Shown here one piece after another: positions 1 to 64,000 of a stretch of 64,000 nt of DNA. Every line of letters starts with the position of its first letter. Within the stretch, counting starts at the first letter, position 1. The position numbers and the translations under genes are program-made. Source of the stretch: Oikopleura dioica (taxonomy: Eukaryota > Animalia > Chordata); assembly GCA_907165135.1 (NCBI GenBank), contig OU015568.1, positions 1,302,001 to 1,366,000 on the forward strand, given 5' to 3'. The notes under the pieces are model-generated. The model was not told the origin of the DNA. It did no database searches and saw only the letters and a program-made list of their open reading frames with translations.

Positions 1-111
1 ATCTAGCTTATTTGAAAAAGCTGTAAAACGAATTCCTGAAGCATTAGCGGCAACATCACCGGTCAGTTTCTGCGGCAGTTGGCGAAACTTTCTCACCGCC
101 GTTCGAATCAT
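1..111 (-). CDS. MCCC2: Duplicate first exon of MCCC2 (continues off the window edge)
   Basis: ATG at 111 reads [36 protein letters not shown], identical to the MCCC2 start at 5100. Confidence 0.6.
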   Translation of the reverse strand, partial: MIRTAVRKFRQLPQKLTGDVAANASGIRFTAFSNKLD

Positions 112-603
112 CCTCTCTTTCAAATTTTTCTTCAAGGCCAAATTTCTTCTTTAGTTTCGTTTTTTTCTCTGGAATCTGTTTTGCTTGAGGCGGCCGTAAA
201 GTTTGAGCGAATTCGCTGTGCCCAAATATTTGGCGCTGGACTGAACACAGGGCAATTTCAATCGGGTTAATCATTAGCCGATCGCAAGAAAATGCGGTAC
301 TCTTTTTTCAGTGCTCTTAATTTCGCGAAGAAGAAATTTGGACAGAAGAAAAATATAATATTTTAAATATTTCTCTCGTAGATTTGGGAGGACCGCAGAA
401 GTTCCCATGGGCGCTGGAGGACCTTCTGTTTGAAAACATCTCTCTTGAAATCGCTTCTTTGTTTTCTATTTATAATACGTAAAAATACATTATAATGACG
501 TAAAAATAATATAGCCTATATAAAAAAGGTAACTATTTGATGTGATTTTTCTTATTTTCTTGGAAATATAACTTTTTTGACAGTAACTGGTCGTACAGAA
601 TAA

Positions 604-1231
604 TCATGAAAATTCTATTGTCCAGAGAAAGGCTTTCTCATCTCTATCATTGAACTTCTCAAGATAAAGACGAGGATCACTTGCGCTTTTCGCATACATG
701 TACTTTCCCGCTTTATCTTCAACAGCTAATATTCTCCATGTAAGACAGACATCTCTATCACCTTCATCGCAATGCTTTTCGAATTTCCATTTTTCGTTTG
801 TATTATTCGCACCATCAAGTTCTTTGTGAAAAATTGCATCTCCTGAATTGCCCTTGTGATAAGCTGCGGCACCATTATTGTCATATGCGTGTGTATTTAT
901 TACGTAACCATCATCGAAAGTCCCGTTTTCATTAAATCTTGGGGTAAGCCATAGAGGATGAGGATCTTTGCTCAATTCGAGTTTGATAGCGTAGTCACCT
1001 TTCTGGCCCTGCTCGATAAGAAAGGTTTCTTCAGGAATTTTTCCACAATTAATATAAGTCTACTTTATTTTTTATTTTTCGCCAAATGATATTAAAATCA
1101 AACCTGATATTTGAGATTAACGAGTGTGGCTTGTTTGAAGCAATAGTATCCATCTCCAGCATTAAAACAAAACAATCCCTCCGGGCAGTCACATGTTTCA
1201 GAGGGTTGTTGCTCAGTAGTTGTAGTTGTAA
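604..1231 (-). pseudogene. 5'-truncated duplicate of the secreted Cys-rich/Thr-rich gene (only the last exons)
   Basis: Identical to 5594-6221. The upstream exons (signal peptide, Cys-rich part) are missing because the duplication breaks inside the MITE at 1618. Confidence 0.65.
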
Positions 1232-1235
1232 TTAA

Positions 1236-1618
1236 GGGGGTGGTGGTCGAGAAAATTTTTTTCGACTTTTTAAAATTTTGATATTATTTTTAGATTCCTT
1301 GATAAAAATGGATGATTTTTGGTCACTAGCTTTTTTGATTGGACCAACTTTATCTAAGAAAATTTTCGATTTAATGTTGTGAAATCGTCACTTTCGTGAA
1401 TTTTAAAACGCGTTTTTTCGAAGTAATACCAACTCAAAATTGATTTTTATTGCGAGATAATGTTTATTCATCATATTCTTATAATAAAATTCTTAAAAAT
1501 TATTATTATTGTGATTTTTTTGAAAATGTCATCGAAAAATGAGTGAAAATGACGATTTTTAAGAAAATAACATGTTTTCATTCAATATCTATCTTTTTTT
1601 CTAACAAAGTGAACTTTG
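1236..1618. mobile_element. Truncated (one-ended) copy of the TTAA MITE
   Basis: TTAA-GGGGGTGGTGGTCGAG left end at 1232-1251; the right TIR is absent in this copy. Confidence 0.8.
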
Positions 1619-2223
1619 CGAATCGCGAAAAACCACCAGCGGAATCGCAGACGTCCAATAGAGCTGCGGAAGAACATCAAATCGCATTTCATCAATTGCT
1701 TTTGCATAATCAACAGACTCTGAAAGAAGCGGACAGACTTCCACCAGCTCGATGTTCTTTCTTAGGTAGGCAGCCCATTCTTCTTTGTCGAGTAGGGTTG
1801 ATCTTATTTTCTTAAAAGGGTTATCTATTGAAAAAGAGGAAGGAATAAACCTGAATTCGTTTATCATCATTGCATCCATCAACATTCTCAGCGAGGTGGA
1901 TTAATTGAGGGAAAATGGTTTTTCGATATGTTCCATCTTTCAAGCTCAAAAAATGCATAAAGAAAAATACTATTCTTTAGTTTTTCAAGCTTTTCCTAGT
2001 CTATCTTCCATAAAATCGACAGCATTTTGCGTCCCTGCGATAGATTTCACTACTGCGACGATATAAAGAGCATTAGCTAAGTAGGTAAACCATCCGATAA
2101 AATTCGCGCCTGATCTGAATTTATTCAAAAAATCAGTGAACTTTAAAAATCGGAAATTTGCTACCTGAGTGAGAAAAAGCAGCAGAACGAGGTGACTCTC
2201 GGGCACAAAGGCGATGAGCTCAT
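1619..2223 (-). CDS. Hypothetical multi-exon membrane protein, apparently cut at the duplication junction
   Basis: Phase-plausible short exons: MSSSPLCPRVTSFCCFF / FIGWFTYLANALYIVAVV / DNPFKKIRSTLLDKEEWAAYLRK...LPQLYWTSAIPLVVFRDSQ. The reading then runs into MITE sequence at 1618. Confidence 0.45.
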
Positions 2224-2723
2224 GATTTTTTTCGGATTTGTCTCTTTTAATTAGATATTCTGCATTTCTATTTTATGTTTTTAAAAGGAGAGAGGAAGGT
2301 GCGGGAGTTATTTTAAGGTGCTTCGCCAACCACATCGATTTTAGTCCTGGCGTGCCCGTCGGGCGAATTCTAGTTTTTCCCGAAATATTTTTCAGGTGCT
2401 ATAAATCTACAGATTAACTCTAAGATGCCCTTTTTTCATTTGATAGATTGCCTTGAATTTGGACCTGAAGACGGTTCTAGAGCTAATCGTTTGAATTAGC
2501 AGCTGATAACAGTTTAAATCATTTCTTTTTATTAATTATCGTAGGGGAATGCTTTTTTCTTACAGTGTACATAGCATCAACGTTTAAAATAGAGATTGAG
2601 AAGTTCAAGGCGTTTTTCCAACTTCTTCTGTCGTCAGTCGTCCGCCAGGAATAAATTACAGTGGTAAGTTAACAGTAAAAATCACCAATAAATTTAAAAT
2701 ATTCTTCATCCTTTTTTTCGTTT

Positions 2724-5100
2724 CTAAAGCCTGTACATCGGCTGATAGGTCTCCAATTCTTTCGATTTGATAAAGAGCTCGTGGTTTCTTCCAAATTCGA
2801 AAATGTCCATACATTTCTTGAGCGTATCGCGCGTCATTCGGGGGTCAATCGTGCCGTCGTCCCAAATTCTAGCGCTGGAAAAGAAGGACTCGTCTTCCCA
2901 GTCGTTTCCGGATCTGAGTCCCATCGAGGCTGGCCAGCGGAAGAAGAAATTAGGATCGTATTGGCGAGGACAGAGGTCGGATAGGCGGTTTGCTCCGGCG
3001 CAGGCGATGGTTACTTTTGGGCTCTAGAATTTTCATTCGGAAAATGTTTAAAAGTCTGCCTTACCTTGGATGTAGAAACAGCGGAGATATAAGCAGCTCT
3101 AGCTCGCATAGCGGCAGCAGAAGTAGCTACAGAGTCGCTTGAAGCATCGAAATCATCGTGGAACAACGAGTTTTGAAGGAAAACAACTTATTTTCGCATT
3201 TTACAATCGTTTTTACCAAAAATCAGCTAAGACTCCTAAAGAGCGCAAACACGAATCCTGGAACGCGTCGTTCAGAGGCTAAATGAACGAAATGAGCTCC
3301 TTTGAGAGCTGCGTCGGAGTCAAAGTTGCCATTGTTCGCGACGAAACCGACCATATGTCCGCTTACTCGGCCATATCCGCAGACCAGCCCAGTACCGTAC
3401 AGTTCTAAGGGTGAATAAACGCGGGAAAGTGGAATTGAAGAAGGTACCTTTGAATTCGTGGAAAACAGAGCCGTCTGTAAGGCAAGCAATGGTCAGACGA
3501 GCATCAGATTTGGTCGAAGCGACATCGAGAATATCATACTCGACATTTGGTTCTACCGCAGCTTTTCTCGTCGTTGCGAATTCTAAACGAGAGGAATTAA
3601 AAGAAGACGAGAAGAGAAGGTGTTTACCTGGAATATTGAGCGTTTCGAAAATAGACCTAACATAGGCAGCAGATTCTTCCTCGTCTCTGGCGAAATAATC
3701 TGCACATCCGGAAACGGAGCTGTGGAGCATCGCTCCACCAAGCTCTTCTGCAGTGACTTTTTCGCCCGTCGCGGCTTCTACGAGAGGCGGTCCACCGAGG
3801 AACATCGTTCCCATCTTGTCAACGAAAACCACTGAAAAGAAGGAGTTAAAAAAAGGAAGAAAATAGGAATCGAGATGGAAATGGACTATTCATAGGACTT
3901 TTAAGCCATTGAGCTCACTTTAGGGGCTCCAAAATTTTAACTATGGATCGGCAATGTATAAATACCCGCCCGAAATAGAGTGACTTGTTTGCCGAATTAC
4001 ATAAGCGCATCAAACATCAAAAAATAAACTTTGTACTTACTTTCGTCACACATAGAAGGCGTATACGCTCCGCCAGCGGTACAGCTTCCACAAACCACGG
4101 AGACCATCGGAATTCCCATAGAACTGATGTTTGCGATGTTGTAGAAGTTTCGGCCCCCGTCGTTTTTGTCGGGAAAGATTTCAGACTGGAGAGGGAGGAA
4201 GGCTCCGCCAGAATCGACCAGGTTGATCGAAGGGAGGTAGTTTTGGCGGGAGATGTCGGACAATCGATTAGACTTTTGGACGGTGATGGGATAGGAGGTT
4301 CCACCCTAAATATTTCGATTAAAAATGAGACTTATTTACAAATTATCTAAACTTGGTCCAGAAATCTATGTTCAAAGCCAGAGGAAGGCTCCTGAGAAGC
4401 GGATCCGTCAAGGCTTCAAAGTGTTCTCAGGACCCTTACTCAGGCTCGAAACGCAGATTGACGAGCCCAGTATCTCAATTCAAGCCAATTTATGAAGATT
4501 ATCATCAGAAAAAATGGCCTCAATTTTAGGAATCAGTGACTTTGTTAACTTACTTTTACAGTAGCATCTGATCCACCAATACAAACAGGAATTCCATGAA
4601 CCCAAGCGATGCAGGTCATCAGAGTCGCCCTCGGAATCGATCCATAATCCAAATCATGCCCAGCCAAAAGCCCAATTTCTAGCACTTCTGTTCCTTCGTC
4701 TTTTATCGCGTTTATTCTTTCCTCGACTAGAAAAAGGTATTGGAAGAAGGGATGAGATTTGTCTTACTGAAATATTTATTTCGGCTAGCATGGAGTTTGT
4801 GCGCCTTTTCTGAGCCTCCTTTTCGCGCAAATTCTTCGATTTCTTGAAGCTTTTCGATCCAGTTTAGCTGAGCTGCTTTGTTAGCTGATTTCTGTTTTAC
4901 AGGGTTTCCACTACGTAACTTCTAGTACTCATTTTCACGGAGTTTTGACGAAGTTACCCTCTGTATAAAAAATCCGTTAAAATGTTGACATCTAGCTTAT
5001 TTGAAAAAGCTGTAAAACGAATTCCTGAAGCATTAGCGGCAACATCACCGGTCAGTTTCTGCGGCAGTTGGCGAAACTTTCTCACCGCCGTTCGAATCAT
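2724..5100 (-). CDS. MCCC2: Methylcrotonoyl-CoA carboxylase beta subunit (multi-exon)
   Basis: Carboxyltransferase motifs: [97 protein letters not shown]. Basic transit-peptide-like N-terminus. Confidence 0.95.
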
Positions 5101-6604
5101 CCTCTCTTTCAAATTTTTCTTCAAGGCCAAATTTCTTCTTTAGTTTCGTTTTTTTCTCTGGAATCTGTTTTGCTTGAGGCGGCCGTAAAGTTTGAGCGAA
5201 TTCGCTGTGCCCAAATATTTGGCGCTGGACTGAACACAGGGCAATTTCAATCGGGTTAATCATTAGCCGATCGCAAGAAAATGCGGTACTCTTTTTTTCA
5301 GTGCTCTTAATTTCGCGAAGAAGAAATTTGGACAGAAGAAAAATATAATATTTTAAATATTTCTCTCGTAGATTTGGGAGGACCGCAGAAGTTCCCATGG
5401 GCGCTGGAGGACCTTCTGTTTGAAAACATCTCTCTTGAAATCGCTTCTTTGTTTTCTATTTATAATACGTAAAAATACATTATAATGACGTAAAAATAAT
5501 ATAGCCTATATAAAAAAGGTAACTATTTGATGTGATTTTTCTTATTTTCTTGGAAATATAACTTTTTTGACAGTAACTGGTCGTACAGAATAATCATGAA
5601 AATTCTATTGTCCAGAGAAAGGCTTTCTCATCTCTATCATTGAACTTCTCAAGATAAAGACGAGGATCACTTGCGCTTTTCGCATACATGTACTTTCCCG
5701 CTTTATCTTCAACAGCTAATATTCTCCATGTAAGACAGACATCTCTATCACCTTCATCGCAATGCTTTTCGAATTTCCATTTTTCGTTTGTATTATTCGC
5801 ACCATCAAGTTCTTTGTGAAAAATTGCATCTCCTGAATTGCCCTTGTGATAAGCTGCGGCACCATTATTGTCATATGCGTGTGTATTTATTACGTAACCA
5901 TCATCGAAAGTCCCGTTTTCATTAAATCTTGGGGTAAGCCATAGAGGATGAGGATCTTTGCTCAATTCGAGTTTGATAGCGTAGTCACCTTTCTGGCCCT
6001 GCTCGATAAGAAAGGTTTCTTCAGGAATTTTTCCACAATTAATATAAGTCTACTTTATTTTTTATTTTTCGCCAAATGATATTAAAATCAAACCTGATAT
6101 TTGAGATTAACGAGTGTGGCTTGTTTGAAGCAATAGTATCCATCTCCAGCATTAAAACAAAACAATCCCTCCGGGCAGTCACATGTTTCAGAGGGTTGTT
6201 GCTCAGTAGTTGTAGTTGTAATTAAGGGGTGGTGGTCGAGAAAATTTTTTCGACTTTTTAAAATTTTGATATTATTTTTAGATTCCTTGATAAAAATGGA
6301 TGATTTTTGGTCACTAGCTTTTGATTGGACCAACTTTATCTAAGAAAATTTTCGATTTAATGTTGTGAAATCGTCACTTTCGTGAATTTTAAAACGCGTT
6401 TTTTCGAAGTAATACCAACTCAAAATTGATTTTTATTGCGAGATAATGTTTATTCATCATATTCTTATAATAAAATTCTTAAAAATTATTATTATTGTGA
6501 TTTTTTTGAAAATGTCATCGAAAAATGAGTGAAAATGACGATTTTTAAGAAAATAACATGTTTTCATTCAATATCTATCTTTTTTTCTAACAAAGTGAAC
6601 TTTG
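4990..6604 (+). repeat. Direct segmental duplication, copy 2 (matches 1-1618)
   Basis: Direct sequence identity to 1-1618. Confidence 0.95.
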
Positions 6605-7568
6605 TTAAACATAGTCCCCCACACGCTCAAGGGTTTAAACTTTCCTCTAAGTTAGTTTTATTTTGAAAAAAATGATAAGTGGATACAGTTTTTTAGGTCA
6701 AGAGATGGGTCGACTTTGAAGGAATTTTTCACCATTTTTCCGAAAAAAAATTTTTTTCAAACATAGTCGCCCACATAAATTGGACCCTTTTTAACGTATT
6801 TTTAATTAGAGAAAAAAATTTTTTTTTGAAAAAAATTGAGTTTTTTAGGTTGAAAAAAGTCTTAGTCTCGACTACCACCCCCTTAAAGTTGTAGTTGTGG
6901 TTGTAGTTGTAGTTGTAGTTGTAGTTGTAGTTGTAGTTGTAGTTGTAGTTGTAGTTGTAGTTGTAGTTGTAGTTGAAGAAGTTGTTGTTTCTTTTTCACA
7001 GATCGGATTCGGACAATAATCACAGCCAGTTGGACAGTGTTCCCCACATGGACAGGATGCGATACAAGCTAATTGATCGTTTGAAATTTAATATGAAAAA
7101 GCTCTCGTCACTTACTTTCATATTGATTCTCACAAAATGAAAAACAGTAGTCAGTCTCGCACAAAATATTACAGTAGCCATAATCAAGACGGCAAAGATG
7201 CCTGCAATCTTGAAACAGATCCTCATCTCTTAAGATCATTTGTTATTGTGATTTTGAAAATAGATTCCTACAAGCATCGCGGAACAAAAGCTCTGGAAAG
7301 ATGTATAAAAATACTGAACAACATCTCGCTTGTTCCCCTAAATGAAATTGCATGTGATAGAGAAATTCTGGCATGTTGCACTTTTCTCATGAAATGGTAT
7401 TATGCAACGTTTTCAGCTGGGATTCTGAAAAGTGTCTTCATAAAAGAAGAACTTTTATGAGCCTTGATTGGAAATCCTTGAATCCGACATTTTCGAGTGC
7501 TGTCTTCACCGCGGGTGATTTTCCTCTTACACATTTTTCCGGCTGATAAGCGCATGTAATAACTTCAT
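5594..7568 (-). CDS. Secreted-type protein: Cys-rich domain + poly-Thr linker + C-terminal globular (possibly beta-trefoil-like) domain
   Basis: Exons read MKLLHALIS..., DEDLFQDCRHLCRLDYGYCNILCETDYCFSFCE, QLACIASCPCGEHCPTGCDYCPNPICEKETTTSS(T)n, TTTTEQQPSETCDCPEGLFC, ETFLIEQGQKGDYAIKLEL...FLWTIEFS*. The 5' exon structure is uncertain. Confidence 0.65.
6226..6882. mobile_element. Non-autonomous DNA transposon (MITE), TTAA TSD, GG termini (Kolobok-like)
   Basis: TTAA (6222-6225) GGGGTGGTGGTCGAGA ... TCTCGACTACCACCCCC TTAA (6883-6886); AT-rich non-coding interior. Confidence 0.88.
6888..6975 (-). repeat. (ACAACT)n coding hexamer repeat encoding poly-Thr
   Basis: (GTTGTA)n on the plus strand, in frame with CPNPICEKETTTSS on the minus strand. 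Confidence 0.9.
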
Positions 7569-7588
7569 TTTGATTGGAAAGGCGGAAA

Positions 7589-10011
7589 ATGGTTTTCACA
7601 AGCACACAACATCTCGGTTTTCTTACAGTAATAACTCTTACTATCGGCATTTATCGATCAGATATTTTCCAGAGCAGTTTACGAAGACCGACAACCGAAA
7701 AACTTGAGCCAAGATTAGATCCGTACGAACAAACCCTCGAAGGCGTAAAAAGTCTCAAAGGAGATCAACTTCAAAAAGAGCAAGAGCGATTAGAGAAAAT
7801 TTCGAAAGTCACAAATTTCGAAGAATTCGGTGTTAGAGAAGATCAAAACTGCAACGACTCGCCGCGATTTTTCGATTCTCCGCAGCCGAGGACCGCGATC
7901 TCGTCCTTTCCGGGGTCGGGAAACACTTGGGCAAGGCATTTGCTTCATATGGCTTCCGGTTACTGGGTATTTTTGATGTTCGTCAGAGCAATTTTCATCG
8001 AGTTTTAAGGGGGAGGTCGACGAGAATCGGGATTTCCGTGACCAAAAATGCGGAGAAACCCGATTAGATAGTAGAATTCTAACTTTTCAGATTTAAAGAA
8101 AAGGCTTTGAAAAATAAACCGGCGAAAAGCAGAAAAAAAAATTTTTTGAAAAATTTTTCAAAAATTAGGGTTGAAGTGGGGGTGGCTCGCGACCGAAAAA
8201 TCTCGAAAACGGAGTTTTTTTTTCTTCATCAAATATAATTTTTAAGACCCTTAAAAATTAACCGGCGATCAAAAAATTAAGGGTAACTTTCATAAAAATT
8301 TTTTCTTATTGATTAAAAATATTCGATTTTCGCCAAAATCGACATTTTTAGCCATTTTTTCATGGAAATTTCTACAAAAATTATAAAGACTAGGATTTTT
8401 TTATAATAATTAGTCAGAAATCATTTTAAAACAATGCCTAGTGCATAATAATCAGTTTCAGATAGTTTTTGGACGAAATCACCAACTAATAATTTCAAGT
8501 TCGAGACTTAAAATCAAAAATTTTACATTAAAAAGTTAACAAATTGAGAAAAAGCTAGAGACCAAAAATACTCCTTTTTTATCGAGGAATCCAAAAATAT
8601 AATCAAAATTTTGAAAAGGCGAAAAAAATTTTCTCGACGACCTCCCCCTTAAAGACGGGGAATAGAAGAGGCTCAAACCACCTGAAACAGTATGGCTGGC
8701 AAGGCGAAGATCGAGACTGCAAAGATGGAACAACTATCGCCCAGAAAACCCACAGACTCAGTAAGAACAAAGCCTGCAAATTCGAAAGAGGCCTGGTGAT
8801 TGTTCGGAACCCATTCGAAGCGATTCTCGCGGCTTATAATCATCACAAAGCTGGGAAAACTGGCGAGCCACCTTATTCAGGAAAGAAGTCGAAATAAGAA
8901 ATTAAATTTATTCATTGAAAAGGGAGTCAGAATCCTTCTAAATTCAAGTAGCCACCTTCAAGATTCGTTACATTTGTGTAGCCAAGAGCTTCCAATGTCT
9001 CCTGAAACAAGTAGTTCATTAACGAAATAGACCAGGAGGTCCGTACCTTAGCAATATTTCCTCGAACACCTCTTTGACAATAGACAATTATCTCATCGTT
9101 TGGTGCTGGTTTATGTCGACCATACTTTCGCTCAAAAGCTCTTGCATCGATTTTGAATTCGTTTGAAAGAGCTATCAAATATTTCATTGGTAATTTTGTA
9201 TTCCTACCAGTATGAGGAATATTCATGAAAGAAGCAGACTTGAGCCTCCCGCCAGAAAGTTCTGACCGTCCTCTGACATCAAGGAAGAGAATCGACGAGT
9301 CCTTCATTTTCTCTCAAAACTTCATCAGAAATATTTCTCTCAGTCGATCCTACTGCTCCCATTTTTCTTTTTCTTTATCCCGACTTGACCCGATTGCAAT
9401 TGATGAAAAAATTGCTGATCAATACGGCTGGATCTAGAGATTTTAATAATTTGATTTCTGCCAAAAGTTTTCAAAACGAAGGAGTGGCAACTGTTCGTGC
9501 GGCAGTGGATAAAGCGATGGACTCAATTTCATCAGGAATGGGCTGAGTTTGAGGGTCCAAAGTATATTTCCTGTTTTGAAGATATAAATAATGACACAAC
9601 AGCGGAAGTAGGAAAATGGCTTGAGTTTTTGGGATTTGATGATCGACGGCTAGGTTCGTTTATTTGAACCCTAACCCTAACCCTTAACCAGACACTAACC
9701 AAAGCTCAAGGCCTAACTCAAACCCTAACCAAATCGTTAGCCCCGAGTTAGGGCCCCTTACTGAAACCAAAACCTTAACCCTAACCCTTCCTTATTCATT
9801 TTTAGGCTGCGTCAAATACGATCCAGTTGGCCAATTCTACCGACAAAAGACGAAAAACTATGACCACATATTTGACCCTTTTCAAAAACTTGATATTTTT
9901 CGCGAAATCGAAGTCGTTTCAAAGCTTTCGCAAAAATATTTCGAAAAAGATTGTACTAAACTCTTCAAGTACGAAAAATGCTGTAACAACGGAACTTTTC
10001 CATATGAATAA
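7589..10011 (+). CDS. WSCD1/2-like type II membrane sulfotransferase (sulfotransferase domain, no WSC domains seen)
   Basis: PAPS-binding motif ISSFPGSGNTWARHLLHMASGYW, then TGNRRG...QKTHR, LVIVRNPFEAILAAYNH, FKTKEWQLFVRQW, SCFEDI, RRLGCVKYDPVGQFYR. Introns at 7967-8654, 8881-9467 and ~9653-9805. Confidence 0.85.
8009..8648. mobile_element. MITE with TTAA TSD (Kolobok-like), related to 6226-6882
   Basis: TTAA (8005-8008) GGGGGAGGTCGACGAGAA ... TTCTCGACGACCTCCCCC TTAA (8649-8652); 18-bp TIR with 1 mismatch. Confidence 0.92.
8927..9362 (-). CDS. Single-domain rhodanese (TSTD1/HSP67B2-like) nested antisense in the sulfotransferase intron
   Basis: ILFLDVRGRSEL, NIPH, IIVYCQRGVRG active-site loop, LGYTNVTNLEGGYL. 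The probable true start MGAVGST (9362) needs a 1-nt homopolymer correction; the in-frame ATG is at 9307. Confidence 0.85.
9665..9790 (+). repeat. Degenerate (CCCTAA)n telomere-like repeat inside an intron
   Basis: CCCTAACCCTAACCCTTAACC, AACCCTAACC, ACCTTAACCCTAACCC. Confidence 0.6.
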
Positions 10012-10242
10012 ATTAAAGTACTGTTAATCTATTTTAGTATGTCAGGAGTAAGTTCGAAGTTGTCAGAAAGAGGACATCAATATTTCGATATTTGAGACTA
10101 CGGAAGGAGAAGTAATGAAGCGGCTTAGTAGGGATGAATTATTGATTCTGAGGAGAGATTCTTTCGCGTAAATATTTGATATAAAGACGGAGCAGAAAAT
10201 ATATATCTTAATAGAACTCGTTTTTTTCGATGTAAAATCAGA

Positions 10243-10651
10243 ATGCCATTCGAAAAGGAGCTCATTGTGGAGAGAGACAAACGCTATGGACAGAGACATG
10301 TGATTCAAATCCCGAAGAGTTGTGTTCAGTGCTGCTTTATCCTGAGTTTCGTGGTTTTGCTTTTGTCAGGATTCGTCGTTTATCATATTATGGCCGAAGA
10401 TGAAGAGGTTGATCTTGACCAGAGTATTTCTATGTTCGATATTGGTAAGGATAAACAGCTAGAAAATGACCACCAGAGGTCAAAAAACGTTAAAAGGGAA
10501 ATGTTTCTGAGAAAATTTTTCGCTAACCTCTTTAATTTCGACTTCAGAGTACGATATAAATGATCAAAAAATCTACGAATACCGCGAAAGTGAAGATTAC
10601 AAGGAGCTTGTAACTGACTTTAACCAGGGACCGACAAACTACTTTGATTAA
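10243..10651 (+). CDS. Hypothetical small single-pass membrane protein
   Basis: MPFEKELIV...CCFILSFVVLLLSGFVVYHIM followed by an acidic stretch; probable second exon EYDINDQKIYEY...NYFD*. Confidence 0.45.
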
Positions 10652-10780
10652 TTTTTTACTTTTTTTAGTATTATTTTTTTGTTTTGTTTAAATTTTCTAT
10701 ACCCATGTAAGTAACAATTACTAACAAAAATGAATGTTCTCTATCCCAGTTCAGCGATTTCTGAAAAAATAGAGACCCAT

Positions 10781-11891
10781 GACTAGGTTCGTGAGGACTA
10801 GGTTCGTGTGACTAGGTTCGTGGGTGCCATGTTGGAAAAAATGGTTCGTATGACTAGGTTCGTGAAATTTGGATTTTTATATGTATTTTTTGTATCTTCA
10901 CCATTTTGGGGCAGTAAGGGAAATGGGTTGATGACTAGGTTCGTGTGACTAGGTTCGTGAAATTTTAAAAAGAAAAAATTTTGGGGCAGTAAGGGAAATG
11001 GGTTGATGACTAGGTTCGTGGGACTAGGTTCGTGAAGACTAGGTTCGTGTGACTAGGTTCGTGAAGACTAGGTTCGTGAAGACTAGGTTCGTGTGACTAG
11101 GTTCGTGTGACTAGGTTCGTGGAATTTGGGTTTTATATGTATTTTTTTGTATCTTGACCATTTTGGGGCAGTAAAGGAAATGGATTGATGACTAGGTTCG
11201 TGTGACTAGGTTCGTGAGTTTTTAAATAGTAAAAATTTTCGGGCAGTAAGGGGAATGGGTTGAAGACTAGGTTCGTGAAGACTAGGTTCGTGAGACTAGG
11301 TTCGTGGAATTTGGATTTTTATATGTATTATATATATATATATATATATATATGTATTTTTATATATATGTATATTTATATATGTCTTTTTATATATTTT
11401 ATTGTAATAATTATATTACATATTATATGTACTATATTTTTTAGAATGTAATGCTGCGTTACTTGAAATAAAACAACGTGAGGGCCTAGCGGCTAATACG
11501 GGGGGGAGTTGGGGGGTGGGGTGATACTCATTTGGCAATATAATCCCACATTTTGCTTATTCAAAACCCACGAACCCTTTCCTTGTTAAATATATACTAT
11601 TTAAAATTTCACGAACCTAGTCACGCGAACCTAGTCATCAACCCATTTCCCTTACTGCCCCAAAATTTTTTCTATTTAAAATATCACGAACCTAGTCACA
11701 CGAACCTAGTCATCAACCCATTTCCCTTACTGCCTCAAAATTTTTTCTATTTAAAATTTCACGAACCTAGTCACACGAACCTAGTCATCAACCCGTTTCC
11801 CTTACTGCCCCAAAATATAGGCCGATTTACATACTCTGGCAGAACCCACCACGAACCTAGTCACACGAACCTAGTCCTCACGAACCTAGTC
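10781..11891. mobile_element. Foldback-like element: inverted arms built from GACTAGGTTCGTG subrepeats around an AT-rich core
   Basis: Left end GACTAGGTTCGTGAGGACTAGGTTCGTGTGACTAGGTTCGTGG is the reverse complement of the right end (~11849-11891). Many 14-15 bp units and ~66-bp higher-order units. No clear TSD. Confidence 0.75.
11324..11440. repeat. (TA)n-rich microsatellite / low-complexity tract
   Basis: TATATATATATATATATATATATG and degenerate flanks. Confidence 0.85.
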
Positions 11892-12159
11892 GTCATTCCC
11901 AAAAAATAAACTAAGAATAAATGCCCTTTTAATCAAAGCAGGGTTTGTACAGTATTGACTCAATTTTCGTCAAGATGGAACTGCCTCATTTTAAAATTTA
12001 AAGAAACTTAGTAAATTCGCCCTTTTGTGTTCCACTAACAAGTGTCACTTCTTAGAACATGCCTTTTAATATTTTATTACAGAAGTGTATAAAACTAATT
12101 CTCCAGAATTTAGCCCATCAAATTGTCAACTTTGAAGCCGGCCAAAAAGATAGCGAGAA

Positions 12160-12363
12160 ATGAAAGTCCTTGCCCTATTTTCTTCTTTTGCCTTTGCTCA
12201 TGGTAGTTTCTTTGAATCGGATTTGTATCAACGACAGATGCAACTTGAGGATTGCGTCAAAAGAAACATGCTTTACGGCGAATCGGCGCTTCAAATGAGA
12301 AAGAGATTCATGATGGTCCAGCTTGCTTGCGACAAAGAAATTCCAAAACCTTCATACTTTTAG
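12160..12363 (+). CDS. Small secreted peptide precursor candidate (67 aa)
   Basis: Signal-peptide-like MKVLALFSSFAFAHG, two Cys, KR and RKR basic sites, AATAAA at ~12375. Confidence 0.55.
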   Translation: MKVLALFSSFAFAHGSFFESDLYQRQMQLEDCVKRNMLYGESALQMRKRFMMVQLACDKEIPKPSYF

Positions 12364-12931
12364 CTAAATATTTTAATAAAAATCGCTATTGATGTCCGTC
12401 GTTATCTTTTTGTTTATTTAAATTGATAAATTGTTATTTATAACTTATAAATATTTATAAACATAAGCTCATTAAACATTGACCCTTGCTATTTATCTAC
12501 AATCATAAGAAAAATTTTTCGCCAAAACCGGAAACTAAACAACATCAAAGATAAAAATTTACGGTATTACTATTAAATGAAAAGGGCATCGAGTCGATGC
12601 TATCGATGCTCCATATTTGGTCATTCAGATTACGAGCTCTTTATAAGGCGTAATGAAATCCATCAATTACTCAACATTTACACTCAGAATTCAATCCACT
12701 ACTATCCGCGCTGCCTTTGTTCACTCATTGACTCACCTCAATAAACTCAAGCATTTCCCCCGCCAGCAGGCAAATCATCAATTCGGCCGAGAATTCCATC
12801 CTGATGGAAAAATCGGTTCCCATCCACCACCAGGTGGACCAAAGAGACAATATGGGCGTATATAATCGCCGGTATCCCCTTAAAAACCTCATAATTCAAA
12901 ATTTGATAAATTCAAATTAAAATTCAAAAAG

Positions 12932-13369
12932 ATGGAATTCCAATTTAAACTTTTCGAACTCGGAAGACTTCAAAAAGCAGAAAAAATTCTAAAAGGATTT
13001 TTGCACAATCATGCGAAAAAGAGAAACTTCCAAAAAGTACTTGAGAACATCTTGTCAATCGTCGAAAATTACCAGAACGCAATCGTCGATTTCGGCATCG
13101 ACCACGAAGACTTCGAGCTCGAGCGAATCAGCTGCTTCGTCGAAATCATCATTCAATCGACCATCTCCTGCTCGCTCTACTGTCAACGAGAAATTGACGA
13201 GCTACAGAAACTCTATGGCCAAGAAGATTTCGGCCTTATTTCGAGAAAATGCCGAGACGCCCTTTTGACTTTTTGGCAGAAAGGAATCATGCTCAAACCT
13301 AGAATAAAGAATGCTCTCGATCATGGCTGGAATCGAGAAACTTTTATAATTTTACTCAAAAGAATTTGA
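12932..13369 (+). CDS. Intronless 145-aa orphan protein, family member 1
   Basis: Shares ERISCFVEIIIQSTISC, SRKCR..LL.FW and NALDHGWN with 13837-14280. Confidence 0.75.
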   Translation: MEFQFKLFELGRLQKAEKILKGFLHNHAKKRNFQKVLENILSIVENYQNAIVDFGIDHEDFELERISCFVEIIIQSTISCSLYCQREIDELQKLYGQEDFGLISRKCRDALLTFWQKGIMLKPRIKNALDHGWNRETFIILLKRI

Positions 13370-13836
13370 CTTTATCCTGTTTTCAGACTTTTACTGCTTT
13401 ATTTTATTCTTTATTATGCCCTTGACCCCGACTTTGTTAACTTTATCTGACTGTTTTTAAAATAAAAACACTTTTACCTCTTCTCTGCTATCTTTCTTTG
13501 CTGTAGTGATTCTGATCATTAAAAAATGGTACGAATTAAAGTTATTTTTGAGATAGGAAGTCCAAGGCTTGGACTCCAAGCGACTTGTTTGATTTTTCTT
13601 CTGCTCGTTTTTAACGACTCGAATCTTTTTGATCGAAATGAAAAGGGAAAACGCCACAAAACTAGACAGACTTTTCCCTAGACATTTATTTTATAGGCTA
13701 TAAAAGAATCCTAGTCCCGGAATACTACTCCTTACTTCACTCCTAATGTCTAAGGAAAAGGGCAAAAGGGATAAAGGGATAGCACGATATAAAGCGACGA
13801 TTAAGCCGCAAATGGTTAAATTTCCAATTGATAAGA

Positions 13837-14280
13837 ATGGATAACGAAGATCGCTTTAAAGTTCGCCAGCTTGAAAGACTAGCAAAATCGAAAGATATTT
13901 TAAGAGATTTGCAAGGCTATGTTAGAAAGAGACACTCCCGAATAATACTGGCCAACATTATCAGACAAATTGAAGATTATCAGAGAGCGATTGATCGTTG
14001 TGGAAGAAACCATAGACACTTCAGCGTCGAGCGAGTCAACTGTTACGTCGAGATCATCATTCAATCAACGATCTCATGCGCTCTCAACTTTGAACATGCA
14101 GTTATTCAATTGCAAAGGATCTGCTCAGATCAAGCTTTCCAATGTCTTTCCGGTAGATGCCGAGAGAAACTTTTGAAATTTTGGCGAAGAGATGACCTTG
14201 ACTTTCACAAGCGAAGGATTAATTATGCTCTGGATAATGGATGGAATAATCAAACTTTCAAAGTTTTAATGGATTTATGA
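13837..14280 (+). CDS. Intronless ~147-aa orphan protein, family member 2
   Basis: MDNEDRFKVRQLERL...ERVNCYVEIIIQSTISC...YALDNGWNNQTF; TATA-like TATAAA at ~13697 and ~13789; AATAAA at ~14380. Confidence 0.75.
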   Translation: MDNEDRFKVRQLERLAKSKDILRDLQGYVRKRHSRIILANIIRQIEDYQRAIDRCGRNHRHFSVERVNCYVEIIIQSTISCALNFEHAVIQLQRICSDQAFQCLSGRCREKLLKFWRRDDLDFHKRRINYALDNGWNNQTFKVLMDL

Positions 14281-14624
14281 TGACCGACTCTGAACTAGTT
14301 TATTACCTGCTTCTTTCATTTTTTTCGACTGCTTTGTATATTTATGACTGATATTGACTGCTATTTATAAAAAAAAAATAAATAAATGCATGTTAAAAAA
14401 AAAACTGATGAATTATTCTTGAGTCGTGACTCTCCTTACCCTGCTGCCGATTGTTCGCACCATTCATTCATGAATTCGTGATCATCAGGCACGGACTTCT
14501 TTTATTATAAATAAAAACAAATTTTTGAAATCTTTTTCACTTTATTTATTCAAAAATATTAGTAAAATTACATTAGGAGGCAGCTTTGATGGATGAATTA
14601 TTTTTGAGTCGAAGCAGAAGCACT

Positions 14625-17600
14625 TTATCGTCGCCACCAAGTGGCAGTTGTCGAGGTAGAGCGAACAGAACCAGTCGGTGAGCCCGGTCGGTCGTTTGAG
14701 AATAGCCCGGCCACGGCGTCACCGAGTTTGTGGGAAAGGCCGCCGCGGACGTTTCGTTCTTGGAGTTCCTGGAGCTCCTGGACTCCGAGGGCCAGCTCGT
14801 TGACCACCGCCCTAATAGAGATTTAGACTCCGAGGGAACACTGAATAACCTACATTTGCCCCCTGCTTTTTCGTTGAATTTCGTCAAGCTTCGCCTTCAC
14901 AGCTTTCATCGCTTGACGTCGTGCTTCTTCGTGTTGCATGTTGTTCGCATCATTCATTTGCTGAACCATCATGAATTCGTTATTCTGTCGCTCAAGTTGA
15001 CGCTCGATCTGAATCAGCCGCTCGCCCTGGCTCGTGTCGTGCTCCAAAAGTGCCTTTTGAATTTCGCCGAAGAAAGCGCGTCGGAGCTCGTCTTCTCGAG
15101 CTTCCATTTTCTGAAAAAATGAGTGCTGAAATCAAGGAGGAAAACTTACCATTTCCAGGTCGACTTTCATGCGCTCCATGTAATTCACATTTGCTTCATT
15201 TTCGCGTCGCTCCTTGTTTAATTGAAGCGTTTTTTCTTCGAGAGTGGTGACCATTGAGGCGAGATCTTCATTTGTAGCTCGGAGTTGTTTTTCCAAACGT
15301 TCGATTTTCGAAGCTTGAGACTAAAAAATGCTCATGAAACTATTCATTTTTACTCATTATTTTAGCAAAAAGGAAAGTTTCTCGAGAAAAAATTTGCGTC
15401 ATGTAAAGATTTTCACTTTTATTGTCTCACAAGCTTATTCTGTGCAGCTTGGCTACCATCGTGGACTTTGTTAGTGGCCGCTAGATTCTCCGTTTAAATA
15501 TGCCAATCTCATAAAAAATCACTGATCTTGCTCCGAAAAGATACTCAGTATCCTACAATCGTGAATATTCCTGATTTCTTGTGAATAAATACAATTGTGA
15601 ATGAATAAAAATGAAGGGAAAGGGAAAAAGAGGAGAAATAAAGCCGAGAAATTACGGGGTATGTTCTTACTTAACTTAATTGATAAGAATGGATCACGAA
15701 GATCGATTCAAAATTCTCCAACTCGAAAGACTAGAACGGTAAAACAAATTTTAAGAGATTTGCAAGGTCATGTGAGGAGAGATTACTCTCGAAGAGTCCT
15801 GGCTAACATCATCAGACAAATTGAAGATTATCAAAGAGCAATTAATAATTTCGGTAGAGACCATCGTGACTTCAGTCTCGAGCGAATTAATTGCTACGTC
15901 GAAATCATCATTCAATCAGCAATGTCATGCACTTGCAACTTTTGTTTTTATTATTAAAAATCAATTAAAATAAATGAAATTTGAAAGAAACCTGATTGAG
16001 TCTTTCCATTGCTTCAAATTTGCCTCGGAGCTCGATTGTTTCTGTTTCCGCAGCGTTTATTTTCATCGTAGTTTTATCTTTGGCCACGAGCAAGTCTGAG
16101 AGGTCGTTTTCGATTGAGGTAGATCGTTGAGTAGCTTGTTGAGTTTTTGTATTCGCGAGCTGGACTTCGCCCTTCAGCCGGATCAGTTCTGCTTCTATTT
16201 TTGCTAGTTTCTCGGCGTTTTCGACTAAAGACGCATCGATAGGAGCTAAAATTCCTATCATACCTTGTTTGACGATATCAGTTTTTCCAGCAACGCCACC
16301 AAGCTCATCCTTCAAACTCATTCCGCCCTGATTTTGCTGATTGCTTTGCGACTCTTTTATCTCAAGCATTTTCTGCTCCAGCTCAAACTTGAGATCGTCC
16401 AGGCCTCTTTGTGCCTTTGATTTTGACTCTATCAGCATTTCTACGTCTTTCTGCAGCTTTGACTGAGTCGAGTCGATTTCTTGAGAGAGCTTTTTGATCT
16501 TAGCTTCGAGTTCGGATTTGGTCGATTCTTCGCGTTGGATGAGATTTTCCGCCATTTTCGAGGCTTTTTCTGCTTCCTATTTTTTGATGTTCAAATTTGT
16601 CCTCCTTGATTTTTCACAAGTAATCATTTTTAAAATTTGAACATTCCCTTTAAAATAGCTTCATCACTCTCCGACTTTTCCTCTTCAATTTTATTGAGTC
16701 TTCCGATCGCATCGTCCAAAATATCATGAACCTCACTCAACCCATCGCCGACAATTTTCTGCACCTTCGTGTCCGAAACAAAATCATCCATCTTTTCCAT
16801 CTTCTTTTCCTGAGCCTCGAGTTTTTCTTCGAGAGATTTCAGAGCTCGCTTGGTTTGTTCACGCTCGGAGATGAGCTCGGCTTGAGCTTTTTGAGCGCGC
16901 TCAAGTTCGGCTGCGATTCGGTCGCGTTCTTGAGCGACTTGTTGGGCGACGGACTCGCCGTCCAGAGCAGCGGTTTGTTGGGCGTTTAGTTGGGTCTGAA
17001 ATTTTCTGCTATTTTCGGATAAAAACGAAGCTTACAGTACCTTGAGTGAAGAAATAGAGCTCTCAAGCTGGTTCATTCTAGCGGTATCGCCAGTTATCTT
17101 TTCCTCCACCAGCAAAATGCTCTTTTTGATATTGTCCTCCGCATCCTTGACCAGCTCAACTTTCCCCCTTAAATTCGCAATGGATTCTTCGTTTGTTTTC
17201 CCCACTTCCGCAGCGATCTTAAAATCTTTGTCCATTTTGAAAATTTGCTTTGCGATTTCTTTCGTCTCCGTGTTTTGCTTTTTCACGAGAAAGTCTTTTG
17301 ACGCTAGAATTTCTGCTTGAAGCTTTTCCGCATATTCATCAAGAAGGGATTTTTGAGAATCTTCAGAAGATGAAAGATTCGCGCGTATTTCTGCGATTTC
17401 TTCGAGAAGTTTGGTCGAGGAGTCTTTTACTTCATCGATGACGTTTGAGTATTTCTCCATTTTGTCATCGATCTCCGTCGAAGTTTGCTTGATCCGATGC
17501 TCTGCCACAGCAATTGTCTTGTCCTGGCCAACAATTCGCTCTCCCTGCTTCGCCAATTTGTCCGACAGCTCGAGGACAGCGGCGCTGATGGTATCAAGTT

Positions 17601-20600
17601 GAGCATCATTGTTGACAGCGTCGGTAAGCGCTTTGACAGAAGCCTGGATGCTTTCAATCGCGATTTGAGTTTTTTCGCGATCTTCGGTGAGAAGTTGAAG
17701 GTTCGGAGCAGCGGTTTGCTGGAATTGAAGGAGTTCGCTCAGTTTGATTTCGGTTTTTTGCGATTGTTCTTAAACAAATGAGAATTTTCAGACTTCGGGA
17801 CCTGGGTCTTCATTTTGTTGGTAATTCAAATGCCAAAGATTAGGAAAATTATTTATACCCAAAAATTAAATAGAGACTTATGGTTTGTAAAAAACTTATT
17901 CGATAGCTTATGTTAGTTATTCTAATACCTATATCAGCTGACATCTGCTCACTCATTAATTTCTCCAGCTCTAGAATCGAATTTTTCAGCGCCTCCAAAG
18001 AAGCGACATTATGATTTCTATCATCAGCCAGTTTGATAACTTCTTCATCGATGCTCGAAATCTTTTCGCTGAGCTTAGAAATCGATTTCTTCGTATTTTC
18101 ATCCTTTTCTTGCACTTCGCAAAGTTCAGAATGAAATTTTGACGACTCCGAAGTTAGATTTTTCAATTGCTCATCGACTTTGGCTTCTTTTTCTTCCGTT
18201 ACCTGGCGTTTCGTGTTTTCATGCTCGCGAAAGCCCTCGAACTCGATGCGCAAGTCGGAGATTTCTTTCTTTTGATAGTCGAAAATCGCGTCACTGTGGT
18301 CTTTGTGTTGGGCTACTCTTTCTCGCATTGCATCGACACCTTTTTGGAGCTCGAATCGCGCAGTCTCCGCCACATTTAATCGTTGAATGATCATGTCTTT
18401 GTCCACTCGAACTTCTGCAAGCTGCTGGTTGAGAAGTTCAGAAGAGACACCTCCGCCAAGACTCATTGTGTCCGCTTGCGCTGCACTTGGGGACTGAGAT
18501 GCATTGAAGGAAGCATCCATGACTTTTTCTTCGACAGCCATGATCATTTCGTGAAGATTTTCTTGAACAGTCATCAGTTCTTCCGCTGCTTTTTCAGAAG
18601 AAGCTTCGATGAGAGAGCAGGAAATCGATTTGACTTGGTCGATTTTTTCATCCAATTTTTTCATCAACTCTGGATCGGAAGACATAGAAGTGTTCCCACC
18701 TGCAGTAGATCCGCCTGCGCCAGAGGCGATTTCTTCACGCGTTTTGCGGATAGTGTCTTCGAGGAGCTGGAGTTTGGAGGATTGTGATTCGCATTGAGCT
18801 TCATTTTTCTCGACGATTCCAACGATTCTGTCGAGCACTTCTTGCTTTGATTTTGATGACTCTTCGAGAGTTGAGACCCGCAGTTCGACGGATGATGAAT
18901 TGTTTTTAATCTGAAATTGTTTTGTTCATTAGCGAAACTGTCGTTAGAGACTGTCGTTAAAGACCTAAAGAATGATCATCGTTTTGTATCATCTTGGTCA
19001 GGGAGAAAAATTTCCATTAAAAAATATTTCATATTTTCATTATGGTTCCTACCTTTTCCAAAACATGTTTGACTTCTTCCGTGTCCGACTTGAACTCCTG
19101 AAACTCCTGCTTCAACTTCGCTGTCAGCTCAATAATCGCATCCATCGGCGCATCAGTAGCACCAAACTTCGTCACATGCTCCACCTTATCCTCTAGCATG
19201 ATCAATTTCTCCTGAAGCTCATCCAACTGTGGCAAAACTTCCTCAAGCGCAGAATCTTCGCCCACATTTTCAAGCCCTGATTGATTATTTTTCTTCTCAT
19301 CAGAAGAAATTGCGCCGCTTTTTACTTGTCGCTTCAGCTCGCTAGAATCATCAGGGTTAGATTCATACTTCTTTTTTGACTCAAAAAGGTTCAAAAGTGG
19401 TGCAAGTAAAAAATCATGATTTCGAGTTTATTCAACCCAAAAATGGCTGCCCACATGCGAGGATTTTACGGAGCATGGAGTTGGTTAAAACTGGTTTAAT
19501 AAGCTGGTAGTTATTTGGATCAGGGAATTAATTCTAGAGATTAGTCTACAATACCTTATGTACACTGAACACCATCTATAACATGAAAATCACATAAAAA
19601 CATAATCAAAAAAATTCTTCAGTATTTTACCTGATTTCTCCTTCAAGCTCCAGTCGACTCATTTTCTCCTCATCCAATCTTTCTCTTTCTTCTTCCAGCC
19701 CTCTTTGACAAGTAAACAGATCTTCTCGCAACATCTTGACTTCGGAAATCAGCTTTTCCTTAATTTCTTCGATTGCATTGAAATTTTCGATTTTGGCCGT
19801 TTCTGTTTTGAGCAAGAGTTGATTAAAGTCATCTGAACAAAAATAAGTGAGTCATTTCAATGGCCACTAAGTGGATATTTCGATAACAAAAGATTTTTTA
19901 CTGCAAAAAGGTCAGTTTGAAGACTTTTTGGCGCCGAAAAAAGCACGATTCTGACTCCAATGAGAGAGATAAACGATTTGATTTTACCATTTTTAATATT
20001 TCCTCCTCCGCCGGATTGCTGCTTGAATTCTTCTCTAACTTTTTGAATTTCTTCTTGGACTTGCTTTTTGAGGTCTTCGGTATTGATAGATGCTGCGAGA
20101 CCGTTTTGAGTTGGCTTCTTTGGGGTTGAATTGGCGGCGGGAGACGAGAAATCCAAGTTGTGATCTTCCAGAACAGCTTCGATTGTGAGAACTTTGGTCT
20201 GGATAATTGACCTTGTATCGCGAATTTCTTTGATTTCGGAGTCGATTCTTGCCATCCATTGCTACGAAAAGGTTCACGAAAAGATCAAAAAAGATAAATT
20301 TACCTGTGATTTTCGACGATTTATTAGCTCTTTGACATGTTCCCTTGTTTCTCTTGACATTCGCTCTTCTTTGTCGATGACGAGATCATCTTTAGGCGTG
20401 ACGCCGTTTTCCATGAGAAATTCAATTGCTTGCAGGAGGTCTTCTTTTTCGAGACATTTGGTTTCCATCTCGAAGCAAGTCTCGCCACCAACCAAAATGT
20501 CCAGCGCAGAATTACCAGCCGCATCAAGAACCTGAATTTGTTGTGAAGAATTTGACCTTTTTAAAATAAGATTACTTCGTTAAAATTACTGTTTGCGTTT

Positions 20601-22904
20601 AGCAAATATAATAAGAGAATGGTCTTCCGTGAGAGAAATATCAAAATTTCCCAATTTTCAAGAGGATCGAATATAAAAATATTCGTGAATATGAGTTTTG
20701 AAGAAGAGATATTAAAGACTGAAGAGAAGATTAAGCAATCAATGTCAAGTGCTACCACTCAGTTTCGAAGAAAAATTCTTGCCAAGCAAAAAGAAATGGA
20801 AAAAGAGCTGCAAACGATTCGAGCGCTAAAAGAAAATTTAAACTCGATGACACGAGAAAAAGAAAAACTCGAGCTCTATGCCGAAAATGTTGGAAAGATT
20901 AATGAAATCAACAAAAACATGCTCAATCTTTACAGAGAAAAACGGGATCTTGTAATGAAAACAAACCCTTTTAATTTCTTCAGGAATTGTTTACACTTCA
21001 AAAAAATAATTTTGATGGTCTAGCTCGCTCAAGATCAAAACAACTCAAAGTGCTACGAATTTCAGTGCGAATTTGGAAATTTACGAAGATGAAGTCGAGA
21101 AAGTAGACGGACATATGGTCGATTTGCATAGGCAAATACAAGAAAAAGAACTTAATCTTTCTCTAAGAATTCAAGCTTTTGAGACAAACTTAAACAAGCT
21201 TCGCGATTCAGGTTATCAATGAATCTGTTTAGTTCATCAAAAATTTTAGTTGATACAAAATTTGAATCATTCCTGAATACTACGAATTGCATGATTTGTT
21301 TCGAAGAGTATGATCACAATGAACATTGGCACTGCACACTGACTGTATGTGGCCATCAATTCTGCGAGGAATGTTTGAAGAAACTGCGAGAAAATGAAAT
21401 TTCTCGATGCCCAACTTGCAATAGAAAATTCAAAGAAGAAAATATTTTGCGAATGTTTTAGCTATATAAAATTCTCTTACCTTCATATTCGCTCCATATC
21501 TTTCCAGCGCTTCCAGCATCACCCTCGGCTTCGGATTGATACAAGCACAATGAACAGGAGTCTCCGAATAGTCCCCAAAAGCAACTCTATCCGGCCTCGC
21601 TCCCTTACTCAGCAGCAGCTCCAGCGAAGTAGCGCTCCCATTCAGGGCAATCATGTGAATCGCACGGCGACCATTTTTGTGATAATTAGCTCTTGCAGTG
21701 CCAGTTCTCGATTTTCGATCAAGCAGGATTCTGAGTTGTTTTGTATCATTTTTGGCAGCAGCTTATTTTTGGTTTTGAAGGAATCAAATTCTCAAGAATA
21801 TGACTTCTGTCCTAGAATAGCCTTTGTTATCAAAACCATTTCCTTGTAAAAGCTTATCTCCCAGCTCCTTGTCTCTCACAAGTTGTTCAATAATCTGTTT
21901 TTTCATTTCATCCCCGATTTGAGAATAGTGCTGGATGTAATCCATCGTTGTTCTTCCCCACAAATTCTTGTCGGAAGGAGAGACATCAGCGTTGAGAAGT
22001 AAGCCGAGGGTTTCGCCAATCTTTCTGATTTCTTTACAATTTGATTCTGGGCGAAACAGGCAGTGCAGAGGGTTTTCTAGCTTTTCGTTCACTGCTTGGG
22101 AAATGTCATGATCTCTGAGGTAAGTCTGTAAAATTGGAAGTGGGTCGGCTTGCTGTACAATTTGAAATATCTGCTCTCGTGGCTGCGTCGGTTTTGGCAA
22201 CTTTGATTGGAGCCATTTTGCTTCGAAGGAACTCGAGGCTTGTCTCATGAAATCGACGACTTCTTGCTTTACTGAGTCGCTAAGTTTTTTGCTCAAATTT
22301 GCTGCTTCGATCGCGCTGGTTCCTGAAGAACATCCTTTTTCCGCTGGATCCATTCCTTTCTTCACAAGAAATTCGATCGCGGGTTTGAGGTTTTCCCATG
22401 AAGTTGCTTTGGCATATTTGTTGAAAACGCTGTCGAAACCGACGAGGAGATGAAGTGGATTGGCCCCTTCGCTGTCTTGGACGAGAAAGTTTGCTCCGTG
22501 CTTTTCAAGAACTTCGAAGACTTTGAGAGGAAAAGGATGAACAGCAGCGCAGTGCACAATCGATTCGTTGAAGTCTTTTTCTGACTTTGCATTGACATTT
22601 GCGCCGGCGGAAATTAGCTGCTCGATGATTCTGAGATCACCCCGCATGGCGGCGTAATGCAAAGCAGTCCGGCCATGTCGAAAAGCTTTGACGTCGACAT
22701 CGGGGTTTTTGAGGACATTTGCGACCTCGTCAGATTTGTTGTTTTTGACGACTTCGAAAAGTTGCTTCGTAGCGATATCTTTCTAAAAATTGGTCAAAAA
22801 AAGATCTGATTTAATTTTTAAAATCAACATTTATTCACCAAAAACGGGAAAATTATGAATAAAATTATCTAAAAGATTGGTTGTTTTGAAAATACCTTGC
22901 TCAT
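14625..22904 (-). CDS. Large ankyrin-repeat + long coiled-coil protein (UACA/RAI14/ANKRD24-like architecture), roughly 1,800 aa
   Basis: ANK motifs GRTALHYAAMRGDLRIIEQLISAGANVNAK, GANPLHLL, ETPVHCAC, GNSALDIL. The in-phase 43-44 bp intron ...RRKSQ|QWMARIDSE joins the ANK part to successive heptad-rich exons ending ...RSTSTTATWWRR*. Confidence 0.75.
15689..15957 (+). pseudogene. Frameshifted, 3'-truncated third member of the orphan family, inside intron 15321-15991 of the ankyrin gene
   Basis: MDHEDRFKILQLERL, then a 1-nt deletion versus member 2, then KQILRDLQGHVRR...ERINCYVEIIIQSAMSC, then divergence and a stop. Confidence 0.75.
20691..21461 (+). CDS. Coiled-coil + C-terminal RING finger protein nested antisense in the ankyrin gene intron (20532-21480)
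   Basis: CMICFEEY...CTLTVCGHQFCEECL...RCPTCNRKF (C3HC4 pattern); TATAAA at ~20672; its own short introns. Confidence 0.85.
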
Positions 22905-23009
22905 TTTATTCTTCTTTTTCTAGCTCTCTTTTAGCTGCCGCGCGATTCGGTCTTCATTTTGATTTTCTCTCTTCAAAAAACTTTTCAATCAGAGCCAACC
23001 GGTTGGCCA

Positions 23010-23035
23010 GTGTTTTTTCTTTATATAGATTTTTA
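23010..23035 (-). promoter_or_regulatory. Candidate TATA box upstream of the ankyrin gene
   Basis: CTATATAAAG on the minus strand ~115 bp upstream of ATG 22904, next to the GCCAACCGGTTGGC palindrome. Confidence 0.35.
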
Positions 23036-23890
23036 TATCGACCGGTGGGAATTTGTCATTTCTATTCTGAGGTCATTTAAAGCTGGCCCTGCTCCCGGGC
23101 ACGGTGCGATCAAACACAATCGTAGCGGGGGGCTACGAGGAGTAAATTTATTATCATGCATCCTGCTGCAAAGAAAGAAAAGCGTCGTTAAATATATTGC
23201 CAAGCCAAGTTTTTATTATTATTCTATTTATATTGTTGAGCTTTCTAGTATTTTAAAATCCTTTGAATATATCAGGGCTGACAATTTCGAAGATCATTAT
23301 GTTATTTTAGAACTAAACAAGTTTTTTTTATCAAAAACGAATATAAATTGAAGTTAAAAATTGAACCCTAGGAGCACTTACAGACGCATTTTACTAAAGA
23401 CCTACTCTTAACGAAATCTCTTCTTGTTATTCCTCTTTTCAAAGCAAAATTTCTTCCATTATAAATTTTGAACACTGAAAAAAGCCGCCCTGAACTTTTG
23501 TTTTTCGAAAGAGCTTTTCAGTGGAGCAACTCGACCGAGAAAAAAAACTCCAACAAAGGGAGATTTGCGCATAATGTCCACTCAATCAGCCAACCTTCTC
23601 AGCGTGTCCAAATCTTTTATTTACTAAATAAGAGTCTAATTTGTCTCTTTTTACGGTAAAAATCTGGTCAAAATTTGTCTTCAGTAAAATTTGAGAGGCT
23701 TTATTGGTTTAAAAATTCTAAAATTTGTACAGAAAACAACATTTTTCTAAGCATCAACGCTGTCTCTCTGCACCAATGACATTGGTTCTGGTGGATTTCG
23801 ATGAGGAAACTCGTCGGTGACAAAGTCTAACGAAGCGCTGAAGCTTTGGGTTCCGTCCTGATAAAAACTCGGCAAGAATATGTCCTGGCT

Positions 23891-25192
23891 TTAGTTGCCA
23901 GTAAATTCGAAAAAATCAACGGAACCCCGATCACTGTCAAAATCAGCAGGAGGCGGGGAGGAGGCGCTTTTTGGCGGAGCAGGGGGCGCTCGTTTCGACG
24001 CTGCGCCATTCTGAGTTGTCGATGTTGTCGGCGTTGTCGTTGTTGTGGTCGTTTTGAGAGTTACTGGGTCTTTCATCACGTATGCTTCGTGGCGTTGGTA
24101 AACTTAGACGATTTTAAAAATGACTGAGTGGTTTTCCGTACCTCCAATGATGTTCGCGAAATTGTAAAGAAACATGATTGTGAACAAAATCCAACTGCAG
24201 GCCTCTACAACTCATTTGATGAATGATCTTTGTAATGATTTTACCAAGTGCTCCAAGGGTGCTATAAAAGCTCTCGATCTTCGGGGTGGTTTTCTTACAT
24301 GAGTCCTCACTAAAAATAGCTTGAAAAAGAACTTCTAAAAACGATTAAGTTATCCTTGATCACAATTTGTAGTTAAAAAACCTGTCGCAGACATCAGGAG
24401 GCCCATGATAAAATTTTAACTTTTGATCGCATTTCCCATTCGATAATTCTGTCTTGATTGCTCCACATAGCCTATTGTTCAAACCAAAGCTCGACATCGA
24501 TGCCTACAATAAGATTTCGATTCCATCTTTATTGCTTTGTAAATTCGTAAAAACGTCATGTTAACAAGCTTTCCTATCGATAGATGAGCAAAAGTCAATA
24601 CCTGTATCAGTACGAGGATAAAGAAGATAACTCCCCAAAGAGCATTGCATTTGCGACTTTTTATGGTTCAAAAGATTTTTTCTTCAAAAGAATTCGCAAT
24701 AAAAATAAAAATTTTCCCGTATCACTTTGGAACCGTTTCATAATGCAGCTATTCTTTCGGTTGGGTCTTTTTAGACTCAGAAATTTAAAAAAAATGAAAG
24801 TTTTTTGTTAACCTGTAGGGGCTCCCTTAAATTGGTCACTTTTGGTTCTGAATCTTTCCTGTATGAAATTCGATTGCCAGTAAAATAAGCAAAAACGGGG
24901 CTGATATCAGAATAATCTCACTGACAACAATGATATAGCCACAATTTGACCTCGGCCCAAATTCAGAAATCAAAAAAGTCGTGCCATCAAATGAATTTTC
25001 AACGAGATTGGAGTACAAGACGCAGTTTCCTTCAAAGCGAGAGAGGATAAGATTGACGATTATACACGCAGAAAAGCAGGTAATAATAGCTCCAGCGAGA
25101 AGGCCAAGACGAAGGTAGAGAATTTGGCGTTTTGTGATTTTTTCGATTCCTGGTATTTTTGCGACCAAATTGTCAATCAATCTGACGATCAT
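23891..25192 (-). CDS. TMEM179: TMEM179-like multi-pass membrane protein
   Basis: CIIVNLILSRFEGNCVLYS...SEFGPRSNCGY resembles the TMEM179 family (F.G.C.L...EWGP...C). Further hydrophobic exons; Thr/Pro-rich C-terminal tail. Confidence 0.65.
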
Positions 25193-25647
25193 TTTCTTCT
25201 ATTCTTTTATCTCTCAACTGTTCTCAAATCACTCTTCCTATATCGAAATCGATCAAAGGGAGAAAAGCGAGAAATTCTTAAATTACTCTGGACCGGAGAA
25301 TAGCTCGCCCGTTAAATTTTATAAATCGCAAATAACTTCAAATGGTTAGTAAATATCTGACGTTGTAATGAATTTGCCGCGCGCATCGGCGAATGCAGGG
25401 ATTTGAAGATTTGGCTCACATTTCACAAGACGGGAGCTTTTATTCTAAGCGGACATTTTCAGCGGCGATGGCGATGCTACCGCCGGATCGCAGGTTTTTT
25501 AGCTCTAATGCATCAAAGATAAACTACTTCAGTGTTCAAAGAATCTTTGGTCAAGACAATAAAGGGATGATACACTCCTCATAATACTGTGTATTTTTTT
25601 TATTTCAAAAAGTCTAATTTTCAATCCAAATGAGAAGAAAGCAGAAT

Positions 25648-26718
25648 CTACGGTGTCTGTTTGATAATTCTAGTATTTTCGTCATTTCTCTTCATCGTTG
25701 ATTGCTTTCTACAGCAGAAAAGGACATCTTCGCAACATTCACTTTTTACAAATCTGTCAAAGATAAAGTTCGCCACTAGAAATTTAACAATCTTTCGATA
25801 TATGTCGTAGAACTTACACAAAGCGCCAACAAGCGGACAAACAAGCGGAATCCACCAATACCAAGATATCAACTCATTCCCTCTAGCAAAGCTTTCTGGA
25901 AAACCAAGAAGAAAAATCAAAACCCTTGGTCCAATATCCCTCGCAGGATTAATTGCATAACCAGTGTTGAGGGAAAAGCATATTCCGTATGTCATCACAG
26001 CAATGCCTGTGTAGAGGGGGAGCATTGAAAGGTCAGGTTTGTGATGAGGTTTGGATTGGGAGACAGCGTTGATTGACAGAACCATGAAACAAGTCCCAGC
26101 TAAAAAATGACCAGTTACAACGCTAAAAGACCCCATTTTCGTACCTATTGAACTGACCATCGCCTGGCTAATTGAGACTCCTGCTCTCGGGTAAGTCGCA
26201 AAAATTGAAGCATTCTCCTCGTTGATATCAATGTCCATATAAATCCAAAATACAATCGCGGCTCCTATGAATGCCCCGAAGCATTGACTGATGATCATAA
26301 CCATTCCATTCGTGAGAGAAATCTGCTTTGTCAACATCTTCGAGAAACTGACTGCTGGATTGATGTGTCCAGGTCCTTTTTGCCTGGCAAAATAGACGCC
26401 AAACATGGCCCCGACTCCCCAAGAAATGTGAATTTGAAGAGGACTGCCGCGGTCAGAATCGATCGTATTCACGGCGATACTGGCGAGTCCGAAGCTGTTC
26501 GAGAGTTCTTATTTTGGCTTACGTAAGGATAGATAACTTGATTTATGATTCTAAGCACCTGCAATCAAAGGTTTCTCATTTTACTACTCGAAATTCTTAT
26601 AAAAATTTTACTATAAGTAATTTAATGAACCGTAAATAAAAGAAATAAGAACACCTTTCCCACATAAGATCGCCGTGCCCAGCATTTCCGCGATGCATGT
26701 TTCAAGCAAACTTTGCAT
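25648..26718 (-). CDS. Aquaglyceroporin (AQP3/7/9/10-type), paralog A
   Basis: CIAEMLGTAILC|GFGLASIA, GHINPAV, IFATYP, NTGYAINPARDIGPR, WYWWIP; the NPARD signature marks a glycerol facilitator. Confidence 0.93.
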
Positions 26719-26989
26719 GTGACCAAGAATTTTGAACGTTCAAAACTCCCGAAAATAGAAATTTCCAAAAAGGGCGTTTCCAAAAAAGGCGTTTCTCTTT
26801 CGACTGCTGAGTCCGGTATTTGCTCTCGATCGAACGAGTTCGGAGAATACAAATAGAATTATTGAAGATTTGTCCTTGGACCTTTTTTGTGGAAAGTTCC
26901 CAGGAAAGTTCTACAGTACTTTTCTTAGTTCATAGATTGCTTTATTCTAGTAGATAAATAGTGGCAGAGATAGATTACATTTGAAAATT

Positions 26990-29480
26990 CTAGAGCTCAG
27001 TCGTATTTTTGTTCTCGTCGTTTTTGACATCATCGATTTCGTTTCTTCTCAAACAGCTTTTGCAAGTTCCAAGATCAATCCAATAATCACCTTTGATGAA
27101 ATTATCAAAGATGAAATTCGCCACTAGAATTCATTAAATCAATTCTCTAATCAAATTCTTACAAATAGCGCCAATAAGCGGACTAATAATCGGAATCCAC
27201 CAATACCACGAAATCAAGTCGTTTCCTCTCGCAAAACTGTCTGGGAAACCGACGAGAAAGATGAAAAACCTCGGTCCGATATCACGAGCAGGGTTGATTG
27301 CATAACCTGTATTCAGAGAGAAGCATATTCCGTAGGTCATGACAGCGACTCCTGTGTAGAGTGGGAGGAGCGTGAGGTCGGGCTTGTGTGCTGGTTTTGA
27401 CTGGGCGACTCCGTTGATGGAGAGAATCATAAAGGCGGTACCGACTTTTTTGGAGGTCACAAATGAGTTGATTCGAGAATCAGTAAAAACTTTGATCTCC
27501 TGCCTATTGAACTGACCATTGCCTGGCCCGTAGTCACACCCATTCTCGGATAAGTTGCAAAGATAGACGCATTATTTAGATTAACGTCGATATCCATATA
27601 AACCCAATAAACAAGCGCTGCTGCAAGAAAAGCTCCAATACATTGGCTTATAATCATTAATATTCCATCACTTTTCCAAGAGTTCAAAACTTCAAATTCT
27701 CATGATCTTATGACTAATCCCACAAAAGAAAAAAAGATCAAGGAACTCTCACATGACATCAATATTTCTTCTTAAAAGCTTGGCGAAAGTAACGGAGGGA
27801 TTGATGTGCCCAGGACTCTTATGCCGTGCACAGTAGACCCCGAACATAGCGCCAACTCCCCAAGATATATGCACTTGAAGAAAGCTCCCTCTTTCTGGGG
27901 CAATCGTATTCACGGCTATACTAGCAAGTCCGAATCTTCAACGAGGAGATTGATGTTTTCCGAATATAACATTCGAAAAATGTTTATCTCTCGATTTTTA
28001 TCATTCTTTTATTCTATTAGCCTCTCTTGAAAATGACAGTTGAACTTTTCGCATTTTGAGAAAGACGCAATTTCTAATGGCACAATTGTAGTCATCGGAA
28101 GCTAAAGGATTGAGAAGAGAAAAGTTAGACGCGCAGGTCTTTAAGATAGACAGCAGTCACTCAAAATGTCTGTCAGCATGATTTCTTTCCGCTGAAAATA
28201 CGTGGTGAATTCAAGAATGACTCTTGAAGAGTAGACAAAGAAATGAAGAACACTCCTCAACAGTAATATTGAATAAATGTCGAACTTCAAGTTGGTAGTG
28301 TCTTTTTCTATTTTATTAGATTCTCTTCTAAATGAGACTTGAAGTTTTGTAGTCATAGCATCTTTGAAAGCTGAGAGAAAATGAATAGACAAGTGGGTCC
28401 TTTTCGAAGACAGCACTGACGTGCTTTTTTTAAGGTTACTGTATTTATTTCTCCCACTTACTACTTTGAATACCCAGAACATCCTATATATTTGGAATCA
28501 GTGCAAAAAATCTAGAAACTTGACCGTAACCGATTCTCAAAAATCACTCCCGGTTACGATTCTAGAGCCGGAAATGCAAAAATCATGAACCTACGGTACC
28601 TTAAGAACCCCTAGACAATGGCATATTAAATTGAGTCTTGCATCATTTTAGATTTGTCTGTGATATAATAAAGTCTAGATGAGCTCTTTGTCGATTCTAG
28701 AGCCAGTTCCTGATGACATTTTGTGATATAGCAACTTCTAATTTTTAAATTTTATCAGTTTTCGCCTCTAGAACCGACTAAAAAAAGCTATCTTACCTTT
28801 ATTATATCACAGACAACTCGAAAATGACACAATACTCAATTTGATATGCCATTGTCTAGGGGTTCTTTAGGTACCGTAGGTTCATGATTTTTACATTTCC
28901 GGCTCTAGAATCGTAACCGGGAGTCATTTTTGAGAATCGGTTACGGTCAAGTTTCTAGATTTTTTGCACTGATTCCAAATATATAGGATGTTCTGGGTAT
29001 TCAAAGTAGTAAGTGGGAGAAATAAATACAGTAACCTTAAAAAAAGCACGTCACTGCACTTAACATGTCTGTCAAAATGGCTTTTCTCTGCTGAAAATAT
29101 CTCGATAAATTGCCGTTAGATTCAACAAAGGCTCATCGCTAGTTGAACAAGAAGGATATAATTTGGCCATTTTGTAGAAAACGACAAATAATAAGAATTG
29201 TAAAACATAGTTCAGTACATGCTCTTATAAGAAGTGCCGAGGGTTGTTTCAAATAACATAAGTGATAAATGAAACATAGAAATTAGTTATTATCAAGGAA
29301 GAGCTTCTTTTTGATTACACAAGTTCTAAAGTAACCGTGAACCGGGTAGATTTGTTCTTCTGACTAAACTCGGTTTCGCAAAATCTGCGATTTCAATTCT
29401 CCTTTCCCGCATAAGATCGCAGTGCCAATCATTTCTGCAACGCAAATGTCGAACAATCTTCGCGCATTACCCATCGCCAT
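26990..29480 (-). CDS. Aquaglyceroporin paralog B (long first intron 27936-29406)
   Basis: MAMGNARRLFDICVAEMIGTAILC|GFGLASIA, GHINPSV, IFATYP, GYAINPARDIGPR; ends NKNTTEL*. Confidence 0.9.
28414..29056. mobile_element. MITE with ~265-bp near-perfect terminal inverted repeats
   Basis: CA(C/G)TGACGTGCTTTTTTTAAGGTTACTGTATTTATTTCTCCCAC...CTGTGATATAATAAA mirrored at ~28795-29056. No convincing TSD. Confidence 0.88.
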
Positions 29481-30165
29481 CGTTGAGTAGATGACCTCAC
29501 TTCCCCAAAAGGCGTTTCCCGAAAAGGCGTTTCTCTTTATACGGCGAGTGTTGATTATCCAAAAGTATCCAACGTGCAAATTTTATCACGCAATTAAATC
29601 AGATTCGGATGAACTTCGAAAAAAGAGCCGGTCTCGTTAAACTTCTCTGACTTTTTTCAACTCCGGAAAAGATTTTATCTTGTTAGTGTCTACCTTCTAA
29701 TGAATAGAGGAGCCTGCAAGGCTTGTCAAAAAATGAGTCATGTCTTTTGGCGAGAATAATTAAGGGGAGCACGAAGCAAAGTCTTGTTGCTGGATTGCAA
29801 TAACGATATTTGTGATAAAAATCAGTGAAATCACAATTTGAACTTCATCGTACCAGGATTAAATCTTACTGAACTGAGAAAGAAGCGTCCAAACTCCGGG
29901 AGTACAGTACGAACTTCTTAAATTTCCGCCATGGAAAGCCCACGATAAATTGACGCCTTTATCGGCAATTTATATTAAGGAAAAGGCTTTTATCTGATGA
30001 AATTCTGACTCAGGTAACAGATAAACGGGCGACGGAACGACGAAGATGAATCCGAGAAATTTTCCGATATCACTCCCCCGCGCCGCTCTGGCGACATCCC
30101 CAACTACTATAAAAGCGTCCGTATCTTCTCAGAAGTAGTAAAAAGAAAAAACCCTCAAAAGAAAG

Positions 30166-30580
30166 ATGAAATTTCTTAAGACTCTTCTCGCAATTCTCTA
30201 CCTATTCTGCCTCGTTTCTGCTGACTTACTGTACCAGAATCGAATACAGAACGGAGTCTGGATGTATAAAAATGGACTGCGACCAGGGTCTCGAAAAATT
30301 GGAAGTGCGGTGGGTGTGGAAACGCGCTCTCGAGCGCTCCACTTCTGCGCGCTGGAAGTGCGTGTTTAAAAAAACATCCACCGCACGTCCAAATTTTCGA
30401 GACCCTGACTGCGACGAATGCTTGCTCCACGAAATCCGACCTACAGAAAAAGCGTTGACGAAAATCAACGATCAAGAAGAAAAAATCTCTTCAAACATTA
30501 TCATGGAATATCTGCATAAAAATGAGCCTCAGCTCTTGATTATGATGCCTTTATCACCTGCACTAATTCAATTTCGATAA
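30166..30580 (+). CDS. Small secreted protein candidate (probably one ORF split by a 1-nt frameshift)
   Basis: Signal peptide MKFLKTLLAILYLFCLVSA and TATAAAAG at ~30106. Removing one T in GTTTAAAAAAA joins it to KKTSTARPNFRDPDCDECLLHE... Confidence 0.5.
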
Positions 30581-30936
30581 TTTGCTTGCTTCAGTAAGCA
30601 ATCTATAATTAAAAAAGAATAAGAAAGAATTTTAATTCCTTTTTTCGAATCTCGATAATTGATGTTTTATTAAAAGTATTTTTTTTTTCATAAAAGAAGG
30701 AAGCTGGAAGCTAGGTATGTATTTGGCTGGAAATAGAAGTGTCTTTTTATGTTGGAAATTAGATTAGATTACTTTGGTAGTTCGTTCATTTTCATCGTTG
30801 AAGCAGGGATAAGTTGAATATACAAATTCGACATGTCGGTTAAAAAGTTATAGAAGTTCAGGTTTTTTATAATGTTTGTGGACTGAAGATATGTTTCAAA
30901 GGGAGTAAAGGCCGAATGAATAATAAAATTAAACGC

Positions 30937-33900
30937 CTAGGTAAACTTTTCATCGACGCGGAAATGAGCGCGAGTGACGTCGTTGGGATTGATGAAGACA
31001 GAAATTGAAGATCCTTTATTTTGTTGAACCATTTTCTTGACCCTTTCAGCAAGGGATTCTTGGGACTCCTCAACTTGGGGGTCGTTGACTCGGACATGAG
31101 AGTAGAGCGCTTGACCGGTGGAGTCGATTCCCGAAACGACACGCTTTTTGCCGTAAGACTGTTCATTGTGAACCTAGAAGCAACAATGGTAATCATCGAA
31201 AATTAATCAGTAAGAAATGCGCGGTAAAAGTACTGTACCTGAGTGAGGCCTCTAGCAGCAGAAACTTGTTCTAGCGCGTTTCGTATCTGTTCAACTGGAT
31301 CTGATCGTACCATAAGAATAATTTGGGCTGATCAAACATGGTCAATTAGTGTTAAAAAGCTGGCTAATTACCAAGTGAAAGAATAGTAGCATCGTCAGTT
31401 TTGTCAAGGAGATTTACATGTGGAAGAAAATATGAAGGACAGGAGCGGGTGAGGAGGCATTTGAGCACATCGTCTATCAGTCCACAGAAAAACGAGGGTA
31501 TTTCGTCTTCTCGGGAAAGATATTGATTCTAGGAAAGCGTTGATATACGAAGTTGTTGCAAGTCGTACCTGAACTCGGTCACATGCCCAGAAAAATATTG
31601 CACGAAGAGCATAAGGTCTGAGAATCGTCTTCTGCCTCGATAATGCTCGAGCCAGAACAGTTCTCCAGCAGTAAAAGACTTTCATAAATGGCTGTGGAAC
31701 TAATTTCTTTAGTTGAACCTAAATATCACTTTTCACATCTATTTCCAAAACGTCTCTTACCTCAGAACGAGCAAAACAAAAGCGCCAATCCGTTGAATTC
31801 CTCCCTCGACCAGGGAGCAAGTGGAAAGCTCCAGCTGCGTCTGAATGTCTCAAACCAGCTCGCTGCCAAAATTTTCCTGTTTCTTGAAGCCACGGAGCTG
31901 CTACCTAAAAACTCTTCTAGCCTTTCGTAAAGCCTCTCTCCCAATTACCTGTGGCCAACCTCGAAAAGATATGCAAGGAACAAGATCGTATAAAATTCTA
32001 GTTCCTCCGGCCATCAGAATCAGAGTGAAAGCTCGTTTTGGACAACCAGCTGGAACTGCCAACAAGATCTTGGGTTTTCCCTTCTTTTCTTCTATTCTCG
32101 CTTCTTGGCAAATTATTTCGAGACATTTTAGAAACCAGTTCCACACTCGTAGGGCTAAAAATCATTATTCGAATCGCAGAAAAGGGGACTTCTTACAAGA
32201 AAGTCTTTGTTGGCCAGAAGGTTCGGTGATGAGCGAATCTTGCCATAATCTGTGATTATCCGGATCATTCATCATATCTATCGGAACTATGCTTTCTCCA
32301 GGCTCACAGCCCTTCAGATCTAGCTGCTGCCGCTCATTTGCTCGCATAACTGGCACTAGAATTGGCAAATGAAGAACACGACTTTCAAGAAAATAAACGA
32401 ACCTAGTAAAGTGTAGTCCAAGTCAAAATCTTGCCCCCTCGTAAGAACCAACTTGTCGTAATCGAGGTCGATGTCTAGAGGATTTTCTTGCTGAACTGGT
32501 GGATTATTATCAGGGCTTGTCGATTCTGTCGGTAAATCTAGCGGTTGCTCTTGAGGAGGAGGGATTGTTTCGGATTCAGGAGAAACAAGAGCTTCGCTCG
32601 TTTGTTCGTTGGCAGGACTCGTATCTGAAAAAGAACAGTTCATGTCAGCGCTGCTTTTTCTGGAATTTCACGGTAAATTTTCCAAAAACACGCCGCAAAT
32701 AAGCTTAATGCAACGATATAGGCGCGCAAAGGTCATCTTTTTAGGGATAAAGGAACTCATGACGTCTTTGAAATTAAGTAAAGTTGCGCAAGTTGTAATT
32801 TCTAATCGCCGAAATATCAACCCCAGCTTCGAAGCATATATAAACAGATCCAACCCTTCTACTCATCATCTCACTGATCTTGAAATACTCGAGACAAGGA
32901 AAAAACCTTAAAAGTCACTTTCAACATGAAACTTTTTGCCACCTTTATCGCCATCGCCTCCGCCCAGGAGTACAACTACGAGAACCAAAACTACGAATAT
33001 GCTGATAGCTACGATTACGGCACTACAACTGGTAAGTCACATTCTTTTTCAGCTTAAAAATAAGCTAATGAAAGATAGCGTAAGAAAATTGTTAGCATCG
33101 CGTAATTTTCTTAAGAAAAAGAGCTAACTACTTTTTTTATTCGTATCAAATAAAGACATCTAAGAGAATACATTTTAATTGTTCAACCGAAGTTGTACAT
33201 CTGATATGACGCTGAGACGATTCGTCTTTGCCATCAATCAACAATCTATAGGCATAACGCACAAAAAATCGACTTTTTATCTGAAAGTCGTAGAAAGCTA
33301 ATTTTCACCTATCATATAGATTTTTGTGCCCAGACAACGTTTCAACAAAAAAAAATTTCAAAAATTTAAAATTTAGTACTTTTTTAGTACCCCAAAGTTG
33401 TCAAAAAATTGATTTTTCGTGCCATCCAAGCTACGGGGTTGTAAGTATGCTCATTCGAAAGAGCACAAAAAACTGAGTCAGATACATCGAAAAAAAGGGG
33501 TTCCTAGGGGGGTTCCCCAGATTTTAGGGGTTGAAAATCACAAAAATGATGAGTCATCACTCAAAAATGACCCGATTTGACCCCGAAAATGAACTTTTTA
33601 TGAACTTTTGACTTCAGATTCGAACTCTGGGGTACTAATTTACTGTATTCCCATTGTTTTAGCAAGAAATATCAAAAGTTGTTTTTTGACCGGAAATGAC
33701 GTCATCACACGATAAAGCGAATGAAACCCCAAATTTGGCTGATTTTAAGGGGTTTTTCATCCCTAGAATCCAGGGAACCCCACCAGGAACCCCTTTTTAT
33801 TGATAATTCTGACTCAGTTTTTTCCGCTCTTTCGAATGAGCATACTTAGAATACCGTAGCTTGGATTGCTCGAAAAGTAGTCAGAAAAGGGGTGAAAAAA

Positions 33901-35434
33901 AGTACTAAACTGTAACAAAAAATTTTTTCCAAAAAATTTTGAAAAGTCATTTTTGGTGTTTTAGTTGCTCCCAAAGTTTCAAACTTGCATCTATTACAGG
34001 GAAAAAGTTGATTTTTTTGTGCGTTATGCCTAACAATCTAGTAGATTATCTACAAAACTCTGTGTAACAAAGAAATTCTAGTCGCCAATGAAGCCGTCAC
34101 TGAGCAGGTTGCCGCCGCTGTTGCTGATCTCGCCGCCAACGCCGTCGCTGCTGGCCGAAACTACGGTAACAACAATAACGCCTACCCAGCAAACAACAAC
34201 TACCCTTCCTACCCTGCCGCAACTGGGCTCCAGTGCTGGCGATGCGATGCCGACTCGTTTGAGCTCTGCGAGAGCACTGGCTCCGTCCAGACTTGCCAGG
34301 CAAACGAGGGCTCCTGCGAGCTCGAGATCCGAGAGCGCAACGGTTACATCATGCAAATCCGAACTGGCTGCAAAGCCAAGGACGCTTGCGAAATGAACAT
34401 GGCGCAGAACTTCAAGCAGCAGAATCCTCACTACACTGAGTGCCGACCGGAACCTGGATACACTCACTCTGGTAATCAACTTCCCATCGCATTTCCCTTA
34501 ACCTTTTTAAGTCTGCCGACAGTGCTGCAGTGAAAACCTCTGCGTCAAGGAACCAAGCTGGTGGTACCCAACTACCCGAACCGAGTGGGCTTACAAAGGC
34601 GAATCTGGTTACTAAACAACTTGAAAAATCTTCCGTCTCTAAGTGAAACTCAAAACTGGACAATTAACGAAAGAAATCCTCTATTCTTTCTGTCACTTCC
34701 CCCGCTCTTGAAAATTGCTTTAATAAACCGCTCCCTTATAACGCTCTTCGCCTCTTTTTACCTGAAATTGTGGCTGTAGAATGTAACTCGTCAGATAGTA
34801 AATCGACGTTACTTCTTTCGGACACAGGAGATGTAAGAGAACTAAAAGATTCTGTAATAATCTGGAAAAAGGGATGTTTTGGGCTCGGCAATCTATGCAG
34901 AAACCTGAGTCAGGGTTCTTAAACAGCTTTTGTAAAAATCTAATCCGAGCTCTGACTCAGATTTCTACACAGGTGATCAAGCGAAGTGGATCTTTTTTAC
35001 CTTGGATCCGCGGAGGAAGGAGCAGAATCCGCAGAAATAAGTGGAGGTGGCTCAACAGGAGGTTCTGGCGTAGGCCTTGGAACTTGAACTTCCAAATCTA
35101 GTGTTCCATCTCGCGAAGCTCCCGATAGCAGTAAATACTCGTTTGCCCCTGGTAAACGACCGTCGATCGCCTAATAAGCATTAGGAGAAAGAGAAAGATG
35201 AAGAAAGAAGACCTGAATTTTGCCTAGTAGAGTAAAAAGATGCTCCTTCATCGAGTGGACTTCGAGAGCCATCTGATCGTCGAATTCATGCCGATCTTGA
35301 TTATCAAAAAGCTCGATCACTTGATTAAGACTTTCGAAACTCGCTCCAGAGGAGAAATCGACTTTGGGCAGCGAGCGACGCTCTCCATTCTCGCCCCCGC
35401 CGTTTCCCATTGATCCAGGCGGGAGGGCTATCAT
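30937..35434 (-). CDS. MB21D2: MB21D2-like Mab-21/cGAS-family nucleotidyltransferase
   Basis: Collinear matches to my recollection of MB21D2: PKVDFSSGASFESLN, DRHEFDDQMALEVH, ANEYLLLSG, TRGQDFDLDYTLLVP, RILYDLVPCISFRGWP, PYALRAIFFWACDR, CPSYFLPHVNLL, VRSDPVEQIR, ISVFINPNDVTRAHFRVDEKFT*. Confidence 0.92.
32926..34615 (+). CDS. Secreted three-finger/Ly6-uPAR-like Cys-rich protein nested antisense in the MB21D2 intron
   Basis: MKLFATFIAIASAQEYNY..., LQCWRCDADSFELC...CELEIRER...GCKAKDAC...ECRP...VCRQCCSENLC. Three exons with in-phase GT-AG introns. Confidence 0.85.
33249..34032. mobile_element. hAT-type MITE with 8-bp TSD ACAATCTA
   Basis: ACAATCTA|TAGGCATAACGCACAAAAAATC ... GATTTTTTTGTGCGTTATGCCTA|ACAATCTA; additional internal inverted repeats. 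Confidence 0.92.
34891..34974. mobile_element. Tiny palindromic MITE-like element (same family as 44199-44316)
   Basis: ATGCAGAAACCTGAGTCAGGGT ... CTCTGACTCAGATTTCTACACAGGT. Confidence 0.6.
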
Positions 35435-35496
35435 TCTAGAGCAGTTCTTTCTTAGTACAAAATAGTAGGTTGCTTGAAATCTTTTGCTTGTACAGT

Positions 35497-37022
35497 TTAT
35501 CGAACGTTTGAGAAATCGTCGCGGCCAGATGTTGAAATAAGGCCAGCTGTAACTATTTCTACGCCTCGATCGCCGAGTTTATATAACACTTCTTTTTTCG
35601 ATTCTTCGTCAGGTCGGATGACGGTTATTTTTCCAGTCACATCACTAGTGATAAAAGTAAATTGGGAAATCGATAGCGAATTGGGCCTTTTAAGGTGTAT
35701 CGAAGGGGTCTCAAAAAGAATAAAAAGGTACCTCGCTAGTCCAGTCTTCAAATTCTGCAAAATGACCACTTGGTCAGAATTGTGCGCCCAATATCTCGCG
35801 AAATTTTCGTCCTCTTTTTCACTTTTTCTCGGCGTCAAACTAACACACAATCTCCTAAAAAGAGCGAATAGATATTATTTGGTCCGAGGAAACGTTGTCT
35901 GTAATACCCTCTAATCTTTCTGAAATCGATCACGTGTTCAATTGATCGTTCAAAAAGAAGAAGAGCTCAACTCAGGCTCCCGAAGGAACCTGTCACGCAT
36001 TTTTTAATTATTGAGAGTTTTAATAACTCAATTCAGTAGCGACTGCGTGGAGCACCAAAAATATTGAATAATTTCAATAAGTACCAAGCAGGCTAGTTTC
36101 ATTTCACAAAGAAATGAAACAAAAAGACTTCTTTGTCTTAGAAACTAAGATTAATTTTTACCTTTCACTGTCGATAAGTCGGTCAATAAAAGCCCTTAAT
36201 TTGAGGTATTTATCATCTGTTTCAGGAAGAAGGCTGCAAACAATATCTTTTACAAGGAATTTTCATCTTGAAAAGAGGGGTCACAAAAATTTACCGGGTC
36301 ATAAAGATACCAATAAAGCCCCCCCAGACAGCTTATTGGGCCCAAAAATAATAGACAGTAGACCAAGATTTAGCCAGAAAATTCCTTTCCTAATCCATCA
36401 AGCACAACAAAGTCTTTCTCCGCAAAGCTGCTCACTAATTTCTCGATTGCTTCCAATAGATCTTGCTCTGAATCGCAAAGCTCCGCCCCATTTACAAATG
36501 AGACTTTGCAGGAATTGGAGTTGGAGTTGTTGCCTAAATGAAAAAGCAATTTACAAACGCCAATTTGAACCTTTTCAATTTCAACTCTTTTTTCTTTCGA
36601 TTTTTCTTTTAGTTACCTGCACTTGACTTTTGATTCTTCTCATTTGATTTTAAAGTTGAATTCGCTGCGGTAATGGTGAATTTGGAGAAGTTGCATCGCT
36701 CGGCTGCCTACTGGAGTCGTGGAAATAAATAAGGCATTCAGAAAAAGGGGTGAAAACCGCACCTTGCTCCAGGCTGATTGGAAGTCCACAAATGAGATGA
36801 TTCTTGCGCTGTTGCCAAGTTCAATCGCTCTTTGTACTCGAGCAAGAAGCGCTTTTAGGGTTTATTTTATCTGGCACTAGTTTATCGAATTAAATCTGTT
36901 TCATAATAAATAATTACAGTTACAGTAACTTATTATAAATCCTTTCCGAAACGACTAGTCTGCATTGGCGAAGTACAAATGAACAGCTCATTCTCAACAA
37001 TATCTCCTAAAGCTGCATCCAT
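35497..37022 (-). CDS. ELP6: Elongator complex protein 6-like
   Basis: YWAHNSDQVVILQNLKTGLAR|DVTGKITV...VLYKLGDRGVEI resembles the ELP6 C-terminus (LAHQSH.IL....L.TG..RDVHG.L...YKI.DK.V); also KDFVVLDGL. Confidence 0.7.
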
Positions 37023-37095
37023 TCTAAATATTTGAAAAGTGAATTTTAAGTATTGCGGACTTGCTATTTTCTAGCACTAGAACTTAAGAAGAGGG

Positions 37096-40000
37096 TTAGA
37101 AGAAGAAAGTATTGTCTGAAGAAAAAGCACCCGCCATTCTGAATTCACTTGGCGTTACAGAAGCGTACAGTCGTTGCGGAAGTTTTGCGCTTACTGGAAC
37201 TGGTCGGTTCACCATCGCGCTAGAATACGATTGAAAAGAGGGAACGAGGTTGTTTTTAATACCGAAGAATGTATTCTCTATTTGATGGGCTGAGATTTAT
37301 CAAAGAATAAGGAGCCTTAGGTGAATTTTCGTCCACTCTGCGGGGCGCCGAATCATTAATCTTTTCAAGTATTATCTTCGCGATTGGTCCTCGTGCAGCT
37401 CCTAAAAACAATTCAAAAGTTCGACCCTTCTACTGCAGACTGTGGCTCACCTTGAATGACTGTTTCCGGGGAGGAGAGGAATGATTTGTTGAAATCTTTG
37501 ACGATTTCTTTGGCGTCTCCCGATTCGGAAAAGTTCAAATCAAGCCAAGTCAGTCTACCCTGGAATGTCTCTACAGTTGACAATTGATCGGCTACATCTT
37601 CGACCGCTAGAATTTAAATTTGAAAGGTTTTACTTGTGATTTTCATTCAGAAACTTACCTTTGATAGATAGAGCATCATGCTGGCACAACTTTACCGTAT
37701 CGCTTATTGGTATCATTTTGAACAAACACGCATCGTCGGAAGGAACATTATTGACCGCAGTAACGAGAGCTTCATGAATGATATTCGGCGCTAGGAATTT
37801 ACATATTCTATCGACATGGAGGCTTTCCAGCTCGGTGAAAATGTCGTTGGCGACAGAAGTGTCATCGAATACCCGTTTTTGCCTTGAAACAGGTTCTGCT
37901 TTTGTTGTTGACCACAGATCCACCCAGTGGTTTCCTAAGAAAGCTGTTATCGAAGATCGGCTTTGTAGTGTTATACGGTATAACTTATACCTGGTAGGGT
38001 CATTCGAGCAGAAAGGCCGTTTTCCGTTGAAAAATCCGTCGGAGAGTGCCACCTCACGAAGTCTTCAAAGACCGCTCCTGGATTAGCAGCTTTGAAGGCG
38101 GACATATCTGATGAAAGCATCGTCGATTGCATCAAAATTCGATTTTCTGCCTTTTCATTCATCAATGCTTCTTGTTGTGCTTCCAACATATCTTCTGTCA
38201 TGGGCGGTGGTTGCTAGTAAAAATGCTAAAATCCAATTGAAAAGGGTTCTTTACCTGAGTGATTGGAATATAAAGAGTTTTGTCCGGGAACTTCAGCAGC
38301 TTCAGGTCCGTTTTCTTCTCCCTCCCTTCTGGAAGATCTTCATTTTTGATCATTTCTTTTGAGTCATCATCTGCATCGAAAAATTCATCATCCGACTCTT
38401 CGTTTGACTCTTCAGAGTCCGCCAAAGATTGCCTCCTCTGTTCAATCGCTGTTTTCGAGAACAACTTGCCCTCGCGAAGCAACTTACATTTGATGCAATA
38501 CTGGATCATTTCAACCTTTTGCTGGAGGAGCGAAAACTGCAGCTGTGGGTGTTTACTTTCAACGCAGGGGAGCAACGTCATACTCTCAAAATGCGATCTC
38601 AGTAGCTCGACGAACTTTCGCCACAGAAGAGCAAAACGAACCCCGACTTCCTTCTCCCCCATCAAAGCGTGGAAGATCGCCAAAGTGAGCTTTTGAACGA
38701 GCGAGTTTCTCGGACAAGACTTCATTTTCTGATCCAACTCTGGGCAGGTAGACCCGAGACCGGTGCTAGAAGGGGTGATCAGATCGTCAGAAAATGTGAC
38801 AGCCATGATGTTTTCGATCTCTTCGAGGATGCGCTTGGATCTGCCTTCGTGCTGAACATTGGAGTCGATAAAACCGGTGATGTTGCCGGTCATTTTATTG
38901 AGATTCACGACTTCAGGTTGGCTGGAAACTTTGTCGAGCGGGTTTTCGGCTTCTGTCGATCCACCTTGACTGTATCCAATTTGAGAGAGGTAAAATCCGA
39001 TCGGCATCGCATCATCCCAGAGCTTCAGGAATGCTCCAAGCGTCGTTGCCATGGACGTTTTCGGGTTATTGTTGTAAACCGGTCGGACTGACCATTGTGG
39101 GGCTTGGAGAGGATCGAGATCGGTATATTCGGGAGTGTCGGACACGAGATCTTCGGAAACGATCGGCCAGGAGCATGATAATTGAAGGAACTCGATGGGA
39201 GAAATCATACAACCCCAAGGAAGAGTTGAGTATTTGCCAATTCGGACGGCTTTGGAAGAAAAAGGGAAGGGAAATTGCACGGCGTAGGTAAGACGAACGG
39301 ATAATTGAACTAAATTTTAAATTAGAGAGAGATTTCAAGATCTTTAGACGCACTAGATGTCCAGAGATATCTCTTGAATTCCAGAGATTTTACTAGATGC
39401 CTAGAGATGTCCGGCAACGTCTAGGATTAATTTTCTACCTGGTAAAGGAATCGGAGAGCGAACTTTAGACTTGAAAACGTGCAACAACGAGCTTAGATTT
39501 GAAATTTCCCAGTGATCAGTTTCCTGTCGCCGGTTAAAATGAACCACATCGAATTCTGTCGAGCAACCACCGCCAACAATCGCTCCAGTAAACATTCCTC
39601 GGTTTTTGTTTTTGATTTCTAGCAAGAAAGGAAGCTCACAGTTTGCGTTGAACAAGGCGAGATTAAGGGCTGATGAGACGGTAGAGATTTCCGATTGATC
39701 CATTAGATTCGTTTCGCTCGGCGTCAGCACTAGAAACGCGCGGAAACTGTACCAAAGCGCGAGTGGATGACCTCTTGGCATGAAATCGTTGCACCTGTCA
39801 CCCAGATCTTCCATTGCTACGGGGATTTGACGCTTGTCTTCTAGGTCTTCTTCCGCCATTTCAAAGCCAGGCTCTTTTTCCTCGATTTGAGCGGCATGGT
39901 ACTCGAGATCGAACGATTTTCCAAGAAACTCGACGCTTTTCGCCTTCTTTGTCCAATTCGCTTGAGCAAGAGCGTTTCTTTCTAGCGCTGGGCCTCGAGT

Positions 40001-40225
40001 GATTGTGTCCGAAAATCAAGTTCAAGCAAAGTTTCAAAAGAAAATTTCGGGGCTAATTTTTGAACTCGTATCTAATCCCCATTGACGAATTTGATCTTCA
40101 AGGAGGGCGACAAACTTTTCCAGCGGACTGGCAGTCGTGTAATCTTCAATTTCGAATATATCCGACTCCGACATTTTATAACCGGCTATCACAACATCTG
40201 GACATTTGTAATTAGACATAGACAT
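37096..40225 (-). CDS. RAB3GAP1: Rab3 GTPase-activating protein catalytic subunit
   Basis: FEIEDYTTASPLEKFV, FMPRGHPLALWY, LQQKVEMIQYCI, LSSDMSAFKAANPGAVFEDFVRWHSP, KRVFDDT, LPQRLYASVTPSEFRMAGAFSSD. Confidence 0.95.
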
Positions 40226-40317
40226 ATCAGATTCGAAGATTATTTATTGCAAAAAGAAGAATAATTGTCATTGAAAATTGAAAATCTGTGAAAACAGACA
40301 AGAAGATGAGCGATTTT

Positions 40318-41300
40318 TCAGGCGCTGATTTCAGAATCTTTTCGTTTTCTCCCTCGGCCAGGTGTTTTTGCGGGCTTGCAAGCTGGACAGAACCATTTTC
40401 CCTTGGGCTTGGAATTGATTCTCACACAACTAAAGAAATCGGCGTGTTACAGATTTTTTGAAAAAGAACAAAAACTGTACCTGAAATGAAACCATCCGTA
40501 CTGGCATTTTGAGCTGTCGCATCCGATCATGTTCCCATAAGAAACCTAAAAGAAGAGGTTGCTTTTTCGATTTCTTCGGGAAAATAGGTCTTTTACCTGT
40601 TGGCAGAAGCAGTAAGTTTCTTCATTCGGGTCGACTGGCTTTGGAATCTTGACTTTCTCTGGCCAAAAGTCTCCCTTCCCTCCCGCTTTTGGCGGTTTTT
40701 CGGACTTGGTTTTGTGCGCTTTTGGGGATATCTCTTTTTTTTCTTTGTGCTCCCTTAATTTTTCTGCTTAGAAGAAGAAAGGGGGTGTTCCTTACTTTTT
40801 TCGTCGGCCTTTGGTTCCGCTAGAAATATGCTTGTAGCTGTGCTTTGGAGAGCTAGCAGAAACAGGAGATGTTAGGGCTTCGATTTTTGGATTTTCTGGG
40901 GACTTTGGTTTTCGTGGAGATGGCTCCAATTTGAGCTCTTCTGTAGCATCATCTGAAAAATTGAAAATAAAAGGAGGTTTGTCTGTCTTCTTACCAAGAA
41001 TCTCTTGAATATTCGCCAAAAGCTCGATTTTCTTATCTCCCAGAGTCTGTAGCGATAGACCAAGTTGTTTGATGCTGTTCACATTTTGCGGCTCATCTTC
41101 TAGCTGCTGTTCTAGCGCGGTTAGGGTCTGGAGAAAGTGGTATTGGACTTGGCGGAAAGTCGAAACACTCGTTTGTATCTTCACTGTGTCCTATGTTCAT
41201 CAAAACTGGCAGAAATGAGTCAGAAAGAATCAATTTACTTAGCATATCTTTAGTACTAGTTGCGCAAATAGCAAAAAACTCGAGTAGGAAAAATCTGCAA
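40318..41300 (-). CDS. ING-family PHD finger protein (start uncertain)
   Basis: [50 protein letters not shown]...KPKGKWFCPAC. Confidence 0.9.
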
Positions 41301-41344
41301 AGGGGTAGGAAAAAATCAAAAATACCGAATCCCGTTCTGAAATT

Positions 41345-42099
41345 ATGCCGCTTTTTGGAAAGAAAAAGAGTATAAAAGACAAAGAACGAGATCAAAAAAG
41401 GTTAATTGGAGATTTTTAACGATAAAAATAATTTTAAGTGAATTTCGAAAAGCTAAAAGGGAGATAGAAAGAACGAGGCAAAGCCTGAATAATGGTAGTA
41501 TAAACGATCGTTTTCCTCAATATAATTTATTTTAGACGAGAAAAAAGCCCTCGCTGAAGCAAAAAAAGCAGCGAAACTTGGCCACAAAGACGTGGCAAAA
41601 ATCCATGCAAAAGAAGTGGTCCGTATTCGGAAGCAACGAACACGAAGCTACACCGCTGGTGCTCAAATGAGCTCGCTGCAGAATCAAATGAAGGTGATGG
41701 AGGCAAACAATCGAATGGCAAAAGCGATGGGTGCTTCGGCGAAATCCATGGGGCAGATGAATAAGGGCATGAAGGGGATGCAGAAAGAAATGGAGGTAGC
41801 CTCTTTTGTACCCTTTTCGGCATGTCCTTTATTTTTAGAAATTCAAAGAGCAAGCCCTAATCATGGAAAACACTGATGATCTTCTGAACGATGCGATCGA
41901 CTCTGCTCTTGGTGATGGCCCCGATTCGGATCAAGAAGTCAACGACGTTCTTGGCAAGATCTTCGGAGAACTGGATCTCGAAGTCGGAGGAAATATGCCC
42001 GTCCTACCGGGCCACAACCCTGCATTATCGACTGCGAGTACTCAGCCGCCCAATTTAGATGATTCGGATGAAGAAAATCCTTACGATTCAAGAAGATAA
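41345..42099 (+). CDS. CHMP2B: Divergent CHMP2B-like ESCRT-III paralog 1
   Basis: MPLFGKKKS, AKIHAKEVVRIRKQRTRSY, MAKAMGASAKSMGQMNK, LLNDAIDSALG...VLGKIFGELDLEVGG; acidic C-terminus. Confidence 0.8.
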
Positions 42100-42806
42100 A
42101 ACCAACAATAAATATTTACCGTTCTGATTTTAAATAAATTATCTTCAATATCTGAAAACCCTTTTTTCCGACAAAGAAGACCATAACACCAGAGATAGTT
42201 ATTTTCTTCAAATAAAAATTTATAATAAACTCTTATGAATATTTTAAATGCAACGACTTGAATATCACACTTCAGCCACCACTGGAAATAAATTTTTAAC
42301 AAGCACATAACAAAATTTTTATGTCTGATATCTACTGACTTTGATAAAAATAAGATGAGAATTTCTATGAACATTTCCTGGCACAACTTCCATCGTTTCT
42401 ATCCATTCTTCAATTTTCTCCAAATCCATTCTCCGAAATTCGTTTTTCAAAAAATCGTTCTTCAAATTTCTGCTCTTTTATCAATTTTCTTTCTTCTGAA
42501 AATTCCTTTCGCCAGCTCTCTTATTCTTTTTTTTTCTTTTTCTGGTGGGAAAATGCTTCTGAATGGCTGAAAAAGCTGATAATTGATTATTTCTTGATTT
42601 TTCGAAATGAAAATTGCGGCGCGGCGGGTTTGCGCGAGGCCGTGTCAATTTGAAATTGACGAGAAAATAGTGACTCACTGAAACCATGAATCTTTCCCCT
42701 TTTTATTCACTCGCTTATTCTCGCGCTGCTCAACTCGATTTTCAACAATTTCAGAAATAGAGAAGACTGACCAGAATTTGAAAAGGAGGAAGAAATAAAG
42801 AAAAAA

Positions 42807-43986
42807 ATGCCGCTTTTTGGAAAGAAAAAGACGATTGAGCAGGAGCTCAAAGAAGGAGACAGGTGATTTATTTCTGCTGGATGAAATCCTCGATTTTAAA
42901 TCTAGAATAAAAGGTTGCCCTGTGTGTAGATCAATTGATTATTAAATTCGACTAAATTCGCCAGAACTTTGGAAAATAATTTTATTTTGACAGAAAGAAG
43001 CCCGTGATTCTTGTGTTCATTTTATCATCTAGAACCACATTCTTACTTTCTTCATTTAGGCAAATGAGAAGAACCAACAGAGGCCTGGAACGAGATCGAG
43101 CTCAACTAGAAAAAGGTAAACCACCTTCAACCCTTCTTCTTCCAACAAAGCAATTCTAGAGGAGAAGAAACTCGAAGCCGAAATCAAACGCGCCGCCAAG
43201 CAAGGAAATAAAGATGCCTGCAAAGTCCTGGCGAAACAGCTCGTCAACTTACGAAAACAGAAAACGCGAAGTTATGCTGCTGGTGCTAAAATGAGTTCCA
43301 TGCAAGGTAAGATCTTCGTTTCGTCCGTAATCGACCGTTTTTCAGCTCAAACGAAAATAATGCATACAAACACCAAGATGGCTCAGAGCATGGCGACGAC
43401 TACGAAAACGATGTCGAAGATGAACGCAAAGATGGATCCGCAGAAGGTCGCAAAAACGATGCAGGTCAGGTTTTAGTGATGGTTTGGTTTTCAAGAGGTT
43501 TTTAAGCAATTCGAAAAGGAGAGTATGAAATTTGACATGTCGGAAGAAATGATGAATGATGCTATTGAATCAGGAATGGGCTGAAGTAGATTTTTGAAAA
43601 CTTGATCGTTTCGGCAAACACCATAAATTTTATCCTGGCATTGATTTTAATGTTGAAAAAATCTGTTATTTGTCGTTAAAATGATTCTGGGCCAAAGACA
43701 ATCAACTTGTAGTTTAGCAGGACTAAATACTTGTCTTTTATGCAGCACAAAATACGCCTATATTCACATTTTAAAGATTTTCTCTATTTCAGCCGAAAAA
43801 GCTCTTGGCGAATCAGGCGACGAAGAAGAAACTGATGCCATTCTCGGCCAGGTTCTGAGCGAAATCGGTATCGAAATGGGCGGCCAACTTGCTCAAGCTC
43901 CAGCTGCTCCATCTTCCGCCCAAGCTGAAAGCTCCGGCGTAACCGATGCTGAAATCGAAGCCCAACTCAAAGCCCTTGGAATTTAA
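42807..43986 (+). CDS. CHMP2B: Canonical CHMP2B ESCRT-III subunit (paralog 2)
   Basis: MPLFGKKKT, GNKDACKVLAKQLVNLRKQKTRSY, MDPQKVAKTMQ, ILGQVLSEIGIE, EIEAQLKALGI*. Confidence 0.93.
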
Positions 43987-44198
43987 ACACTTCTTTGCAT
44001 TCCTCCATGCTCACTTACTTCCGCTTCTAAAGTTCTACTAATCAACCAATTTCAAACTCGAACAGATTCTTACTTTCTCCATGTAATCCAAAGACATTTT
44101 GGACCCTTTTCTTCTAACTGAAATCAACAGAAAAAAGCCTTTACTGCAATCCTTCTTCTGAAAAAATATTCTTTCAACGAACCTCGTGGCTCAGAAAA

Positions 44199-44316
44199 AA
44201 CCTGTGTAAAAACCTTAGTCAGGGTGCCTAAAGGGAATCAATCAAAAGCCGCACCGCTTATTTGGATCCCGGCGTAGCCGCTTCGTGGGACCCTGACTCA
44301 GGTTTCTGCACAGGTT
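44199..44316. mobile_element. Tiny palindromic MITE-like element
   Basis: AACCTGTGTAAAAACCTTAGTCAGGGT ... ACCCTGACTCAGGTTTCTGCACAGGTT (27-bp imperfect TIR). Confidence 0.7.
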
Positions 44317-44364
44317 GCCGAGGCCTGTCGACCCTCCCTTGCAATTTTTCTTTCAGAAAGAAAG

Positions 44365-44724
44365 ATGCTTGGATTCGCATTCATCCTGAAAACCTTCAAA
44401 AAGCTGAACGAATTGGAACTCGACCTGAAATTCCTTGAATGGAGCCCGCTCAACATTATATTGCTTTATCTCTTTATTGGAACTGCTTCACTTGGATTCC
44501 TGGCGAAAAGAGCTTTCGGCAAAAAGACGGAAGAAGAAGGAAAAAGAGCGGAGAAGTATTTTCCAAAAGGAATGGAAGAAATGATCGGGAAGATTTTTAT
44601 CGAAGACGCATTGAAGGAACTGATGCTGGATGTTGAAAGCGTTAGTTGCAATATTTTGAAAGAGAAGAGCAAAAATGAAGATAGACTAAAACTGCAAATT
44701 CTCAATTGCAAGCTTCAAAGGTAA
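44365..44724 (+). CDS. Hypothetical 119-aa protein with one hydrophobic segment
   Basis: Open ORF with NIILLYLFIGTASLGFLA; acceptor-like TTTCTTTCAG just upstream; AATAAA just after the stop. Confidence 0.45.
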   Translation: MLGFAFILKTFKKLNELELDLKFLEWSPLNIILLYLFIGTASLGFLAKRAFGKKTEEEGKRAEKYFPKGMEEMIGKIFIEDALKELMLDVESVSCNILKEKSKNEDRLKLQILNCKLQR

Positions 44725-45554
44725 ATCAATAAAAAGCTGTCTCCAACTATATCTGAATGTCTCTAGTTGCCCCTAGAACTTACGGATAAATAAGGGTCAT
44801 AAATCTTAGTCTACTATAGGGTCGGCAAAAAAAAATTTTTTCCCTCAAATCGCTCTGAAACTACCAGCATCTGATTCGCGATGGTCAAAAACCTCTCTCA
44901 AACAAATATCACTCATATCCGACATCATCGTCGCCAGTGAGGTCGAAATTTTAAAAAGTTGGGACTTTCTCAGGGGGAAGACACTTCAAAAATTCAAATT
45001 CACTATAGAACAGTCTTGTATTTTTTATCTGATATCAGAATATGAAAGAACAGGGTCGAATTTATATATCAAAAATAGAAAAATCGATTTGATCAGAATT
45101 AACCGTCAATTCCGTAGGTGTATTTTGTCACATGCTCATTATATTGTATTAAAAAGTTGCCTTTGGTTCAAAATATCTCCTTCAAACTTGTTGTGCCTTT
45201 CCAAAATCTGATATGTCTAGTTAACACAGACACTTGACAAGATTTTTGCACTTCCAGAATTTTAATTCACCGTGGGAATCTTTTTTAATTGCTGTTTAAA
45301 TAAATTAAGAAAGAAATAATGAAGAAATTTCAAAATTGATAACTTTCAATATTTGCATCCTATGATGACAATCAATAGTTATTCTTAACGCCTATGAATA
45401 AGAGAATTTTCTGAGATGATTTTTTTGAACCAACCGGTTATTCTAGTGCGGTTCGTCGCGGTTCATTCCCAAAAACTCATGAATATGGAGTAATATGTAT
45501 ATCAAATTAATTGTTATTTGATAACAAGGTCTAAAAACACATCTTAACACCCAA

Positions 45555-47915
45555 CCGCCAGAATATGGCCATCTATGGTCGACTTTGGTCAAATTCGGCC
45601 GGAGGACCCCCAAAGGACCTCCCTGGTGGAAGACCATCCGCTTGAAGACCAATATTTAAAACTTTCAATATATGGCCGTGCTCCGCCAGTATATGGCCAT
45701 CTATGGTCGACTTTGGTCAAGTTCGGCCGGAGGACCCCCAAAGGACCTCCCTGGTGGAAGACCATCCGCTTGAAGACCAATATTTAAAACTTCAATATAT
45801 GGCCGTGCTCGGCCAGTATATGGCCACCTATGGTCAACTTTAGTCAAGTTCGGGCGGAGGACCTCCCTGGTGGAAGGCAAACAGCTGGAAGACCAAGATT
45901 AAATAATGAAATAAAATGCTTTGCTGGGCTAAGAATTGACACTTTCGGTAAACGTTGGTCACTTTATGCCGGATGACCAACATTTAAAAAAATAATTTTT
46001 ATTAATTGAATATAATATAAATTAAAAAAATAATCACAGTCAATTCAGTGATGAAGCGGGTCACGCCTTTTTAATCTACTCAATCAGAGTCAGGACGAAG
46101 CCCACCCGAAAGGGAGGCCACGCCCGTTCATTCTTTTCAATCAGAGTCAGGGCGAAGCCGACCCGAAGGGAAGGCCACGCCCGTTCATTCTTTTCAATCA
46201 GAGTCAGGGCGAAGCCGACCCGAAGGGGAGGCCACGCCCGTTCATTCTGGTCAACCAGAGAAAGGGCGAATCCGACCCGAAGGGGAGGACAAGCCCGTTC
46301 ACTATTTTCAATCAGAATCACGGCGAAGCCGACCCGAAGTGGAGGCATCGCCCGTTCATTCTGTTCAACCAGAGTAAGGGCGAAGCCGACCCGAAGGGGA
46401 GGACACGCCCGTTCACTCTTTTCAATCAGAGTCAGGGCGAAGCCGACCCGAAGAATAGGCATCGCCCGTTCATTTTGTTCAACCAGAGAAAGAGCGAAGC
46501 CGACCCGAATGGGGAAGCCACGTCCGTTCATTTGATTTAGTCTGAGTTGGGGCAAGGGTTCTCTCTTCAAACATTTCAAGAACCCGAAGATTTCGAGATT
46601 CTCCAAGAGTCTTTCGAATCATCCGGGAGGTTTTGAACAGATTAAATATACTGGATTCCCAAAAGTTCGAAAATTCAAGAAAACGTTAGCGAACCAGAAA
46701 AGACCTATTTAATCCTTTTCGCCCTGACTCTGATTGAATAGAATGATAAGGTTTGGCCTACCTTTCGGAATTGGCTTCGCCCTAATTCTTATTCAAAAGC
46801 AGGGCTGGCAAATTATGGTCCCGCCAGCCGCACTAATTTGAGTTAGAACCCTATTGTTAGAACCCTAACTCTTATTTTATAACTTTTTAGTACGAGTAGT
46901 ACGAGTAGAGAAAAGCCGCACTAAAATCGTCCTAAAAGAGGCGCGCGCTTATTGGTCCGCCAATCATGGCGGGTCATTCGTTTTTCTCATCCATTCAGCT
47001 CCATTCTTTTTTCAATCTTCCACCAATTTGTCCTCCGCGCCTGGTGGGAAGCGCGCGCCGATTGGATGATGAAAAAGAGCCTCATAAATAGTACGGTTAG
47101 GGCGGCGATTCAGTCCTAATAGACGAAAAAATATCAAGGAAGAAAAATAGGACGGGTAGGACGGGGATGCCGCACTAATTCGCACTAATTTTGAGTTAGA
47201 ACCCTAACAATTTTTCGGTAGTGCGGCTGGTAGGACCCTAATTTGCCAGCCCTGTTCAAAAGAATGATCGTGCTTGGCCTCTCCTTCCGGTCGGCTTCGC
47301 CCTGACTCTAATTTAAAAGAATGAACGGGCGTTGCCTTCCCATCGGGTCGGCTTCACCCTGACTCTTATTGAAAAGAATTAACGGGCGTTGCCTCCCCTT
47401 CGGGTCGGCTTCGCCCTGACTCTGATTGAAAAGAATGAACGGGCGTGGCCTCCCCCTTGGGTCGGCGTGGCCGGCTTTATCACTGAATTCACTGTGATGG
47501 ATTTTTTATTTTTCAATTTATATAATATTAAATAAATAAAATTATTTTTTATTAATTTATTTTTTATTAAATTATTTTTTTAAATGTTGGTCATCCAGTA
47601 GATTGTATTCCGGCAGTAGGGATTCTCTGGGGGTCCTACGGCATAAAGTGATCAAAGTTTACCGAAAGCGTCAATTCTTAGCCCAGCAAAGCACTTTATT
47701 TCATTATTTAATTTTGGTCTTCCAGCTGATGGTCTTCCACCAGAGAGGTCCTCCGGCCGAACTTGACCATAGGTAGCCATATACTGGCCGAGCACGGCCA
47801 TATATTGAAAATTTTCAATATTGGTCTTCAAGCGGATGGACTTCCATCAGGGAGGTGCTCCGGCGGTCCTCCGGCCGAACTTGACCAAAGTCGACCATAG
47901 ATGGCCATATTCTGG
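45555..47915. repeat. Long inverted repeat with arms of ~1 kb and ~0.65 kb, each containing ~127-bp and ~60-bp tandem subrepeats
   Basis: ATATGGCCATCTATGGTCGACTTTGGTCAAGTTCGGCCGGAGGACC mirrored near 47865-47910. AT-rich spacer mirrored (45900-46050 vs 47480-47715). GCGAAGCCGACCCGAAGGGGAGGCCACGCCCG units at 46075-46530 mirrored at 47270-47470. Confidence 0.9.
46800..47254. mobile_element. hAT-type MITE with 8-bp TSD TTCAAAAG in the centre of the palindrome
   Basis: TTCAAAAG|CAGGGCTGGCAAATTA ... TAATTTGCCAGCCCTG|TTCAAAAG. Confidence 0.92.
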
Positions 47916-49145
47916 CCGAGCACGGCCATATATCATTATTTACGGCCGCGTAGAGCCTGGTGATGTTCTTTAGAAACCACGTTTTCAGGCCCTCAAAGCT
48001 GATTTTCAAATGACCATAAAAAAAGTTTCCCACATCGGAGAGAAAAACTAAGCCTACCATGAGAATCAGCTCGTCGAGCTCTTTCCAAAGAGGTATAAAT
48101 CGTGAAAGGCACAAGAGGTCAAAATTTTTTTTGCCGACCCTAGTCTACTATAATCGATAAAAAATTATCGAATTTCTCAGAGGCTACGCATAATCCTGAC
48201 CAGCTCCTTTACCTGCATGTTCTTCCGTAACGTGTTCTTGGTAGTTCTTACTAGCTTACACTCCTATGGTCAGAAATTTAATGATACGGGGCCGAGCAAA
48301 TAGACTGAAATGACTTGGCGGTGATTTTAGTTCTTCAACAACCACCGCGACAATCGTTTTTCTTAGAATTTTCCGAACTTGACAACCCATAAAAATGATA
48401 CTCTACCTACTTTTGTTTATTTATGGGTTAACTGTATCTGCTACATTTACAGTTAATTAAAAGAGTAAAATAAATTAATTATCAGTACCACTCGTGTTGG
48501 ACTGGTCATACTTAGGGTTCGCGCCCAAAAATCAAGTGCCCGAAATACTTATTCTATCTTTCTGAATTTTAGATATATGATAGATAAGGGCAAATAAAGT
48601 ATAAATTATTTTAAAATTTATCAAAATTTAAGAGGGTTGAAGAGAAAATAAGCCCCAAAAATGCCAAAAAATGGGTTGACCATGTTAGTCAGCCCAAAAT
48701 TAAAATTTCAAAAAATAGTATGATCAGTAGAGGTTTCTGATCATTTTTTGATAAAAAAATTTTGGGAAGCATCTACGGTTTCCCTAGAATTTACAAAAAA
48801 CTGCCTTTTTTTGGCAATGTTTTTCTGTTACGTGATCATGCGCGCGCACGCGTAACCGCGCGTGATGGGGGTGGCCACGTAAAATTCCAATCAATTTTGC
48901 CGGAAAATTTTAATTCTTCTTTTTAACATAATTAATAAATAACTAATAATTTAAATAATAAAACTATAATAAATATGAGCTCATAATACTTTTATTAATC
49001 ATAAATAATTATAAATTGAAAAATTTTCTCTTTTTATCTTTGAGAAACCTAAAAGATCCTCTAGATTTTTAAAAGATCACCTTACGTAGGTCCACCGCTT
49101 AAAAATCGCTCTATTTTTTTTAAAAGCCCTCTTTTTTTTAAAAAA

Positions 49146-52100
49146 ATGAGAATTACTGTTACGAAGGAGACATTTTGGGGACGGCATGGAAAGAAGATCG
49201 CCAATATTCTTGGCATGCTAGCTTTTATGTTTGGCTACGCATCAGGTAACATTTTGAGATCAAGGGATCCCCCCTGTTTTTTCAACTCTTTATCATGGGT
49301 AATACATTAAAATCACTTCTTCGGACCAAAATCCTGACCCCAATGTTTTTCGTTCTTATCTTGTAGCGCAGTTTCTGGGGAGTCGAATAATATAATTTTT
49401 ATGGGTCGGTAATACTATATTATATCGGGTTCTAGAGCTATAAGTACGTGAAAATAACAAGTACTGAAGCCTCAGAACTCTGAAACTTTCTTTTTAAAGT
49501 ATAGTGAATTTGGGCTCTTTCGAAAGCCCAGCTCAAACTGTGGTTGGGCAGACTATGCATGACGTAAAATTTTGTGAAAAAAATTTTGAGGGGAAAGTTT
49601 TTGGCTCAAAAAATTTTTCTGTTGAGAATTATCGGCTGCCCACCAACTGCCCAACCACAGTTTGAGCCGGGCTTTCCAATGATACCCATTTGTCCATACT
49701 TTCTTTAAAAATTTTCGGAGATACAGGGCTTCACTAGAATTTTTCAATAGGGGCGCCTATGACGTCATTAATGATGACTCAGACCCTGAAAGGTATATGA
49801 ATCGACTCCTCAGGAGCTGCCCTTTCGAATGAGAATAAGAAAGATGGAGGATAGAATTTTTTCCGAAGAAGTGATTTTCATGTATCGGGTCTCTTTATGG
49901 CATATTTAGATTCTTGCCCTCAAAAGTCGTAAAAATGCATATTAATTGAACTTTGCGTAAAAATCGCATTTTTTCCACTTTTCAATATCAACGACAAAAG
50001 ACAAAAAAGGGGGTCTATCGATAGCTTAGAATGCAACGAGAAAGAATATGACGACCGCACTAGAATTTCTGGCCATATATTGGCGGTAGAGAGCAAATTA
50101 AAGCCAGAAAAGGGCCAAAAAAGCATCAAAAATTTTTCTCAGGCAAAATAATTTATCCCAAATGGGCTGAATTTCCAGTCAAAATTGGAAAAAACGGAAA
50201 GGGGGTGATCCCTCAAAGAATCGCCTGTTATAAGACATAAAACAACTATGATCATATCGACCGGGGGATCCTTAACTCGTAATTATGGTGAAGATTTAAA
50301 TTATATTTGTAGGATTTCTCCATGCATTCTTCATGAAGAAGAAAGAAGAAATCGAATTTCAGAAGATAATAGATAATCTGGTAAGTTCGAGATTAACGAA
50401 GTGATACCCCTAAAAATTTTATCTTTATTAACAGTAGCTTATGCCAGCAAAACACAAAAGCTCGTCTCTCGGACATTCTTGAATAAGTAAACATGGGAAT
50501 TTTTTGTCCAACAAAATCTGTCTCTCATACTTTGCAACGAAATCAAAAATTTGAGAAAGAGTCTTTGAGACGGAAAAAAACAAATGAATTATTACGATCA
50601 TTATGTAATATTATCTTGTTTAATGATAGAAGCTCAATACAAGAGCTTCATTCCATGAGTTATTTTTCAAGAAAATGATACACAATTTAATTTTATTTTT
50701 TTCTACGCTTGTCACAGGAAAATGGACAAGAGAATCTTTTGATTAGGTCACGAGATAATACTGCTTTACAGAGGTTTAATTATTATTATCTTTCAAAAGA
50801 TTTGACTGCGCGGTCACCAAATTATGAGAACGAAAGTCTTGAAAGTTCGCTTCGACATATACAGCGTTTTAATCGTAAATTAACGACGAGTAAAACATAT
50901 TGTCACAGTGCTGTTTTTATGACTATTCGGCTCCCAAACCCTTATGTTCGAGATGAATGGACTTACCTGCGGAATGTTATTGGAAGTAAAGTTGTTCTCA
51001 GTCGCTTAGCCTATAATTATTGACACTCCCACTGATTACAAAAAAGAGCTAAAATTGAAATTCTTGCGCCGCAATGCCATGATAAAATTTCAAATGTCGG
51101 AAATTATGACTTGGACAATGATGCCGGAGTTGTTTTTAATTATATTTTAAGGGAAACAGGGGTTAACTTAAAATTTGAAGTTTTCTTAAGCTAACCCTCA
51201 AAGGGATCAAGAGATACCAGATTTTATTGAAGCTTGGTCGCCAAAACTCGCTGAAATTCTTCTTGGTGATACTGACACAGTTTTTACTGTCAGTACAATA
51301 TTGTAATAGGAAGTAAACGCGATCTAACAAATGAATATTATTCAGTATTCGTTTTGAAAAGCAGAAGAAACGTAAGCCTTTTATATTTGACTTGCTTTAC
51401 AAAATGTCGGAGGCTTCTCATGATGAGAGTAAAACAGGTAAAGCTCTATTAAAAATCAATTCTAAAAATGAATTTCAAAGTGCTCCAGGGAATTATGACA
51501 CAATCTAACTATGTCGTCGAATATATTGAATCAGCTTTCGAAAAAGGATTCAAAAAATTATGGAGAATAATATATTGTATTATCTTGCATCCCTTTTAGT
51601 TATTTTTGATGGCGACCAAACAGAAAGGGAAAATAATATAAGAGAAATTCTCCAAACAATCGAATCTATTACTCAAAACTATTTAACTCATCTTGATGAA
51701 ACCGAGAGTGGAGGCGATCATGGATGGTTTCTCGTTTTGGCTAGAAAAAGATAATTTACCATTTTATTTGCTCAAGAAGCTAACAGTGATGTTTGCAAGT
51801 GCCTTCCTTTTACCTGAGCTCGGGTCAAGCGTATTTGACAAGACGAACTGATTTTTGTTTTGGCTTTTCATCGCGCTTGTAATAGAAAGTTGTTAACTTG
51901 CCATAAGAGAAATTCGATCGAAGGCACTGCAATTTGCGCTGTTAAAATTTTGAATTCAGAAAATATTATTTTCTCTATTTCTAGCCATATAAGATGGATT
52001 GCAGCATATAGTAGAATTAGAAATGAGCGACCGGCTTGGAGAAGACGTAACGCAGACTTTTATTGAGATTTTCAAAGAATATGCACTTGAACAAATTTTT

Positions 52101-52209
52101 CACAGCGAATAAAACTCATGATGAATTTTCCAAAATTGCAAGAGCTTTCATTCGTTCAGCTTCAATGTCTTCCTCTCGTTCATTTTCACGTTGTCTCATT
52201 CCCTTATAA
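49146..52209 (+). CDS. Unknown multi-exon cargo gene inside the hAT element (possible type II membrane protein)
   Basis: Exon 1 MRITVTKETFWGRHGKKIANILGMLAFMFGYAS splices in phase (49246-50312) to GFLHAFFMKKKEEIEF. Further open exons at 50709-51020 and 51560-51720; last exon ...SRSFSRCLIPL* ends at 52209. The internal exon chain is not fully resolved. Confidence 0.55.
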
Positions 52210-52212
52210 ATA

Positions 52213-55200
52213 TTAATTGAATGCACAGTTAGAATCGAAGTTGGTCACCTCCCAAATCAACGCTTCTGCCTTTTCTTCATCATCAAGGAGTTTCAGATGC
52301 TCAAATGCTTTGTTTTGTTTTGCGATCGTAAGTCGCCACAGACGTATATCAAGCGTTCGAGTATCCGAAGTTTCAAGGCCCTTCAGAATTCAGAAAGGAA
52401 GGTTTCAGAAGCACTTTTTAATAACATTCAGGGACAGGGCGAAGCCGACCCGAAGGGGAGGCCACGCTCGTTTTTAATTACAGTCAGGAAGAGAGCGTGG
52501 CCTCCCCTTCGGGTCGGCTTCGCTCTTTTTTCATTACAGTAAGGGACAGGGCGAAGCCGACCCGAAGGGGAGGCCACGCCCGTTTTTTAATTACAGTCAG
52601 GAAGAGAGCGTGGCCTCCCCTTCGGGTCGGCTTCGCTCTTTTTTCATTACTGTAAGGGACAGGGCGAAGCCGACCCGAAGGGGAGGCCACGCCCGTTTTT
52701 AATTACAGTCAGGAGAGAGCGTGGCCTCCCCTTCGGGTCGGCTTCGCTCTTTTTTCATTACTGTAAGGGACAGGGCGAAGCCGACCCGAAGGGGAGGCCA
52801 CGCCCGTTTTTTAATTACAGTCAGGAAGAGAGCGTGGCCTCCCCTTCGGGTCGGCTTCGCTCTTTTTTCATTACAGTAAGGGACAGGGCGAAGCCGACCC
52901 GAAGGGGAGGCCACGCCCGTTTTTAATTACAGTCAGGGAGAGAACTAAGCCTCTCTTTACAATTTTTTGAAACCTTGACCAAACGTTCGCTCTAAAATTC
53001 AAATGAGAAAAATTCAGAAGAAATTCCGCTTACCAACAGGGCGATTGTCAGAAACGGCGACAATATTGTGCGGAATTCTATTTTTGTAAGCAGAAATCTC
53101 TGTATATTCTTTCGTCCACTTTTTATTAATACTCTCCCAAGCGACTGAAACTAGCTCGTTCAGTTTTCGGATCCAAGTCAATTTTCGTCGATGTTGATGG
53201 AGAATTACGTTCATTTTGTCAATCAAAAGAAGAATATCAGCCCCGGTTTGTTGATTCTGTCGCTCGGAATGAAGGAATTTTCCTCTTTCCTCAAACATCA
53301 CCATAAGATTATGAAACGCCGTATCGAAATTTTTCCCAAAACAATTGGGTGTAAATTAGTTAAAGTTCAAATAAAATTTAAACCCAGCCCATAATATGAA
53401 GTGAATAGACCCCTGCTTAACACGCTCCATTCTTTTCTCCATATCTGTGTACGCTTTCATAAGTGAGCCGTAAGTTCTAAAATTTTTATTTTGTTATCAG
53501 AACAGGCCTTTCCTACCGTGAATGTCCTCCAGATGATTTAAGAAAAGGCTCGCTTACCGCCCACCAAAACATTGGTATTATAGAAGATTTCAGTTTTGTC
53601 AAGTCGTAATCAGATTTTTCCGAAATGGTAAGAATCTATAAATTTTTGACGCTTAAAGCAAGAGTATATTTTTAATACCATGTTAGCGAATTTTCTGTCC
53701 CGATAATCCCGACAAGTTTTTAAAACAAGTTCTTCGTGTTTAAAAAAATTAAGCACGTTCGCTTGATGGACTGCGTAACTAATCTTTGTTTGGAATAATT
53801 GTTTAAAATACGCATATTACCGGGATCCAATGTCCGAGAGAAAGGGGCGTGTCGAAAACGTTTCAGCTTCGAGAAACGAAGCTTCGAGCCCAAAACGAAT
53901 ATCAGATCTACTATGACTGCATGTTGTTCGACTTCCGAAACTCATTTTTAGACTGTGTAGAAGATTCCAAGTGTCTTTGTTATTGGCTGAATTAAATATC
54001 TTATTGATTTGATGTATGTAGGAAAAAGCCGCTTCGCGGCTAGGTTTTTGTTAATAATTCTGATCTGTTATTTTAACCATTTCCTGCGGGTCGGCCTTTC
54101 GGATTTTCAGCAAGTGCATCTCTTGATTTATCTTCGAACATAAAGTGTTCATAACTTCGAAGATCAAAGTTTGCCGCTTTGCAGTGATCGACATTGCAAT
54201 AATAAAAATTTAAAAGATGCTTAGATCAAAAACTGACCCCTTTCCCACATGCATAACACAATGTAAAGGAATCGCTCCGGAGAAGCCATTTTCTTTAAGC
54301 TTATCAGAAAATAAAATGTTCGCCTTGAGCTGGGCATGAGCTATGAGATTGGATAAATACTTTAAACCCTTTTTATCATACCTGTATCGCTCACTACGAA
54401 CTTAAGCTTTTGAAATAACATCCGATAGAATGGCAATTTTATCAATTCTGCGAAGGCGGATTCTGCAATGTTTTCTGCAGAATGCTTTAACCGGCTTCAG
54501 ATGTTTTTTTAAGGCAATATAAAAAAGCAAGATTTAAGAATCTCAATTGTTTCAAAAAGAATTTTTGAAAAATGTCAATTTGACAATCCAAGTGTGAAAT
54601 TTTAAACTTATTTACCACTTTTTAGTTTTCCCTCTACCGTTCCTTAATTTGCTGAAACAGGGACAAAAGCATAAACCCACCACGTTCATTTGAAACTCCT
54701 AGTGCAGCGACCGCGCGATTTCGCCTACTAGTGCTCCCGTCCATGTGAATGGTCAGGTAACGTGATGAGCGAACAAAACTCTCCATTTGATCATGAAGGA
54801 TTGGGGTAAAGGCCCCAGTTAAGGAGGTGATAAAATTTTGGGAGGGCATAGCAACTGATTTGTCTGGATCGTCAAGAGCATTCTTCAAATCAGGAAAAAG
54901 ATCAGTGAATTCTTCCAACGTCGATTGTATAGTCAATGTTGGAATACCCTTCATCTTAGATATAAGCAGAAATTTGATCAAAGGAGTGTCGTAAGTTGGC
55001 TCAAATTCAATCTTACTAAAAGAAAATAAATTTCAGAGTTACCGTCATTTGACCGCGAATATCGCGGTTTCGATTAACGGAGGTTGCAGGCGGATTCTTT
55101 TTTTGGAAGATAGATACAACTGGGCAGGTTTTCACTTCCAAAAATTCCGGAACAGGAATCGGAGACGGTGTTGGCTCTTGCCTAGGCCTTTTTGACGTTC

Positions 55201-55750
55201 TGGTAGCAGGAATTGTGCAAAAGTGATACTCAAAAGTCCCCATGTTTTCAAGCATTTCTTTTATTTTCTTTGAAATACGCGCAGAGTTCTGCCAAACAGC
55301 TTGTTCCATATCAACTTCATCCCAAATTTGAGCTCGAATATCAGTGTCAAGTATCCAGGACAAAAGGACTCTGTGCGCACCCTTCGTTGGGCGTATAAAA
55401 TTCAACCAAGCATTATTTCCGTCTCGAGTACCTTCTCTCTTAAGTGTCTCTTTTTCTTCCCAATCTCTGAGAGTAATCACGTCACTGTATGTCGTAACCA
55501 AGTATTTTGCAGTTTCGTAACTCATAGGACATGCCGGAATTAGACTGGAAACAAACCCACAAAATATAAGATGAATTTTCATATTTTAGGATTTTGGAAG
55601 AGAAATCCTCGTAGATCCATTTTTAAATACAGTATTATCAAAAATTATGTCATTCTCAGTTGTAGCCCAAACGACTTCTTTTCAATCTTTTTCATGACGC
55701 TGCAAAGTCTGAGAGACCAGCGCGGCTGTTCAAGTCGAGTTTCTTCATGT
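52213..55750 (-). CDS. Diverged hAT-like DDE transposase (multi-exon)
   Basis: YLTIHMDGSTS (first Asp), HSAENIAESAF...KLKFVVSDT (second Asp), PLHCVMH (CxxH motif), SDNRPV|ERTFG (ERxF motif with the catalytic Glu), then LTIAKQNKAFEHL. Start and intactness not confirmed. Confidence 0.8.
52430..52935. repeat. Tandem array of ~112-bp units, each with an inverted copy of a ~30-bp GC-rich motif
   Basis: GCGAAGCCGACCCGAAGGGGAGGCCACGC forward at ~52441, 52553, 52666, 52777 and 52890, with four reverse-complement copies interleaved. Confidence 0.93.
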
Positions 55751-57351
55751 TTCAGAAAATCTTAGCTTAGCTAACGCTGAATTCCGCCTGTGGTAGATAG
55801 ATATGACCAATATCTAGTGCCGTTTTTCGGAGTTTCAATTGCAGTAGAGAGCCAAGAGTCAAACCTGTTTTTGAAAAGTAGCGATTTCCGCCTCTCGCAG
55901 GATTAAAATTTTCTTAAGAAAAATAAGTCTGATCATGGAATTCTCAGTTGATTAAGGTAGATCATCCCCTTATCTTATGCCGTTTTGAGAAAATTTTGTG
56001 TGCCCAAAACATACTTAACAAATTTTTTTTTTTTGAAGTGGCTCAAAAATGAAGATTTTCATGAAATCAATGGTTAGTAAAAATCGCCTCTAAAATCCCG
56101 AAAATTAGCCCGTTTTATAATAGATCGACCAATTTTTAGTAAATAAATATGTAATTACTTAGTTTTCGTCCAAAAAACATTAACAAAAACTCCTTGGAAC
56201 ATTTATAGAATGATTTTAATACTGCTGAATACAAATTCAAAATTTAATTTTTTCATTGAATATCGTGAAAAACAGGTAATCGATTTTTTTCTTACAAAAT
56301 TTTTGAAATTTTAAATTCTGGTCTCCATAGGATCTAGACAAGGGTCTTATCTAACTTCTCAGAAGAAAATAAATTCCGCCCTATATAAGGGTTTCGAGAA
56401 AAGTCTGCCAGGAAAATGGTCATTTTTAGCGATTTCCGAGTTTTCAACGCCATTTTTTACGATTATTTTCTGGAGATATAGAAATCGGCCTTCCATAGGC
56501 ACGAGATAAGGGCCTCAACTCTCTATTAAAACAAAAAATCATTGGTCACTATGTTAGGATTGGGAGAAAAGTCTACCAGAAACTCCCGATTCTTGATATC
56601 TACCTCCTTAAGAGAAAATGACTTTATTTTCAGGATCCTGAAATCAAGGAAGAGAATGGATTCGTGGCGACTCGGCTTGGCCTTCGTGAGTGGAAGATCG
56701 GAATGGCTTTTTAATTAAATTTAGTATATATTTATTATTGTTAATTGGAAAATATTTAAAAAGCCTTAAATAGAAGAATAGAAAATTGTTTTTTTGAAAA
56801 ATAAAAAAATGACAATTATTTATGTTGTATCTTCTATTTTCATTAATATCATTTTAAATCATTTTATAAATCTTTTTAAAAGAAAGAATTTCTTTAAAAG
56901 AAAGAAATACCCATTACGCGCCGACCACCCTAGCCGCGCAAGGAAATGCCTGAGGGCGAACGCGGCGCCGTGCGCTCCGCGCCGCGCAAAGATCGACAAA
57001 AAAAGACCTTCAATGGTCAATTACAGTTTGTTAGTCATCTGCTTCCCATTATTTTTCAATCGAATATTGTTCTCCTCAATCAAAATTATATATATATCCA
57101 AAAAATTTCTGGGAAGCTTTTGACTAACATGGTTTTTGAACATAAATTTCCCTATATCTCTTCAACCCTTTAATTTTTTTTTCGGTGAAATAGATTTTTT
57201 TAACCTTTAAACAGATAAAAAACACCTATAAAAATTTGAAAACAATTGGATTTGTCTATCAAAAGATAGTTTTTTTGGGCGCGAACCCTAGTCATACTTC
57301 GTCGTATTTCTCCCATAATACGCACATGATTGGCCACCAAAAAAAAAATTA

Positions 57352-58157
57352 ATGATGGAGCTTGAAGCTAGAGGGTTGAAATGTCTTGGCAGTGATTTCA
57401 CCCCTTCTACAGGCTACCACGACAATCGAACAATTACCAAGTTAGTGGTCAGGGTGAAACTAATTAGTGAATCAGGATGAGCTAATTTAGTTTAAATATA
57501 TTACTAATAGTAATCAGATATTTTTAGTAACATCGATATCATCATGATAACCGCTGATATTTCCTGCTCGATTCTCTTTAATACTACCGAAAATAAAATT
57601 CATCTAAAGGCGACTTCGATGAATACTTTCAGCTTTGATTGTCAAGATCCAAAGGAACCGGTTAATTAGATCCGTATTTCGACGAAATCAACAACGATTT
57701 AAATAAGAAATATTTATAGAAACATTTTCTAACCGGTAAAAAGTCCAGCATCATTTCTGATATTCAAACCAGTCTGTCGAAAATCAACTCCGAAATAACC
57801 CTATCCTCCGAGTTTCCTTCAAATCACCGGACAAAAAAGCGAGTCAAAGCCTTCTATCTCGTTTTAACCCGCGTCCAATTCCCCGATTCCCCCAAAACGG
57901 GTCTAGAAATCACCGTCGGGAAGACAAAACTCGGCCCGTATTTTGAGAATCAGCTGCAAAACAGCCAGGTTTTCAAATTCGAGAAACTGGAGAATAACTT
58001 TTGCGAACTCAATTTTCCCGGTTGGAAGTCTTTTAAAATGTCGATTGAGAGTGGAAAGGAAGAGTTTTTAGATGAAGCCAAGGCATTTCATTTCCAAGTT
58101 GATAAATTTTTAATAATTGGCGAGGAAGAAATTCGAAAGTTTGAGGAATCACTGTAG
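57352..58157 (+). CDS. Hypothetical multi-exon protein
   Basis: Open exon-like stretches (MMELEARGLKCLGSDF; ...GKKSSIISDIQ...EEEIRKFEESL*); no recognised domain. Confidence 0.35.
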
Positions 58158-58963
58158 CTTATTTAAAATAAGTTATTTTCGGTCCCTTTTAGTTCCATTT
58201 TTTCGTTCGTCAATCAAAATCGTTTCATGCTCATTCTGACCTTTTCCAGCCTCTTTATTCTATCCTCAGCGGGCAATAAAAAATAAAAGCACTATTTATC
58301 CACGCTAACTACGTCTACTTTTACACCGGAGCGTTAAATCCGGATTTTGACAAACTGTTGACCTCGATTTTTTCTTCAAACCGAGAAATTTCATGTCATG
58401 AGATTTTTGGTGTTTGAATATTTTGGCCGCTCTTACTAGTGATTTCAAATGCCGAAGGTTATCAAATATTGACTGAACGGAGATAGAAAAAATGAAGAGT
58501 AAAAATTCGCCAGCTGCGCAACTAGCAAATGCCTCTTAGAGAATTTTATAAAGAAAAGAACGCTAAAATAAGCTTAAAATGAACTCAAAATACAAAAAAA
58601 CTTATACGCGTAATTATACGAACTACTGATTATAGGCTGTTTCAAATTAAATTCTATAATTATCGGTTTCTGATAAGGTTAAAAGCAAACTTGTGTCCCT
58701 CTTCTATCTCATCGATCGCTCCTTTTTCTGCCAAGCTACCTGCTTTTCTGCGTTTCCCGTCTTACCTTCCCTATTTTATTTTCTTCAAATTTGATCGTTT
58801 TTTCCTGCGTAGAGAAAAAAGGCAAAATGCGATATGTTTATTACCCGGTATTGATAAATACTTATTGTTACTCGTTACTCGATGTTCTTCAATTTATTTT
58901 ACTGAATGTCTGTTATTATTTCTTCAACTAGTAAATTTGAAATTATTCGATTTTCTTCAGGAA

Positions 58964-61900
58964 ATGCCGGTTTTCCATACAAAGACAATCGAATCAATCC
59001 TCGAACCAGTTTCAAAACAGGTAATTCCAAGCATTTGTTACTTTGTCCGATTCACTGTAATATAGGTCGCTCAACTAGTAATACTTCATGAAGAAGGTGC
59101 AGATGGAAATGCCCTGCCACCGCTTGATGCTCCGATTGGAGTCGTCCAGAAGGCTGTTGCGAATTTGCAAAAAGTCGGAGAAGAGACTGTTCAGGAGAGC
59201 TCGGATTTACTGTTGAAGAGAGATATGCCTCCAGCGTTGGACATGGTTCAGGTATTGACTGAAGGACATTTTAGGACACCAAGGGATATCTCTTGAAATC
59301 AAGTTTATCTATGAGCATTTAGTGGCATCGAAATTATTAAAGCTTTTCTAGGTTGCAAGTGAGAGTCTCGGAAAAGCGGCCATGCTCATCGCCGCAGACC
59401 CTTATTCCGTCGAGGGCCGCGAAATCCTGATCAAAGGCGCTCGTGGCATTTTGCAAGGCACCTCTGATCTGCTCTTGGCATTCGACCAGGGAGAAGTCAG
59501 AAAATTAATCAAACAAGTCCGCGCCGTGCTTGACTACATTGGCCTCGCCGATCAAGTCATTCGAATGGAAGATGTCGTCACGTTTCTTAACTCATTGACG
59601 CCAAGCTTAACTCGAGTTGGGCAGGCCGTCCGTGCTCGTGGGGACGAGTTAACAAGCTTGGTCCATCGAGATCTTCTAATTGGCGCGTTGGAAAGGGCAA
59701 TCAATCTCGCGCCGCAGGTCATTTCCTCGCTCAAGCTCTTTGTCAACACACCTCCCGAGGATGCCAACCGTGCCCAAGCCGCCGAGCAACGTGACCTTGC
59801 TCAGGTCAACATGCAGGATGAACTGCGGGAAGTCATCCGAGTCCTTCAACTCGTCCATTACGATGTCCACGGTTGGGAGCCAATCTCCCTCGCCGAGTTG
59901 AAACGCCTAAATCAGAATCTCGACGAGCAAATGGTCGATGCAAAGCGCTGGATCGCTGACACCAACGCCCCACCAGGCGGCGAGGGCGAGCGAAGAGCAA
60001 GAGAAGCCGCTCAAACTGCCGCTCAACTTGGTCAAGCTGCTGGAGCTGCAGGAGCGCCACTTACCGCCGCGGCCCAACAATTCGGCGTCGAAACTGAGCG
60101 ACTTGCTGCTCTTCGCGCGCAGGGAGCGGATGCTGCGGGACAGAAAGCTCAGCAACTCGCGGCGCTCAAGGCAGCGAACGATGTGGAAGAAAAGGCCAAG
60201 CAAGCGATGGAACAAGGCTCTGCAGCGGCAAGGGCGTATCATAAAGTGCGCGACAACTGGCAAGCGGCTCAGCAGTGGCTTGCCGATAGCTCAGCTCCTT
60301 CTGGCCCTGGTTCCAAAGCGGTCGGAGAAGTGCTCGACGCTGGCGCATCTGCTGGTGCTCTTATGAATCCAAAGGACAAGACAGAAATGGACAGACTTGC
60401 TGCTCAAGGAAAGGAGAAACTCTCCAAGCTAGAGAAGCTTCGTGACGCTCAAAAGGGGCACACTGATGAAGCTCAGAAACTAGCGATGGAGCTCAAGGAT
60501 GACTTGGATACAGTCTCCGGAAAGGTAGCACAGATTGCGGCGAAGCCTTCGGCTGATATTCCAATGGCATCGGCGATGGACAAACTTGGCAAACTCTTCA
60601 GAGATCCCTTGAAAGACGATGGATCTGGTCAGTCGATCGTTTGATTTTCTAGCTCTTACATTTTTCAGGAATCCGACTTGTCAGAAAAATCATCAGTGAT
60701 GCTCGACAATTGGCGCGTTTTACAGAAGGTCCATTGAAAGAAGCACTTATTCATGACGCGAACCACGCCGAAGAAATGACCGACGTTCTCGATGCTGCCA
60801 TTAAGAATCAGGATTCGGCCAAGGCGAAGAATGCTGCTGCACAACTGGAACCACGCGTCGATGCTCTCAAGAATACGATGGAAGAAGCAGCTGTTGCGGC
60901 CCTAGCTACCGAGTTTTCTGACACTTCATCTGCTCTCAAGGTAAATTAAAGAGTTCTTACCAAATTTCAGTATTTTAGGCGCTTTCAAATGCCGCTTATC
61001 AACCAATGTCCAACCCCAACAGAAATCAACTCTTCGCCGCCAAGGCTGCGATCTTTGCCGAAACGAGCTCTAGACTCGCTGGTCTTGGTCGACTTGCTGC
61101 ACCACAAGTTGGAACTGAAAAAGAAATCAAAGAAGCGAACAAACTCGCTGCTAGACTTGACGAAATCGCCCCAGCAATCATCAAAGCTGGTCGAATCGTC
61201 CTCCAGGTAGTGCTTTTTTCTTACAATCCATCCTCATTATCTGTCTTAGGATCCAGATAACAAGCCGGCAAAGGAGCATTTCGAACTTCTCAAGGAAGAA
61301 TGGACACAAGCAGCCGACAAGCTTTCAGGAAATCTCGACAGCTGCGCCGATGCTGCGAAACTCGTCCGAGCCCTTGAGCTTCAAATGATTGAAGATCAGA
61401 AAGAAGTGAAGAACCATGTTGCAACTAACGATGTAGCAAAGGTTCTTCCTTCAGCAGGAAATATGGCTCGAAGAGCTCATCGAGTCCTGATGGTGGCGAA
61501 ACGCGAGGCTGAAAACTCTGAAGGTAAGTCTAAAAACCATATCCTTTGATCCCCAATTCATTTTTTCAGACCCTGTTTATGTCAACAACTTGAAGCAAGC
61601 GTTCAACGTTCTCAACACAAAAGTACAGCCCATGATCATGTCGGCCAAAGGCTACGCGACGAATCAAACTCCCGACTCTTCGTCAACACTTGTCAACTCC
61701 GGAGAAGACCTTATCGCAGCTGTTTCAGCGGTGAGAGAAGCAATGGAGCCACCGAAAGAACCTGATTTCCCTGCTCCACCATCTCCACCACCTGCTTATG
61801 GTCCAGGAGGAGCTCATGGATCAGGAGCACCGGAAGTTCCAGATGATCCAAATGAAGGATCAGCGCCACCAGTTCCCCCAGAATATGAGGTAAAGCGACT

Positions 61901-62822
61901 CAAATTTGACTTTTTCATTATTTAAAATGAAGGAGGAATTCCCATCTGATGATTCCGACGCCGATCAAGACATTTACTTGCCAGCCAAAGAACTGTTCGA
62001 CGAAGTCAACAAATGGATGGCAAAAGGCAACTCCCTCATTGACGCGGCGAAAAAGATGGCCTTGCTCATGGCAGAAATGTCAAGATTAGTCCAAGAAGGT
62101 GGGGATAAACGTGAGCTGATCAGATGCGCCCATGAAATTGTCAAATATGGACAGCTTGTGGCCAAATTATCAAGAGAAATTTCTGCCAAGGTAGGAGGAA
62201 CAAGATCAGAAAGGGTCTACGGTTGTTATAGTGCACGGATAAGAGGATCAAGAACAACATGACTGGATCATCTCAAAACATCGAAACGATCGCAACGCAA
62301 TTCAGAATTCTCTCCACCGTCAAAGCCACCATGCTCAGTAAGTCCTCTTTCGATTGAAAAATGCATCTTTCAGTAACTAACATTCCATTACTTACTAACC
62401 ATTTCTAGCAACTGAGCCAGAAGTGCCAGTTTTAGCAGTGGCGCCTATTGGCGAGCCAGATGACGGTAGATATTCCCATGATTCTAATATTTTTACAAAG
62501 TCACTCTTTTATGATTTCACCGCTCTTTTTGACCATCAATCGGTCTTTCAAAGCTCTAAAATGACCCTCTGAGGGTTGTTCTTTGAAAATAAATAAAATT
62601 TTAGACGCCAAAGACGTTTCCGACGATGAAGCCGCCCAAGCTCACGAAATGCTTGTCCACAACGCTCAGAACTTGATGAAATACGTCAAGGAAGTCGTCC
62701 GAGAAGCCAACGCTGCCAACATCAAAATTCGAGCAGACACCGGTCTCACGATCAAGTGGATTCCCAAAGACCAACAAGTCAAGCAGAGAAAGCGCAAGAC
62801 GCGAAAATCTCAGCCAAACTAA
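58964..62822 (+). CDS. VCL: Vinculin
   Basis: [52 protein letters not shown], three internal repeats, Pro-rich hinge, [54 protein letters not shown]. Confidence 0.97.
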
Positions 62823-64000
62823 AAGAAAATCTTTTGAAACCGACGAGAAATGCATCATTCGAGCCAAGCATGGCCAGAGAAGCCGTAAAACGGCAGTATT
62901 TTATTGAAAATTCAACAACTTCACAACTTTGCCTTACTACCAAAAATACGTCTATGAAATTTTTTATTCTCAACCCGACAACTTCAATTCAAAAAACTCC
63001 CCCAAAAAACCAACTTATTTCGATTATATTCCGAGCCTATACCTTATCAATTTTTGTTATTTTTTTCCTGCACCGCTTCCTGAAAAATAATTTACTTCAC
63101 AGCATGACCTCAACACAAAACTTATCATTTACAGTATGATTCTTATCTTTTGTTTAACTCCCTTTTTAAGTTACTGCTTCTGTCTCCTTTTCAAATTCTA
63201 AGTTAAAAAACGAGTTCAAATTATTCTGAAAAAAAAACATCGCCAAATTCTACAAAATAAAAATAAACTTCTAATAAAAGCTTCAATTTGAGAAAATAAA
63301 AATCTTAAAATGAGATTTTTCATTTGGAGTCGATATGCAATGAAAAAACAGTTTTTGAGTTTTTAAAATCAAAAAAGTCGCATTTGCCTTGTGAGGGTAA
63401 CTGAAAAAGTAGTCTTTTCTAGAGCAAATTTAGCAAAAATAAGCAAATTCTCCGCAGATCTGTTTTCAAACAAGCGCAAAAAGGCACTTTTTCTCTAGAG
63501 CTTGAATTGTTATCACGGCAAAATCCTCGTTTTTCAGTCAGTTCATTGCCTTTGCATGAGCAAGTCACAGTCCGGCGCCGTTTTACATCAGATAATTTCA
63601 AATTTCAATACTGTCGACCTAATTTTGTTTTGTTTTGTTTGAAATTTCAGACGATGATGAAATCGAGAGCTCAAAAAGAGTTGCCATCGTTCAACTTCAT
63701 CCTCCAAGGAAGAAAAGATCGCGAACAAGGAAATCATTCCTGAGCTAATCGACTTTCTGTAAAAAGAACACGACACAATATTTCAATCCCACATTTCGAT
63801 TTTTATGAAACTAAAAAAACAAAACTTGGTTTCATAAACTCCTGTGTTTCCTTGTTGTTTGACAAAGCTTATTAAGATAATTACGAGTTTCAATTTTAAC
63901 GATCCAGTGACGCAGGGATAGTTTCAGAGCTAAAAAAATAAAGTCGCAAAGTAAAGAAATCAGGCAGCATGAATTTAAGTTTTTGAAGAGATAAAGTAAA

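Follow-up and report, generated by a model that had tools for sequence, protein, structure and literature searches.

Does the transposon-like element at this locus own the second gene that it carries? Cut-and-paste transposons of the hAT type are textbook examples of one-gene elements, and gene-transfer tools in wide use derive from them. The window analyzed here, a 64,000-nt stretch of the Oikopleura dioica genome (assembly OKI2018_I69), contains an element that an earlier note described as a hAT transposon with an additional spliced gene, which could be a captured host gene or belong as an accessory gene to a hAT lineage with two genes. We consider it likely that the sequence at 48513-57290 is a young, divergent hAT-like transposon whose orphan second gene is element-owned and has been kept by selection in two old sister lineages. 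We refer to the lineage of the window element as el and to a sister element lineage in the same genome as e2.

The perfect 19-bp TIRs and perfect 8-bp target-site duplication (TSD) reported in the earlier note were confirmed at both ends of the element (Table 1). A second full el copy, on another scaffold (chr2), is 99% identical and flanked by a different perfect TSD, which bears out the recent insertion that the note had proposed. The e2 lineage comprises two copies, both on one scaffold, whose TIR likewise starts TAGGG, and many short nonautonomous derivatives share the el ends. Each of 10 family insertions (two el, two e2, and six derivatives) has its own 8-bp duplication, perfect in nine and with a one-base mismatch in the L029 derivative, and their target-site consensus is nnYATRnn (n = 10). 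No 7-mer was enriched in the subterminal regions above the AT-rich background. The sequence is a cut-and-paste transposon, present as a young and apparently complete copy, that makes 8-bp duplications and has an nnYATRnn target preference. Two repeats are nested within it, and the first, a MITE, is missing from the short derivatives of the family. An array of 56-bp units of the hairpin-repeat type lies within the last-but-one transposase intron, and the other full el copy has approximately four additional units.

Table 1. Features of the element and its flanks, in window coordinates
Feature	Position	Strand	Remarks
Left TSD, 8 bp, GTCATACT	48505..48512		
Left TIR, 19 bp, TAGGGTTCGCGCCCAAAAA	48513..48531	+	Starts TAGGG
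Left subterminal region, ~540 bp	48513..49050		79-99% identity with nonautonomous relatives of the family
Nested MITE, 585 bp	49302..49886		Own inverted ends; many genome copies, 94-96% identity
Second gene, exon A	50718..50985	+	89 codons + 1 base; most conserved motif CHSA..TIRLP.P..R
Second gene, exon B	51049..51161	+	After 63-nt GT-AG intron
Second gene, exon C	51214..51302	+	5′ edge 51214 (52-nt GT-AG intron) or 51204 (43-nt GG-AG)
Second gene, exon D	51346..51428	+	Alternative donor 51438; acceptor at same codon position in e2
Second gene, probable last exon E	51600..51754	+	Predicted, weak e2 conservation by eye; stop TAA 51752-51754
Transposase gene	52116..55582	-	At least 10 exons, intron-rich; ATG at 55582
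Last transposase exon	52116..52202	-	Charged tail; coding 52202-52119, then TGA 52118-52116
Transposase intron, 46 nt	52203..52248	-	GT-AG, phase 0, conserved in e2
Transposase exon, 44 codons	52249..52380	-	Possible C-terminal hAT-like motif (by eye)
Array of 56-bp units	52415..52943		Alternating orientation; 113-bp period, 4.7 copies
Transposase conserved blocks	52122-52211, 52264-52362, 53128-53337, 53667-53768, 53820-54002, 54112-54177	-	
Transposase block, second Asp	54377-54439	-	Motif VVSDTG
Transposase block, first catalytic Asp	54688-54744	-	Motif HMDGSTS
Transposase conserved blocks	54742-55032, 55175-55408	-	
Second nested repeat, 532 bp	56080..56611		Many genome copies, 90-93% identity
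Right subterminal region, ~500 bp	56790..57290		Common to nonautonomous relatives
Right TIR, 19 bp	57272..57290	-	Perfect match to left
Right TSD, 8 bp, GTCATACT	57291..57298		Perfect match to left

Both the minus-strand transposase and the plus-strand spliced coding region of the earlier note were recovered, with revised gene ends. Collinear minus-strand blocks of the transposase (387 aa) are 48% identical between el and e2, with identities of 0.57/0.68/0.38 at the three codon positions. The stop codon that had been assigned to the transposase at 52213 is an in-frame stop (52213-52215) inside the conserved 46-nt intron, and the actual stop is the TGA of the exon that follows. Because the two el copies differ by a 1-bp indel at an exon edge in the transposase gene, one of them may be defective. 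Sequence searches of el were run exon by exon, each exon alone. A one-exon transposase profile representing five lineages matched 25 proteins among 1.84 billion, and the intronless relatives P0014 and P0026 can be aligned with several exons of el, among them those with the first-Asp block and an FGSR block; el and e2 also share a conserved second-Asp block, whose counterpart in P0014 and P0026 was matched by eye. When the transposase exons were compared with 5.8 billion proteins in a word-based search, the sole match was P0001, which is a partial annotation model of e2. The transposase clade is invisible to curated domain libraries and is also present in marine plankton metagenomes.

The second gene is predicted to be a spliced plus-strand gene of at least 235 codons, arranged tail-to-tail with the transposase. 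Conservation supports a core at 50718-51428, probably extending to 51754 (~1 kb). The earlier model of ~3 kb was larger at both ends: a start near 49200 would cross the nested MITE, and the last exon, with its stop at 52209, was rejected as an ORF antisense to the final exon of the transposase. The N-terminal hydrophobic segment ascribed to the protein was not located. The two stops, which had been placed 3 bp apart, are separated by ~360 bp, and the argument for overlapping 3′ UTRs that was built on those mis-set gene ends falls; the overlap itself is nevertheless predicted from the first poly(A) signals on each strand of both el and e2, according to which the convergent mRNAs would share ~60-95 nt at their 3′ ends. 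At the exon B/C junction of the window copy, either the intron is a noncanonical GG-AG one or four conserved residues have been lost. The exon C donor is in phase 2 in el and e2, and the C/D intron has equal phase and an equal codon position in the two lineages.

The second gene has the same position and orientation in el and e2 and encodes proteins with 41% amino acid identity, and the interior DNA of e2, apart from the conserved coding blocks, is unalignable to el. Four collinear plus-strand blocks are 37-50% identical (summed E 3.6e-15). The collinear-chain statistic against shuffled sequences was noisy (z 3.1), and a single-block comparison was used instead, in which three plus-strand blocks scored at least 29.9 bits versus a maximum of 27.2 bits in 200 dinucleotide shuffles. 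Genome-wide, the gene was found only inside elements, namely the two el copies, the two e2 copies, and two decayed fragments. The earlier note had proposed looking for its co-occurrence with the transposase in other full copies, and it stands beside the transposase in both el and both e2 copies. The gene was not found in three more distant transposase lineages of the genome and is therefore not universal in the family. tblastx detected no second gene in metagenome contigs encoding transposase relatives, which at 3.5-6.7 kb are too short to reach it, nor in one Tara Oceans scaffold with a transposase relative, which is likewise too short. Pfam searches of 10 plus-strand ORF pieces produced nothing credible, and an ESM Atlas search with exon A stayed below the recognition threshold and returned nothing but unrelated clusters from phages and bacteria.

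Host gene fragments are captured by DNA transposons of several superfamilies, and under Pack-type capture, the other origin that the earlier note had offered, the plus-strand exons would derive from a host gene, as a copy or a fragment, and would do nothing for the element. The second protein has no recognizable transposon-related domain, as would suit such an origin, but whole-genome searches with single exons and profiles found no host paralog outside the elements. The identical placement in two lineages with dissimilar interior DNA, a divergence close to that of the transposase (41% versus 48% amino acid identity), and the coding-type substitutions also argue against capture, which we regard as very improbable. 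Any capture would have to be old, with purifying selection acting within the element thereafter, and would therefore amount to an accessory gene. Because the gene occurs only inside elements and has no host paralog, the sequence evidence supports an element-owned accessory gene over a captured host gene, and protein-level conservation in e2 favors the two-gene lineage envisaged in the earlier note. We judge it unlikely that what is conserved on the plus strand is a nonexpressed or decaying relic, or that cis-acting DNA or RNA, instead of a protein, accounts for the conservation. Several observations would fit such a reading: none of the indexed RNA runs contained the stretch, and no reads fell on 49800-55700 in four raw-read RNA runs, a count made without a control stretch and hence not a valid test of expression; a complete model with a start codon is lacking; exon A matched no public protein of 60-192 aa in the word-based search; its AF2 model, from a two-sequence alignment, is poor (pLDDT 54); and the B/C splice junction is awkward. 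Against it stand the codon-position identities of 0.52/0.69/0.39 between el and e2, in which conservation peaks at second positions and is lowest at third positions, as in the transposase, and cis-acting DNA would not produce such a frame-specific pattern. Moreover, minus-strand matches of comparable strength are absent at the same places, intron phase is conserved, and the exons show none of the disabling mutations that the earlier note had named as evidence against its reading, being open in all four full copies (two el and two e2); between the window and chr2 copies, the sole difference in these exons is synonymous.

The name hAT itself has also to be weighed, since the element could instead come from a different or undescribed superfamily that generates 8-bp duplications, whether P-like, MULE-like, or new, where a two-gene makeup may be usual. 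Pfam searches of eight minus-strand ORF pieces gave nothing credible, with no match to PF05699 at E up to 1, and a genome-wide six-frame search with PF05699 gave 15 matches, every one in an O. dioica element other than el or e2; a likeness between exon 52249-52380 and the sequence motif surrounding the catalytic Glu was noted by eye only. A BED-type zinc finger, common though not universal among hATs, was not detected by Pfam in the 189-aa first transposase exon, and el and e2 share just three invariant Cys. In PDB sequence searches, neither exon profiles nor single exons nor two full-length relatives found a match. Known hAT target patterns include nTnnnnAn and nnnTAnnn, which the nnYATRnn preference does not resemble. 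All of this would suit a non-hAT element, as would the low Foldseek TM-scores (0.25-0.29) between Hermes and an AF2 model of the metagenome relative P0026 (mean pLDDT 65; residues 40-260 at 70-92). However, with the same model Hermes filled the first 12 Foldseek places (E 4e-6 to 9e-5), 100-1000x better in E than the IS256-type and P transposases (ISCth4, E 2.5e-3; P element, E 9e-3), and was the top VIA-align match (Z 9.0) over 217 residues that include the helical insertion; this Hermes-like RNase-H core with its helical insertion was observed for the distant relative P0026 alone, in a mediocre model. Protein-language-model look-alikes of a transposase exon, useful as a lead only, were all hAT RNase-H-like families (0.84-0.88). 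The 8-bp TSD and the TIR start TAGGG, which fits YARNG, also suit hAT, and we hold a non-hAT affiliation to be improbable. The hAT label of the earlier note holds by TSD length, first TIR bases, and the modeled fold of a relative, and finds no backing in Pfam hAT domains; el is on this basis a very divergent hAT-like element.

Returning to the element-owned accessory gene, its retention in a distant sister element as well makes it probable that the transposon needs this second gene. By analogy with other transposons, the second protein is most likely a transposition helper, which could bind the long subterminal regions or else the transposase, the latter having no recognizable zinc-finger DNA-binding domain; in this it would be comparable to the second proteins encoded by MuDR, Harbinger, and En/Spm. 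A stronger version, which we put forward tentatively as possible rather than probable, is a true two-component hAT, with a transposase that would lack a sequence-specific DNA-binding finger, whether through loss or from the outset, and an orphan protein that would recognize the 500-bp ends or control transposition, the overlapping 3′ ends perhaps tuning the two genes.

A literature search retrieved no description of larvacean hAT elements with accessory genes. That an orphan second gene has persisted over such a long divergence suggests that hAT transposition has a helper or regulator not yet described. Standard annotation misses el-type elements because curated domain libraries do not see this transposase clade, which fits the 44% of repeats that are unclassified in the OKI2018_I69 assembly (PMC8008620). 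Together with the other multi-gene hATs of this genome, el points to unusual transposon biology in Oikopleura and, if the two-component reading is true, would mean that accessory genes evolved repeatedly in the hATs of a compact genome.

Among known systems, el resembles the hAT elements Hermes, Ac, Tol2, and Buster in its 8-bp duplication and short TAGGG (YARNG) TIR, probably in having a single DDE transposase with an RNase-H-like core and large helical insertion (in a model of a relative, with Hermes the best match), and in its many short nonautonomous derivatives sharing the ends of the full element. It differs from them in the absence of a Pfam hAT dimerization domain, a BED finger, and detectable similarity to solved or curated hAT proteins, and in possessing a second gene and subterminal regions of ~500 bp, both conserved, as well as a central AT target preference. 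Other multi-gene hATs of O. dioica share with el the hAT-type ends and a conserved extra gene next to the transposase. They match the Pfam hAT dimerization domain (at C1:636914 and C1:732634), which is absent from el, and tblastx found no similarity between them and the el family in either transposase or accessory gene; unlike theirs, the el accessory gene is convergent and has no zinc-finger signature. PIF/Harbinger elements are cut-and-paste transposons that need an element-encoded second protein, a functional analogy that we propose for el, but they make 3-bp duplications, use another DDE family, and have a Myb/SANT domain in the second protein, whereas that of el has no recognizable domain. 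MuDR of maize, with its mudrA transposase and mudrB helper, belongs to the Mutator superfamily and differs in its TIRs of ~200 bp and 9-bp duplications, and the helper role is for el a proposal by analogy. MuDR has two convergent genes inside its TIRs, and the mudrB protein is a lineage-restricted orphan; el is similar on both counts, with two genes placed tail-to-tail between its TIRs and a second protein that is likewise an orphan restricted to its lineage.

A genuine hAT-like transposon with two genes, recently inserted, occupies window 48513-57290 (el). The perfect 19-bp terminal inverted repeats (TIRs) and perfect 8-bp target site duplication (TSD; GTCATACT, present on both flanks) described in the earlier note were confirmed, as was its proposal of a recent insertion: another complete copy, at 10817590-10826822 of contig C5 and 99% identical to the window copy, has a different perfect TSD (AATATCAG). 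The C5 copy is 455 bp longer owing to extra units of an internal repeat array. Shorter elements with el ends (79-88% identity over ~500 bp per end, unrelated interiors) were detected on several contigs, each with its own 8-bp TSD, all perfect except one. The separate TSDs of these insertions and the 99% identical second copy establish that the family has transposed repeatedly and that the window copy is young. Ten insertions of the el family gave the consensus target nnYATRnn, with a palindromic centre and AT at positions 4-5 in all 10, which departs from the hAT target patterns nTnnnnAn and nnnTAnnn. On contig C4, left and right family ends in matching orientation (L030:2956 and L031:3028) lie 39.6 kb apart (G000:C4:10618955-10658527) and share the 8-bp flank CAGATAAA; this looks like either a single 39.6-kb element or a macro-transposition carrying the intervening DNA.

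Coordinates of features of el (window positions, except where el coordinates are marked; window position = el coordinate + 48512)
Feature	Position	Strand	Remarks
Left TIR	48513-48531		19 bp, perfect, starts TAGGG
Nested small repeat 1	49302-49886		many copies elsewhere
Second-gene exon A	50718-50985	plus	followed by 63-nt intron
Second-gene exon B	51049-51161	plus	
Second-gene exon C	ends 51302	plus	followed by 43-nt intron
Second-gene exon D	51346-51428	plus	followed by ~170-nt intron
Second-gene exon E	51600-51754	plus	matched to e2 weakly, by eye
Conserved second-gene blocks	el 2341-2439, 2533-2613, 2690-2794, 2832-2879	plus	el versus e2
Transposase ORF end	52118-52116	minus	TGA
Transposase intron	52203-52248	minus	46 nt, GT-AG; contains in-frame stop 52213-52215
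Array of 56-bp units	52415-52943		alternating orientation; ~0.5 kb; in transposase intron
Nested small repeat 2	56080-56611		many copies elsewhere
Right TIR	57272-57290		19 bp, perfect

The two nested repeats together account for ~1.1 kb of the 8.8 kb of el. A 3.7-kb non-autonomous family member on contig C3 (L025:2065-5767; G000:C3:2357564-2361266; TSD GCTATATT) consists mostly of 56-bp units in a long array, which tblastx connects to the array in el, and similar arrays are present at C1:8.65 Mb, C1:9.17 Mb, and in L049.

The window spans G000:C1:1302001-1366000, and on the same scaffold, at C1:11.30 Mb and C1:11.75 Mb, a genome search with the two largest minus-strand ORFs of el identified paralogues of 37-43% identity. 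These are two copies of a 9.4-kb sister element, e2 (99.7% identical; TIR TAGGGTCCACGCTCAAAAA; TSDs ACTATACA and TCTATGTG). Nucleotide similarity between el and e2 is confined to ~70 bp at each end, so the likeness of their interiors is protein-level conservation. For the transposase, tblastx aligned collinear minus-strand blocks from el 6896 to 3610 (387 aa, 48% identity), with codon-position identities of 0.57/0.68/0.38, in a gene of at least 10 small exons with Oikopleura-sized introns. The 46-nt intron is found in e2 at the identical place and phase, the preceding exons ending ALIWE (el) or ELVWK (e2) and the reading resuming with GMRQRE or GMRNRE; the transposase stop formerly placed at 52213 is therefore intronic. 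At window 53329 (el 4817), where a 113-aa transposase ORF (53017-53355) has its upstream edge, the window copy and the C5 copy differ by a 1-bp indel that alters the frame of the first ~10 codons of this ORF, and one of the two copies may thus carry a frameshift.

The second gene is conserved between el and e2 as four collinear plus-strand blocks lying between the left end and the 3′ end of the transposase gene (37-50% identity, summed E 3.6e-15). Three blocks score 29.9-35 bits versus 27.2 for the best of 200 dinucleotide shuffles, no minus-strand hits of at least 24 bits were found at the block positions, and the codon-position identity (0.52/0.69/0.39) has the pattern of the transposase. 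An exon model obtained by reading frames comprises 235 codons from exon A on; a candidate start-codon exon has its ATG at window 50333 and a consensus donor. The C/D intron has identical phase and split codon position in both elements, and the B/C junction of el can be read as a GG-AG intron or as a GT-AG intron losing four conserved residues. Disabled exons would have spoken against a functional gene, yet the exons are open in all four full copies (two el, two e2); within them the C5 copy differs from the window copy by one synonymous change only, and the e2 copies are identical. Both protein-coding genes of el, a mobile hAT-like element, are under purifying selection.

The stop codons of the two genes, previously put 3 bp apart, are separated by 361 bp in the model (51754 and 52116). 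In both el and e2, the first plus-strand AATAAA past the second-gene stop adjoins the transposase stop; on the minus strand, the first AATAAA follows the transposase stop at a distance of 40-50 nt. From this placement the two mRNAs might overlap, by roughly 60-95 nt. The stretch is absent from all indexed RNA runs, and no reads fell on 49800-55700 in three bulk runs or in one single-cell run; made without a control stretch and in a species whose populations are deeply diverged, this count does not weigh for or against expression.

The earlier note had offered two origins for the second gene, a captured host gene (Pack-type) or an accessory gene of a two-gene hAT lineage. When the whole genome was searched with single exons and with profiles, the gene turned up only in el (two copies), e2 (two copies), and two decayed pieces on C3, one of which is an internally deleted element keeping second-gene exons and the right end with the transposase gone. 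Host-gene capture is not supported, because these searches found no host paralogue; conservation between el and e2, the coding-type pattern, and confinement to the elements support an accessory gene of a two-gene lineage. That central idea stands, and the gene boundaries proposed with it do not. Deleted derivatives on C3 (2.9 Mb) at L022:7788-9997 (G000:C3:1659787-1661996), C3:1668056-1669320, and C3:1642440 retain exons A-B (96% DNA and 82-92% protein identity), part of the exon E region, and the right end, and lack the transposase. No copy was detected in three more distant transposase lineages, and accessory genes of the zinc-finger type in other O. dioica hATs are unrelated. Searched one at a time, the exons matched nothing in Pfam, PDB, or Atlas, and a word-based search found no match among proteins of 60-192 aa; exon A by itself folds poorly.

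Pieces of the transposase ORF had no Pfam match, PDB sequence searches were likewise negative, and the hAT dimerisation model PF05699, with 15 hits to other O. dioica elements, matched neither el nor e2. Five genomic lineages supplied a profile of the exon that carries the first catalytic Asp; it matched 25 proteins among 1.84 billion, none with a Pfam family. Of these, two are partial gene models from O. dioica, and marine metagenomes (a Tara Oceans scaffold among them) account for the others. Two intronless relatives, P0014 (483 aa) and P0026 (551 aa), align to several el transposase exons, and their motif chain, read by eye, matches that of el. P0026 was modelled with AF2 from a 28-sequence alignment (pLDDT 65, residues 40-260 well predicted). 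In Foldseek, Hermes took the 12 best places for this model (E 4e-6 to 9e-5), ahead of ISCth4 (2.5e-3) and the P element (9e-3), and VIA-align gave Z 9.0 over 217 residues against Hermes. Atlas look-alikes of the transposase exon, at lead level only, are hAT RNase-H-like families. We file the el family as hAT-like on its TSD, TIRs, and probable fold (through the P0026 model), although no Pfam hAT domain was detected. Marine plankton metagenomes hold relatives of this Pfam-invisible clade (L058, the Tara Oceans scaffold; L053-L056, JGI and ENA), some intronless over ~480-550 codons. The top profile match, a 1125-aa ORF on a 21-kb ENA metagenome contig (L057:9839-13216), matches the same 40-residue segment ~20 times and appears to be a tandem array expanded from part of a transposase gene.

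In the O. dioica assembly, 44% of repeats are unclassified (PMC8008620), and our literature search found no description of such two-gene hAT-like elements. The transposase would cut and paste el, and the orphan second protein would help or regulate that step. Because no DNA-binding finger can be recognised in the transposase, we propose that the orphan protein may recognise the long conserved subterminal regions. Functional models for such a protein are mudrB of MuDR, the Myb-like protein of Harbinger, and TnpA of En/Spm.
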